64,000 bases of DNA, from NCBI GenBank assembly GCA_964016885.1, contig OZ024740.1, positions 225,928,001 through 225,992,000 on the forward strand. The letters are read 5' to 3'. Shown piece after piece: positions 1 to 64,000 of this stretch (within the stretch, counting starts at the first letter, position 1; each line of letters starts with the position of its first letter). The notes under the pieces are model-generated. The model saw only the letters and a list, made by a program, of their open reading frames with translations. It was not told where the DNA came from and ran no database searches. Source of the DNA: Eledone cirrhosa. Taxonomy: Eukaryota. Both the position numbers and the translations under genes were made by a program.

Positions 1-469
1 GACAAATATCCAGTAGAATTCATTCGTTTATTTGAAGCTCTAACTTCACTCTGTTGCTATAGTGAGATTCCTGTTTCTCGTTTGTCATGGTGATAATTAT
101 GAATATATATGTGTGAGAATGTGTGTGAGTGTGTGTGTATATATTAAAGGTATCTAGCTAGACAAATTATTCAAATTGTCACATATTCACACATGTCACA
201 GTCGTAGCAACGGATGCCTAAACAATGTATAATTAGGATACTTTCATCTCTCTATATCACATGAAATATGTTTTTTTCTCTTCTGTTTTAACTCAAATTA
301 TGCAATTTTTTAAATTTTATTTTTGCGAAGAGCATATATTTATCTGTGCAACACATCCAATGAGGTAGATTTACATGATCACTGAAACTGCTAGAAATAA
401 CAGTAAATTGTTCATGAAATTACACATAGAGTGGGAGAATGGAAGTGAGAAAGGGATTAAGAGTAAGAA

Positions 470-626
470 TCAAACGCAGTATTAGACTGGTACATAATTA
501 TCGATCTCGAATGGATGAAATGCAAAATTGACTTCAGCGGAATTTGAACTCTGAGAGTAAAGAGCCAATACAAATACCGTAAAACATTCTATCCGATGTT
601 CTAACGACTCTGCAAATTTGTCGCCT
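470..626 (-). mobile_element. Degenerate tRNA-derived SINE (Meta-domain-like family)
   Basis: Reverse complement shows a B-box-like GAGTTCAAAT followed by a degenerate TTTCATCC...TCGATAA...GTACCAG body, as in better copies at 14481 and 49518. Confidence 0.7.
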
Positions 627-774
627 CAAACTCTACTACGTGAAAGGACACATTGTCCCTTTAAACACCAGCATGCCTGAAACTGCCAAATTTTAATTCA
701 AAATTTGAACTGAAAATCATTATTATATATCAGAAAATATCAGATTTCACTAAATTCATGTTTTGCTGTTATTT

Positions 775-900
775 TGGTAGTACTCGAAGAGCAACGGACA
801 TAGAGTTAAGGCCCTTTACGTTCTGAGTTCAAATCCTGCCAAGGTTAGCTTTCCTTTTCGTGCTTGCGGGGTTGATAAAATAAAGTACAGGTATCGCACT
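775..900 (+). mobile_element. Partial tRNA-derived SINE, same family
   Basis: TCTGAGTTCAAATCCTGCCAAGGTTAGCTTTCCTTTTC...GATAAAATAAAGTAC. Confidence 0.7.
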
Positions 901-941
901 GAAACCAGGGCAGCAAGAAGCTAACCATCGATCCCATACTA

Positions 942-1115
942 CTACAGAACCTTCCACATAAGGTCCCAAGGAACGCACTCATATACCTTTGTGAGGTCTA
1001 CAAAACAAGAATATACTTCTTGGGTATTCTCCCTCGATTTCTCAAAGACCTGCCACAGTGTGAATACGTGGTTGGCTTTGCTGCGTCCATGGCGAACACT
1101 ACACTGTTCATCAGC
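942..1115 (-). pseudogene. RTE-type non-LTR retrotransposon reverse transcriptase fragment
   Basis: Translation DEQC..RHGRS..NHVFTLWQVFEKSRE....YSCFVDLTKVYECVPWDLMWKVL matches LINE RT motifs QxGFRxGRS and FVDLxKAYDxV. Confidence 0.85.
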
Positions 1116-1411
1116 TATCTTTAAATGGTAGCATATGCTTGTTAAATGTATGTTCACAAAAGGTTTAAAGTATTTAGTCCTGAATTTGTTTTACTATTTA
1201 GTCAGGTAGGGAGGGAGGGACAATGTCGAAGTCCTTTTAGGGCCTCTGATTCTATTGCAAGGAATGGAGAAAGGAAGGTATCTCCAAACCAGTGACCTAG
1301 CTTCTTTACAACAGAGCGCCCTCTTCTAAAGGCACCCAAGAGCAATGTGATGATGTTAAACTGGGTGAGACAATCGCACGTCATCTACCAAAGGTAGATA
1401 ATTCTAAAATC

Positions 1412-1473
<62 letters not shown>

Positions 1474-3176
1474 TGCATTTGATCATAGGTCTACTTGATC
1501 AAGATTGATCTGGGGCTAAACAAGAACATATCTTGAATTTTATGGGAAAATATGTAAATATATAAAGTAAGAAAGTAAAAAATAAAAACATTGAAATAGA
1601 AACATCAAAATCAAAATTATTTCTGTAAGTACACAAATCAAAGTGAAACATATTTCCATGTATATTCCACTGAAGAATTGGTTGCATGCTTCTTTTCGTA
1701 CAGTTAGTGATGGCTTTTGGAGTTAACATTTCATGTGTCATCTGCCATCAGCTGGAGACTACTTGGAAAGTTACTTAGATATAGAAAATCTTGTTCAGAT
1801 TAATAAAGCTAATGAATAGAACTGTCTAATAAAATGCAATTATTTCATGGCAACAAGAACAACAACAATGTTGATGATGATAATATTATTAATAATAATA
1901 ATAATACAATAATAATAAGTAATAAGCTAGTGATTATTTGAAGCCTGTTCTGTAGGCTGTCAACTGCAAATGTAACGTGTGGTATTGCTCATGTCTTGCA
2001 TCTTGTTATAAACTAGCATTACATAAATGTTAATTTGTGGGAATATATTATGGGATAGACTGAGAGTTAGGAATCTTAAATGAGGGGAGATTTATCTCTT
2101 ATTGCACTTCCACACCACCAAACTACTTTCATTCAGGACCAGTGCTAATACTGGGCTACCTAAACAGTCACCTACGATGGGACAGACCTCAGAATGATCT
2201 ATTACTGAATCATAATTTTCTATAATTAATTTAAATATACAATAAATTCCTGTGATCAATAAACAAATCCCTAAACATCTTTAGGGATTTATATCCATAG
2301 CAGTGGAGATGGCTCTATGGTGTCATGATTAGTCACATATGGCATTACCTGAGCCTGGACTGTGTAGTAGAAAATGTAGGCTTGGTAAGTTTCTTGATGT
2401 GATCAAAAAAAATCTCAAAAACTAGGTTTGTCAGCTTGCCAAACTATACATTGAAATTATTTTATTTGGGAGGATGGTGTGCATAAATAGAAGAGGATGC
2501 AAGGCTTCACATTTTAGGGCCAGCCTGGTATATTTATACCCAGGCACTGGTTTTACCTCTACCACCACTACCATCACCCCCACCATGAACATCAATAACT
2601 ACAGTCATTACTCAAAACTACATTCAATTATCTCAACACCACAAACAATAACTTTGGTTAACTTTGTACTAGACCAATAGAAAAAGATCAAAATAGTGAA
2701 TTACTGGAGGTGTAAGAGTCAATGACAAAATTCTTTGCAGTATTCGTTCCAGCTCTTTGTAGTCTGAGATACAACTATTATTGACATCAATTATACCTTC
2801 CATCTTTGGATGGTGGTTTGGAGAAAATACTTGGACATTGGAAATGAATTGCAGTAATGATTCCTGCTCTATGTATTCCTAGTCCAAATGTTACTGTGGC
2901 CTATTTGAGTAGTACTCTTAATCTGTCATGTGACAGATTGAGCTAGATAATGGTTTAACACCACTATTTTGCTTTTTGATTCCTTTAGCAGACCCTACAC
3001 TATTGCAAGTATTTAGACTAGGTCTCCTTTTTAAAGATAACTTCTTCCCTCCTCAATATTCTGAAGGTGTGTGAAAAGGGTTACGAGCACTTCCCTTCCC
3101 ACCCTCACAAAACAGCAAAAGAGAGGTAAAGATTGTTCTGCATTGAAGCACTTCTACAAGGAAATATATATATATA

Positions 3177-3549
3177 TACTCTCAGGTCCCAAATAATAAG
3201 GGGGATGTTGGAATAAGCAGGAAGGATGGTGACAATCGGTAATTTTTCTAGGTTGTCTCGATTAACGATTTTTTAGAAACCAGAATTAGTCATTTAGTTT
3301 ACATATTAAGACCTCAGCCCTTCCTATTTATTTTATAACGTATCGGATTGCTAGTAATGTAATTTCTTGTCATGTATAATGTTTTTTAATGTCTAAAGAA
3401 AATTGTCGCAAAAATGATACTACTTGAAATAAAAAATAGAATAGCAACATTTAATAAGCGGATTGGGGGGGGGGTTAGAGTAGGGGGGGTGAAAACATCT
3501 GAAAAATTAATAAGCAAGGGTGAGGACAATTATTCAAAATCCGATAGTA
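3177..3549. mobile_element. MITE-like DNA transposon relic with TA-flanked degenerate TIRs
   Basis: Ends TACTCTCAGGTCCCAAATAA / TTATTCAAAATCCGATAGTA; internal AATAAGC-G-rich subrepeats; related inverted copy at ~54073-54436. Confidence 0.5.
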
Positions 3550-3697
3550 TATATAAAGCAGGGAAAAGCGGACGCAAATTGATTATGATGATGATGATGA
3601 TATATATATATATATATATATCACATAAGAGATACCATCAAAATATAATCAATAAAATGATGTAAAATTCAAATAAACTTTCTCATTATCATATATA

Positions 3698-3747
<50 letters not shown>

Positions 3748-4623
3748 ACGTGTACACATATACAATATTTATATTCTGATTATATTTATATAATTGTACA
3801 TTCCTTTTTTCTTATATTGTGGTGATTGGTGAGGACATTAACTGAAATGTAACATAAACAAAAATAGGACAAATCTGAGGTGAATAATTCAATCAATCTC
3901 TATTACTTAGGCATTTTATCATTGTTGCACTCCCCCATCATTCCCTCCATTTTAGTATATGATGAAACATATGTTTCATTGTAGCTGAATACATTTACTA
4001 TCCACTACATCTTCTTACAGAATTGGCCTCTGTTTTCTTACTAGACACTTTATAGTTGACAATGGAACACAAAGCTTGTAAACAAACACAAAAATCTTAT
4101 GGCACAGACAAAATTTATACCCATGACCTGCAGAAGAACGGGTCTTGATTCTAACGAATAACCACTCACAACTTGTTCCCATTAATATCTCTTCCAATAT
4201 CTTTTAAAGAAATACAATGGCTGTTCATAAATATATAGAAAGCATTATTAAGGAAAGAAGAAAAAATAGCCAGCTACATAATACCTAGCAGCTGTTGTTT
4301 GATATTTCTATTGCTTACAGTTATCAAGGAAGGCAAAACTATTGCCATACTTTCATTTTCATCATTTACAAACTTGGAAGATTTTCTTTATGTTAGATAT
4401 TACCATAGATATTGCTTCATACTTTGATTGAATTAAGCATGAAATGTTTTGCTATTACCCTCTAGAGAAACATGGAGACACCTATCAAAAGAGAAAAAGA
4501 AAAGATAGACGCTATCAAAATTATTCAATTTATGGTAATTCAAAGATTTGATTATTTTTTACAAAGGAATATGTTAATATAAAAACAGCAATCAAAGAAT
4601 ATTATATTAGTATACTGAACAAT

Positions 4624-4645
4624 GAATATATATATATACACATAT

Positions 4646-4720
<75 letters not shown>

Positions 4721-5295
4721 TATATATATACACATATATATATATACTTATATATATATATTATATATATAATATATATGTATAATATATATATTACATA
4801 TATATATGTGTATATATATGTATATTTATATATATGTATATATATATGTATGTATATGTGTATATATGTAAATGTGTATATGTGTGTATATATGTATGTA
4901 TATATATATAATATATATATATATATATACTTACATACATGTATATGTGTATATATATATATGTATATATATGTGAATGTATATATATATGTGTATATAT
5001 GTATGTGTGTATATATGTATATATGTATATATGTGTATATCTGTATATATGTGTATATATGTATATATGTGTGTATATGTAGATATATATGTTTATGTAT
5101 ATATATATGGTTGTATATATATATATGTATATATGTATGTATTATATATATGTATATATAGATATATTATATACATGTATATATATATATATGTGCATAT
5201 ATATATGTGTATATACATATATGTATATATATGTATATATGTGTATATACATGTATATGTGTATATTTATTTATATATATATATATACATATATA

Positions 5296-5325
<30 letters not shown>
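4624..5325. repeat. Long compound (TA)n/(TG)n/(CA)n microsatellite
   Basis: Direct inspection; the Y/I-rich ORFs here are artefacts. Confidence 0.95.
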
Positions 5326-5329
<4 letters not shown>

Positions 5330-5378
5330 ATGCTAGCGTGGAAAATGGACGTTAAACGAAGATGATGACGATGATGAT
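5326..5378 (+). mobile_element. RTE-LINE/SINE 3' tail fragment ending in (GAT)n
   Basis: CCCATGCTAGCGTGGAAAATGGACGTTAAACG+(GAT)n; the same tail occurs at 15481-15560 (-), 18200-18255, 34560-34623 and 39345-39410 (-). Confidence 0.75.
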
Positions 5379-5394
5379 ATATGTGTATATATAT

Positions 5395-6051
5395 ATATAA
5401 ATCAATATATAAGTGCAGTACACATGTGTTCAATTATATGTGTTCAATTATAGGGGATCAAAAACCACCAGAGTGACGACCATATTACGTATGAAAAGAA
5501 TGGTGAATACAAATCAATAAAAAGAATTTATTAAAGTATACTAACCATTAGATTATAACAATAACACCCAGACATGTTCAAATAAGATTATGTTTCGCTA
5601 TAAAACGTGGACAATCCATATTGTAGGTGTAGCTCATCAGGGGGTGTCTAGCAATACGATTAACACTTTTAAACAAATATATCAGATAACTAAGAAAACA
5701 CACACGGTATAGGGGAAAGATGTGTGCGTTTTATTGCCCATGATGGTGTGAAAAAACCTAAAGACCGCTAAAAATAGCAGCTCAGAACCATTCAACTTTA
5801 GAAGCTCTACTTACATATAGAAATGAAACAGGAATGGTTAGTATACTTTAATATATTCTTTTCATTGATTTATATACATCATTGCTTCTGTACGTAATAT
5901 GTTCGTCATTCTGGTGGTTTTTAATCCCCTATGATTGAACACATAGCTCTATGTGTACTTCTCTCTATATGTTGATTTATAAAGAACCCGGAATATATAT
6001 TCCTTGAGCTCCCTAAATTAAAAGGGATTAATGTGAGTTTTGTAGTCCGCC
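5395..6051. mobile_element. Fold-back HHR-containing non-autonomous PLE-like element (family B)
   Basis: 5395-5549 is the diverged reverse complement of 5833-5981; the right arm continues into a ~70-nt tail ending at (TA)n; HHR on the minus strand. Confidence 0.75.
5564..5647 (-). ncRNA. Type I hammerhead ribozyme
   Basis: Minus strand: ACACCC-C CTGATGA GCTA...TAGC GAAA CAT...ATG TC T-GGGTGT. Intact core with stems I-III; one mismatch at the base of stem I. Confidence 0.75.
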
Positions 6052-6059
6052 TATATATA

Positions 6060-7770
6060 TATATTTTTTTTAAAGTTGAGACAGTAAACAGAAAACAAAA
6101 AAAAAAAACGAGGAAGCGAAGAAGCAGTACAAATGTTAATATTAGTTTCACGCTTGAGAGTGGGGGTGGGGGATGATGTTTCTGGCCTAAACTCTTCATC
6201 TGGAGAAAAGTGGGCAGGAAGAGAGTTTCTAGGGTGTGTGTGGGAGTGGTGGAAAGACATTTAAAAAAGGGGGAGAAAAGGGGGAAAACAATTTTTTAGA
6301 GAGTAAAAAAAATTAAAATTACAAAGAAAGGGTGTGAGGCGTTTAGGGGTGGTGGTGAGTGGAGGGGGTGTAGATGGGGGGGTCCCGACAGGGAGGGCTG
6401 AAGGTGCTGTGTGTGTATGTGTGTGTGTGTGTGTGGATGTGAATGTGAGAGTTGGGGGAAGAACGAGGTTCCATGTTCGGGTAATAGGGAAACAAGTGTG
6501 TACATCGGGTGGGGTGTAGTCGGTGAGACTGTGTGAGTGTGGATGTAGAGGGGTCAGATGGGGTGGGAGAAAGGGGGCGTCTGGAGTCCGGAGGTTGAGT
6601 GTGTGTATGTGGGGATACGCACGTGTGTGTGTGTGTGTGTTTATATGTGGTGTGGATGTATGGTGGCGTGGTGCGAAAATAGTGTAAGTGTTTGTGTGTG
6701 TGTGTGTGTGTGTTCCTGGGTTTTTTTCCCGGATATATGACCGGATGTTGGAGATTCTGAGTGTTACAGGGTGGTTACCTGAAGCGGTGGACCGGTGGTG
6801 TAAAATTCTGGTATGGTAGTGGCGTTAGTAGGGGATGTGTGGGCGGGGGAGAGGGGGAAGGTCGAATGGTAAAGGAAGAGGAGTGGGGAGTTCAGGCCGG
6901 AGGGGTGTGTGGGTCTGTAGGGTGAAGGGAACTGGGGGGAAGTTGGGGGTAAGGAGCTGCGGACGAGGAGGGAGCGGAGATTACGCGCGCGTTTGAAGGA
7001 GGGGAGGGCTTTGGATGAGAAGGAGGGGGTGGTGGATGGGTCGGACTGGAGGCTTCGGAAGAGGCGTATGATGGTGAGGAGGAAGGGGAGGGTGTGCGGG
7101 GGGGGGGGGGGGGGGGGGGGGGCAGCACGGGCGCGAGCGATAGCGGCGTGGACGAGGGAGGGAGGGGGGTAATCTCTCCAGATGAAATGGCTGACTAGAG
7201 AAAGAGCCCAGGGACTCGTAGTCAGCATCTCGGCTGCAGAGGTGGCGGATGCGGAGGTGCTGGGAGTAGGGAATGGAGTGTTTGGTGTGTATAGGGTGGG
7301 AGGAGGTGAAGTCGATGTAGGAGTGGGAGGAGGTGGGCTTTGACAAGGCGGAGGTGACGAGGGGCGATGGGAGGGGTCGATGGCGAAGGCGGGGATGTGG
7401 GAGGGGCGATGGTCGAGGTAGTGCCAGACGGCACTTAGGCCTTCGGCATGGTGGATGACTGTGTAGAGGAACTTAATATCTAGGGTGAAAGGGAGGGGGT
7501 GTGGGCAGGGTGGCAAAGTGAGGGAGTCGAACAGGCGAAGGGTGTTTTTGGTGTCGGAGTTGTGGGAGGAGAGGGCGGTGACAAGGATGGAGTCAAGAAA
7601 GGCGGCGATAAGTTCTGTGGGGCAGTTTCAGGTGGCCTGGGTTGTTGGGTTTGTGGATCTTGGGGAGGAAGTAGACGCTGGGGGTGCAGGCGGTGCGGAC
7701 GATGAGGTGGGAAGCGGTGGGAGGGAGGAGGAGACGAGGTGTTGGATGGTGGAGGAAACTTGTTGTTGGT
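6060..7770 (-). mobile_element. Internally deleted Neptune-type Penelope-like element
   Basis: Across frames: VYFLPKIHKPNNPG, CPTELIAAFLDSIL, FTLDIKFLYTVI (RT motifs 1-3), thumb SHSYIDFTSSHPIHTKHSIPYSQHLRIRHLCS, and SFKRARNLRSLLVRS. No YxDD seen. Degenerate HHR-like CAGATGAAG...GAAACATC near 6170-6205. Confidence 0.8.
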
Positions 7771-7807
7771 AGATATATATATATATATGTATGTATATAT
7801 GTATATA

Positions 7808-7842
<35 letters not shown>

Positions 7843-7848
7843 GTGTAT

Positions 7849-8050
7849 ATAAAATAAAATAAAATAAATAAGTCAAATGTTTAAAATTTTAAACATAGCA
7901 GTAATAAACGAAGCCAAATTTTAAACATTGGACTTGTTTATTTTATTTTATTTTACATTATTCCGGAGTAACCAAACCAACCTGCGCACTTCGTCGAGTG
8001 CTCCAATCTGCATACTCAGGTGTTGGTATGCAACCAACATATACTCAAAC
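7849..8050 (+). mobile_element. Short 5'-truncated copy of HHR element family A with a small inverted arm
   Basis: 7895-8050 matches 19469-19625 and 45852-46003; 7849-7890 is an inverted copy of part of it. Confidence 0.85.
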
Positions 8051-8053
8051 ATA

Positions 8054-8094
<41 letters not shown>

Positions 8095-8172
8095 CTGGAG
8101 TTGTATATTGTGTGGTAGACAAAATTATTATTTACAGGAATATCTTGTATCTAATTCAATATAAAATCCTTG

Positions 8173-8252
<80 letters not shown>

Positions 8253-8279
8253 GTATATATATATATATGTATATATATG

Positions 8280-8310
<31 letters not shown>

Positions 8311-9223
8311 GCAGTCTTTGTTACACACTCTGTATTTATACCAATATAAATGTTTCATACACTTCAGCTGACAGCACAGGTCTTACTACATAATTAATTA
8401 ATTACCAACACAAGCACTAATTATATGCTAATTAGTACATCCATTTCATATAATCATCAGAGTGAATTGGTATATATACTCATCAAATACATGTTTTCTT
8501 GTGGTTGATTGGATGCTTTACACACCTTCTGATGAGAGTCCAATTAGATCTGAAAATCAATTAAATATGTTTATCATTTTCTTCAATTTATAGGGTAATT
8601 CATATATTCTGGTAAGTTTACCTGCCTACATAGCCCAATATCGCCCAATTGTATCTCAACCTAACGGGAGATTATTAAATATAAAGATTTACATATACAT
8701 AAAGTCATAAATATATATGTTTGCAACCGGTAACGTTGTGGCTCAATGAAAAATTAATAAATTAAATAATCAGAGCTATATATCATAAATCATGTCCTTA
8801 GAATTATTAGATAAAATATATACCATTTCGTCTCCCAATTCGCATAATTAACCATATAAAAAATCAGTTAGACCAAGCTATAAGAATAAAGGCTCCTATG
8901 AAGAAATTTCCGACAAATAACCGAAAGCGACCTCTTCGCGGTAGCCCCGATAGAATATTTATCCAACATTTCAACAGCATGTAGAAACTGACTAAATATA
9001 CCGTCAACCATACACAATTAGGTGTAAATTCAAACTTAGAAGAATTGTGTACATACCGTAATTATATCTCTACTATTGCTATTCTAGCAACAAGCCTACC
9101 CGCCGTAAGCAACTAATCACATTCTTTCTAACTTGACCACTGCCACGTCACGATGCTTAGCCATTTTTTAATCTATTTTTGGCGCGATCACTTTGGAAAA
9201 TTAAGTGTCTAATTTTGAGTTTA

Positions 9224-9298
9224 CTCCTGATGAGTCCGATACTCTGGATACATCCTATTAATTGGACGTCTTAAAATACGGACGAAACCATGGTAGAG
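9224..9298 (+). ncRNA. Minimal type I hammerhead ribozyme
   Basis: CTC CTGATGA GTCCG-(40 nt)-CGGAC GAAA CCATGG TA GAG; palindromic stem III; predicted cleavage after 9295. Confidence 0.85.
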
Positions 9299-9864
9299 AT
9301 ATAATTACGGTATGTACACATTTCACCTAATTGTGTATGGTTGACGGTATATTTAGTCAGTTTCTATATGCTGTTGAAATGTTGGATAAATACTCTATCA
9401 GGGCTACCTGGAAGAGGTCGCTTTCGGTTATTTGTCGGAAATTTCTTCATAGGAGCCTTTATTCTTATAGCTTGGTCTAACTGATTTTTTATATGGTTAA
9501 TTATGCGAATTGGGAGAGGAAATGGTATATATTTTATCTAATAATTCTAAGGACATGATTTATGATATATTGCTCTGATTATTTAATTTATTAATTCTTC
9601 ATTGAGCCACAACGTGACCAGTTGCAAAACATATATATCTATGACTTTATGTATATGTAAATCTTTATATTTAATAATCTCCCGTCAGGTTGAGATACAA
9701 TTGGGCGATATTGGGCTGCGCTTTCTAACAACAAGCCTACCCGTCGTAAGCAACTAATCACATTCTTTCTAACTTGACCACTGCCACGTCATGATTCTTA
9801 GCCATTTTTGAATCTATTTTTGGCGCGATCACTTTGGAAAATTAAATGTCTAATTTTTAGTTTA

Positions 9865-9939
9865 CTCCTGATGAGTCCGATACTCTGGATATATCCTGTT
9901 AATTGGATGTCTAAAAATACGGACGAAACTATGGTAGAG
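9865..9939 (+). ncRNA. Minimal type I hammerhead ribozyme (second array copy)
   Basis: CTC CTGATGA GTCCG...CGGAC GAAA CTATGG TA GAG. Confidence 0.8.
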
Positions 9940-10289
9940 ATATATTTACGGTATGTACACATTTCTTCTAAGTTTGAATTTACACCTAATTGTGTATGGT
10001 TGAAGGTATATTTAGTCAGTTTCTACATGCTGTTGAAATATTGGATAAATACTCTATCGGGGCCACCGGGAAGAGGCCGCTTTCGGTTATTTGTCAGAAA
10101 TTTCTTCATAGGAGCTTTTATTCTTGTAGCTTGGCCTAACTGATTTTTTATATGGTTAATTATGCGAAATGGGAGAGGAAATGGTATATATTTTATCTAA
10201 TAATTCTAAGGACATGATTTATGATATATATATATATATGTGTGTGTATATGTGTATATATGTATATATATATATATTTATATAAATAT

Positions 10290-10830
10290 ATAGTAATAAT
10301 AATAAATTTGAAGATTAAAATCCAAAGAGGGCTCGATAAGGATAAATATATATCAGATATATAAGAACCGTAAAGCAAATATTTATTAAAATAACAGATT
10401 AAAGTTTAAGAAAGGAATCGCTGCTTTCACCCTTAACGGGATCTTCTTAAACTAAAAAAGTCAATCTGTGAACGCAGAAGTAAATATTTCTAAAAAACCT
10501 TGCAACCGAAGGAAGACAGGATCACGATACTTTGGTTCGGGTAAACGTTCCCTGGCAAAGAACAGAAAAAAACGAAGATAATACGTCATTATTTGGAGCA
10601 GTGAAAACAATTACACGTAAAGACAAAACCACGTTTATGGTATAAATGAAGTCGTAGACTAATATTCTATTAGGTGGTTCATGGAGACGTTCTCTGGCAA
10701 TGAGCGGAAAAAACGAAGATAATACGTCATTATGTGGAGCAAAGAGGACAATTACACGCGAAGACAAAACCACGTAATTGGTATAACTGAAGTCGTAGAC
10801 TAAAATTCTATTTAGGAAACCGAATGATTC
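10290..10830 (-). mobile_element. Repeat terminus shared with 15295-15422, plus two internal ~150-bp direct repeats
   Basis: 10290-10436 matches 15295-15422; AAAAAACGAAGATAATACGTCATT...GAAGTCGTAGACTAA occurs at ~10567-10662 and ~10708-10803. Confidence 0.6.
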
Positions 10831-11505
10831 TCGGCTTCATAGTTAAGAATGAAGTAAATAAAATACAGAGGTAATTGAAATTAAATATATACATACACGC
10901 ATCCATATACGTACATACACAATCATACGCGAAAACACTCGCCATGGGTAAGCAAATACAAGCACGTACACAAAAAACAACAAAAAAAAACACGCACGCA
11001 CATACAAGTCCCACGCAACACCTGTACCCGCACACATACGAACGTAACTCCAAATAAACATAAAAATATATATAAAAACAAATATACATATACATGTGTG
11101 TGTGTGTGCGTGTATACATAATTAAATAAACGTATATAAATATACACACATAAATACGTATATAACGCGTCTACACACACACACCTACATGTAAATACAC
11201 ATATGTTCGCGGACGTACGTCAACCAAAACACAAAGTACACATAAACACACACCCTACATACGTACGAACCCGCATACTCACACGGGCGCAAAAGTCACG
11301 TATACACATAACCAAATGCACATGTACCAGTATATATAATATATACGCCAAAAACATATACAAGCAAATATACGTACGAGAAAGTATACGTACCTTCATA
11401 AAACATACAGGTAATAATACTTACCTATAAGAATAAGTAATTGTATTAACATAACATATACTTAGCTGCCACATCAAGACGTAAATTATCCGCGTATAGT
11501 TCGTA

Positions 11506-13690
11506 CTATCCGTGAGGGTATAATGTGGGGCTGTAATACAGGAAAATGTTGTACAATTTATGTTTACAAGCCGAAATTGCCTCAGATTTTTTGTTTAAGA
11601 TGTGGTCTGTGGCGAAGAGTATTTCCAGGGCCTCAGCGGCGCAGAGGTCACAAGATCTTTTATTTCCGTTATACGATCTAGCCCTAGCTAGGATCTCCCA
11701 GTGTAATTTATATTGGGTGTGGTTGTCTTTTAGACTACAGATATAAGCTGAAAGTGACGTCATATTCCTTCTTAACGGGTTAATAAAAGAATGGGTATGC
11801 ATGTAAAGACGCTGCTTGAATCTATTGGCGGTTAAACCTATGTAGGCCCTACGGGACGTGGGTGTTTCAACCTTACATTTGTAGACAATGTTACTAGAGA
11901 GGCATTTCCCGGATAGGGGCACTCAACCCGATTCCTACAATTACAGTTAGTACTAGCTACAGGGTTGCACGTGTTCCTACGGCTAGGTAATTTAGCTAAA
12001 TTTGAAGCTGTGATGTTATGTGCAAGGTTAGGAGTCGTAGAGTAATAAATTTTAATGGTATTTCTATTAAAAATGTTACTATATTTATGTGCTGGGGGGA
12101 AATGCTTCATAATAAGGGAGAGAAAGATCTTAGCTAATGGTGTGACCACCTCCAAATTATATGGTGGGTTATACCATATAATGCGTCGGGATCTATTTTT
12201 CCTAGGTCTATTCTCGTACTCTGTGTAAGCTACCTTATCGACAAATATACTCCGTGCAAGAGCTTCATTGTAATATGTGAAATGGTCGTTGAAAATATGC
12301 TCGTTTGTAGATAGACGGGAAAACCTCAAAGAAACATTCCTTACCAGGTTCTTGGTTATGCTGGCAGGATGGTTAGAATGCTTACTTATGTAATTAAGCG
12401 TATCATTCGGCTTTCTATACGGGTAGTGCAAGCCATTCGACAAACCGAGGGTAACGTCGAGGTAATTAATGACCGAGATATTGGCCTCAACCTATATGGA
12501 GAGGTTAAAGCCTTTAAAGAAGGCTGTGAGTTCTTTTCTGAACCTGTCACAAGCACGTGGGCCCACTTTGCCATGGCCAAACGACCGTCGTCACGGTACA
12601 AACCACCGCCCACGTAGGAGAATGTTTCCTTAATAGAGAAAAGAAGGAAAAGGCCGATAAGATCAGTAACCTCCGCAGAATCGCTGGCGCCCATACTCAC
12701 GTCGAATGGGGTAATATTAGATGTTTTAATCCAAATAGAGTCGTCGAAATTAATCATCGACTTACGGGCATTGAGGATGACATCAACTTCGAAATCCTTA
12801 ACCACTGTGAGGGTTTTAGCGAAATTGATAGCTCTAAGGAGAAGTGATAAAGTGATGGAGGAGGATTAATTATTGATGTCGAATTGGATAAAACGGTAAT
12901 GTTGCTTGTTGCATATGCCGTTGAACCAATCAATCACGGCGAAAGAATTGTTCCACTGTGCAAGAGGAACTTCTAATTTCAGTTATAATTCTATCTAAAA
13001 TCCTTTTACTAAATCTACCTAAATCGGACTTCGTAGGGTTAATAAGCCGAATAGAGGGGTTGTTCGGGAAATTAGATTTGTGATCCTTCGGGGTAAAGTG
13101 GTGAGAAATAGGGTCCAGAGGTTCGAGCCGGTCCAGGATGTTGAGATCAGAGGTGATCTTAAACCCAGCATCGTTGATTTCATTAATGACGCTCCGATTA
13201 GTTACAGCATTATGTAGCAGTTGATGGTAAGTGCTGCGCTTCACTTGATATAGATTGCCAGTTTTGTCGGAATGGACGTGCACGGCATTAGAATCCTTAA
13301 TAGAACGAATTCTTTTCTTCAGGTCCTGCTGGAAGGAATTGCTCCTATTCCGAAATTTGACACTCCGTATGAGTTCCAAGACATCATTTTCGAAGGGTAG
13401 CAATGCTGGGTTACTCGGAGGGTTATTATAGGTTTTAAACCCAAATTTATCCTGTTTGTTGTCTGCTTTTCCCTGATTATCGAAATAAAAGGCACGCCAA
13501 CGCAACCTTTTAACGAACGCGTCTGTTTTCTGTATCAGGAGTTTTAGGTATGATTTCCTGCTTGGTACGGGTATGTTCTTTGTAGAAATATTCAGATGTT
13601 GTTTCTGCATGATGAATATAAATCAATAGAGTGCTCAACCGAGGGATCCAAATAAGTATGCGGATAGGGAGTTGACTTATGTTTCGTCAC
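11506..13690 (-). mobile_element. Near full-length Penelope-like element with RT and C-terminal GIY-YIG endonuclease (probably Hydra clade), frameshifted
   Basis: ORF pieces 12930-13610 (SDKTGNLY, KDHKSNFPNNPSIRLINPTKS), 12386-12805 (FDVSMGASDSAEV, GLYRDDG), 11838-12443 (PYRKPN..NYI...SNHP, CNCRNRVECP), 11506-11922 (IVYKCKV...YIGLT..RFKQRLYMH, CDLC, LNKKSE...CKH). 3' boundary uncertain; clade call is from recalled motifs. Confidence 0.9.
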
Positions 13691-13804
13691 TATATATATA
13701 TATCGGCCTGCCCGCCCAGCCATTGGGAAGGCGTCATCGTATGGCTAAAACAGCGACGTTCTGTACCAGCGGTCAACGTGATACATATATATATATATAT
13801 ATAA

Positions 13805-13898
<94 letters not shown>

Positions 13899-13937
13899 AC
13901 ATTAAATAAATGGAAACTATATTTATAAAACCATATT

Positions 13938-14002
13938 TATTTTATTATATATATTTCAAGGTCAACCAAGACAACATTGGTACGCCTTCATCAGAGAAAA
14001 TA
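13938..14002 (-). ncRNA. Type I hammerhead ribozyme, family C (inverted copy)
   Basis: Reverse-complement copy of 14119-14183 with a few substitutions. Confidence 0.6.
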
Positions 14003-14118
14003 CAAAGTTTGTTTTATAAATAGAGACGTACCCATGAAAATCATACCTTATCGGTTGGAAATTCAACCGATAAGGTATGATTTTCATGGGTACGTCTCTA
14101 TTTATAAAACAATCTTTG

Positions 14119-14183
14119 TATTTTATCTGATGAAGGCGTACCCATGTTGTCTTGGTTGCCCTTGAAATATATATAATAAAATA
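14119..14183 (+). ncRNA. Type I hammerhead ribozyme, family C
   Basis: TATTTTAT CTGATGA AGG...CTT GAAA TATATA TA ATAAAATA: 8-bp stem I, palindromic stem III, weak stem II. Confidence 0.7.
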
Positions 14184-14312
14184 AATATGGTTTTATAAAT
14201 ATAGTTTCCATTTATTTAATTTCATTGAATATTTACTTCAGTAGGTTGTTGAGTGCTCTAAATCAGTTATAAACATTTGTCGGACTTCCAACAAATTAAA
14301 TACAACTTCTAG

Positions 14313-14353
<41 letters not shown>

Positions 14354-14480
14354 GTACTCGTTCACGTGATAGTCATAATTTCATTTATAACCATCAAATT
14401 ACATTTCAGCACATCAGTCATACTCAGAACAACTCTCTCCATCCCTTTTTCTTGACCATTATCTTTTGTTTGGCACAAAA

Positions 14481-14657
14481 GGGTGGTGGATTGGCAGTAT
14501 CGGTAGAGGGTCGGACGCATAGAATTACGGCCCTTGCCATTCTGAGTTCAAATCCCGCCGAGGTTAACTTTGCCTTTCATCTTTACGGAGTCGATAAAAT
14601 AAAGTAGCAGTAATGCACTGGGTAATTGCTGGCTTTGTGCCAAAAGTAGAAACAATT
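14481..14657 (+). mobile_element. Full-length tRNA-derived SINE with ~23-bp target-site duplication
   Basis: A-box-like TGGCAGTATCGG, B-box GAGTTCAAATCC, body GCCTTTCATC...GTCGATAAAATAAAGTA; TSD ATTATCTYTTGTTTGGCACAAAA at 14458-14480 and 14655-14677. Confidence 0.9.
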
Positions 14658-15105
14658 ATCTCTTGTTTGGCACAAAATTCTCTAAATGGCTATAAAAAAA
14701 TTCCAAAATACGGGCACGAAATTTAATGTACTTGTTCACGTGACAGTCATAATTTCATTTATAACCAATCAAATTACATTTATAAAAAAAAAAAGGCTTC
14801 GTGAGCCACTTTTTTTAAAGTAAAAAGAAATTCAAACAAAAACTGGCGTGAAAGCTGATATTCTGATTCACGTGACTGCATCAACCAACCAAACTTCACT
14901 CATATATGAAAAAAACAACCTGAGCCCCCACTTTCTTTGAAGAACTTTGTAACGCAAACTGGCGCGAAATTTATTATACTTATTCACCAAAGAACCAAAT
15001 TACTTCTCTAAAAATCTTGCATTTCGAGCCAGATTTTTCCATATAAAACAGATTAAAAGACCAACCAGATGTGAGAAAAACCACAGACCCTTCATCTCAA
15101 CTCTA

Positions 15106-15141
15106 CTTTTGAAAAGCAGAAGAACTGCGAAACCGGTAAAG
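15106..15141 (+). ncRNA. Hammerhead-like motif with variant core (TTGAAAA)
   Basis: CTT TTGAAAA GCAG AAGAA CTGC GAAA CCGG TA AAG followed by AATAAA; stems fit but the core departs from CUGANGA. Confidence 0.4.
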
Positions 15142-15294
15142 GAACCAAATAAATATATTTTTTTAATAAAAAAAGACTCCAGTTGCATTTTCGACTTCAT
15201 ATTTTTTTCCTTATACTTTCACTCGTGTAGGACACCTCAGTTATTTTTCATTTTGTAAAAAAAACCTCACTTTCTAATAAATAATATATATATA

Positions 15295-15465
15295 TAGTAA
15301 TAATAATAAATTTGAAGACTAAAATCCAAATATATATATCAAATATATAAGAACCGTAGAGCAAATATTTATCAAAATAACAGATTAAAGTTTAAGCAAA
15401 GAATCGCTGCTTTCACCCTTAAGCGATTCTTTGCTTAAACTTTAATTTGTTATTTTAATAAAGAT
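15295..15465. repeat. Short fold-back copy of the 10290 repeat terminus
   Basis: AAAATAACAGATTAAAGTTTAAGCAAAGAATCGC / GCGATTCTTTGCTTAAACTTTAATTTGTTATTTT inverted arms; flanked by (TA)n. Confidence 0.75.
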
Positions 15466-15479
15466 ATATATATATATAT

Positions 15480-15480
<1 letters not shown>

Positions 15481-15518
<38 letters not shown>

Positions 15519-16505
15519 GCCATTTTACGCCCGTCTTCCACGCTAGCATGGGTTAGACGGGTTGTTCTGTTGTAGGTTGTGTCCGGTCGGCTGACCTTGT
15601 CTTGCTCATACGGGAACTGATTCTGGCTTGATTTCTACAGCTGGATGCCCTTCCTAATACGAACCTCATTTACAGCGAGTGCTGGGTGCTTTTTTCTGTG
15701 GCGCCTACACGTCTACTTTACAGTGTGGGCTAGGTGCTTTTTTGCCGTGGCACCTCCACGACCACTTTGCAGTGGAAGGGTGTGGGGGAATATTGTCTAT
15801 ATGCTTCAGCTTCGGCTTGTACCCGTGGGGGGGGGTCTTCTATATTACTACGTCAGCCAAAGGTCACGGTCGTGTGTCATCGCCTTTGAGAGGTGTAATT
15901 GGGTAATGTCGGATTTATCACCTCATCACAAGTCTTCTTGGGTCTCCCCACTCTGCGGTTTCCATCGACTTCTAGTGCTCTGCACTTTTTTTATGCAGCT
16001 GTCATCTTTCATACGCATCACATGTCCATACCAACGCAACCATCTCTCCTGCACACAGCATTTGATCCTTCTTATGTTCAATCTCAATTCATTTATTCTT
16101 TGCCGTTCGCGTATATTACTATTGCACATCCATCGGAGCATGCAGGCTTCATTTCTTTCTAATCTACGCAAGTCTTCCACAGACAGCGCCCAGGTCTCAC
16201 TTCCATGTAACATTACTGTTTGTATACATGCATCATACAGTCTGCCTTTTATTTTGAGGGGAAAGCCTTTTGCAGCTAGCAGTGGCAGTAGCTCCTTGAA
16301 CTTTTTCCATCCCGTACTTATTGTACTTTCCGAACACCCACCTCCGCTGCTGCAAGTGAAGCTTACATTCTTAGCTAATCTTCCTGAGATCCCGCTACAT
16401 CTCTTGTGTACCCATTGTTTGCATTTGGGGTAGAGAATGGAGTTCCTACCTACACCTTTCCTACATATTGAGCAAGGCCATTTACCTGAGGGGATCTGGG
16501 TTCTG
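15481..16505 (-). mobile_element. RTE-clade LINE 3' fragment joined to a SINE-like segment with RTE tail and (GAT)n
   Basis: MLHGSETWAL...RLERNEACMLRWMC...RWLRWYGHVMRM; upstream Cys-rich GKWPCSICRKGVGRNS; AGGAAGGGCATCCAGCTGTAGAAA motif and CCCATGCTAGCGTGGAA tail. Confidence 0.85.
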
Positions 16506-16526
16506 TTTTCTCATATATATATATAT

Positions 16527-18100
16527 ATTGTTGTAATAATATTGCCAGAATTAATAACAGAACACACTCACTGTTTGGTTGGCTTTCGCTTCTGTATCTT
16601 TTATATCAGTTAATTTATTCGGTCCTCAATGTTTACCATCGACTGACCAACGGTCAAAAAATACAGATATAATATAGATATAAACACATATATATAGTCT
16701 AACAAAGTTCTTTCGTTGCACATCTGCAACATCGTCAGTGGTGCTATTATTATGTTCCTCCTGTTGTATTGTATATCTACGCCATCTTTATATAATCTGT
16801 TTATTTATTTATTTATTTATTTTTGTCTTCTCTGCGCATGCGTTTGTGTGTGTGTATAGTGTTTGGAGTGTGTTCGCGTTTGGGTGACTGTGTTTTGGTT
16901 GTTGTATTCTATCTTAGTTTATTAGTGTGTGTCTACATGTGTTTGTTGTTATTGTGCTTGTGTATATATTTATTTATTTATTTATATTTCTTTTAGGTCA
17001 GTATTGTTTGTTTGGGTGTCGTTGTTATTCCATTCACTTTTTCTATTTAGCTTTGGCTTTCTAAGTTCTATTTCACTTGTATCTCTGATTTGCCTATCTG
17101 CTGGGTCATTTCTATGTTTAGATATTATTTTAATTTCTATGTTGTCTATGCTACCATCATGTTGTTGTCTGGCGTGTTCGTATAGTACTGAACCGTTTTT
17201 TTCGTCCTTTTAGTCCCCCCCCCCCCCCGTGTTAGTCTATCTTTTCGCCTATGCTACGAGCTGTCTCGCCTATGTAAGTTGTTGTCATGTTTCTGCAAGT
17301 AACCTCTGTACAACTTATGCTATAGACTACGTTTCTTGTTTTACAGTTTATCCAGGGGTTTACTTTACATATAATACATTTCCTATTAGTACAGTGAGTT
17401 TTCTTAAAAGGGTATGTTTTGCTGATCAGGGATTTTATGGTAGTTCCTGGATTTTCTACCACCTTAATCTTTAAGTGGGTCTTTCTCAGGGCCTTTCTAT
17501 ACTGGTTAGCTAATTTCCCTCCAGGAGTAGCGTCCACAAACATGACACTGTGGTATCTCTGGTTGTCATACCATGAGGTGGCTTTCCCTATCTTATGTTT
17601 AGTCCTATCTCAGCAATTCCATAATTTGCTCCTGTATAATGGGCAAATTCCTTTCATGTCCAGTTCTATAAGGGTTCTATACTTCTCCGTGGCTCCTTCG
17701 TATACTCTGATTCTGTCTCTTTCGTTGTAGCCAGAGAACTGCATGCGATTGATGAAGTGTTGGATGTGTCTTTCCATTTCTGTTGGGTCGCACATGCGAG
17801 ACACATTCTTCATCACTCGTACCAAGTCTGCGATCAGAATATTAAACTTAGCACTACTGGACAATGCTGAGTTTTAGAGTATCAGGTATTTGGAGGCCAT
17901 GGGTTTAGCGTAGTGTGAGTGGAAAATGTGGGCCCTCTCGTCTATAGTGTTAATCCAGAGTTCCGTGTGTAATACAGGTAGTCTACTGTTAGGGTGTTTG
18001 GAAGGGTAGTCGATAATTACAGTTATACTCTGGTGCATGGAATTAGCTACCTGCTGGATGCTTTCCATTGTACTACATTCTAAATCATACTTGTTAGTAC
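16527..18100 (-). mobile_element. 5'-truncated Penelope-like element (RT C-terminus, GIY-YIG, 3' end); sister of 19860-23497
   Basis: DYPSKHPNSRLPVL, YAKPMASK, MQFSGY, CKTRNVVYSISC...YIGETARS; nucleotide similarity to 19890-21440. Confidence 0.9.
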
Positions 18101-18111
18101 TCTCTTGTAAA

Positions 18112-18255
18112 TGAGGCTGGTGTTAGAAAGGGCATCCAGCTGTAGAAATGAAGCCAGAATAATTTCCTGTATGAGCAAGACAAGGTCAGCCAACCGGACA
18201 ACCCGTCTAACCCATGCTAGCGTGGAAGAACGGATGTAAAACGCTGATGGTGATA
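18112..18255 (+). mobile_element. SINE/RTE 3' fragment
   Basis: GAAAGGGCATCCAGCTGTAGAAA...ACCCGTCTAACCCATGCTAGCGTGGAA; reverse complement of ~15520-15655. Confidence 0.75.
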
Positions 18256-18424
18256 TATACATATATATATATATATGGGGGGGGGGGGCTATTTTTAAGT
18301 AGATAGGAAAATATAAGCAATTATATGTATGTATGCAAATATTGCATCCATGCATATATATGTGTGCATGTGTTGATTTTTGAATAAATATGTTTGTTGT
18401 TACACATGTATACGACAGCATGTA

Positions 18425-18460
<36 letters not shown>

Positions 18461-18829
18461 TATGAACATTTATTTTATTATTCACAACCTGGAAGACCAA
18501 TTTTTTGCATGTATTTATGAGAATGATTAATGTTTTTAGTGTATAGAGGTCATTGAGCATTCAACAAAAGAAAGGAGTCAGATTTCCTGTATATATCAAC
18601 AAATTTGGATTTCCTGGCAACCATAGATTTCAATATAATAATCTAATGATTAGTCAAACTCTATTCGAAATTCTACAGACTAATTCCATTTGCTTTTTCC
18701 TGTAAAGAAACCTTAGCATCATATTGCTTGCAGTTAGATTTTCACCAGGTTTGCTTTTACATTTTCATTTTAAATTAATTTTTTTATTATAAGTACATAT
18801 ATGGCGTTGTAGTCGGGTTTATACCCACC

Positions 18830-19095
<266 letters not shown>

Positions 19096-19160
19096 TGAGG
19101 GACAGATATATATAAAATAAAATAAATAAGTCAAGTGTTTAAAATTTGGCTTCGTTTACT

Positions 19161-19215
19161 ACTGCTATATATATTTCGGTGACAGCCATCTTTGGCTGTG
19201 ACCTCTTCAGGCAGT
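19161..19215 (-). ncRNA. Minimal type I hammerhead ribozyme, family A
   Basis: ACTGC CTGAAGA GGTcACAGCCA AAGA TGGCTGTcACC GAAA TATATA TA GCAGT. Confidence 0.9.
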
Positions 19216-19421
19216 CCAAATTAGTGTGGTAGAGACGAGTACACATGTTGTTGAGGTGTATAACTTTGTCAATACTCTGATATGCCCAGTTCCTGGTTGG
19301 GTTGTTATTTCACTGAGGAACTGGAATCATAACAACCCAACCAGGAACTGGGTATGTCAGAGTATTGACAAAGTTATACACCTCAACAACATATGTACTC
19401 GTCTCTACCACACTAATTCGG

Positions 19422-19476
19422 ACTGCCTGAAGAGGTCACAGCCAAAGATGGCTATCACCGAAATATATATAGCAGT
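19422..19476 (+). ncRNA. Minimal type I hammerhead ribozyme, family A
   Basis: ACTGC CTGAAGA GGT...ACC GAAA TATATA TA GCAGT, directly followed by AATAAA. Confidence 0.88.
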
Positions 19477-19710
19477 AATAAACGAAGCCAAATTTTAAAA
19501 TTTGACTTATTTATTTTATTTTATTTTACATTACTCCGGAGTAACCAAACCAACCTGCGCACTTCGTCGAGTGCTCCATTCTGCATACTGAGGTGTTGGT
19601 ATACAACCAACATATACTCAAAATTTATGTATATATATATATATACATATATATATATGTGTATGAATATATGTATAGGTATATATATATGTATATATGA
19701 ATATATTTAT

Positions 19711-19752
<42 letters not shown>

Positions 19753-19799
19753 GTTATTAATTCTGGCAATATTACGCAAATATGACCCTCCCCAAGTAT

Positions 19800-19859
<60 letters not shown>

Positions 19860-19860
<1 letters not shown>

Positions 19861-22800
19861 TGTTATACTTGGGAAGGGTCATATTTGTGTAATATTGCCA
19901 GAATTAATAACAGAACACATTCACTGTTTGGTTGGTTTTCGCTTCTCGCTGTCTTTTATATCGGTAATCTAACTTACTCGGTCCTCAATGTTGCCATTGA
20001 CTGACCGACGGTCAAAAAATAATACAGATACAATATAGACACAAACACATATATATAGTTTATCATAAATCTTTCGTTGCACATCTACAACATCGTCAGT
20101 GGTGTTATATTTTCCTCCTGTTGTGTTGTATGTCTACGCCATTTTTATTCAGTCTGTCTATATATTTATTTATTTATTTGCTTGTTTGTTTATTTTATTT
20201 TGTTTTTTTTGCGCATGCGTTTGCCTGTGTGTATAGTGTTATGTTTGTTGTGTGATGGGTGACTAGTGTGTGTTTATGTGCTTGTTGTTATTGTGCTTGT
20301 GTATGTATTTATTTATTTATTTATTTATCTTATTTGATTTACTTATTTATACTTCTCTTAGGTCACAGTTGTTTGTTTGGGTGTTGTTGTTATTCCATTC
20401 ATTCGTTCTGTTTAGCTTTGGTCTTCTAATTTCTATTTAACTGGCCTCTCTGATTTGCCTATCTGCTGGGTCATTTCTATGTTTAGATATTATTCTAATT
20501 TCTATGTTGTCTATGTTACCGTCATGTTGTTGTCTAACATGTTCGTATAGTACTGACCCGTTTTTTCGTCCTTTTAGTTCCCCCCAGTGCTGGTCTATCC
20601 TTTCACCTATGCTACGAGCTGTCTCACCTATGTATGTTGTTGTCATGTTTCTGCAAGTACCCTCTGTACATCTTATGCTATAGACTACGTTTCTGGTTTT
20701 ACAGTTTATCCGGGGGTTCACCTTACATATGATACATTTCCTATTGGTACAGTGGGTTTTCTTAAAAGGGTAGGTTTTTCTGATCAGGGATTTTATGGTG
20801 GTTCCTGGCTTTTCTACCACCTTTATTTTTAAGTGGGTCTTTCTCAGGGCCTTTCTACACTGGTGTGGCGTCCACAAATATGACACTCTGGTATCTCTGG
20901 TTGTCGTACCCTGAGGTGGCTTTCCCTATCTTATGTCTAGCCCTATCTAAGCTATTCCATGATTTGCTCCTGTATAATGGGCAAATTCCTTTCATGTCCA
21001 GTTCTATGAGGGTCTTATACTTTTCCATGGCTCCTTCGTATACTCTGACTCCGTCTCTTTGGTTGTAGCCAGAGAACTGCATGCGGTTGATGAAGTGTTG
21101 GATGTGTTTTTCCATTTCTGTTGGGTCGCACATGCGGGACACATTCTTCATCACTCGTACCAAATCTGTGATCAGAATATTAAACGTAGCACTACTGGAC
21201 ATTGCTTAGTTTTTGAGTATCAGGTATTTGGAGGCCATGGGTTTAGCATAGTGCGAGTGGAGAATTTGGCCTCTCTCATCTATAGTGTTAATTCAGAGTT
21301 CTGTGTCTAATACAGGTAGTCTATTGTTAGGGTGTTTGGAAGGGTAGTCGATAGTTACAGTTATACTCTGGTGTATGGAATCAGCTATCTGCTGGATGCT
21401 TTCCATCGTGCTACGTTCTAAATCAAACTTGTTAGTGCTCTCTAGTGGGGGTGTTCTTATAACTATATTGATATCGTCTACATAACGAGAGTACATGATG
21501 AGGTCTATGGAGCTTTCATTAAGGAGATATTTAAGTCTCCTTTCCCACCATACCATGAAAAGGTTGGCAACATCACCAGCTATGCTGACGCCGATGGCTG
21601 CTCCCTCATTTTGGGTGTAGATTTTCTCATTGAACTTAAATATGTGGCCCTTTAGGGTAGTTTTGATACTAGCCCCTATTGCATGTGCGACCATTTTTCT
21701 TACCTGATCATTGTTTTGGGGGTCCATATAGCTTTGGTCCACCCAATCCACCTTCCCATGGGAGTCTTTTTTGCCATTGAGGTTATGGTGGGGGGTCTAC
21801 CTCTTATAGGTCTACTAGGGCAGAAACATCTAAGGTCATGGCTGTCTAGGTAGTCAGTGTCGTAGGTAAGTCTAAGTAGGGGCCCAGTTCGTCTGTGTCG
21901 ACGTCGCAGAACTCCACCTCACTCTCAATGATCATCTCCACACATCTTTTCAAAGCAAAATCAATGTTAATGGATGGGTACAGTGACACCACATCCATGC
22001 TGCCTATTATGCAGTTGGATAGGCTCCTGTTTTTGTTGCACTCACTGATTCTGCTGAGGAGGTCCTCTGTACTGTCACATACATCTGGGGACATCTTATT
22101 ATGGGGCGTATAACCATTGAGAGGAAGTAGGAGATCCTGTAGTTGCTAGCTATATTAGCTCCGCATACGGGTCTTGTTGGTGGTCCTGTTGTCGGGTCGT
22201 CGACTGTCTTGTGGTCTTTGCGGAGCCCATACAAGGGTGGTATGCCATAGTTAGACGCCTGGAAGTTGTTGGCCGTGCGTCTGCTTGGCTTTAGGATGTC
22301 AGTCCACATCATCATGTGAGCGTTGAGGATTTTTTCTCTCCCATCGTGTGTTTGTTGTGCAATTTCGCTCGTGTTGGTGATATGGGGTTGCATAGCCTCG
22401 ATGTAGTTCGGCATGCTATCTATTGACATCCTACCAGACTTATCCGTGGGTAGACACACTACCTCACCATCCCTTGTGCGCTGCTTGAGGCTAACCAAGC
22501 CTTCTACAGGTTTCCTCCCAAGTTGTTGGGCCTCTGGTCTGCTCTGTCTCTTAGTATACCTGTCTACTATTCGTCTAATCTTATTTCTAGCTATGGTGAA
22601 CTGTGCCTCTGTCTCGTCATCTATTTGTTGTGGTATGCAAACTCTTTTATTAAAGGGTAACCTCGTAGGATAGATATTACCCATCTTATATGTTTTGTCA
22701 GCTGGGTTGAAAAATAGTTTCTCTAAGGGTTTGTCATTATATCTATCGTCATAGTTGTGTGTGTTGCTATTATTGTTATCAGGGTGGTTGTTGTTGTTTC

Positions 22801-23497
22801 TATCATTAGCATTACTATTATTGTTATGATTGCTAGATGTATTGTTGTTTACTTCACCGTTATTGTTGTTGTTGTTACTGTTATTTCTACCATTGTGGTT
22901 GTTACTTTTATTATGTTTCTTGTTTTTGTTGTGTCTATCATTGATGTTGCTACATGTACTATTTCCATTATTACCACTGTGGTTATTGTTGTTGTTGTTG
23001 TTCGTATTGTTACCGTTATTACTACTGTGGTCGCTGTTGCTGTGTCTGTGGTTAATGTTTCTATTATTATTATTATTGTGGTTGTTGTTGTTCTGTCTAT
23101 CGGTAGTATTATTACCATTATCACTATTTCTCACTTTCCTGCTATTGTTATAGTTATGGCTGTTATTTCTATACTCAGAGTTATTGTTTATATTACTACT
23201 ACCGTTATTATTGTTGTTGTTGTTTACCTTTGCATTCCAACGTATTTTTGTGAAACACTTTTCCAGCTCCGTTTTGCACTCCATAGGGTTAATCTTTTTG
23301 TAGATGGCAAATATTGGTGGTAGTCGCAAGATTTGTTGTTCTTGTTCACTGATTAAAGTGTTCCCATAGATATTTACTGTGTGGTCATTGGTAAATTCTT
23401 CCGGTATTTTTACATCAGTCATACGGATATTGTCGATGTTATCTGGGTATTTTTGAGAATATTCGATTTTCCTTTCTTGTAGTTTTTTCTTATTCAT
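19860..23497 (-). mobile_element. Near full-length Penelope-like element (RT + C-terminal GIY-YIG), frameshifted; clade not resolved
   Basis: LRLPPIFA, PTDKSGR, LYGLRKDHK, GPPTRPVC, IIGSMDVVSLYPSI, YTQNEGAAIGVSIAGDVANLFM, YSRYVDD, LPVLD, CKTRNVVYSIRC...YIGETARSIGERIDQH...VLYEHVRQQH...RQIREA over five ORF pieces. Confidence 0.92.
20045..20106 (-). ncRNA. Hammerhead-like core in the PLE 3' region (also at ~16685-16743)
   Basis: CTGACGA T GTTG(CA)...(TG)CAAC GAAA in both sister copies; stems I and III not convincingly formed. Confidence 0.45.
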
Positions 23498-23961
23498 CCG
23501 TTCTATATATATATATATATGAATATAAGTATAGGTATGGAAGATGGAAATTAAACAATGATGATGATGATGATGATGATGATGTATATATGAATATATG
23601 TGTAGGTATATATATATGTATATATAAATATATATATGTATATATTAATATATGTATAGGTATATATATGTGTATATATAAATATATATATATATGTGTG
23701 TATATATATATATACTCATATATATATATATTTATATATACATATATATACATATACATATATTAACATATACATATATATTCATATATATATATTTATG
23801 ATATATATGTATATATGTATACATATATACATATATGTATATATGTATAGGTATATGTATATATATATGTATAGGTATATGTATATATGTATAGGGATAT
23901 ATGCATATATATATATGAATAGGTATATAAATATCTATATATATATATCTATATATATATA

Positions 23962-24417
23962 TCTATATATATAAAAGCAAGTCGGTCTGTGTGTGTGTGT
24001 CTGTCTGTGTGTGTATCTGTATGTGTACAAATACTAGGCTCCTTTTAACTTTTGAAGTACTAGGCCAATTTGCTTCAAGGAATGATATTTCTATGTCCAG
24101 TGGATGGTCAACGTGGTAGTGGCAGTGCCATCTTACGCATAGGGTTTAGTCTACTGAAGGACATACGGTGCATCTATTCCATCTTTATCCCCTTACAGCA
24201 AGGCCGGACCTGAAATCATACACGTCAATTAACTCAAGTTACCCCATGAATTGTTTTTATGTTGCCCTTTATTTCACTCAATCATGTCACTGTACACCCA
24301 TTTTGTTAAACTTTTTTTTACAATTACATTTCAATTCTTTGCTCAACATTTGGCTCTCTTTATACGGACAAACAGGCTGTCCTTCATTTCCCGAGCAACG
24401 CCGGGTATATCTGCTAG
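23962..24417 (+). mobile_element. Non-autonomous Helitron
   Basis: 5' A|TCTATATATATAAAA, subterminal hairpin CCCGAGCAACGCCGGG, 3' CTAG|T; inserted between A and T without a TSD. Confidence 0.85.
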
Positions 24418-24493
24418 TATAATATATATATCACACACATAAATATACCTATATACATAAATATCTATACACATAAATATGTATATACATACA

Positions 24494-24544
<51 letters not shown>

Positions 24545-24550
24545 ACATAC

Positions 24551-24683
24551 AGAATTAACCGTCGAAACGGGTTGAGCTCAGCCGTCGGGGTCCTACTCGT
24601 TCCTATTACCCACTCTACTACCCTAAGTATTGAGTACTTTGGTGCGTTATGGTCCACCTGGTTCCTTACCACATTTCCTCCGT
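24551..24683 (+). mobile_element. Microsatellite-embedded fragment: 3' half of a hammerhead plus tail
   Basis: GAAA CGG GTTGAGCTCAG CCG TC GGGG (stem III plus GTC triplet), then TTGAGTACTT ~44 nt before (TA)n. Confidence 0.55.
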
Positions 24684-24720
<37 letters not shown>

Positions 24721-26746
24721 ATATACATACATACATATATATAAGTAAATATATAAATATCTCTGAATACATACATATCATTTATACATCTATTTTTCTA
24801 TGCTTATGTTCATTTTTATTGTATAAAGTTCATTTCTATACATATCTATATGACTTTTAATATATATATATACAGATATAGATATATAAATTGTTAATGT
24901 CTATCAGTTTTATTGCATCTTATTAGATCTTCATCTGAGCTGTCTCCATCATTACTCATGATTCCTTCTCTTTTACTCAAGTGATGTTGACTTGTAAGAA
25001 GTAGATATAAATTAGAAAAGAAAATTGATGAAAATAAAAAAATGGATTAAAGTTTCACGTGAAATTCTAAAATTACATACTTACTTATATATATATATAA
25101 TGGATCTGTGCATCATGCACACGTGTATTTATCTATGTATATATGTGTTTACATTTTATTTATTTCATAGGAATAGTTTAGTTATTGAGAAAACCTGAAA
25201 ATGTACCAGAAAAATAGAATTGCTTTATTCAATTTATTTTGCCAAACCATACTACTGCTGCTATCAAGGATTGCATGTCAGGAATGAATAATTGAAACCA
25301 GAACTCAATTGTAAAGTATCTTAGAGCTGTAAGATATTCTAATTCATCTTTCTTCTTTTGTTGATATTTCCTTCCAAGTTTCCTTTCCAATAAATAACAA
25401 TCTGATCAAGAATATTTTTCTAAGAATTTCTTAAAGAACATTTCCATATTATTTCATTGATTTCTCTTTCGCACATCACTCTATCAGACATATTGAAATC
25501 AGAAGAAATTATATTGAAAAATAATGTGTGAACACCATTTTATATATATGTATATATGTATATTACATGTTTGTGTTTTCTCTGTAAGGACTATTGATGA
25601 GAAGTCACAATCATTTTTGATCCTTTTTTCAAAAAAATATGCTATACAAATATATTTCATTTTAATCTCTTTTCAAACTTAGTTACTTCTTTTCATATGA
25701 ACATATAACCTAAATTTTATTCTTTTAGTATATTTTCACTGATTTTCTAACCTTCAGAAATAAATTATATATATTTTGTATAATCCTCTGCTATCTAAAT
25801 CATATTTAAGAAGAACTTTTTCTACCCATCCTTGAAGCAAGTAAACTATCTTTGGTTTGGGTGTTATGACTATTCTATAATACATCGCATCTTGACATTG
25901 ATTACAGCATAGAAAGTTTAATCCATGAACACTTTCTCACATAGATCTTAGCCTCATCAACATACATTATTGTTTGTATGAGATATTCTCTGAGGCAGCT
26001 TTAAGTTTCCTACCATGTTAGCATTGAATCATAATATTGAATCACTATTCCTTTAAACTAGTGATCACCAGCCTGGGTTAATGTGAATCCCAAAAATTTC
26101 ACAAAATTATTTATAGATATTGTGAAAAAAAATAAGAGAGTTTCTACAGGGCTTAATAAATTTTGACAGTTCTTCATGACATTCTTCATGATATTCTAAA
26201 GTTTCTACTTTAATATACTTATATAAAATGTTATAACTTTTTTTATAAGGCAGATTGATTGTATGATTTGTGTTTGTGAATTGCAAAGCTGCTTGGAAGG
26301 AAAACTTGGGTTTTGTGTGCAAAGAACTTACAAATATTGGAAAGAAATGAGGTGAGCATGCTCTGATGGATGTGTAATAAATGAATGCTGAAGGATCAAT
26401 GAGCTGAGAGGGAAAAAATGATCATAAGAAGGAGCAGATGCTGTGTGCAAGAGAGTAGACTGCATTAGTTGGACATGTAATGAATGAATATTTTCATGTT
26501 AGAATAAATGAATTTAAATTGTGTCGAATATTACCAGTTTCAATTGGTATGTCAATCTTGTTAAATAAAAAAATCTTTGTTCTCATATTCTGTGGGTAGT
26601 TATAATATATGTGAATTTTCTCTCAAAATTTCTTCTTATATATATGTTCTTTGTGATGGTGGAAGTGAAGTTTGACAGATCAGGATTGAATTGATTCACT
26701 AGAACATTCTTGTGGTTTAAATAGAAAATTCCTCCATCCCATACAT

Positions 26747-26794
<48 letters not shown>

Positions 26795-28181
26795 GGAATC
26801 TAGTAATTTTGTTTATGAATATCAACAATATATGATCATCTTCAATCTATACGTAAGATGTGTGTTGAAATCGAAACTTGTCCATTGCTGCCTTTAAAAA
26901 TGCAAATTACAATAGTTTAAAAGTGAAGTTTATTCCAGAAAAAAAAAATTAAGTTATTGTCACCACCACTTAAAAATAGTTTCCAATTTCATAAAAATGA
27001 TTTGACCTTTCAATGGTTGAGAAGTTGCTATGATACAAGAAATATAATTTATTTTAGAAATGCTAAATTCAAGTATCTCATAATTTACGGAGTTAGAAAT
27101 CAAACAATAACTTTCTAAAGTGACACCAGAAAAAATATATAAGTATGTATGTGTGTATGTATGTATAGGTGTGTGTATATATGTATGTATGTATGTGAGT
27201 GTGTGTATGAATGCATATTTGTAGATAGGTAGAAAAATGGTAGTGCATTTTACAAAAATGATTGGAAGAAAAGTTGACACTCTAACATTTAAATTCTAAA
27301 GTATGAGACTAAAACATATTTCCACCTAATGAGATGAAGGTAGCATAACCTGGAAAATCAAGATTTTTTTAGAAATTACCATAGATATTCGTGTATAAGC
27401 CGAGGAATATGTGACCAAAAAAATTAATGATAAAAGGGAAATATTCAAGATGAATATTTTGCCAATTTTCATAAACTTCATATCTACATAAAAAGATGCT
27501 CAAATATCTGGAGTGATTGCTTTACAATGAAACACTCTTTCAACACATTTAATACTGCCTATTATTTTAAGTAATTACTAGTTCATGAAGGTTACTGATA
27601 AAGCGCAGGTCACATTGGCCTTTATTGTTTAAAATATTTTTGATATCGAAATATTGAAACTTCATAAAAATATTCTCCCCCTGTAGTAATTTACAAAACC
27701 ATGTCAACTAAACATATGTTCATTAGCTGCTTCAGCTTATACATGGGGTTTGGATTTTTACCCATTTTTCTGTGTCTGAGGGTAACTCTAAATAATAAAT
27801 CAAAATCGGTGATTTTGTAATGTAAATTTTAGATTTTACTGATTAATCAGGGAGTGAAGAGCTGTGCCCATGACACTTTTCAGGGCCTTGTAAATAATTG
27901 GATGAAAGGAGGATTGAATACTTATACTAAGGATATTGCCTGAATGGTTACAAAAGCGTTTACTGTACTAAAGGCACACTAGGATAATGTGGTAGTGTTA
28001 AACCTGGTGAGTGGTTTAGTGTACAACACAGGTGGACTGAAATGGGGTTTGAATAAATACTACAAGGGATCTCACCTGATGCTCTAATAATTCTAGTAAT
28101 CCATCGTCCTGGACTGGCACATTATTTTAGCAACTTCTAAAATCCAATGGGATGATTTGAACTCCGAGTAGAAGTGAATAT

Positions 28182-28375
28182 TATGTGTCGGCTAAAAAGT
28201 TCATAGGCTGACCAAGATACTCTCATGGAATGACCAAATGAGGTTTTTGAACATAGTCCCTGGAAAGATACTATGAAGTTATCAATAAGAAGAATTTAAA
28301 TTAATACATGCAAGATTTCAGTGCTAGCTTCAATCCTTCATAGTGAGCCTATGAACTTTCCAGCTGACCCTCATA
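28182..28375 (+). mobile_element. Tc1/mariner-derived MITE (~195 bp)
   Basis: TIR consensus TAYGAGGGTCAGCTGAAAAGTTCATAGGCTGAC, TA flanks; several copies in the window. Confidence 0.8.
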
Positions 28376-28784
28376 ATTTTGTTTCGAAATTTCAACAGCA
28401 TATTAAATTTTCTACTCCTTATGGGACATATAACAGTACACAAATTATCCTCTTCACATCTTATTCTGCCTGTCAGATAAAGGCTTTCACTTCTATTTCA
28501 ATGATGCTTGTTGAATGGTATGAAGAACAATTGCTCTAGCAATATGAACATGTTAAAATATTCAAAACCTTTTCCTACTATTCTAATGTGGGAAACAATA
28601 TATACAACAGAAAAAGCAATTGAAAATATATAGTAACAAAGCATAGCCTTAGTGTGTTCTTAAATCCACTTGAATTCACTTGAAATAATTGTTCTCTACT
28701 AAACTGTTGAACAAAATATTCTAACATTTCCATTATTTTCAGCACTTCAGTTTTCTGAGACTGAAAATGTTTTTCCTCCAAATC

Positions 28785-29013
28785 TTAATCCTTTAGCATT
28801 CACATTACTCTATATATACTATTATATTTTCATGGTAAAGGCTTTACCTCGCATAATTATCTCACATAATATCGAATCTATGAGATTTTGAAAGAAATTT
28901 ATTTTGAGAATAATACCTTAACATCAGTTTGAGTGACCAGTTACAGCCAGTTTCAACAGAAAAAGGTAGAGAATTCTGACCGGTTTTGGCTGGTTTGAAC
29001 ATTAAAGGGTTAA
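28785..29013. mobile_element. piggyBac-like MITE
   Basis: TTAA flanks, termini (T/C)CCTTTA...TAAAGGG; second copy at 60594-61028. Confidence 0.8.
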
Positions 29014-29069
29014 ATGTTCAAGATTATGTTGTTTTCCTTTTACTAAACAATGATGAAAAATGCTTCCAA

Positions 29070-29272
29070 CTAATGCTTTCTGATTTAGACACGGCCAACA
29101 ATTATGGGGGAAGGGAAAGTTGATTAAATCCACTCCAGTGTGTTACTGGTACTTTATTTTATCAACCCTGTAAGGATGAAAGGCTAAGCTAATCTTGGTG
29201 GGATTTCAACTCAGAACGCAAATGGACATATCTATATGGTACAAAACCTTTGATCTGGTACTCTACCAATCA
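29070..29272 (-). mobile_element. tRNA-derived SINE
   Basis: ACTGGTACTTTATTTTATCAACCCTGTAAGGATGAAAGGC...TTTCAACTCAGA. Confidence 0.75.
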
Positions 29273-30197
29273 TTTAAATTTAAATACTTTGCCCATATAT
29301 AGGAAATCATGAGTCTACCCTTAAAGTGGAAATTAAAGGATTTAAATCTTTATTTGAGCATTTCAAATCAAGCAAGGGTTTTTCAGTCTGATGAAGTTTT
29401 GTTTTTATTTATTTATCTATTTATTACTGTTTAGTCAAGGAGAGAAGAGCACTGTCCATGGCTTTTTCAGGGCCCCTGAGACTGATGAGAGGAGAGAAGT
29501 AGGTATCCTCAAAGCAGTTTTATTGTTAAAAGAATGCAAGGACTAGATTTTGGTCTTAAACTGGCAACAAATTAAGTTTATCACCCACATATGTCATAGC
29601 AGGATTAGCATTCAGAATGCAAAAAGCTGAGATAAATGCTGCTTTGCTTTTCATTTGATGCTCTCACAAATTGGCCAATCCGCCATGCTGAATTGGAATT
29701 TTATCATATTAACCCTAAAAAATGAAAGGCAAAGTTAAAATGTATCCTTAATGAGAGTTGACGACAGAGTGCAGAGGGCTGGAACAAATACAGCAAGGTA
29801 TTGTGTTTTATGCTCTTATAACCCTGCCATTTGGCTGTGTTTATGACAACACAATTATTACAAACCTCAGTAAGGAGTAGATGTCTGGAACAATGAAAAA
29901 TCGTGAATTGTGGAGAGACTTTGTCAGGAATGTTCAAGCAAATGTTCAAAACTTCAATGATGGTGATAACAACAGGTTCTTCAACTATGTATGAACAGGT
30001 AAACACATTTGCTCAAATTCAATCCATTCTCACACTTGTTCCTTGATCCTTTCAGTCTTTTTTTTTGTTTTATGGCTAAACAAAAGATGATGTGGGGGGA
30101 AAGAGAGGAATTTATCTTCAGATAAGATATCTATCTCAAATGCTTGCATAAAAGAAAACTTCAGTAGAGGCGCCTAAAAGCTATGTAGTTGTGTTAA

Positions 30198-30352
30198 AGG
30201 TGGCGAATTGGCAGAGTTATTAAGACGTCAGGTAGAATCTTTATGGTACTTGTCCCACCTCATTGCAGGCTCTGAGTTCAAATCCTGCCATGGTCAACTT
30301 TGCATTTCCTCCTTTTAAGGTCAATAAAAAAAAATGTACCAGTCCATTACTG
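30198..30352 (+). mobile_element. tRNA-derived SINE (degenerate)
   Basis: AGGTGGCGAATTGGCAGAG...TCTGAGTTCAAATCCTGCC...GTACCAG. Confidence 0.75.
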
Positions 30353-31059
30353 GACCATTTTTTCTTCTATAGAAAAAATTGGCTGTGATCAGACCTGGAG
30401 TGGTTTGGGCTCCGCCAGGTTTAAAAGTGCCTAAGACACATTGTATGACAGTGCCTCAATGACTAACGAACAAGTTATGGGATCTTTATCCTTTTATCAT
30501 ATACAAAATTATGATAATGATGATGATGGCAGTAGTAAAAGTATTCATGATGGTGGGGGTATTATTATAGAAGCTGAAGTTCATGAAACAGGACAAAAAA
30601 AATGTTAATGATTAAGTTTACTTCGTAAAAGGCCTTAGTATGAGATGCGTGTGAATGAGATATAGAAAATGTACTGGATTCATCTAGACCAGGGTTTCCC
30701 AACCTGAGCAAGATCACCCACTGGGGGGGGGGGGGTGATTTCAACTGTTGGATGGATGATGAGCAACTGAAGAAAAAATGGTGGGCAGTTGGAAATTTTG
30801 GTTGGCAGTATAAGATTTTGAGTATTAAGAAAAGTATTTTAACATATGCTACCCACCAAAAAATATTCAAACTAGATATGCAAAGAATCTGTATTTAAAA
30901 AAAAAAGGACACTAAGTGAAAATAACGAAACAATAACAAAGGTTTACCAAACATTTTTGCTATGCCTTTAAATAATTATTATACTGGTGGGCAGTAGAAA
31001 ATGATTCCATGTATAAGTGGGCAATGGCACAAAATGGCTGGGAACCTTTTATCTAGATG

Positions 31060-31345
31060 GTGACAATGGCAGCATTAATGATGATAACAATGATAATAAT
31101 TATAATACTGGTGATTGTAGTGGTGGTGCTGGTTCTGGTGTTTGTTGTTGTGGTGGTGTTAGTGGTAGTGGAGGTGGTGCTAGAAGTGGTAGTGGTGCTG
31201 CTCGTGCTAGTGGTAATAGTGATAGTGCTTGAAGTGGTGGTGGCAGTGATGATGGTGGTGCCGCATTGAGCTTGTGCTTGTGGTAATGGTGGTGATATTG
31301 GTGGTGGTTTGGGTGCCAGTAGTGCTGGTGGTGGTGGTAGTGTTG
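31060..31345. repeat. Degenerate (GGT/GAT/AGT)n trinucleotide tract
   Basis: Direct inspection. Confidence 0.85.
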
Positions 31346-31904
31346 AAAATGGTACTAGATGCCTACACATGATAAAGTTCACAAAGGAAGATTTCAAAAC
31401 CTTATTTTCTAACAATACATATAGTACATAATTTAGATGTATATTATATTGATTTTCTTTTGACTAATTTTCAATAGGAGGTGGGTGGGAAATTGTAATT
31501 TGGATAATTAAATTGAACCTAGTATCATTGACACCAATATATATTGCATTAACACCAATGAGATGAAACACAAAGACACTATTGGAATTAAGGCCACAGA
31601 GGAAATTAAATTAAATGTTACCCTATTTTTTCTGAAGATCCGTTATCTATAATATTTCTATAATATTCAAATACCATAAATCAACCATACTAATAGAGCA
31701 TGTGCATATATATATATATATATATATATAACTTTGATAGGTTTCAAACAGTGTTGGCCCAGACCATGTTTAATATATTTATATTTATTACTCTTTAAAA
31801 CTTACATAAATGTACACACACATGCACACAATGCATTTCCTATCTCAGTCATATTGCTACAGTAAGAAGCTTGCTTTCCACTCATAAAGTCCTGGGTTCT
31901 AACC

Positions 31905-31950
<46 letters not shown>

Positions 31951-31959
31951 AATGATCAC

Positions 31960-33200
31960 TCCACCTGTTGCAGACAGTGCTCCAACAATAGATATTCTTC
32001 TCCACAAAGTTTGGTCACTAACAGCAAAGGCCAACTCCAGTTCATAAGTTGACATTATCAATCCATCGTTTCGGCTGTTGACCTTTGCTTTCCTTACCAG
32101 TTAACTTTCCTTCTAGGCATAACTTACTCACACCACAAGTTGGTCTTTTGATATAATCATAGGGTTTAAGTACTCTTGACTTGATAACTGATGTGTTTGG
32201 TTTAAGCTTGGTAATGTTTAGTAGGCATTTGTTAGTCATAAGTCTCATGATGTAGTCCTGGAATGTAGAGAGCTTCTGAAGTGACCTTGTCATCCAGATA
32301 AAGCAGTCAAAATGATATGATACTACTCGTAGGATGTAAGTGTTAAAGATCTTAGCCTTCAAATGATAACTCGTTTTAATGTTAGCACTTCCTTGTTCCT
32401 GTTGAAAGTGCCCAACCCAGAGTGATGCAATACTACACAGCAACCATTCCATTGTTGTTTGTTGATAGTTTGTGACCAAGATATACAAACTACTTAATTC
32501 CAGCAATTTGCTGGTTATAGATTGTGAGTTGGAGATTGACATTGTTTTTATCAGTTGTCATACACTTCGGTTCGGAGATGATGTGTAAGCCAGCTTCTTA
32601 TGCTTTTTTATCCAGTATATTCAGAAAGTTGGAGAACAGTTCTAGAATAACTTATGATGGCCAGATCATCTACATAGCTAAGATTTGATAGGATTTGACC
32701 TCTTATTTGATAGTTGGAAGAGCATTCTTCTTCAGTTTGGTAGATAAGTGCAGCTATAACGATACAGAATAGAAGTGCTGATTATACATCTCCCTGCTTA
32801 ACTCCCTTCAAGATGTCTATGCACTATGTAGTTCCCAAATCTGTTTTGATATATGCTGTTGAGTTGTTGTAAGTTTCAACCAGTAGGTTGATGTATTTCT
32901 TGTTAATTGAGGTTTTGTTTAAGATTTGCCATAAGTTGGATAGGTGATGTGCACAGGGTTATTTAATTCTATTGATTTCTCAATGACTTGTTCAATAGCT
33001 AGGATCTGCTCAATGGTGCCTCTTCCAGGTTGATATGCAGTGCCTCTTCCAGGTTGATATGCAGCTTGTGTTTCAGGAAATGAGGCATAAAGGGTTGACT
33101 TCACTCATGCTGCAATGATACTCATATAAAATTTGTAAACATGAATCAACAGGCTGATAGGATTATAGTTACCACAATCCAGTCTGCTACCTTTTTTGTA
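31960..33200 (-). pseudogene. Degenerate RTE-type LINE RT region
   Basis: DCGNYNPISLL, ETQAAYQPGRGTIEQI..IEQVIEK, GVKQGDV, LSYVDDL, LCLEGKLTGKESKGQQPKRWIDNV; includes a 24-bp tandem duplication at ~33017-33064. Confidence 0.8.
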
Positions 33201-34705
33201 GAGTACATTTTCCACAATAAATAATAGTTCTCCAAAGTTACTCAAACATTTAACTCTGTATGTCATTTATGTATATATGTCATTTATATATATATGTCAT
33301 TTATGTATATATGCAATTGAGCAATTTTGATTGGTTGGTTAATATTGAAGCTTGTATTTATAGCAGTAGTACTTCATAACAAAAAAACAACAACAAAGGT
33401 AAAGAAATTTGTTAACTACTAGAGCTAATTATTTCATTCAAAAATATTCATTTCAATTTTTTTAATATATTTTTTATCCATTTACTGATACAATTTCATT
33501 TCTCCCACTTTTGATACTGTTGTTGTTGTTATCAACTTCTACTGCTATAGCTACCAGCCTCAATGTTAAATTACCAATCAAAATTGCTCATTATGATACT
33601 GCTGTCCTTTAAAAAAGTGCATTGCAATGAGGATCTTGTAACACCTGAGAAAGTCTTAGGGACCCCGTATTGCCATACAGCATTTCTAGGGCATTTAAAA
33701 ACTTATCAGAGCCCATCTCTCCAGGCCTGAGTACAGAAGATTTCTACCAGAAAAGAATAAAGAGTGAGAGAATGGAAGGAATATAGAGGAAGGATCGACT
33801 CGAATATAGAGGAAGGATCAACTCAGTACTTGACTGGTACTTTTTATATCGACATCGAAAGGATGACAGATAAAGTTGACCTTGGTGTTATTTTAACTCA
33901 GAGAACAGAGTCAAAGCAATATTACAATTTGCTGCATTCACGATAAAAAGTACTTGCAGTAAATCAAACAGTTAACAAAGGCCAACACTCTATATTGCTC
34001 AAATTAATATGGTATCGATAGACAAGATAAAGATACCAGTTATGTCTATGTTTGCCATAAAAAACAACATATGAGAAATTAAACAAATATGTTACTGCAG
34101 AAATAAAAGCCAAACTGGAGTAGTTTTATTTTGCTTTCATTATTGAATACTTCTTAAAAAAATGAAAATATGAACACATATAATAAATGTAATCAATTAT
34201 TGCTAGGAACTGTACAAATATAATGCACAAAAATATATAATCTAAGTGAGAAAAAAAAGAAACAAAAATATATATCCTAGGAATAAATTAACAAAATATT
34301 ATTCCCATCTTTAATCACTTCCACAAGTCAATGATCAACATAATATATAAGGTTTCTCTTATACAAACCATTAATTTATAAAAGTACAGATTTCTCAGTC
34401 TGTATGATTGTTCATATATTTGGTAATTCTGGTATTCTGGTATAGAAGGCATACCAATTCTAGACTCTAAATATTAAATACTTTCAACACTATTTCTGTC
34501 ACTTTGTCCATTAGTCCTATGCGAGCAAGACAACCACTCTTGCCTCAAGTGGGAAAACTCCCGTCCAAACCCATGCAAGCGTGGAACATGGACGTTAAAC
34601 GATGATGATGATGATGATGATGAATATTCTAAATGCTCTATAGTTCTTCTTTGGCTTTTTTGTAACTTCCATTGAGTTTAATAGCAGGTAGGTCACATTG
34701 AGATA

Positions 34706-34860
34706 AGGTGGTAAATTGGCAGAATCATTAGATCATTGGATTATATGCCTCAGTACTTGTTCAGGCTCACTGCACTCTCAGTTCAAATCCCACTATGGTA
34801 AATTTTGCTCTTTGCCTTTCATTCTTTTGAGGTAGATAAAGTATCAGTTGAGTACTGGAG
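34706..34860 (+). mobile_element. tRNA-derived SINE (degenerate)
   Basis: AGGTGGTAAATTGGCAGAATC...CAGTTCAAATCCC...TTTGCCTTTCATTC...GATAAA. Confidence 0.7.
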
Positions 34861-35177
34861 TCAATTCTTCTTCTTTTTCTTCACCTCCTCTCACTTGTTC
34901 CTGAGAGGGTCATGGGGACAGAGTCTTCAAAAACTCCTTACAGTGGGTCCTGTCAGTCAGATCATACATAATTATTTCTGGCTTGGTATTATGGCTGGAT
35001 TCCCTTCCTAATGCCAACCATACTTTCAGTGTAGACTGGCTGATTTTTGTTGTGGCACCAAATTGACCACTTTACAATGTGGACTGGTGCTTTTTGTCAG
35101 GATTGGGTGCATTTATGGTCAGAGATGTGACAAGGGAAGGGATAAATTAGCTTAGGCAAATAACAAGAGATAAAGGT

Positions 35178-35236
35178 TCTTCTTCTTCTTCTTCTTCTTC
35201 TTCTTCTTCTTCTTCTTCTTCTTCTTCTTCTTCTTT

Positions 35237-35269
<33 letters not shown>

Positions 35270-35270
35270 T
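35178..35270. repeat. (CTT)n microsatellite
   Basis: Direct inspection. Confidence 0.95.
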
Positions 35271-35664
35271 CTCTGTCTTTAAGAAATTCGTTATTTTCAG
35301 GCCTGTAGGAGGGTGGGTTCTATCAGGTTTTAAAAACTGCTCAAGATGCAACATCCCTTTGATTCCATCAAGAAGCAAGGATGCTTTCTTTTCCTTTCCA
35401 TATTGAGATATTGGTTCCTGACATGATTTAAGAATTCGGGTTTGATGGTCTGGTATTTCAGTGTTGAGAATAGTTTACTATATTTTTCCAGCTTCCATTC
35501 TACCACACACTTCTCTTTATTATAGTTATCATGGGTTTCATGATCTGTTATTTCAATGTTAACAATGGTTGACTATATCTTGCCAGCTTCTATTCTACCA
35601 CACACTTCTGTTTATTATTGTTTTTATACTGCTTTCTGCATGAGTCAGTAATAGTGTTACATTT

Positions 35665-35851
35665 TATAAGAGTCGCCTTAAAAGTTCAGGAGTGATGTTA
35701 GGGCTGTGAATTCTTGCAAGCATTAATTTCAACTGTTCTCATTAATAACTGCCTTTTTTCTTTCCAGGGACTATGTTGAAAAATATACCTCATTTGTTCA
35801 ATCTAATAGAGTATCTTGGTTAGACTATGAACTTTTCAGCTGACGCTCATA
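35665..35851 (-). mobile_element. Mariner-derived MITE, degenerate
   Basis: ...GAGTATCTTGGTTAGACTATGAACTTTTCAGCTGACGCTCATA matches the family TIR. Confidence 0.7.
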
Positions 35852-37955
35852 TAATAGATTCAATATTTCATCAAAGGGTTGCCATAATTTTATTATCGTT
35901 TTTACAGGTTTAATTGTTACTGAATATTTTTTTAAAGAATGTTGTACAGATAGTCAGAGTGAAGAGCTGCGGGATCTTTATTATTCTAAAAATTAAGTAT
36001 GATTGTACTTTGGAGGAATTTTTATGACCTGAGAACATTTATCAAGATTTTGACCCCTTTCTGGTTCTGAAGAAAGATATATGTATTTGAGAAGTAATAA
36101 CAATAAGATATTTTGTTTCTAGCAACTTTGGCATTCATGTTTCATAAAGCATACATTTCATTTACATATTGGCTTCATATTTAGCATGAATTATGTCTGT
36201 GTTTCACTAAAATTGCAGTTGTTAAAATCAAAGAAAGAAAGACCACAGGAGAGAATACAAGAACCAGAGATTATTTGGAAATTGAATAATTTTCTGAAAA
36301 CATTTTTAATTAAATTTCCATGTCAATTTCGTAATAGTTATTCCAAATTATGTAAATAAATCTAACTATTTTTAATTGCTTTCGCCTCTAGATATTTTTG
36401 AATATTAGAAAATAAAATAAAATGAATTAAATTTACATTGGCTCTAATGGCAATCATAAATAAATTTGTAAATGTGTCAGCTGCTCTTACTTTTTGTTTG
36501 TAATGGAAAACAATTATTGTCTCAACAATCAATTTCAGTAGCTCTATGGTTAAAGTGTTGGGTATATGATGTGGGAATCCTGTGATTCATCCTATTCTGC
36601 TTGCAGGCAATAATTTTATTTGTCAGCCCCATCTTTAGTAACACATTTAGCACTGGTTATTGCATAGTTTACACAGGATTTAAAATGAATGTCAATTTGG
36701 TTGTCTGAAGGCTTAACATAAAGTCCACCACTGCTGGTGTATTTATATAAAGGAAAGACATTAATATTATTTAAGACAACAACAACAGCAACAGCTGCTG
36801 CTGTTACCACCACCACTACTGGTAATACCCCCACTGTCATTATCACTGCCCCCTCTACCACTGCCACTACTGCCATGGTTGTCAATGATGATGATGAAGG
36901 TGAGTTTCCTATTGCTGGTCTGACCTCATCCAGCAAATTCCTTGCTAGGTTCTTTAAACTACAGCTGCTTATAGAAGAGAAGAATACACAAATATACAAC
37001 CCTAGACATTATACTTATATAATCAAGTTATAAAACATCTCACAAATTTATTGGTTAAGATTAAAGCTAGAGAAGGAGCTTCTAAATGATTGCATGATCT
37101 ATCGAAGATATCAACAGATTCTGCTTTAAATCACACCCTACTATCTTAGATGACAGATGTAATCCATTTACTAGTTTAACACTACCACATGGCACATGAA
37201 TGCTTTTAGCAGAGTCCCCTCTGATGCAAGCAACTGAAATCTCTGTAATGTCTCTGGTTTGAGTATACCATCCCTCCCTAACACCTGTCTCCTTGTCTAA
37301 GAGACCCTGAAAATTGTCATGGATATTGCCATATCCTCCCTGACTAAAATTGGTTTAAAAAAGATACATTGGATGATTAATCTTAAATACACTGTTGCTG
37401 AACAAAAATGGGATTATCTCATATAGAACACTTACTTTTCATCACAGGTCTGCCCAATTAAAGATGATCTGAAGATCAAGAACAACCACAACACCTATCA
37501 ACACATATCAACACATATCAACACATATCCAATAGTCTTTACATCTTTCAAATGGTATATGCATATAAATAAAATTAATACTAGAAGACACAGCAGCTAT
37601 CTTTGCTCAGGAAATATAAGGGATTATAAAGTTGATGTTGTGTCAGACTATCTAGCACTATAGATAGCAACAATTATTGTCCAGAATGTGAAAGCTATGT
37701 GTATCTAAAACAATTGTCTTATATGTCTAAAATATATTTAGTGTTTTTGTACTTATAACTAATATGTTATAACCCCAATTACAGCAAGACTAGAAACGTG
37801 GATCTTTTTCTGTGTTGAAGATAAATGTTTTAGTTGTTTGATCAATGAGACAGCCTACAGGCTAAATTAAGGACTGAGTATTCATTGAGGCAATTCTCAG
37901 GGAAATTCAGCATGACACAGGTTCACAAGATTGGATATTTGAATGCGAAGTACCA

Positions 37956-38157
37956 TATGTTGGTTGGTTGAAAAGTTCATAGGCTGACTAAGATACTCTC
38001 ATGGAATGACCAAATGAGGTTTATTTTTCAACATAGTCCCTGGAAAGATATAATGCCATTATTCATAAAAAGATTTGAAAATAATGCCTGCGGAATTTCA
38101 TAGCTCTGGCATCACTCTTTCATAGTCAGCCAATGGACATTTCAGTTGACCCTCGTA
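37956..38157 (+). mobile_element. Mariner-derived MITE
   Basis: GAAAAGTTCATAGGCTGAC...TTTCAGTTGACCCTCGTA. Confidence 0.8.
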
Positions 38158-38265
38158 CATTCCATTTGAAGAACAGACTTCCAAATAGTGTCCATCTATC
38201 CAATTCAAGTCACAAGACTTGGGTGTGACATGAGATTTTGGCAAAATACATTTATCCAAGAAGCA

Positions 38266-38452
38266 ATAATTGTTTCTACTTTAGGCACAAGGCCAGCAAC
38301 TACCCAGTGCATTACTGGTACTTTATTTTATCGACCCTGTAAGGATGAAAGGCAAAGTCAACCTCGGCGGGATTTGAACTCAGATCGTAAAGGGACGTAA
38401 CTATGCTTGAAAGCATGGCGGCCGACTCTCTACCGATACTGCCAATCCACTG
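38266..38452 (-). mobile_element. Full-length tRNA-derived SINE
   Basis: Reverse complement closely matches the copies at 56575 and 60632. Confidence 0.88.
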
Positions 38453-39344
38453 AGACTGAACTCAGAACATCATGGTTGTCAAACAAACTTCCTAACCATA
38501 GACCTATGCCAGCTACTCTTAATGAGCACAATAATGGATTGTAGAGAGAATGTTAAATGTCACAATTTAAACACTAAATTGGACAACAATGATTGTCCAG
38601 AATGTGAAAGAATAACCACATGTATGCCACATGTGTCTAAAACACATTTAGCTTTATTTTATAACTACGTTATTACAGTTATGACCACAAATACAGGAAG
38701 GCTAAATATATTTTAATTATTTTAATAACTCTTTCCTCTTGTTGATGTCATACAGCCTCTCTTATGATGCTACTATGATAAAATACATTTGGTAAATGAT
38801 CATAAAATGATGGTGATGGTGGTAGTAGTGATAATGAAATGTTAGAAACATAAAATATCTTTTTCTGAACTGATTAATTTTACAATGACTGTGGTTGGTA
38901 CATATGTTAATGATAAAAATGATGTCAATATGCAGATACATGTTAACTATTTTAATGACTAAAATTGTTTAATCATGAAGTGAATAATAAGAATGGTAAT
39001 GTGAGGTGATGAAGATGAAGATAATATTGATTGTTGACATATCCAACTTCAGAGATCACAACTCTGATACTACATATTCAAATTATATTTTGAAATGTTA
39101 CACAAATTGATATCAAAATTAGAATTAAATACTATACAGCAGCACACAGCAACAATCGTTTTAAGGCCATTTTCCCTACTGATGCTGGGGATAGCCATGT
39201 GGACCCCTTATAAGCTTCATAGTTATCATAGGGTATTTTTTTGAGGTAATGTTTTACAGCAGGATATACTACCTGGCCCATCTTTATAAATACCTTTTAT
39301 AACTTGAGGTGTACATATTCCAAACTGAAACAAAAATTGATATA

Positions 39345-39750
39345 ATATCATCATCATCATCAATAACGTTTTTACATCCTTTTTTTCCACACTTGCATGG
39401 ATTTGACAGGTCCTTTTCAGCATATTTCCCCTCACCACGTTCCTTCATCAACTCCTCTGTTAGTCTCAGCAATTTGAGATCAGCTTTTACCACCTCTGCC
39501 CAGGTCTTCTTTGGTCTACCTCTACTGTGGCTTCCCTTCATTGAGATCTCCTGGCACTTCTTCACCCAGCAACTATCATCAATACACTTCATGTGTCGAT
39601 ATGAATGCAGTCTTCTCTCTTACCACCAATTTAGATTCCTCTTAAACCCAGATTCTTCCTTAGGTCATCCTAGTTCTGCATTTCATTCACATTTATATTG
39701 CCCATCCAAAGAAGTATAGCTGCTTCATTTCTCTCCAGCCTACACAAGCC
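39345..39750 (-). mobile_element. RTE-clade LINE 3' end
   Basis: DSCWVKKCQEISMKGSHSRGRPKKTWAEVVKADLK, followed by the RTE tail and (GAT)n. Confidence 0.85.
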
Positions 39751-40010
39751 CTATAGAAAAGTAAAGAAATAAATAAAAAGATTAATATTACAATATAATC
39801 ATTGTTCATTAAATGCATTATTGTAGATGTTCTGTCAAATCTTCAAATAAGATGTTTGTTCTTTTTTTAAATTTCAAATACAAACAAATATAAACATTTA
39901 TAAGTATATATTAAAAGAAACAAAAAAACATTTGACTTTCATAATGTATCAGCTAAAACTAACATAAAATGAATATATGAATATATACTGTTGAAGTGTT
40001 GAGACGAAAT

Positions 40011-40196
40011 TACGAGGGTTGGCTGAAAAGTTCATAGGCTGACTATGAAGGATTGATGCTTGAGCTTTGAAATCTTGCATGCTTTGGTTTTAAATTTTGA
40101 TGTTAATAATTAGTGTTTCCTTCTAAGGGTTATGTTGAAAAATAAACCTCATTTATTCATTCCATGAGAGTATCTTGGTCAGCATATGAACTTTTA
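40011..40196 (-). mobile_element. Mariner-derived MITE
   Basis: TACGAGGGTTGGCTGAAAAGTTCATAGGCTGAC...GTCAGCATATGAACTTTT. Confidence 0.78.
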
Positions 40197-40355
40197 TATT
40201 AGTTTGAATTTTCGAACTGCATTCTTGGAGTCCTAACTTTTAAAAATTTGTGACTGATTTGAAAATAGAAAAACATTCCAACAAGTAACCTGGTCATACT
40301 ATAAGATTAGAAAACTAAACACTATAATCTGTATATCTCATCATTTTGAGGGTAA

Positions 40356-40638
40356 AGACCCTCTTCAGTCATTAATGACCATGGGATTTAAACTTAGAAA
40401 GTTCTTCTCCACAGTACAAGTCCAGGCAAGTTTGTCTGTCACCTCTCCACACCACTGGTGTTGTCCAAGGGAAAGGAAATGGCCAATACAGCTTGACACC
40501 AGTGATGACACAACTCATTTCTACAGATGAGTGAACTGGAGCAACACGAAATAAAGTGTCTTGCTCAAGAAACCAATGCACCACCCTGTGCGAGAATCAA
40601 ACTCACAACCTCACGATTGCAAGCCCAGTACCCTAACC
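40356..40638 (-). mobile_element. Second tRNA-derived SINE family (CORE-like)
   Basis: Minus strand TGGCTTAGCGGTTAGGG (A box), GAGTTTGATTCTC (B box), CTTGAGCAAGACACTT...CTCCAGTTCACTCATCTGTAGAAATG. Confidence 0.75.
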
Positions 40639-42434
40639 GCTAAGCCATATGCCTTCACTTGTCAATGTTAATAGAAATATTAATATGCCCTACAACTACA
40701 GTAATTAATCTACACAGCAAAGTGAATAAATTGATGCATGCAGAAGTAAATGTCTTGCTTAGATGTATCACATGCATCAAATCTGAACACATGACCCTTG
40801 AGCCAATGATCCAGGATCACATCAACCAACCAATCATGACATTGTAGAATATGAATTGGTAGTGGGCCCTGCACTTGACAAGATCAGGTCTTATTTGATG
40901 AGTTGGGTCTCAGCATATTTATAATCAATGAGTAAGCTAAATATACTAAGCTTTCATCATATCCTAGTGTTGACTTGGGTTTTTACTCCAGAATGAAAAT
41001 AATAAGTCATATGAATACATTGTGTTGTTCAATGTTCAGTCAAAACACCATATCCTTTTAATACTAACACCTATAAATGTTTATACATGCTCAGACATTT
41101 ATGTTTAATCAAGATGTTCACTTTGCAGTCATATGGTTTCAGGTTCAATCTCACTATGTGTCTCCTTGAATGACTCATTGTATGATTACTATTACATTGG
41201 GCTGAACAATGACTTGTGGGTTAAACTTGGTAGATGGAAACTATGCAGCAGCCTGCATACACACATACATGCACACATGCATGCACGCATCCACACATGC
41301 ACACACGCATGCATGAACTCATTGCAGAAGGCCTGTGGAGGCTAGAAAAAAATCTCTCCAGAATGTTCCGATTGATGTGTAATGCTAGTGTGCATGATTA
41401 ACATAATAAAAACAGAGGGGAAAAGGTAGCATAAGAGGAATTGGATATAGTGTGTAAGAGAGAAGACTGCATTAGTATGAACATGTGAGGCACATGGAAG
41501 ATAACAGCTGCATAAAGAAATGCAGAGAAATCCCAGTAGCTGGGACTCATGGAAGAGGCAGAGCCAGGAAGATATAGGATGAGGTTGTGAAGACTGATCT
41601 TGAAAAAATAAACCACAGAACAGAAATGACTCAATGGCCATGAGGGCTGCTGCTATGTGGTGCTGAAGAAGACCCAACCTGCAGCATGCAGTGTAGCCTG
41701 ACCTACCCCAATGTCCCTCCTTCCACTAGCACTGACTAACAGCTATTCTCAACACCACATCACTGTACCACCCTCACTACATACACACACCCATGCCCCC
41801 TACACCTATTCCTAGGTACTGCACCCTTTGAAGAGTTTGGTGATGGAAAGGGCATCTAGCCATGGAGGGTTTGCCAAAAAAAGCATTGGGAGTACCCTTC
41901 AGGTATATCATGACAGCCTCCCTAGTGTTTGGTAAACTACACGATAAATGCACCCAGTAGACACTGTAGAGTCGTTGGTGATAGGAAGAGGATCCGGCCA
42001 TAGAAAGTTTGCCAAACAAAGGGTTGGGAGGTCCCTTGAGTTGTGTCAAAAACATGACAACTTCTCTTTTGCCCTGAATAGAATGTGGGACCATGCATAA
42101 GAGAGATGCAGATCCCTGCCCTGTCTGGGATATCAGTAGCTCCACTTCAGTACTGATCTGGTCTATGTAGACCCATCCAACCCTTGCTAGCAGGGAAAGC
42201 AGACATGAAAACTATGATGATATGCAAAAAGTAAACAGAAACAACAAAGCAAACAACACAGTAAAATAAAGAAATATATTAATTTAATGTTTGATATAGT
42301 AGGAAAGGAGCCCTTCATCAGAAGATAGAATGAGAAATAAAAGATGGAATAGGAAGATAGAGAGTGCAAAGAAGAAGGATGGCAATTGATTTTTTTTTTA
42401 GAAAATGTATGGGTGTATTCAGTCAACTATTTTC

Positions 42435-42583
42435 TGTGTGTGTGTGTGTGTTTGTGTGATTGTGTGTATGTGTGTTTGTGTGATTGTGTGTATGTGTGTT
42501 TGTGTGATTGTGTGTATGTGTGTTTGTGTGATTGTGTGTATGTGTGTGTGTGTGATTGTGTGTATGTGTGTTTGTGTGATTGT
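42435..42583. repeat. 24-bp TG-rich minisatellite (TGTGTGATTGTGTGTATGTGTGTT)n
   Basis: About six consecutive units. Confidence 0.9.
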
Positions 42584-42755
42584 CCTAATGAGTTTATTTA
42601 CTTTGTCATTGTTAAACAAGCAATGCTGTTTCTCTATACCTAATAATACAGTAGTTTATAAATAGAGATTGATTAACGAAATAAGTAGCACACTTAGAAA
42701 TAAGTAGTAGAAGCTATCATTGAAGTTCACAAATACCAGGGTCAGCAGAAAAGTT

Positions 42756-43027
42756 TAGAGGCGGAAAAGTTCGTAGTCTGATCAAGATACTCTCATGGAA
42801 TGACCATATCAGGTTTATTTTTCAACATAGTCTCTACTCTCTTATTTATATAAAGATATGAGGGTCAGCTGTAAATTTCATAGGCAGACCAAGATGCTTC
42901 ATGGGATTTATTTTTCAACATAGTCCCTGGAAAGAAATAATGCCTATATAAATAAGAAGTGTTGAAATTAATGCATGCAGATTTCATAGCACTAACATCA
43001 CTCCTTCATAGTCAGCTTACCCTCATA
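42756..43027 (+). mobile_element. Mariner-derived MITE (42857-43027) preceded by a partial copy (42756-42832)
   Basis: Two successive CAAGAT.CT..CATGG...TTTATTTTTCAACATAGTC segments; ends CCCTCATA. Confidence 0.75.
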
Positions 43028-45087
43028 ACAACAAAAGGAAATACTTCAAATAAGAGGTGACAAACAAATATTACATGATTATTAATAAAAGGGTTATTAT
43101 TTGTCATTTTTGGAAACCTTTGATATTTCTTATAAGAGTTTCTTATGATATATATTAAAGATTCCTTAAAAATCTACAATAACAATACTTTTATTATTAC
43201 TGTTATAACTAACAAGTATGTATTGTTTATCATCAAATATGAGATATTATTTTTTGTACAAGTTACAAACTTTTATCGTTATGTTTTTCATGATATATGA
43301 CAAAGTTATGAATATTTCTTTATATGGTATAATAAATATTTACAATATTAATACAAATAGCTTTGAAAAAAATGTGTCTTAGAAATATCCAAATATATGT
43401 TTGTGATTTATCTCTCCTTTCAAATATATATATTAATTGATGATCTCCATCATTTCAGCTTTGTGGCTACCGCATTAACTGCGGGGACTAAATTCTCTGT
43501 CATGCTTGTGTAAGTCTACTAGATTAACAAGATCTGTCTTCTGTTCAATTTGATATAAATCCTTCAGTATTATGACATGGTAAAGGAGGAAAAGGAAGAA
43601 GAAGAAACCTAACTATTGTACCTGTACTGACCACTCAAACCAAGGCTGGGCATTGTCCAATAAGAACTGATGTCCAAATGTCGACAGGAAACACTTAATC
43701 ATCAGCTTTTATAAATCTCTGTGTTTGGACATCTGCCAGACAGCTGGTCAAAGGATGTTTGACTTTTCCTCTGACTTCTCTGCTATGCAGATAATTAGAA
43801 GAATCAGAGCATACAATCAAGCAGTGACTATTTATCACAAAATATTCTCACCTCTGCTTTCTCTATGGATTCATTTCATATGGATAAATCTAATTCAATA
43901 ATGAATACTTGATCTCAGTAATAAAGCCAAGAAATTTACTATTCTATTATGAAATGGTATTTGAAAATCTATATAGAATATTAACACATATTTACCAGCA
44001 ATTAAAGATTGTGGTGAAGAATTCTACCAAGAAAACAAGAGATTATATATATATATGAAGAATCATTATGATACCAAGTAGCTAGTAATATTTATTTCAC
44101 TCTGTTAAGTGGTTACTCTTAGAAAAGACATCCATCTGTAGAAAGTAGACTAAATTCTGAACACAGGAGACTGATATGGCCTTCTGGCCTATCTAGGAAT
44201 GCAGTAACTCCAAATAAGATCTGACTCAGGCTGTAACAATCTATCTCAGGCCAACATGGAAAGCAAATGTAATGATAATGACTATGATAAGGGAGGAGGA
44301 GGATGCACACACACTCAAGCAGGGAAAAGCAGACGTAAAATGATGATATATATATATATATTGCATAAACAAAGTTTCATACACTTAACATGCTAAGTGT
44401 ATGAAACTTTATACTAAGGAAGCTTTCTTGCAACATATTGGGGACTGTTTTCCTTGATCTTGAATCTACAGACACACACCCACACTCAGTTGTGCGTGTG
44501 GAAATGACTTCTACGGGACTAGAACTGTTTCATTCATATGAATAGGAATATCAGATAAAGTGAGCATCAATCAAAACTCTGAACTTCTCTAAAATAAACA
44601 TATATCTATTTTGCGTTACTTCTATTTTACATTAGAATTACACGAAGTTTAAATCATTTTTCTCAAAGGGTAGGGATGAGAATTTTTATACAGTGCAAGA
44701 TATATATGTATTTTAGCGAAGACTTGAATATATTGACGAAGAGTTTCATGGTCTTGATTGGAGATCAATACTAATTACCATAATCAATGGCAAACATTCA
44801 ATATTCTCTGATTCTCATAAGCAGATCTATCTATGATTGGATAGTCATACTTGGAAGTATGGCCATTTAAATATAACAATCTTTTTGCGAGTAATGTTTA
44901 TATTCAACACCTAGATTTGTATTTAAATCTACATATCATTTGTTGTATATGTATAAATGTATTAAATACTAGTGGGTTTCTCAATTGATATATCATTCTG
45001 TTTATTGAACATTTTACTGAGAAAAATTAGCGATACATATTTCATATGTATTGATTAAAACTAAATTCAACATATATATATTTTTTG

Positions 45088-45125
<38 letters not shown>

Positions 45126-45240
45126 CAAATAACGATGTGTCTACAATGGGATTTTACATAACATTACCTATTGAGTACGCTGAGATGAAACCGCTACTAG
45201 CAGTGAAACCCATGCTAGTACCGTCAACTTATATTATATT

Positions 45241-45305
<65 letters not shown>

Positions 45306-45372
45306 CATATATATATATATAATATTAAATAAATAAATAAGTCAAATGTTTAAACATTTTTCTTCGTTTATT

Positions 45373-45427
45373 ACTGCTATATATATTTCGGTGACAGCCA
45401 TCTTTGGCTGTGACCTCTTCAGGCAGT
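45373..45427 (-). ncRNA. Minimal type I hammerhead ribozyme, family A
   Basis: Same as 19161-19215. Confidence 0.9.
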
Positions 45428-45804
45428 CCGAATTAGTGTGGTAGAGACGAGTACACATGTTGTTGAGGTGTATAACTTTGTCAATACTCTGATATGCCCA
45501 GTTCCTGGTTGGGTTGTTATTTCACTGAGGAACTGGAATCATATGAATTTAAACAAACGAATTCCAGCGTCAAAGGACATCTCTCATTGGTCAGTTGTGA
45601 GAACATTCCTCAGTCAAAAGTCTATAGAAATTCGTTCTGAGGCGAGGCAATCTGTAGTGGTTGTTCTTGTTATTGTTAAGTACATTTGACCTCTACTCTT
45701 ATGTTGGTAATGGTGTTGGTGTTGGAGGAACTGGGCATATCAGAGTATTGACAAAGTTAAACACCTCAACAATATGTGTACTCGTCTCTACCACACTAAT
45801 TCGG

Positions 45805-45859
45805 ACTGCCTGAAGAGGTGACAGCCAAAGATGGCTGTCACCGAAATATATATAGCAGT
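45805..45859 (+). ncRNA. Minimal type I hammerhead ribozyme, family A (perfect 11-bp stem II)
   Basis: ACTGC CTGAAGA GGTGACAGCCA AAGA TGGCTGTCACC GAAA TATATA TA GCAGT. Confidence 0.92.
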
Positions 45860-46001
45860 AATAAACGAAGCCAAATGTTAAACATTTGACTTATTTATTT
45901 ATTTTATTTTACATTACTCCGGAGTAACCAAACCAACCTGCGCACTGCGTCGAGTGCTCCAACCTGCATATTGAGGTGTTGGTAACCAACAGATACTCAA
46001 A

Positions 46002-46039
<38 letters not shown>

Positions 46040-46159
46040 ATGAAACGACAAAACAAAGGTACAAAAAGTATTATTAGTTTCCCACTTTATATGGAAAAGA
46101 GGAAAGAAAGTTCGGCATGTCGAGTTTTAGGAGAGGTAGTCCACAGTAAAAAAACGAAA

Positions 46160-46562
46160 ATAATTGTTTCTACATAATGCACGAAGCCACCAATTTGGGA
46201 GTGGGTAAAGTCGATTAAATTGACCCATTGCATTACTGGTGCTTTATTTTATCAACCCCGTAAGGATGAAAAGCAAAGTTAACCTCAGCGGGATTTGAAC
46301 TCAGACCGTAAAGGACCGTAACTAACTCTATGCTGCAAAGCATGGTGTCTGACCCTCTACCGATACTGCCAAAAATAATTGTTTATACTTTTGGCACAAG
46401 GCCAGCAATTATTCAGTGCATTACTGGTACTTTATTTTATCGACCCCGTAAGGATGAAAGGCAAAGTTAACCTCGAAAGGATTCGTACTCAGACCGCAAA
46501 GGGACGTAACTCTGTGCTGCAAAGCATGGCGTCTGACCCTCTACCAATGCTGCCAATCCACC
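46160..46562 (-). mobile_element. Two tandem tRNA-derived SINEs
   Basis: Two successive ATAATTGTTT...ACTGGT.CTTTATTTTATC.ACCCCGTAAGGATGAAA...CTCAGACCG...CTGCCAA units. Confidence 0.88.
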
Positions 46563-47029
46563 AAACAAGACAAACGGTTAGGTAGTCTTGGTAACGATTT
46601 TGCACCGCGAAGTGAAATGTATGTATAATAGTGTTGATATAATGTGAATGGTTAAACGTGTGTGATTATTTAAATGTTTATTACGTAAAATATCAATGTT
46701 TGTGTGTGTTATGCGTATATCCGTGTGGTTGTGGACTTTCATGTGTGAGTGATTGTAAGTTAGAATGTGTGTCCTGTATATGTGCGTTAAAATTTATTTA
46801 GTGTGTGTGTGTAATGTATCTGGCAATGTTTGCATATGTCCATGAGACTTTTATGTGTGAGTGTATGATTAAATTTTTACGTGCGTTAAAGGTTATATTG
46901 TGTACCTGTAAAGTATCTAACTGTGATTTGTATGTAAGAGTGTATGTATTAACGAGTTTGTGATATAGGATAGGGGAAGTTTGTTTTATGTGTGATAGAG
47001 AGTATATGGAAGAGCAGACTTTAGGAAGA

Positions 47030-47850
47030 TGGGTTGGGTATTAAAGCTAGAGGGATGAAAGGTTTGTAAAAATAATATAAGTTGCTGTTCTCTACGAAAG
47101 CATGAGTCAGAGAGTTCGGCATAATATGTGAGCCCGAAGATAATGAGGTGGTGTGTGGAGTTGCCAACGGATCAAAAATGCCGGGAGATCGGAGTCGTGT
47201 TGCCGAAGGTGTTCAGCAAATCTGTCGGCCCGACGCCGACTAGTTTGGCCAATGTAGATGGCTCCGTCCATAGCTAAGGCAGGTAGACGTTTCATTGTAA
47301 CGGAAACGTGTGTTTGTGTTGGGGAAAAAGCTGCATGCATAACAACGGGGTCGGAAACAGGGGTGGGATCCAGGAGATGAGGTACGGGGTGGAGGGCTGC
47401 TGCAGACGAGGAGGTTTCAAAGATTATGAGCGCGCATGAATGAAGGGAGGAGTGGAAATTGAAAAGTGGATGATGGTTGAAGGGGAGGGGGAAGGGTAGT
47501 CGGTTAGAAGGTGGGTGGTGGAGTAGAGTAAGGGCAGTGGTGCAATCGACGCCACAAGCACGGGTGAGGACGGCTTATATCAATGTAGGGGTTATCCGCG
47601 TCTAGTTAAAAATCTGGCCATTTAATGAGATTGAGTCTCAAAATCATGGGTTCGACTCCACAGGCGGTGTAAGCGGAGGAATTGGAATAGGGGACGGAGT
47701 GTTTAATGTGGGTTGGGTATGAGGAGAAGAAATCGAGGTAGGCGTGGGAGTCCGAAGTCTTGAAGTAGGCGGTGATGAGGGGGAAGATTAAAGGAGTCAA
47801 TGATTGCAAAGATGTCTAGGAAGTTGACAGAAGAAGTAAAGATAGTGGTG
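47030..47850 (-). mobile_element. Degenerate Neptune-type PLE fragment (RT thumb plus GIY-YIG)
   Basis: VNFLD-like segment, AYFKTSDSHAYLDFFSSYPTHIKHSVPYS, IYIGQTSRRRADRFAEHLR. Confidence 0.8.
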
Positions 47851-48639
47851 CTACATATATATATACTGGAATGTATCTTCAATAACTTTTCATTCTTTAT
47901 CTAAATCTTTAATGTCGAACCAGTTTTGGTAACCCCAGCTAAATTAGATCATTGAATTTGTGTGTCCAATATTTCAGTGATTTAATTTATATGGGAGACT
48001 GTTTGGAATATCTATAGTGGAATAAATTGGAAACTATACATATTCCAGACAGTTTCCCATATAAATTCAAGCGAAATTTCTCCATTACATCAGAATCTAA
48101 AGGAAAGTATAATTGCACCAACTCAAAATTAAAACAATACTCTGAACTTCGTTGACTAAGTTTACTATCGAGTTCATTAGTACACCATAACTCTGGTCAA
48201 CTTCAACTTTGTGGCATTTTGCTTTTCAAATAAAGAATGTTTTATCTTTTAACCCTTTTGTTACTCTATAGCTAATGAAAATCAATGCCTATGATTTTCA
48301 AATAATTTTAAAGGTAATCAAGAACTTCGAGATATTTCGAAATATAAGTAAGTGTTTCATTAAGTTTAGTGTTTGAAACATATAACTACGATGGAAGGTT
48401 TTTAGGTGAATATAAACACTTTATTATAAAATATTTTGTATCATAGAATCAGGATCGGTTTGGTATCAAATAGATTTAGAATCAAGATGTCTTCACAGAG
48501 ATTCTGGCGGTGTCTGCTTCCATGGTCCGTAACATATGGGTTTCTAGTGCATTCTTAACCCTGGTGGAGCCTATCTCCTCTCCAGGGCTGAATACAGACT
48601 ATTTCTTCCATAGAAGTATAGAGAGTGAGAGAATGCAAG

Positions 48640-48790
48640 AATCGACCCCAGTACTAGACTGGTATTTTTTTATCGACCTAGAATGGATGAAAAACAAAGT
48701 TGACCTAGGTGGGATATGAATTCAGAGAGCCGAAACGAATAACGCAAAGCATTCTCTCCAACGTTCTAACGACACTGTCAATCCGCCACC
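48640..48790 (-). mobile_element. tRNA-derived SINE (degenerate)
   Basis: GACTGGTA...TTTATCGACCTAGAATGGATGAAA..CAAAGTTGACCT. Confidence 0.7.
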
Positions 48791-49517
48791 ACATTCAGAC
48801 AATATTGTCTAATGAAAGTTATTAAATATTAGAGTCTGGGAGAAGTGGTGGTTGTACCAATAAATAACATACAGTGATGTTCAAGAATTTGGATATGTTT
48901 ATATGACATGGAGAGAGGTTTTGTATGGTGTCTTGAAACTGAGTTTGTGTTCGATAGAAAAATGGTTGCATTTATGATAGTTGGGCGGAATGTGCATCCT
49001 ATGTAAATAACCATATGTTTTTTAATTTTCTTTTTTTTTTTTCGTTTTTCAGCAAAATCTTTCAGAATTTTGAGCAGCAAGATTTACGATATTGCAAAAG
49101 GGAAACAAATAACAAAATAAAAACAACCCACCACCAGCACCACCTCCACCGAACAGATTCATTTTTTACTGCCATTTCTAATGTGTTGGGAGACCATGTA
49201 GAAGCTTCTTTGCAATTAATATTAGGATTCTGTCAGAAATATTTTTTCAAAATTTCGTTTTATTAAACAATTTTTGAACAAACCTCCTCCACCACTCATT
49301 CTTACGAACTAACATGGGTGCCTCTATGTGATTTCTGGACGGAAATTCAAGCCAAAATAAAAAACAAAATTTCTTGGAGTCGGTTGATTTTTTTTTTTTT
49401 TTTATCCAAATCGTAAATCTCTGTTCAAAACGTAGAATTGCGATAAAAAAAATGATAAATAAACAAACTTTATGACCATTCAAGAAAGATGTTTATCTCG
49501 CAATCCCACTCCTACCC

Positions 49518-49688
49518 TTGGCAGTATAGGTAGAGGGTCGGACGCCATGCTTTTACGGCCCTTGCCATTCTGAGTTCAAATCCCGCCGAGGTTGACCTTG
49601 CCTTTCATCCTTACGGGGTCGATAAAATAAAGTACCAGTAATGCACTGGGTAATTGCTGGCCTTGTGCCTAAAGTAGAAACAATTATT
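49518..49688 (+). mobile_element. tRNA-derived SINE
   Basis: Close match to the 14481 copy. Confidence 0.9.
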
Positions 49689-50941
49689 TATGTGGTGCAC
49701 CAAAAGAAAAAAAACTGTCTCATACATTGAACTGGTAGTCGCCTTAAATAGTCCTGACCATAAGCAAAAGGTAATACAATGTCACACACACAGTTTAATA
49801 CTATTAATCGGTTGTATTTCTTAGAAAGAGATTTCAATAATTTTATTAAAATAAAGTAATTAGTCAATCTAAACAATGTGAGAATATATTCAAAGCGTAT
49901 AAAATATTAACGAACAATCATTAATATTTAGTAACTATATCGAAATCTAATATCAATTCAAGCTAGTTAACACAACAAAAACGCTTTATTCACAGTTGTA
50001 TCGATAACATTACAAATTGTTTATAATTCTTACAGAATGAAAATATAAACACATAATAAATACGATTAATTATTGCTAGGAACCTCACAAATGTAACGCA
50101 TTAAAATATATGATCAAAGAGAGCAGAAAAAAACAAAACAAAAACCATCATCAATTCACCACCAAGTGAGTCAATCGGTCACACACCACAATGTCAAAAT
50201 GTTTGAGATAAACCAAAGACATTACCACGGTTGATGGTGTGGCTAAGGTACTGAAACAACCAAGTACCATCATGGGCATCACCTGACTCCTCGGTAAGGC
50301 AAGCCACCAATGATGACAAGCACTTTGCTGTCAGCAGCCCAACTCTACCGAACGTCTAGAACACCATGTGAACATACACTAACTTCTGTGTTGTTTGACA
50401 TTAGGTGGTTTCGACGACAAATGTTCTAATTGTTTGTGGCTGAGCATTCTACAGTTACATCCAGCGTTAACGTAGGTCTGATGAAGATTCAGCATTACAA
50501 GTACAGCTCATATCTTTTGCTAGATGAGTTACTGAAGAACACACTGTAACTACTAAATCACGTGTCTTCACTAAAGTATGTTAGACTTCCGTCGGTTCTG
50601 ACCAGTGCTGCAGTTGTTTAAACAATAGGACAGCCTGCTTGTAAAATTAATGTGCAAAGGGGTGATCAAACCACAAACATATTTATAATTAACACTTAAC
50701 ACAGTTCCCAAGAAAATTCAGTGACACTCAGTGTGTTACAATACTGTCTTTTTAGATTACAAGTACAATTCCTTTTACCAGTTGGGTGGACTGGAGCAAT
50801 GTGAAATAAAATGGCGAATTCTACCATGAACAATGGAGGAAATACTCGTGACTTGTTTTCACTATTTTACACCTCTCGTTTTTCTTTTGTTGATTTCGTT
50901 TTCTTTCTTTCTTTTGTAAATCATATTCATTATATAATATA

Positions 50942-51004
<63 letters not shown>

Positions 51005-52099
51005 AGTTTTAATTTCTGAGCTTTCGTAATGATATGTATTTTTTTTTAATATAAATATAAGTTTATTCACAATTGTATAAATAATATTACAAATAAAAAG
51101 AGAAAATAAAAAAGAAAAGAACAAAAATACTCAAGCAGGTAATACACACATCTATCTTGGACCACATAAAACAAATGCAAGCGAACCGCTGCCAGAACAA
51201 AAGATAATGTCCATTTATATAAGATGTAATAAATGTGTAGTGACCTACATTCCGAGGGCTCATGGATACATTCTCCGTGCGTTGTTTTGCTCAGTTCAGT
51301 AAATCGCCGCCAGCGTAGAAGAATGTATCTCGACTTCCGCCCAGAGGGAAAAATTCCCGCGGCGATTCATAAATCTATCTCTTGCTGCTTTGGACTCTGA
51401 AAGGTCAACACGCAATCATATAACGGTGAGATTTTCCCTTTGGCCTGTTGGCCTCCTTAGACCTGGCACAATGCCACATTCACTTCTTAACTCTTTGTAA
51501 TTAGTTGTGAATTAAACATGTAAAAATGTAAACAAAGACTTTACGACTAATTCAACAAACATTTACTTTGTGGCTAACTTTGTCTCTCTCTCACTATAAC
51601 AAATAACAACAATAACTAGATATCATTTCTTATTAATATTATGCCATGTAGGCATAATATTATTTTTCTGCTAAAAATGTATCCTTAATAATTCAGTAAA
51701 TAAAAAACTTTGTGTATTTGAAATATAAAGAACTGTTCATTCATTTAATCTCTCACAAATGTTGATTTTGTTGTTTTTTGTTTTGTTTTTTCTATTACAA
51801 ACAATGTTTCCAATTTCTTCATTATCGTAAATAAAACGTTGATTTAGAAAAAATCGCAATGTTTCCCTGCTCATCTACATCAATTCATTTGTTAAAATTG
51901 TGATCATATCTACCAACTAAAATCAAAATCTTTGTGTACATGGAGGTTACGAAATGAATCAACAACAGGAACTCTTAGCTGCTTTACATCTCCCCGTGCT
52001 TCCCATTTTTTCTTTAACTTTTTTATGCTTATTCTGCCTCCCGTTGGCCTTCCCTGTTTAAATTTCTTATTCTATTATATATTTTTTAATTTTTATTTT

Positions 52100-52730
52100 T
52101 ATATTCTCTATATTTTGTGATTTTGTTTCTCAACAGTAAGAATTACTAGATACCACCTCATAAGTAACCTCCTCCAACTAATCCAGCTGAATCCCCAAGA
52201 GAGACCAGCCAATCTCATGGAATGTATCCAAACATCTTGGTCGAGGTCTACCTGGAGATCGCATGCCCGTTGGTTTTGCCCATAAAATCTGCCCATTGAT
52301 TCTTTCCTGAGACATTATAATCATATGCTCATAATATCAGGGCTATGATATCTCAATTCAGAGAGGTAGTGGCTCAACCTAGAATGACTCTCTGATCTCT
52401 GAGCTACACACACTATCGAATAACCTTATTCCAAAGACCCTTCGTAGGAACCCCATTTCGGCCGCTTGTGTCTCGCAATTGTATTCTTTAAGTCATTACC
52501 CAAGTTTCAGGACCATAGTTAAGGGTTGGGAAGAATACCAAATTGAAGATAGCAAGTTTGGCTTTTGCAGCTGCCAGTCATGGTACCACTTCCAACCTGG
52601 CTGCTCATGTCAATCCTGTTCATGAAGATAATTAAGAAGAGAGGTGACAGTATGCGCCCCTTACGGGGTTCAACTTCCACGTTGAATGGTTTCAATTTAG
52701 CATCATTTATCTGAATTCAAATACTTTAGA
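52100..52730 (-). mobile_element. Degenerate RTE-type LINE fragment
   Basis: Remnant ILSPLFLIIFMNRI-like segment, GYSIVCSSEIRESF-like segment and RPRPRCLD 3' motif. Confidence 0.55.
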
Positions 52731-55581
52731 GGACTTTGGGGTTAAGTTGTATTCTATCTTCAGATCAGCAAGTAAAGTGTTCTGGCAGACGATCCGTCGA
52801 CTTTGTAATAAGACCTCCTGCACACCTGCTATCAGGAATGCGTCTGTGGTTCTCCTTCACTGTGGATAATGGCCAGTGACACCCCACCCCACAGAGCTCC
52901 TTCTTTAGACAGGCTGCTGATATTCCGATTTTGTGGAGGACCTCAGCTGTCCAGGGTCCAAAACACCTGGGGTCTCGACGACGACCTGTGCAAAGAGGAA
53001 ACGACCAGACAATATCTAGTATTTGCTTGTGTTTCTCAACTGTAAGAAGTACTAGATACTTCCCCTAGACTGCCATGGCTCAATACGGTCGTCGAAAATT
53101 TATTAAATAAATGATGGGAATATTTCACAATAAATTTATAGATAGATATTGTATATTCTGTGTCCTATACTCTCCCTTTATTGAAATAAGCGTTCAGTAA
53201 GTTCAAAATTAATGGAATAAAAGAGAAAACCACATTTAGGAACTGGTCAATTCTATAAAGCCATGGTATTATTTTCAGATGATTGTAATGAAGTTATGTT
53301 TTTTCATTGTTTATATGTGTGCTTTTGTGGTTATTGGCAATGTTATGATTGTTGTTTTGTTCCATCTGTTTTGTTGTTGCTGTTGTTTGTTATATTTGAT
53401 TTGATTGTTCAGCTTACAAATAACTAATAATTCAAGAGCTACAAACTATTGCTAGCAAACAAACGACATCAGACAATATATGAATAATATCAAAAACTGT
53501 ACAAGAGATAAACAGTTGGATAAACCATAATCAAATAAATGTTCAATAGAGTTAGAAGCATAGCGAATTTCATATCTAAAATATGGCATTTAATCCATGC
53601 CAAAAAGAAGAAAAGATTAATTTCCAGATAGTTTCCCTTGCTATATATGGTAGTGTAATAACAATCTTTGCAACATAAGGTGATTAGTGTGACCTGTAAC
53701 AGAATAAGACTGTCTTCCTTTTCTTTTATTGTTTATTTTCCCCTTTGAATCAGATGAAGTAGTAAAAGAATGCTGAAATTTTACCTAAATTGGATATAGT
53801 ATGTATCAATACATCAGCTAATAAAGTAATCATGTATTAGAATAACTGAGAGTCATGTTCTGTTGGCTCTCATAAACACTTGTTTTGAATACTTGAGTGA
53901 CCTTTTTAATCATGTATCTACTGAAAGAATGATGCATTCTCTAATGCTTACAAATATAGCTTTACATTAATCGAGGGCTGATAAATTAGCTATTGATGGT
54001 CCTGTTCGTAAAGTAAGAGAGAATGTAGGTCTTTAGTTAAATGTGCCAACAATTCAATTCACTTTTCAGTTGTACTCTTGTGTCTTGAATAATCCATCCC
54101 TCCTTATTGATTTTTCAGATTTGTTTCCACCCCCTGCTCTTATTCCAACCCACCAAACCCTGCTTATTAAATTTTACTAAACTATATCTAGCAAAATTTT
54201 ATTTGAAATGGTAGCATTCCTACAATTAATTTCCTTTAGACATTAATTTAAAATTATACATAACAAAAATGTACATTACATGAAATCCCATACATTATAA
54301 ATATGATGGGTTGAGGTCTCAATATGCAAAATAAATGACTAATTCTGGTTTTTAAAGAAAAAATCAATGGAGAAAACCTAAAGAAATTACTGATTTTCTA
54401 CACACCCATCGTCCTGCTTATTCCACCCCGAGAGTGGCTGTTTAACATTACTTGTGTGAATGTCTTTAGTAAGGACATAAATATTTCATCATTTCCTCAT
54501 TGTCTAGAAAACTAATCATCAATTAGCATCTGATTATTTTATAGCCAAGCTGTATGAGGTAACTAGAATCCCAATTCAAAATTGAGCCTTACTTGTAACA
54601 AAATTGTTTATGATTGCTGAGTCATTCTTCTTTATGTTGTGTATCCATTTAGTCCAGTCTCTCAATGGTCTAATTTATAGACATTATGTCTAGAAGAGAT
54701 GAAATGAGAAGCTAGGACATTCTAATGGCATTAACACTTGGAGTGAAGAGCAATTTTCTATAATGAAAAATCAGAATCAAGTCGCCAAAACTAGATACAG
54801 ATAGTATTAAATGAAAGAGAAGCTTTCATCTGATCTCTGATAATGTGTCTATTACCTCTATACTTCCTATTCTTGTATGTAATAGATAATGGGTCACATA
54901 ATTGAGTTTTAGTTTCTTCTGTATAAAGACGTTGTAATACTTGTGCAAGCAACATGGCATGATGGCAAGCTAATAGGTTCTTAGAAAGTTGTGTGTGTGA
55001 CATTGGTTCAATTCTCAGCAGGGATTTATCATTTCATTTATCAGTTTATGACCCTTGTCAATAGCAAGGAGGAACATAGGTAGAAACTAATCAAACTTTC
55101 CCTTTACGACACTACATTAACAGTTTGATAACCATGGAATGTTTACATTTTAGTAATATTTATATTGTGTTCATTTATCATTGACTAAATCTTTTCTTAA
55201 TTATTCTGTTGTCATTCCAAAATATTTTTGGAGATACTGGATTAAGCAGGGCACTCTCTGATTATAGATTTCAAACTTTGGTTTCAAAACCCATAATTGG
55301 AAAATTGAAAGAGCTATTGATTATATGGTATCAGCTCCTCATATTTCAGAGCAGTTTTGCTTGATGAAACCCATGGATGGCATTGAAATAAATAATACAA
55401 TATTTCAAAATAGCTGTAAATCAGGATAATCTTTGTTTCACTCTTGTCTTGGACCATGTTCTAAATTCTGCCATGGAATCATAGAATGCATGGGTTCATC
55501 AGTAGAGTCTAGCAGCCAATAATTTTTTTGTAGGTATTGTCATATTGACTGTGGTGGCTTTTGGTGTGTAAAAAAAGAAGC

Positions 55582-55753
55582 TACCATATTTTTCAGCGTT
55601 GAAGACGCTACTCTTTTCCTACAATAAGTCTCAAAAATCTACCATGCATCCTGGAGGCCGAAGATTGTTTATCATGTTTTTTTGAAATTTTTGGTTGTCA
55701 AAATTAGGGTACATCCTCGAGGATGAAGTGTCTTTGGCACTGGGAAATACAGT
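55582..55753. mobile_element. TcMar/pogo-like MITE relic
   Basis: Termini TACCATATTTTTCAGCG..GAAGAC / GTCTTTGGCACTGGGAAATACAGTA. Confidence 0.55.
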
Positions 55754-56574
55754 ATATTAAGTGGTGTTGTATGGTTTTAATTTGACAGACAATGTCAACA
55801 TGAGTCAGTTTTCAATTCTTACATAGTGAGGTAAATACAGCACAGAATTTGAAATTAGTGAAACAAATATCATTGTTCTTATTTTGCTGTAGTAGATCAT
55901 TAGTTGGGGAGATCTTTTAGACTTGGAGTATGTCGATGCTGTGAACATTCATATGTATGCAAATTGATTTATATTACTGTTTTGGTCTATGTACTTTAAT
56001 ATTTGAAGTGTGTATGGTAATAAGTTTAGCATAGATTCACTTTGGGTGTGCTCTGTGGAGTTAGGCACAAAGTAAACAGTAAATGTTGAGGATTTCTCCA
56101 TGGGAGTACTGCTTATTGAACTGTAATTGTTGTGAAATGGACAAAATGAAGATTTGGCAAAGTACATAGAGATATATTGAGCAAAGGTCCAATAGATTGA
56201 GTGTGGTTGAAACAGCAGGTTGTGCAATACATAGAGGCAACCTACATGGAATGGATTTGGATGAGGGTTTTGTCATAGAGGTGCTGGGTAAATGATATCT
56301 ACGATGTAGTTCTGGATGGTTTTCTTTAAGCCTTGTAAGTTATTTTCATTGCCTTAACTGTTATAATACAACTATGAAAAAATGTCTTGCAGGACTTGGG
56401 GTTGTGAGGTTTGGTTGTGCATGATATGTAGATTTATGTCTCAGAGGATGGTTTCAGCAACTCACCTAACTATTTCTGATGTATCAGAGGTTATGCATAT
56501 ATGCTGCCAAGAATAGTTATCATAAAAAATGACAGCGTTCCAGCCAGTCACCTGATTTGAAGTATTATTAGGTT

Positions 56575-56763
56575 TGTTGGATTGGCAGTATAGGTAGAGG
56601 GTCGGACGCCATGCTTTCCAGCATAGTTACGTCCCTTTACGGTCTGAGTTCAAATCCCGTCGAGGTTGACTTTGCCTTTCATCCTTATGGGGTCGATAAA
56701 ATAAAGTACCAATTAATGCACTGGGTAATTGCTGGCCTTGTGCCTAAAGTAGAAACAATTATT
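56575..56763 (+). mobile_element. tRNA-derived SINE with TSD ATTATTAGGTTT
   Basis: Family match; 12-bp direct repeat on both sides. Confidence 0.9.
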
Positions 56764-58449
56764 AGGTTTCGAAGATAGGGGGTTGGTGGTATGTATTTGT
56801 AATAAGGTAGTTATCATACAATTTGATAGAGATGGTGTTTCTTTGGTAGAAATTGATTTTGGACAAACAAAAGCCATCAAGGGTATTTGGAGTGTCTGTT
56901 AGTGGATCAGAGCATTGAAAAGGGGATGAAGTTATTTGATGTATAGAATTGAAGATTGTGAAAGATTCAGTTTATCCACTTACAGCATGAATGTATAAAC
57001 ACATGTGAGTGTTGACATTATTGTTAATATCATAGGAGTGAATTGAAAATAGTTGAAATATCAATGAAAATAATTTTGAACGACTTAAACATCTAGAATG
57101 ATAAAATATTTTGGCCTTTCAGTAGCTGGTACTAACAGTGATCATAAACCTCCTCCGGCACAATGCAGTTTCTTCCTAACTGTGATATGTCCCCATTGTA
57201 TTTGTCTTGATAAAAGCTGATTAAGTATAAGCTGTAGGGATTCAAGGCATCTGGTTACTAATATGTACCAAGCCTCTGTAATATAGTGATAGAAGTTTTT
57301 GTTATAATGATTTTGTTCCTCTAGATGAGAATAACATTGCTGCTCGTGGCAACCAGGGCTCTATACCTTGATGTAACCAACCTGTGTTTGGTCTGAGACT
57401 GTTTATTTTTTAAGCATATTTGCAGCTAACCCTTATCTCAGCTATCTGGGGAATATGTACAATTACAGATCTATTTGACTTATTGTATTCCAATAGGTAC
57501 TACCACAACTGATCAGATTGGAGCTGTGAGTAAAGGCAATGAAGGCATCACCTTCACTCCCCAGAACACCAGAATTAAAACGTCATCACTAGATGCACTT
57601 TAGTAAGTTGTTGTTGTTGGACCTCTGTTAGTTCTATTGACAAATGTTCCAGCTCTGTAATCAACAAAATAGCCTGTTCGTGAAATTAGTGTACAGGTGG
57701 CTCACCATACTGCGAACACATATCCCCTCCGGAAATCAAACTCACAAATTTATGATCGTTAACTGCACAGCCTAATTACTAAGCAATGAATCATGTAGGT
57801 ACAATAAGTTATAATTATGACGAAACAAGTAGAAAATATGATTATTCTAAATAATTTGTGAATATCAAAGGTACAGTACTGAAATAAGTGGGATTGTTCA
57901 AAGGTTTCATATTTAATCATTGTTTCCATATCTATATTTTAAAAGAAAAGCTCTTTCTCCCCTGTCAGTCTGTAACAACATATATGTAGAAGGAAGGGAC
58001 AGGGGATGTGTGAAAAATAGTTGTTGTTGAGAAACAGTGAGAGAAAGAGTTTGTGTGAAAGAGAAGTGGATAGTTTAAAGTGTAATTCAACTATATGGTG
58101 ACACCATAATAACAAATTGACATATTTCAATATCTTCATTAGGAAACCTTTCCCTGAAGTTTACAAAGGTCTTTCCCATTATTGTGTGTAAATCATCCAT
58201 TTGTATAAAACAACAACTTTTTCCCTCCTACATATATGTTTGATGGACAGGCAGAGGGAGAAACAACTTTTCCTTTATAATACAGATAGATTGTTCAACA
58301 GTATTCAAACTGTTATTAATCTTCAACGAGAAAGTCATTCTAAACGTTATTTGAACAATTTATGAAGTTACATACATGATTAACTAATATTTTTACTGCC
58401 AGTGTAGTGACAGGTAATGACCTAGCTTCTTATGAAAGTCATTTTAGAG

Positions 58450-58630
58450 ATAATTGCTTCTACTTTTGGCACAAGGGCAGCAATTATCCCAGTGTATTAC
58501 TGGTACTTTATTTTATCGACCCCAAAAGGCAAAGTTAATCTCGGCGAGATATGAACTCAGACCATAAAGGGCTGTAACTCTTTGCTGCAAAGCATGGCAT
58601 CCAACCCTCTACCAATACTGCCAATCCACC
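58450..58630 (-). mobile_element. tRNA-derived SINE
   Basis: Family match on the reverse strand. Confidence 0.85.
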
Positions 58631-59444
58631 GGAATTTGGAGGCATTTAGTAATACAACTTACGAAGACAGTATTTGGAACATAACCTAACAAAGCTCTTA
58701 CACAAAATTTTACGTAAATATAAACACTAAAAAACAAATAGCTTTGTATCAAGGAATCAGAAGTGGTTTGGTATGGGAAGTGTTAAAATATTCTAACATC
58801 ATGTAATGACAGAAGAGCTGTCATAGCTTTTTTTCCTGACAAGTATTTTAGTACACTAAAATAAACAGCTTGTTCAAGGAAGAAGATTTATTCTAGATTA
58901 TTCTACCTGTTGTCCCAATATTTTCAACTGCAACATTTTGCCATTCTTGTCTGTTTATTCCCTGAAACATAACATTTTATATATTTCATATGCGCTTCAT
59001 TTTATATATTCCTTCGATCTTTTTTATGTTCTCTCTTCTTTGAATTACATCAATAGCTTATTTTTTTTTCTTTCAAATTTTGGTAGGAATTATAATTAAA
59101 CATAAAAGTGGAAAGTTTCCACAGAGGTTGTTATCAAATTTCTTGATGAAATGAAACATATCTGCACAAATGATCTCATAAATTCTTACACTATCCCTTG
59201 AGAATTCTGATACAGTTGGAAGAATCTATGAATACTAATAAGTTGTTATTGAAAAAAAAAATGGCAAAGAAATAAGAATAAAACATTTGATTTACAATCT
59301 GACACATAACATAAATATTCATCTGAATGTTCCTTCTGGGAATATATAGTCAGTTATCAGAGAAATGATGGCTTGGCTTAATTCTTCTAAATTTTCGCCA
59401 ATATGATGTACAAAAAATAAAAATACTTTAAATGAATATACTTA

Positions 59445-59543
59445 TACAGTATATATATATGTATATATATATGTGTGTGTATGCATGTATATATACAAAC
59501 ATACATACACACACACATATATATATATATACACATGTGTATG

Positions 59544-59579
<36 letters not shown>

Positions 59580-59686
59580 TGTATTTGTATATATGTATAT
59601 ATACACACATGTATGTACGTATATATATATTTATATACACACACATGTATATATATAATATACATATACAGAAATGTACAACACAC

Positions 59687-59734
<48 letters not shown>

Positions 59735-59760
59735 CAATGGCTGTGTGTGTGTATGTGTAA
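59445..59760. repeat. Compound (TA)/(CA)/(TG) microsatellite
   Basis: Direct inspection. Confidence 0.95.
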
Positions 59761-60593
59761 TGTTCTATCATTGTTGTTCATTCAAAAATATTAGCTACAC
59801 CTGGGAATACCATTGTTTTATTATAAAATTATTAAAGTTTATCTATGGAGAGTAATTGGTTGGAAGTCTTCGTTTGCAGCAAAACAGCTTTATATCAGTT
59901 TAAGAACTTTCACAAAAATGATTTCATTTTTTTAAATAAATAATTTTTTTTTCATCTTTATATCGTGTTTCTTTCATTAACACTGGTAATGTTTTAAGAG
60001 CATACTTCTCCCTCAAGGTCAGCCAGCAATATTCCTGCTATGTATTTGCTAACTCACTATGCAAAAACATGTAGAATTCTTAAATTTAATTTGTCATACC
60101 TCGCTACAACATTTTGTCACTGTGACATTGTTGATGTTTTCCTTTTGTTTTCATATATTTCATTCAATAACTTTTGTCTTCTTTTGCGAATCATTTGGAT
60201 ATTCATGTATCTTCAGCTTTTGCTTCATAATTTGGTAAGTCTCGAGGAAAGGGAGGAGTTTGTTGTTGCTGTTTATATATATCTAAATTTATTTACAATT
60301 TTTTTTTTGTGTCAGCTGACCTCCTAGCATGTGCACAAAAACTACTGAAAATACATGATATATTTGTCAATTAAACATGGAAAAAAAGATGATAAATGTA
60401 CAAATTAGACAGGAATTATGGCAATGCTTTACTGAAGAACTCAAGCAGAAGCAAATGATGTAAAACATTGATTCATGCAGAAAGTGGTGTAACTAACAGT
60501 AGTATATAGTAAACATAAGTATATAGCAGAATGTGGCAGCATATAAGTAAATATTGTTGGTGCTGAAATAAAAAGCTGGTAGTTCCCAAAGCA

Positions 60594-61028
60594 TTAACCC
60601 TTTAGCATTAACATTATTTTAGGATTGGCAAAGGGCGGTGGATTGGCAGTATCGGTAGAGAGTCGGACACCATGATTTGAAGCATAGAGTTACGTCCCTT
60701 TATGATCTGAGTTCAAATCCCACCGAGGTTAACTTTGCCTTTCATCCTTACGGGGTCGATAAAATAAAGTACCAGTAATGTACTGGGTAATTGCTGGCCT
60801 TGTGCCTAAAATAGAAACAATTATTTTATATATACTATTATATTTTAATGGTAAAGGCTTTACCTCACATAATTATCTTACATAATATCGAATCTATGAG
60901 ATTTTGAAAGTATTTATTTTGAAAACAATACCTTAACATCAGTTTGAGTGACCAGTTACAGCCAGTTTCGACAGAAAGAGGTAGAGAACTCTGGCCAATT
61001 TTGGCCGGTTTGAACATTAAAGGGTTAA
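60594..61028. mobile_element. piggyBac-like MITE interrupted by a SINE (60632-60824, +)
   Basis: TTAA CCCTTTA...TAAAGGG TTAA; matches 28785-29013 once the SINE is removed. Confidence 0.85.
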
Positions 61029-61104
61029 GATTAGAGGATGATGGAAACCACAACAGCCACAATATTCCTCTTTTGAGCAATCCATCTAGATATTAATAGC
61101 TTAA

Positions 61105-61820
61105 TAATGCTTTCTGATTTAGGCACAAAGCCAACAATTTTGTGGGAAGAGGAAAGTCAACTAAATTGACACCAGTGCCTTACGGGCACTTTGTCTTATT
61201 GTCCCGGTAAGGATGAAAAGAAAAGCTAACCTCAACAGGATTTCAACTCAGAACATAAAGGACTGTAACTATATCCGCAAATCATGTTATGTCACTCTAC
61301 TGCTACTGCCATTCTACTGCCATTTATTATTAGCTTAATAATTGTTTCTACTTTAGGCACAAGGCCAGCAATTACCCAGTACATTACTGGTACTTTATTT
61401 TATCGGCCCCGTAAGGATAAAAGGCAAAGTTAACCTAGGCGGGATTTGAACTCAGACCGTAAAGGGACGTATCTATGCTGGTAAGCATGGCGTCCGACTC
61501 TCTACCGATACTGCCAATCCGATACCAAAGCAGTGAATTTGGCTGAGCTGTTAGAGCATTGGTTATTTGTTCCTTATCTCTGCTTTTTGAGATCAAATAC
61601 CAATATTTATTATTTCAAATGAAATAATAATAAGGGCGGTGAATTGGCAGTATCGGTAGAGGGTCGGACATGCTTTCCAGCAGAGTTACGTCCCTTTACG
61701 ATCTGAGTTCAAATCCCTCCTTGGTTAACTTTGCCTTTCATCCTTACGGTGTCGATAAAATAAAGTACCAGTAATGTACTGGGTAATTGCTGGCCTTGTA
61801 CCAAAAGTAGAAACAATTAT
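61105..61820. mobile_element. Cluster of three SINEs: ~61105-61322 (-), ~61338-61520 (-), ~61633-61820 (+)
   Basis: Family matches; TSDs TATTAWTAGCTTAATAAT and ATTATTTCAAATGAAA. Confidence 0.85.
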
Positions 61821-61989
61821 TTCAAATGAAATAATAGAACACAGAGAAATATGTGTACATGCATAAACCATATTAAAATAATGTCATAATGTCATGAGGG
61901 AGATAAAATAAAAGCTGCCAAAGCATTTCTATCATTGGTTTTTTGCTGAATTACGGTGACTTTTACATTCAGTTCTTCTGTGACCATTC

Positions 61990-62590
61990 TTTGGAATGTG
62001 GTCTTCAGTCTTTGTTTCTTGTGGTGACCTGATAGTTGATTTAGCAGAAGACACTCAGCATGAAGTTCCTAATTGGATGCTAGATTTGTTGACCAATCCA
62101 TGACAATCGTCAGTTTTGTACCTGAGGTTAGAGGTGTGACTGCTCTGTCCATGTGAAAATTTCTGCATTTGTTATGCGATCTTGGTATATGTGCAGACAA
62201 TTTATGTCAAATGTGTTCACAGCTAGTTTTTTTGTTTTTTTTTTGTATGCATGATCTATGTCTCGCAGCCATAAAGAAACATTGGCAGACAGTGTATTAT
62301 ACATCCGTAACTTCAAATGAATACTGATGCTTACTTTCCAAATCTGTCAAAGGTCACTCATTGCCTTATAGGCTAATGCTCTTGTGTGAAGTATGTCTTC
62401 CTCATCAGTGTGATTACAGCTGACGACCTTTGAGCCTAAGTAGATAAAGGTAATGGTTCTTCTGAGTTTAGTATTATTTGCAAATATTCCATTATCGTTA
62501 TCAATGTTTGAACACATGTAGTCTGTTTTTGCGATGTTTAGTTCCAGGCAAACAGTGTGTGCTTTGCATATTAATCGATTTAAATGCCCA
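61990..62590 (-). mobile_element. Degenerate RTE-type LINE fragment
   Basis: LELNIAKT, FIYLGS, KLRMYNT, LAVNTFDINCL, RRLSWIG remnants. Confidence 0.7.
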
Positions 62591-62957
62591 TATCACTGCA
62601 GAGAGTTAAGAATCAACCATAGGAAGATAAACATTCCACCAAACGATGAATGACTACAGAATAAGGTGCACTAATTTCTTTCAACAGAACAACTTGCATG
62701 ACCTGCAGTCACAATTCCACCATAGTGATGCTTGTGAATGGAGATGGTTACATCCTGCCCGGCCATTAAAATCAACTGGACCTAATAGCAGTAAAATCTG
62801 AATGGATGGGGTCCTTCACTAACTGTCGAGCATATTCTAGTGTTGAAATAAACTCAGATCATAGAATTGTGTCCTGTCAAATACCATTAAGGTCCACTTT
62901 GCTGGGACAGCTCTCTCTCCTACCCATTGTCACATCCTGAATATTTCTCTGAATCAA

Positions 62958-63067
62958 AATAATTGTTTCTACTTTTGGCACAAGGCCAGCAATTATCCCA
63001 GTGCATTACTGGTACTTTATTTTATCGACCCCGTGACAAAGGCAAAGGCAAAGTTAACCTCGGCGAG
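62958..63067 (-). mobile_element. 5'-truncated SINE
   Basis: 3' half of the family consensus. Confidence 0.8.
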
Positions 63068-64000
63068 AATGAGTCAAATAATATTTCTACAAGTTGAAAA
63101 CAGTAAACTCTAACTGTTAGCATTATCATGTTTCTATTAATTCCCTATGTAATCGTTTGACCAAATGCTTTCCTTATTTGTTTTTTTTTGTTATTTTTTT
63201 AAATGTTATTCTTTCTTTAAGACATTTTTTTAAAGATATCTTTTTAAAGCAAAGCATTGGTCCCTAAAATACTACAGTCGGTCTCTGAAATACTACCATG
63301 GACCCTGCAGTGCTACTGTGGGGCCCCCTGGGGCCCAATTGCCACTGAGCAGCCTGGCAACCTGGCCAGTCTGCCACTGGTGATACAAGTAGTTTAGTTT
63401 TAAAGAAACAATACTACAAGATCTTCATAAGTGCTATCATTGTTTAGATGCAAGTCAGTCATAATGAAGCAAATCTAAGATCAAAGACATTCCAATTCTA
63501 ATGGCTGAATACGCAGGACTACATTATCTAACACTTCACTTTCTAAGATGGTAAGCTGTGAGTCAGGAGAATTTGGCTGTCATTTATAACACGTCAAGCT
63601 CCAAGTCATATAGTATCATATTTTAACACTTTCTACTCTGACTCCATACCTTCTACATGAAAATCACTGTAAAAGTTATATTCATTAATTAGACATTGAA
63701 CTCAGTAAAATTGTGGTTGGGTGAAATTTGCTTTGGTACAGTGCATCACTATATTTTTGTATCATATTCCATATTAGCCAATTCCCATGAAAATAAACTA
63801 TCTCATTTAGGTATATATAGAACAAATCAGTCACCAACAAATTCTTTTGATTCTACTATCTCTTGGAAACAGATGTTGGCTGTGATAGCAGTCCAGCGAT
63901 TTCAGCGGGCTGCCAAACTGACTGCACAGGTTAGTAAGTACATGCGACAACTCACTGCATTACCTTCTTTAGTTTATTCACCTTTCTACATTCATGCATT

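What the first reader, a model, noticed from the sequence alone, without database searches (positions are those of the whole stretch)
8631..10228. ~650-nt hammerhead tandem array whose inverted 5' segment starts at the ribozyme cleavage site
Seen: two direct units, each with a minimal type I HHR (cores at 9227 and 9868), a partial third unit running into (TA)n, and a 5' block (8631-9073) in reverse orientation. The inverted block covers the unit from about 5 nt before the predicted GUA|GAG cleavage site to ...TTGGGCT, which is where the first direct copy resumes (~9078). Un-inverting it gives a continuous ~2.5-mer beginning at the cut site. No RT or endonuclease motif was seen in the unit. Established: non-LTR retrozymes and PLE pseudo-LTRs carry such minimal HHRs, and palindromic stem III (CCATGG) favours dimeric cleavage. 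Inference: this is a cDNA copy of a self-cleaved multimeric or circular non-coding RNA, integrated with a twin-priming-type inversion, i.e. a candidate large retrozyme mobilised by PLEs.
Basis: partly seen in the sequence, partly recalled or inferred. Interest (0 to 1): 0.75.

Follow-up and report, generated by a model that had tools for sequence, protein, structure and literature searches.

The report
Hammerhead retrozyme with cut-site fossil ends
This is one copy of a dispersed 650-base non-coding repeat that carries a predicted self-cutting RNA motif and sits in TA microsatellites, likely pasted there by a borrowed Penelope-type retrotransposon enzyme; it is a known kind of element, but some copies stop exactly at the predicted cut, which suggests the RNA really did cut itself before being copied.

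Summary
The repeats and both hammerheads are real, but there is one full and one partial direct unit (no third), and stem II is long, not minimal. The unit is an ORF-free family: 581 exact hits of one end, roughly 1,600 estimated. No attached PLE ORF was found in about 215 insertions. Copies end at two fixed sites about 103 nt apart in (TA)n. Of 118 back-to-back pairs, 78 are A+B, 1 A+A and 1 B+B, as in an autonomous Penelope-like family here (10 of 10). L1-type twin priming fails family-wide; this locus is atypical. Its inverted block starts 3-6 nt before the cut. Family-wide, 18 of 33 breaks at positions 212-220 fall exactly on the cut, while about 85% of copies read through. Stem II covaries. 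Verdict: new member of a known kind (non-LTR retrozyme / non-autonomous PLE). The scan reported the same two-start pattern in other genomes. The circular RNA is untested.

The parts
8632..9076 (-). Inverted arm, unit positions 212-657; outer end atypical (neither start site A nor B), inner end 3-6 nt upstream of the predicted cut
9077..9081 (.). Inversion junction, about 5 nt, partly matching unit positions 2-4
9078..9718 (+). Full direct unit, 641 nt (family unit about 658 nt; this copy lacks 18 nt)
9224..9298 (+). Type I hammerhead 1: 3-bp stem I, core at 9227, 5-bp stem II with ~40-nt extension, 2-bp stem III with palindromic loop; predicted cut 9295|9296
9217..9244 (+). Candidate 4-bp pseudoknot between 9217-9220 and 9241-9244 (weak support; first pair broken in copy 2)
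9557..9570 (+). Start site A, read through here (3' end of one arm class in the family)
9645..9673 (+). Start site B, read through here; its motif resembles one 3' end of a young autonomous PLE family
9719..10229 (+). Partial second direct unit ending at start site A
9865..9939 (+). Type I hammerhead 2; core at 9868; one C>T change in the palindrome; predicted cut 9936|9937
10224..10292 (.). (TA)n target microsatellite; the left flank ends in ...CAT, consistent with insertion at its edge (inferred)

Best explanation
This is one insertion of a dispersed, ORF-free 658-nt hammerhead repeat (a non-LTR retrozyme, i.e. a non-autonomous Penelope-like element) that is likely copied into (TA)n microsatellites by a PLE RT/GIY-YIG protein supplied in trans. 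Shown: dispersal, (TA)n flanks, two fixed 3' ends about 103 nt apart with one on each back-to-back arm, variable 5' truncation, arms up to about 2.9 units, covarying stem II, and an excess of 5' ends at the predicted cut. Inferred: the protein nicks both strands of (TA)n and starts one cDNA at internal site A and one at site B on the same or a sister RNA. The hammerhead cuts inefficiently, probably as a dimer through its palindrome. Most templates are uncut multimers or re-ligated circles (these give the same sequence; I put the circle at about 45%), and a few per cent are cut linear RNAs on which RT runs off. This window copy is an atypical product, most likely a 1.6-kb A-primed copy of uncut RNA whose 5' 445 nt are inverted (about 55%), otherwise a normal two-arm insertion that lost the outer part of its B arm.
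For: Family size: 581 and 235 exact hits of end A and end B plus (TA)n, controls 0. 281 of 333 arms end at A or B, 258 of them in (TA)n (inflated because 120 of the 260 loci were sampled by those ends, but also seen in loci sampled by the unit or hammerhead). Pairs: 78 A+B, 1 A+A, 1 B+B, 38 with an atypical end, of 118. The same rule holds in an autonomous RVT_1+GIY-YIG family, 10 of 10 pairs. Two internal RT starts explain the PLE tail in vitro (PMC11167929). No shared upstream flank among 42 non-TA 5' flanks, and no ORF C-terminus abutting a unit. 37 of 166 end-sampled arms exceed one unit. Units of one locus are usually close kin: median distance 0.032 for 28 tandem pairs and 0.037 for 33 inverted pairs, against 0.096 family-wide. 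Stem II has two-sided changes in 4 of 5 pairs (GC 42, AU 14 at the first pair). 18 of 33 breaks at positions 212-220 lie at 218, P 1e-9; P 2e-4 in the most conservative count (hand tally).
Against: No cleavage or RNA data. The active fold is 6-9 kcal/mol above the minimum-energy fold of a single motif and Rfam scores are sub-threshold. There is no overall pile-up of breaks near the cut: 15 of 100 in 50 nt against 14 of 100 in a control stretch (hand tallies). 35 of the 78 rows stop at 221, where (TA)n microhomology confounds, and were left out of the test, as were 8 substitution or deletion rows and 2 ambiguous or duplicate rows. The parent PLE was not found: 14 ORF-bearing loci showed no UTR homology beyond one short motif. 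About 215 of an estimated 1,600 or more insertions were examined. In this locus the arms are not nearest neighbours (distance 0.048, ranks 25 and 9 of 215). 8 of 9 Xenopus retrozyme dimers did not cleave in vitro.
Confidence: 0.8

Rival explanations
1. The unit is the ordinary pseudo-LTR of an autonomous PLE family that I did not sample; the copies are its 5'-truncated insertions.
For: Same anatomy as autonomous PLEs. The genome holds very many PLE ORFs. Only a fraction of copies was examined.
Against: Long arms run from unit into unit, up to about 2.9 units, never into an ORF. No shared alternative upstream flank among 42. Of the first 100 of 397 copies at positions 12-61, 86 continue as unit and the rest break into unrelated flanks (hand tally).
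Confidence: 0.08
2. It is a non-autonomous PLE derivative whose hammerhead is a passenger: only uncut read-through transcripts of tandem loci are copied, and no monomer or circle matters.
For: About 85% of copies read through the cut. In the anole PLE, HHR mutants still insert and no reads began at the cut. Autonomous copies here are also tandem.
Against: Single-base peak of 5' ends at the cut. Compensatory changes across subfamilies. In two loci both arms stop at or near the cut (L197: 218 and 228; L249: 218 and 216).
Confidence: 0.3
3. One reading: a cleaved RNA starting at the cut was integrated by L1-type twin priming, as the rule for the family.
For: In this locus the inverted block's outer end abuts the direct arm's start within about 5 nt. 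A stop at 218 plus junction filler cannot be excluded (my estimate about 10%).
Against: 6 of 78 A+B pairs are continuous within 30 nt, 7.2 expected; 68 of 78 overlap. The block retains 3-6 nt upstream of the cut. No other (TA)n-flanked end at this position.
Confidence: 0.07
4. A locally amplified satellite or DNA-level duplication with a chance hammerhead.
For: Segmental duplicates of one locus exist (C12).
Against: Dispersed over many chromosomes, fixed 3' ends, variable 5' ends, covariation.
Confidence: 0.02

Closest known systems
Metazoan non-LTR retrozymes (Cervera & de la Pena 2020, PMC7229834, passages read; Li, Clavereau & Pollet 2026, bioRxiv 10.64898/2026.07.22.740005, parts 1-3 of 5 read)
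   Same: Non-coding, low-GC (34%) tandem units with one type I HHR each; dispersed monomers to multimers; co-occur with PLEs; unit length within the 51-972 bp range; monomers fold somewhat better than shuffles (z -1.1 to -4.0 in 7 monomers, controls +1.1 to -1.8).
   Different: Longer than the 170-400 nt RNAs shown to be circular. Short stem I and extended stem II rather than canonical loop contacts. Full PLE insertion anatomy (inverted arms, two starts, (TA)n), not described in the text I read ('inverted' occurs 0 times in PMC7229834). No RNA evidence here.
EN+ Penelope-like elements and their pLTR hammerheads (PMC4209133 and PMC8557442, passages read; PMC11167929, parts 1-2 of 4 read)
   Same: Partial tandem plus inverted 5'-truncated arm; tail on one end only; AT-rich or microsatellite targets; short stem I, palindromic stem III; most copies made from RNA not ending at the cut.
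   Different: No ORF. Tail about 103 nt against 30-40 bp. Strict one-start-per-arm rule, whereas the anole PLE showed no strand difference in vitro. 5' ends at the cut are seen, whereas none were found in anole RNA-seq.
Non-autonomous Chlamys elements such as MRC1 (PMC8557442, passage read)
   Same: Non-autonomous PLEs with pLTRs and multicopy head-to-tail insertions.
   Different: Those resemble their autonomous partner at the 3' end and belong to a group described as lacking canonical HHRs; here only a ~30-nt start-site motif is shared with a candidate partner.
L1 twin-priming inversions (recalled, no call)
   Same: Inverted 5' segment abutting a direct 3' segment in this one locus.
   Different: Family arms overlap and end at two fixed internal sites; no poly(A) tail.

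Membership tests
Non-LTR retrozyme | Tandem units each with a type I HHR | tested here: met
   Two cores in the window; arms to about 2.9 units; core intact in 144 of 165 regions, many sampled by the core itself
Non-LTR retrozyme | No protein-coding capacity, no attached ORF | tested here: met
   about 215 insertions examined, not all
Non-LTR retrozyme | Dispersed as a mobile element, with PLEs in the genome | tested here: met
Non-LTR retrozyme | Self-cleavage | tested here: inconclusive
   Indirect only: covariation and peak of 5' ends at the cut
Non-LTR retrozyme | Monomeric linear and circular RNA accumulates | not testable with these tools
Type I hammerhead | Conserved core, stems I-III, NUH triplet | tested here: met
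   91.9% of cells paired in 62 copies; triplet GUA
Type I hammerhead | Rfam gathering score (RF00163) | tested here: not met
   17.1 bits against 34; the long stem II insertion probably lowers it
Autonomous EN+ PLE | RT + GIY-YIG ORF between pLTRs | tested here: not met
PLE-type insertion | Inverted 5'-truncated arm, tail on one end, AT-rich target | tested here: met
   same in an autonomous family
PLE-derived | Homology to the pLTR of an autonomous PLE | tested here: inconclusive
   Only a ~30-nt start-site motif, noticed after the fact (0 of 2000 shuffles reach the score)
L1-type twin priming | Inverted and direct segments adjacent and non-overlapping on one RNA | tested here: not met
   6 of 78 against 7.2 expected; met only in this locus

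The most novel reading that the evidence does not exclude
The genome preserves a full retrozyme life cycle. The hammerhead cuts in the germ line (fossil 5' ends at the cut), the 658-nt monomer is ligated to a circle, and a young PLE protein that recognises a shared start-site motif copies that circle from two fixed starts, one per DNA strand, into (TA)n. The young ~900-aa PLE family and this RNA would be a ready in vitro pair to test how animal retrozymes move and what PLE hammerheads are for.
Probability: 0.3. Interest if true: 0.68.

Novelty: new member of a known kind. Interest (0 to 1): 0.42.

Why it matters
That PLEs mobilise animal retrozymes is proposed from co-occurrence and pLTR phylogeny, with the mechanism stated as open. 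The role of PLE hammerheads is also open: cleavage was dispensable in vitro and not seen in RNA-seq. Here the copy ends show PLE-type insertion of an ORF-free hammerhead repeat, a one-start-per-arm rule shared with an autonomous family, and a single-base excess of 5' ends at the cut. I did not find such end statistics in four paper searches; supplements were not read and subscription papers are not searched. The element class itself is known.

Tried and rejected
RNA evidence: no RNA holder listed; laying two contig runs of one sample showed only that many relatives are present. Rfam: only sub-threshold hammerhead hits and (TA)n-driven miRNA hits. Unconstrained folding of the motif does not give the hammerhead fold (z -0.6 to -2.0). 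The narrow core pattern missed the motif because stem II is long. Coding remnant in the unit: none. Third start site near position 657 to explain this locus: 2 hits, both indels; the pattern could not have listed the window's own end. A cluster of 5' ends at positions 40-53 as a transcription start: not above background. Pseudoknot: one two-sided change in 2 of 62 copies, 8 one-sided, 8 unpaired at that pair; left as a lead. The neighbouring PLE at 10291-12416 as parent: no similarity. No earlier notes exist for this genome.

Full report
OBSERVATION. The region holds an inverted block (8632-9076) that is 93% identical to 9290-9717, and a direct repeat (9082-9570 against 9723-10229, 92%) ending in (TA)n. 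That is one full unit of 641 nt and 0.77 of a second. There is no third direct unit; about 2.45 units result only if the block is un-inverted. Hammerhead cores lie at 9227 and 9868, with predicted cuts after 9295 and 9936. The motif has a 3-bp stem I, a 5-bp stem II extended by about 40 nt, and a 2-bp stem III whose 8-nt palindrome can pair between two copies (-13.2 kcal/mol). It is below Rfam gathering. No coding signal was found.

THE FAMILY. The window lies in a 3.0-Gb genome. The unit search filled its candidate list (4095; 40 scored, 120 matches). Positions below refer to a 658-nt mapping reference made in a script: core at 150, cut after 217, end A at 510, end B at 610-613. End A plus (TA)n occurs exactly 581 times and end B plus (TA)n 235 times, reversed controls 0. 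Since 39 of 106 A ends not sampled by that pattern match it, there are roughly 1,600 A ends (rough). Of 333 distinct arms, 281 end at A or B (partly by sampling). Subfamilies diverge down to about 73% identity.

INSERTION ANATOMY. The typical insertion is two arms joined at their 5' ends, with both 3' ends in (TA)n. Of 118 such pairs, 78 are A+B, 1 A+A, 1 B+B and 38 have an atypical end. A young autonomous family (RVT_1 + GIY-YIG; ~900-aa frames, tandem copies; clade not tested) has two ends about 45 nt apart and pairs them the same way in 10 of 10 detected cases. This fits the PLE tail and inverted arm (PMC8557442, passages) and the two internal RT starts shown in vitro for an anole PLE that nicks and extends both strands (PMC11167929, parts 1-2 of 4). 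It is not L1-type twin priming (model recalled): the B arm starts within 30 nt of A+1 in 6 of 78 pairs, 7.2 expected, and the arms overlap in 68 of 78.

NON-AUTONOMY. 37 of 166 end-sampled arms are longer than one unit, the longest 1,939 nt, always unit into unit. Among about 215 insertions, 42 arms had a non-(TA) 5' flank; none shared it with another, and the 3 with protein matches were mid-frame or on the opposite strand. The sequences downstream of 14 long frames showed no homology to the unit, except a ~30-nt likeness between end B and one end of the young family (0 of 2000 shuffles). That likeness was noticed after the fact, is AT-rich, and is the upstream site in the PLE but the downstream site in the unit. 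It names a candidate helper, no more.

IS THE HAMMERHEAD ACTIVE? In 62 of 165 motif regions (head of a shuffled list, skipping duplicates and several with deletions), 91.9% of cells pair, and 4 of 5 stem II pairs change on both sides (relatedness inflates the shuffle control). Most copies read through the site: 15 of the first 100 of 568 break within 50 nt, against 14 of the first 100 of 397 in a control stretch (hand tallies). At single-base scale there is a peak. Of the 78 rows, 35 stop at 221, where (TA)n microhomology confounds; 8 are substitutions or deletions; 2 are ambiguous or duplicate. Of the remaining 33 at positions 212-220, 18 stop at 218, the first base after the cut, and no other position has more than 4 (P 1e-9; 1e-5 without six rows of a variant subfamily; 2e-4 counting those against). 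Such arms measure 293 nt from A or 396 nt from B, the lengths expected from a cut RNA. I infer that a few per cent of templates were cleaved RNAs. A single motif does not favour the active fold, in line with dimeric, inefficient PLE-type hammerheads (PMC4209133, passages).

CIRCLE OR MULTIMER? Tandem units within an insertion are no more divergent than the two arms (median 0.032 in 28 pairs, 0.037 in 33; family 0.096), and 21 of 28 have their partner among the five closest of 215. That fits copying round one circle, and also a homogeneous tandem source. Circular monomers fold modestly better than shuffles (z -3.6 for the window; -1.1 to -4.0 for six others; controls +1.1 to -1.8). A ligated junction and an uncut junction have the same sequence, so DNA cannot decide.

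THIS LOCUS. The right end is a normal A end. The left end at position 657 is neither A nor B, and no (TA)n-flanked end was found there elsewhere. It abuts the start of the direct arm within about 5 nt, so a one-off inversion of the 5' 445 nt of a 1.6-kb copy is plausible (about 55%); loss of the outer part of a B arm is the alternative. The inner end keeps 3-6 nt upstream of the cut, so it most likely came from uncut RNA; a stop at 218 plus filler is about 10% by my estimate.

COMPARISON AND NOVELTY. It meets the testable features of non-LTR retrozymes (PMC7229834, passages). The 2026 preprint (parts 1-3 of 5) gives consensus lengths of 51-972 bp, argues for PLE origin, and found cleavage in 1 of 9 dimers; its supplements could not be seen and may list similar families. 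After I had reached this reading, the scan's own notes showed the same two-start (TA)n pattern in other genomes (unchecked AI notes, not evidence). What this case adds is the single-base peak at the cut, the pairing rule shown side by side with an autonomous family, and a candidate helper.

VERDICT. A real feature and a new member of a known kind. Interest 0.42.

Noticed in passing
window 10291-12416 (-): Broken PLE-type frame (11509-12416, 85-93% to another genomic copy) with a ~1.2-kb 3' region containing a 141-bp tandem (10545-10812), inserted in the same (TA)n from the other side. Other copies begin at offsets 1 and 89, suggesting two 3' ends 88 nt apart. No Pfam hit for its relative.
   Followed up: partly
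window 13886-14235, 19112-19524, 45317-46037: Further back-to-back inverted arms in (TA)n with hammerhead-like cores (13954/14127, 19174/19427, 45386/45810), from other PLE-type families.
   Followed up: partly
window 16537-18108 and 19890-21446: 1.6-kb direct repeat, 85% identical, each with a hammerhead-like core on the minus strand (16711, 20072).
   Followed up: no
L321-L340: Young autonomous RT + GIY-YIG family, 96-98% identical over 200 aa in 150 scored copies, ~900-aa frames, tandem and inverted copies, one 3' end resembling end B of the unit.
   Followed up: partly
G000:C3:258129932, C5:36071000, C14:18583288, C14:18585895: Four places share a variant that seems to lack the cut site and stem III, possibly a spreading ribozyme-dead subfamily.
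   Followed up: no
window 9308-9315 and about 9130-9160: A splice-donor-like motif just after the cut and branch-point- and acceptor-like motifs upstream of the hammerhead; PLEs can carry introns. Motif labels are recalled; untested.
   Followed up: no
L009-L016 (C12:17.0-17.5 Mb): One insertion repeated eight times at about 60-120-kb spacing, a segmental tandem duplication; counted once in most tallies.
   Followed up: no
window 8400-8631: The left flank is itself repetitive (contig depth 500-1,800) and holds two degenerate hammerhead-like cores at 8444 (-) and 8529 (+).
   Followed up: no
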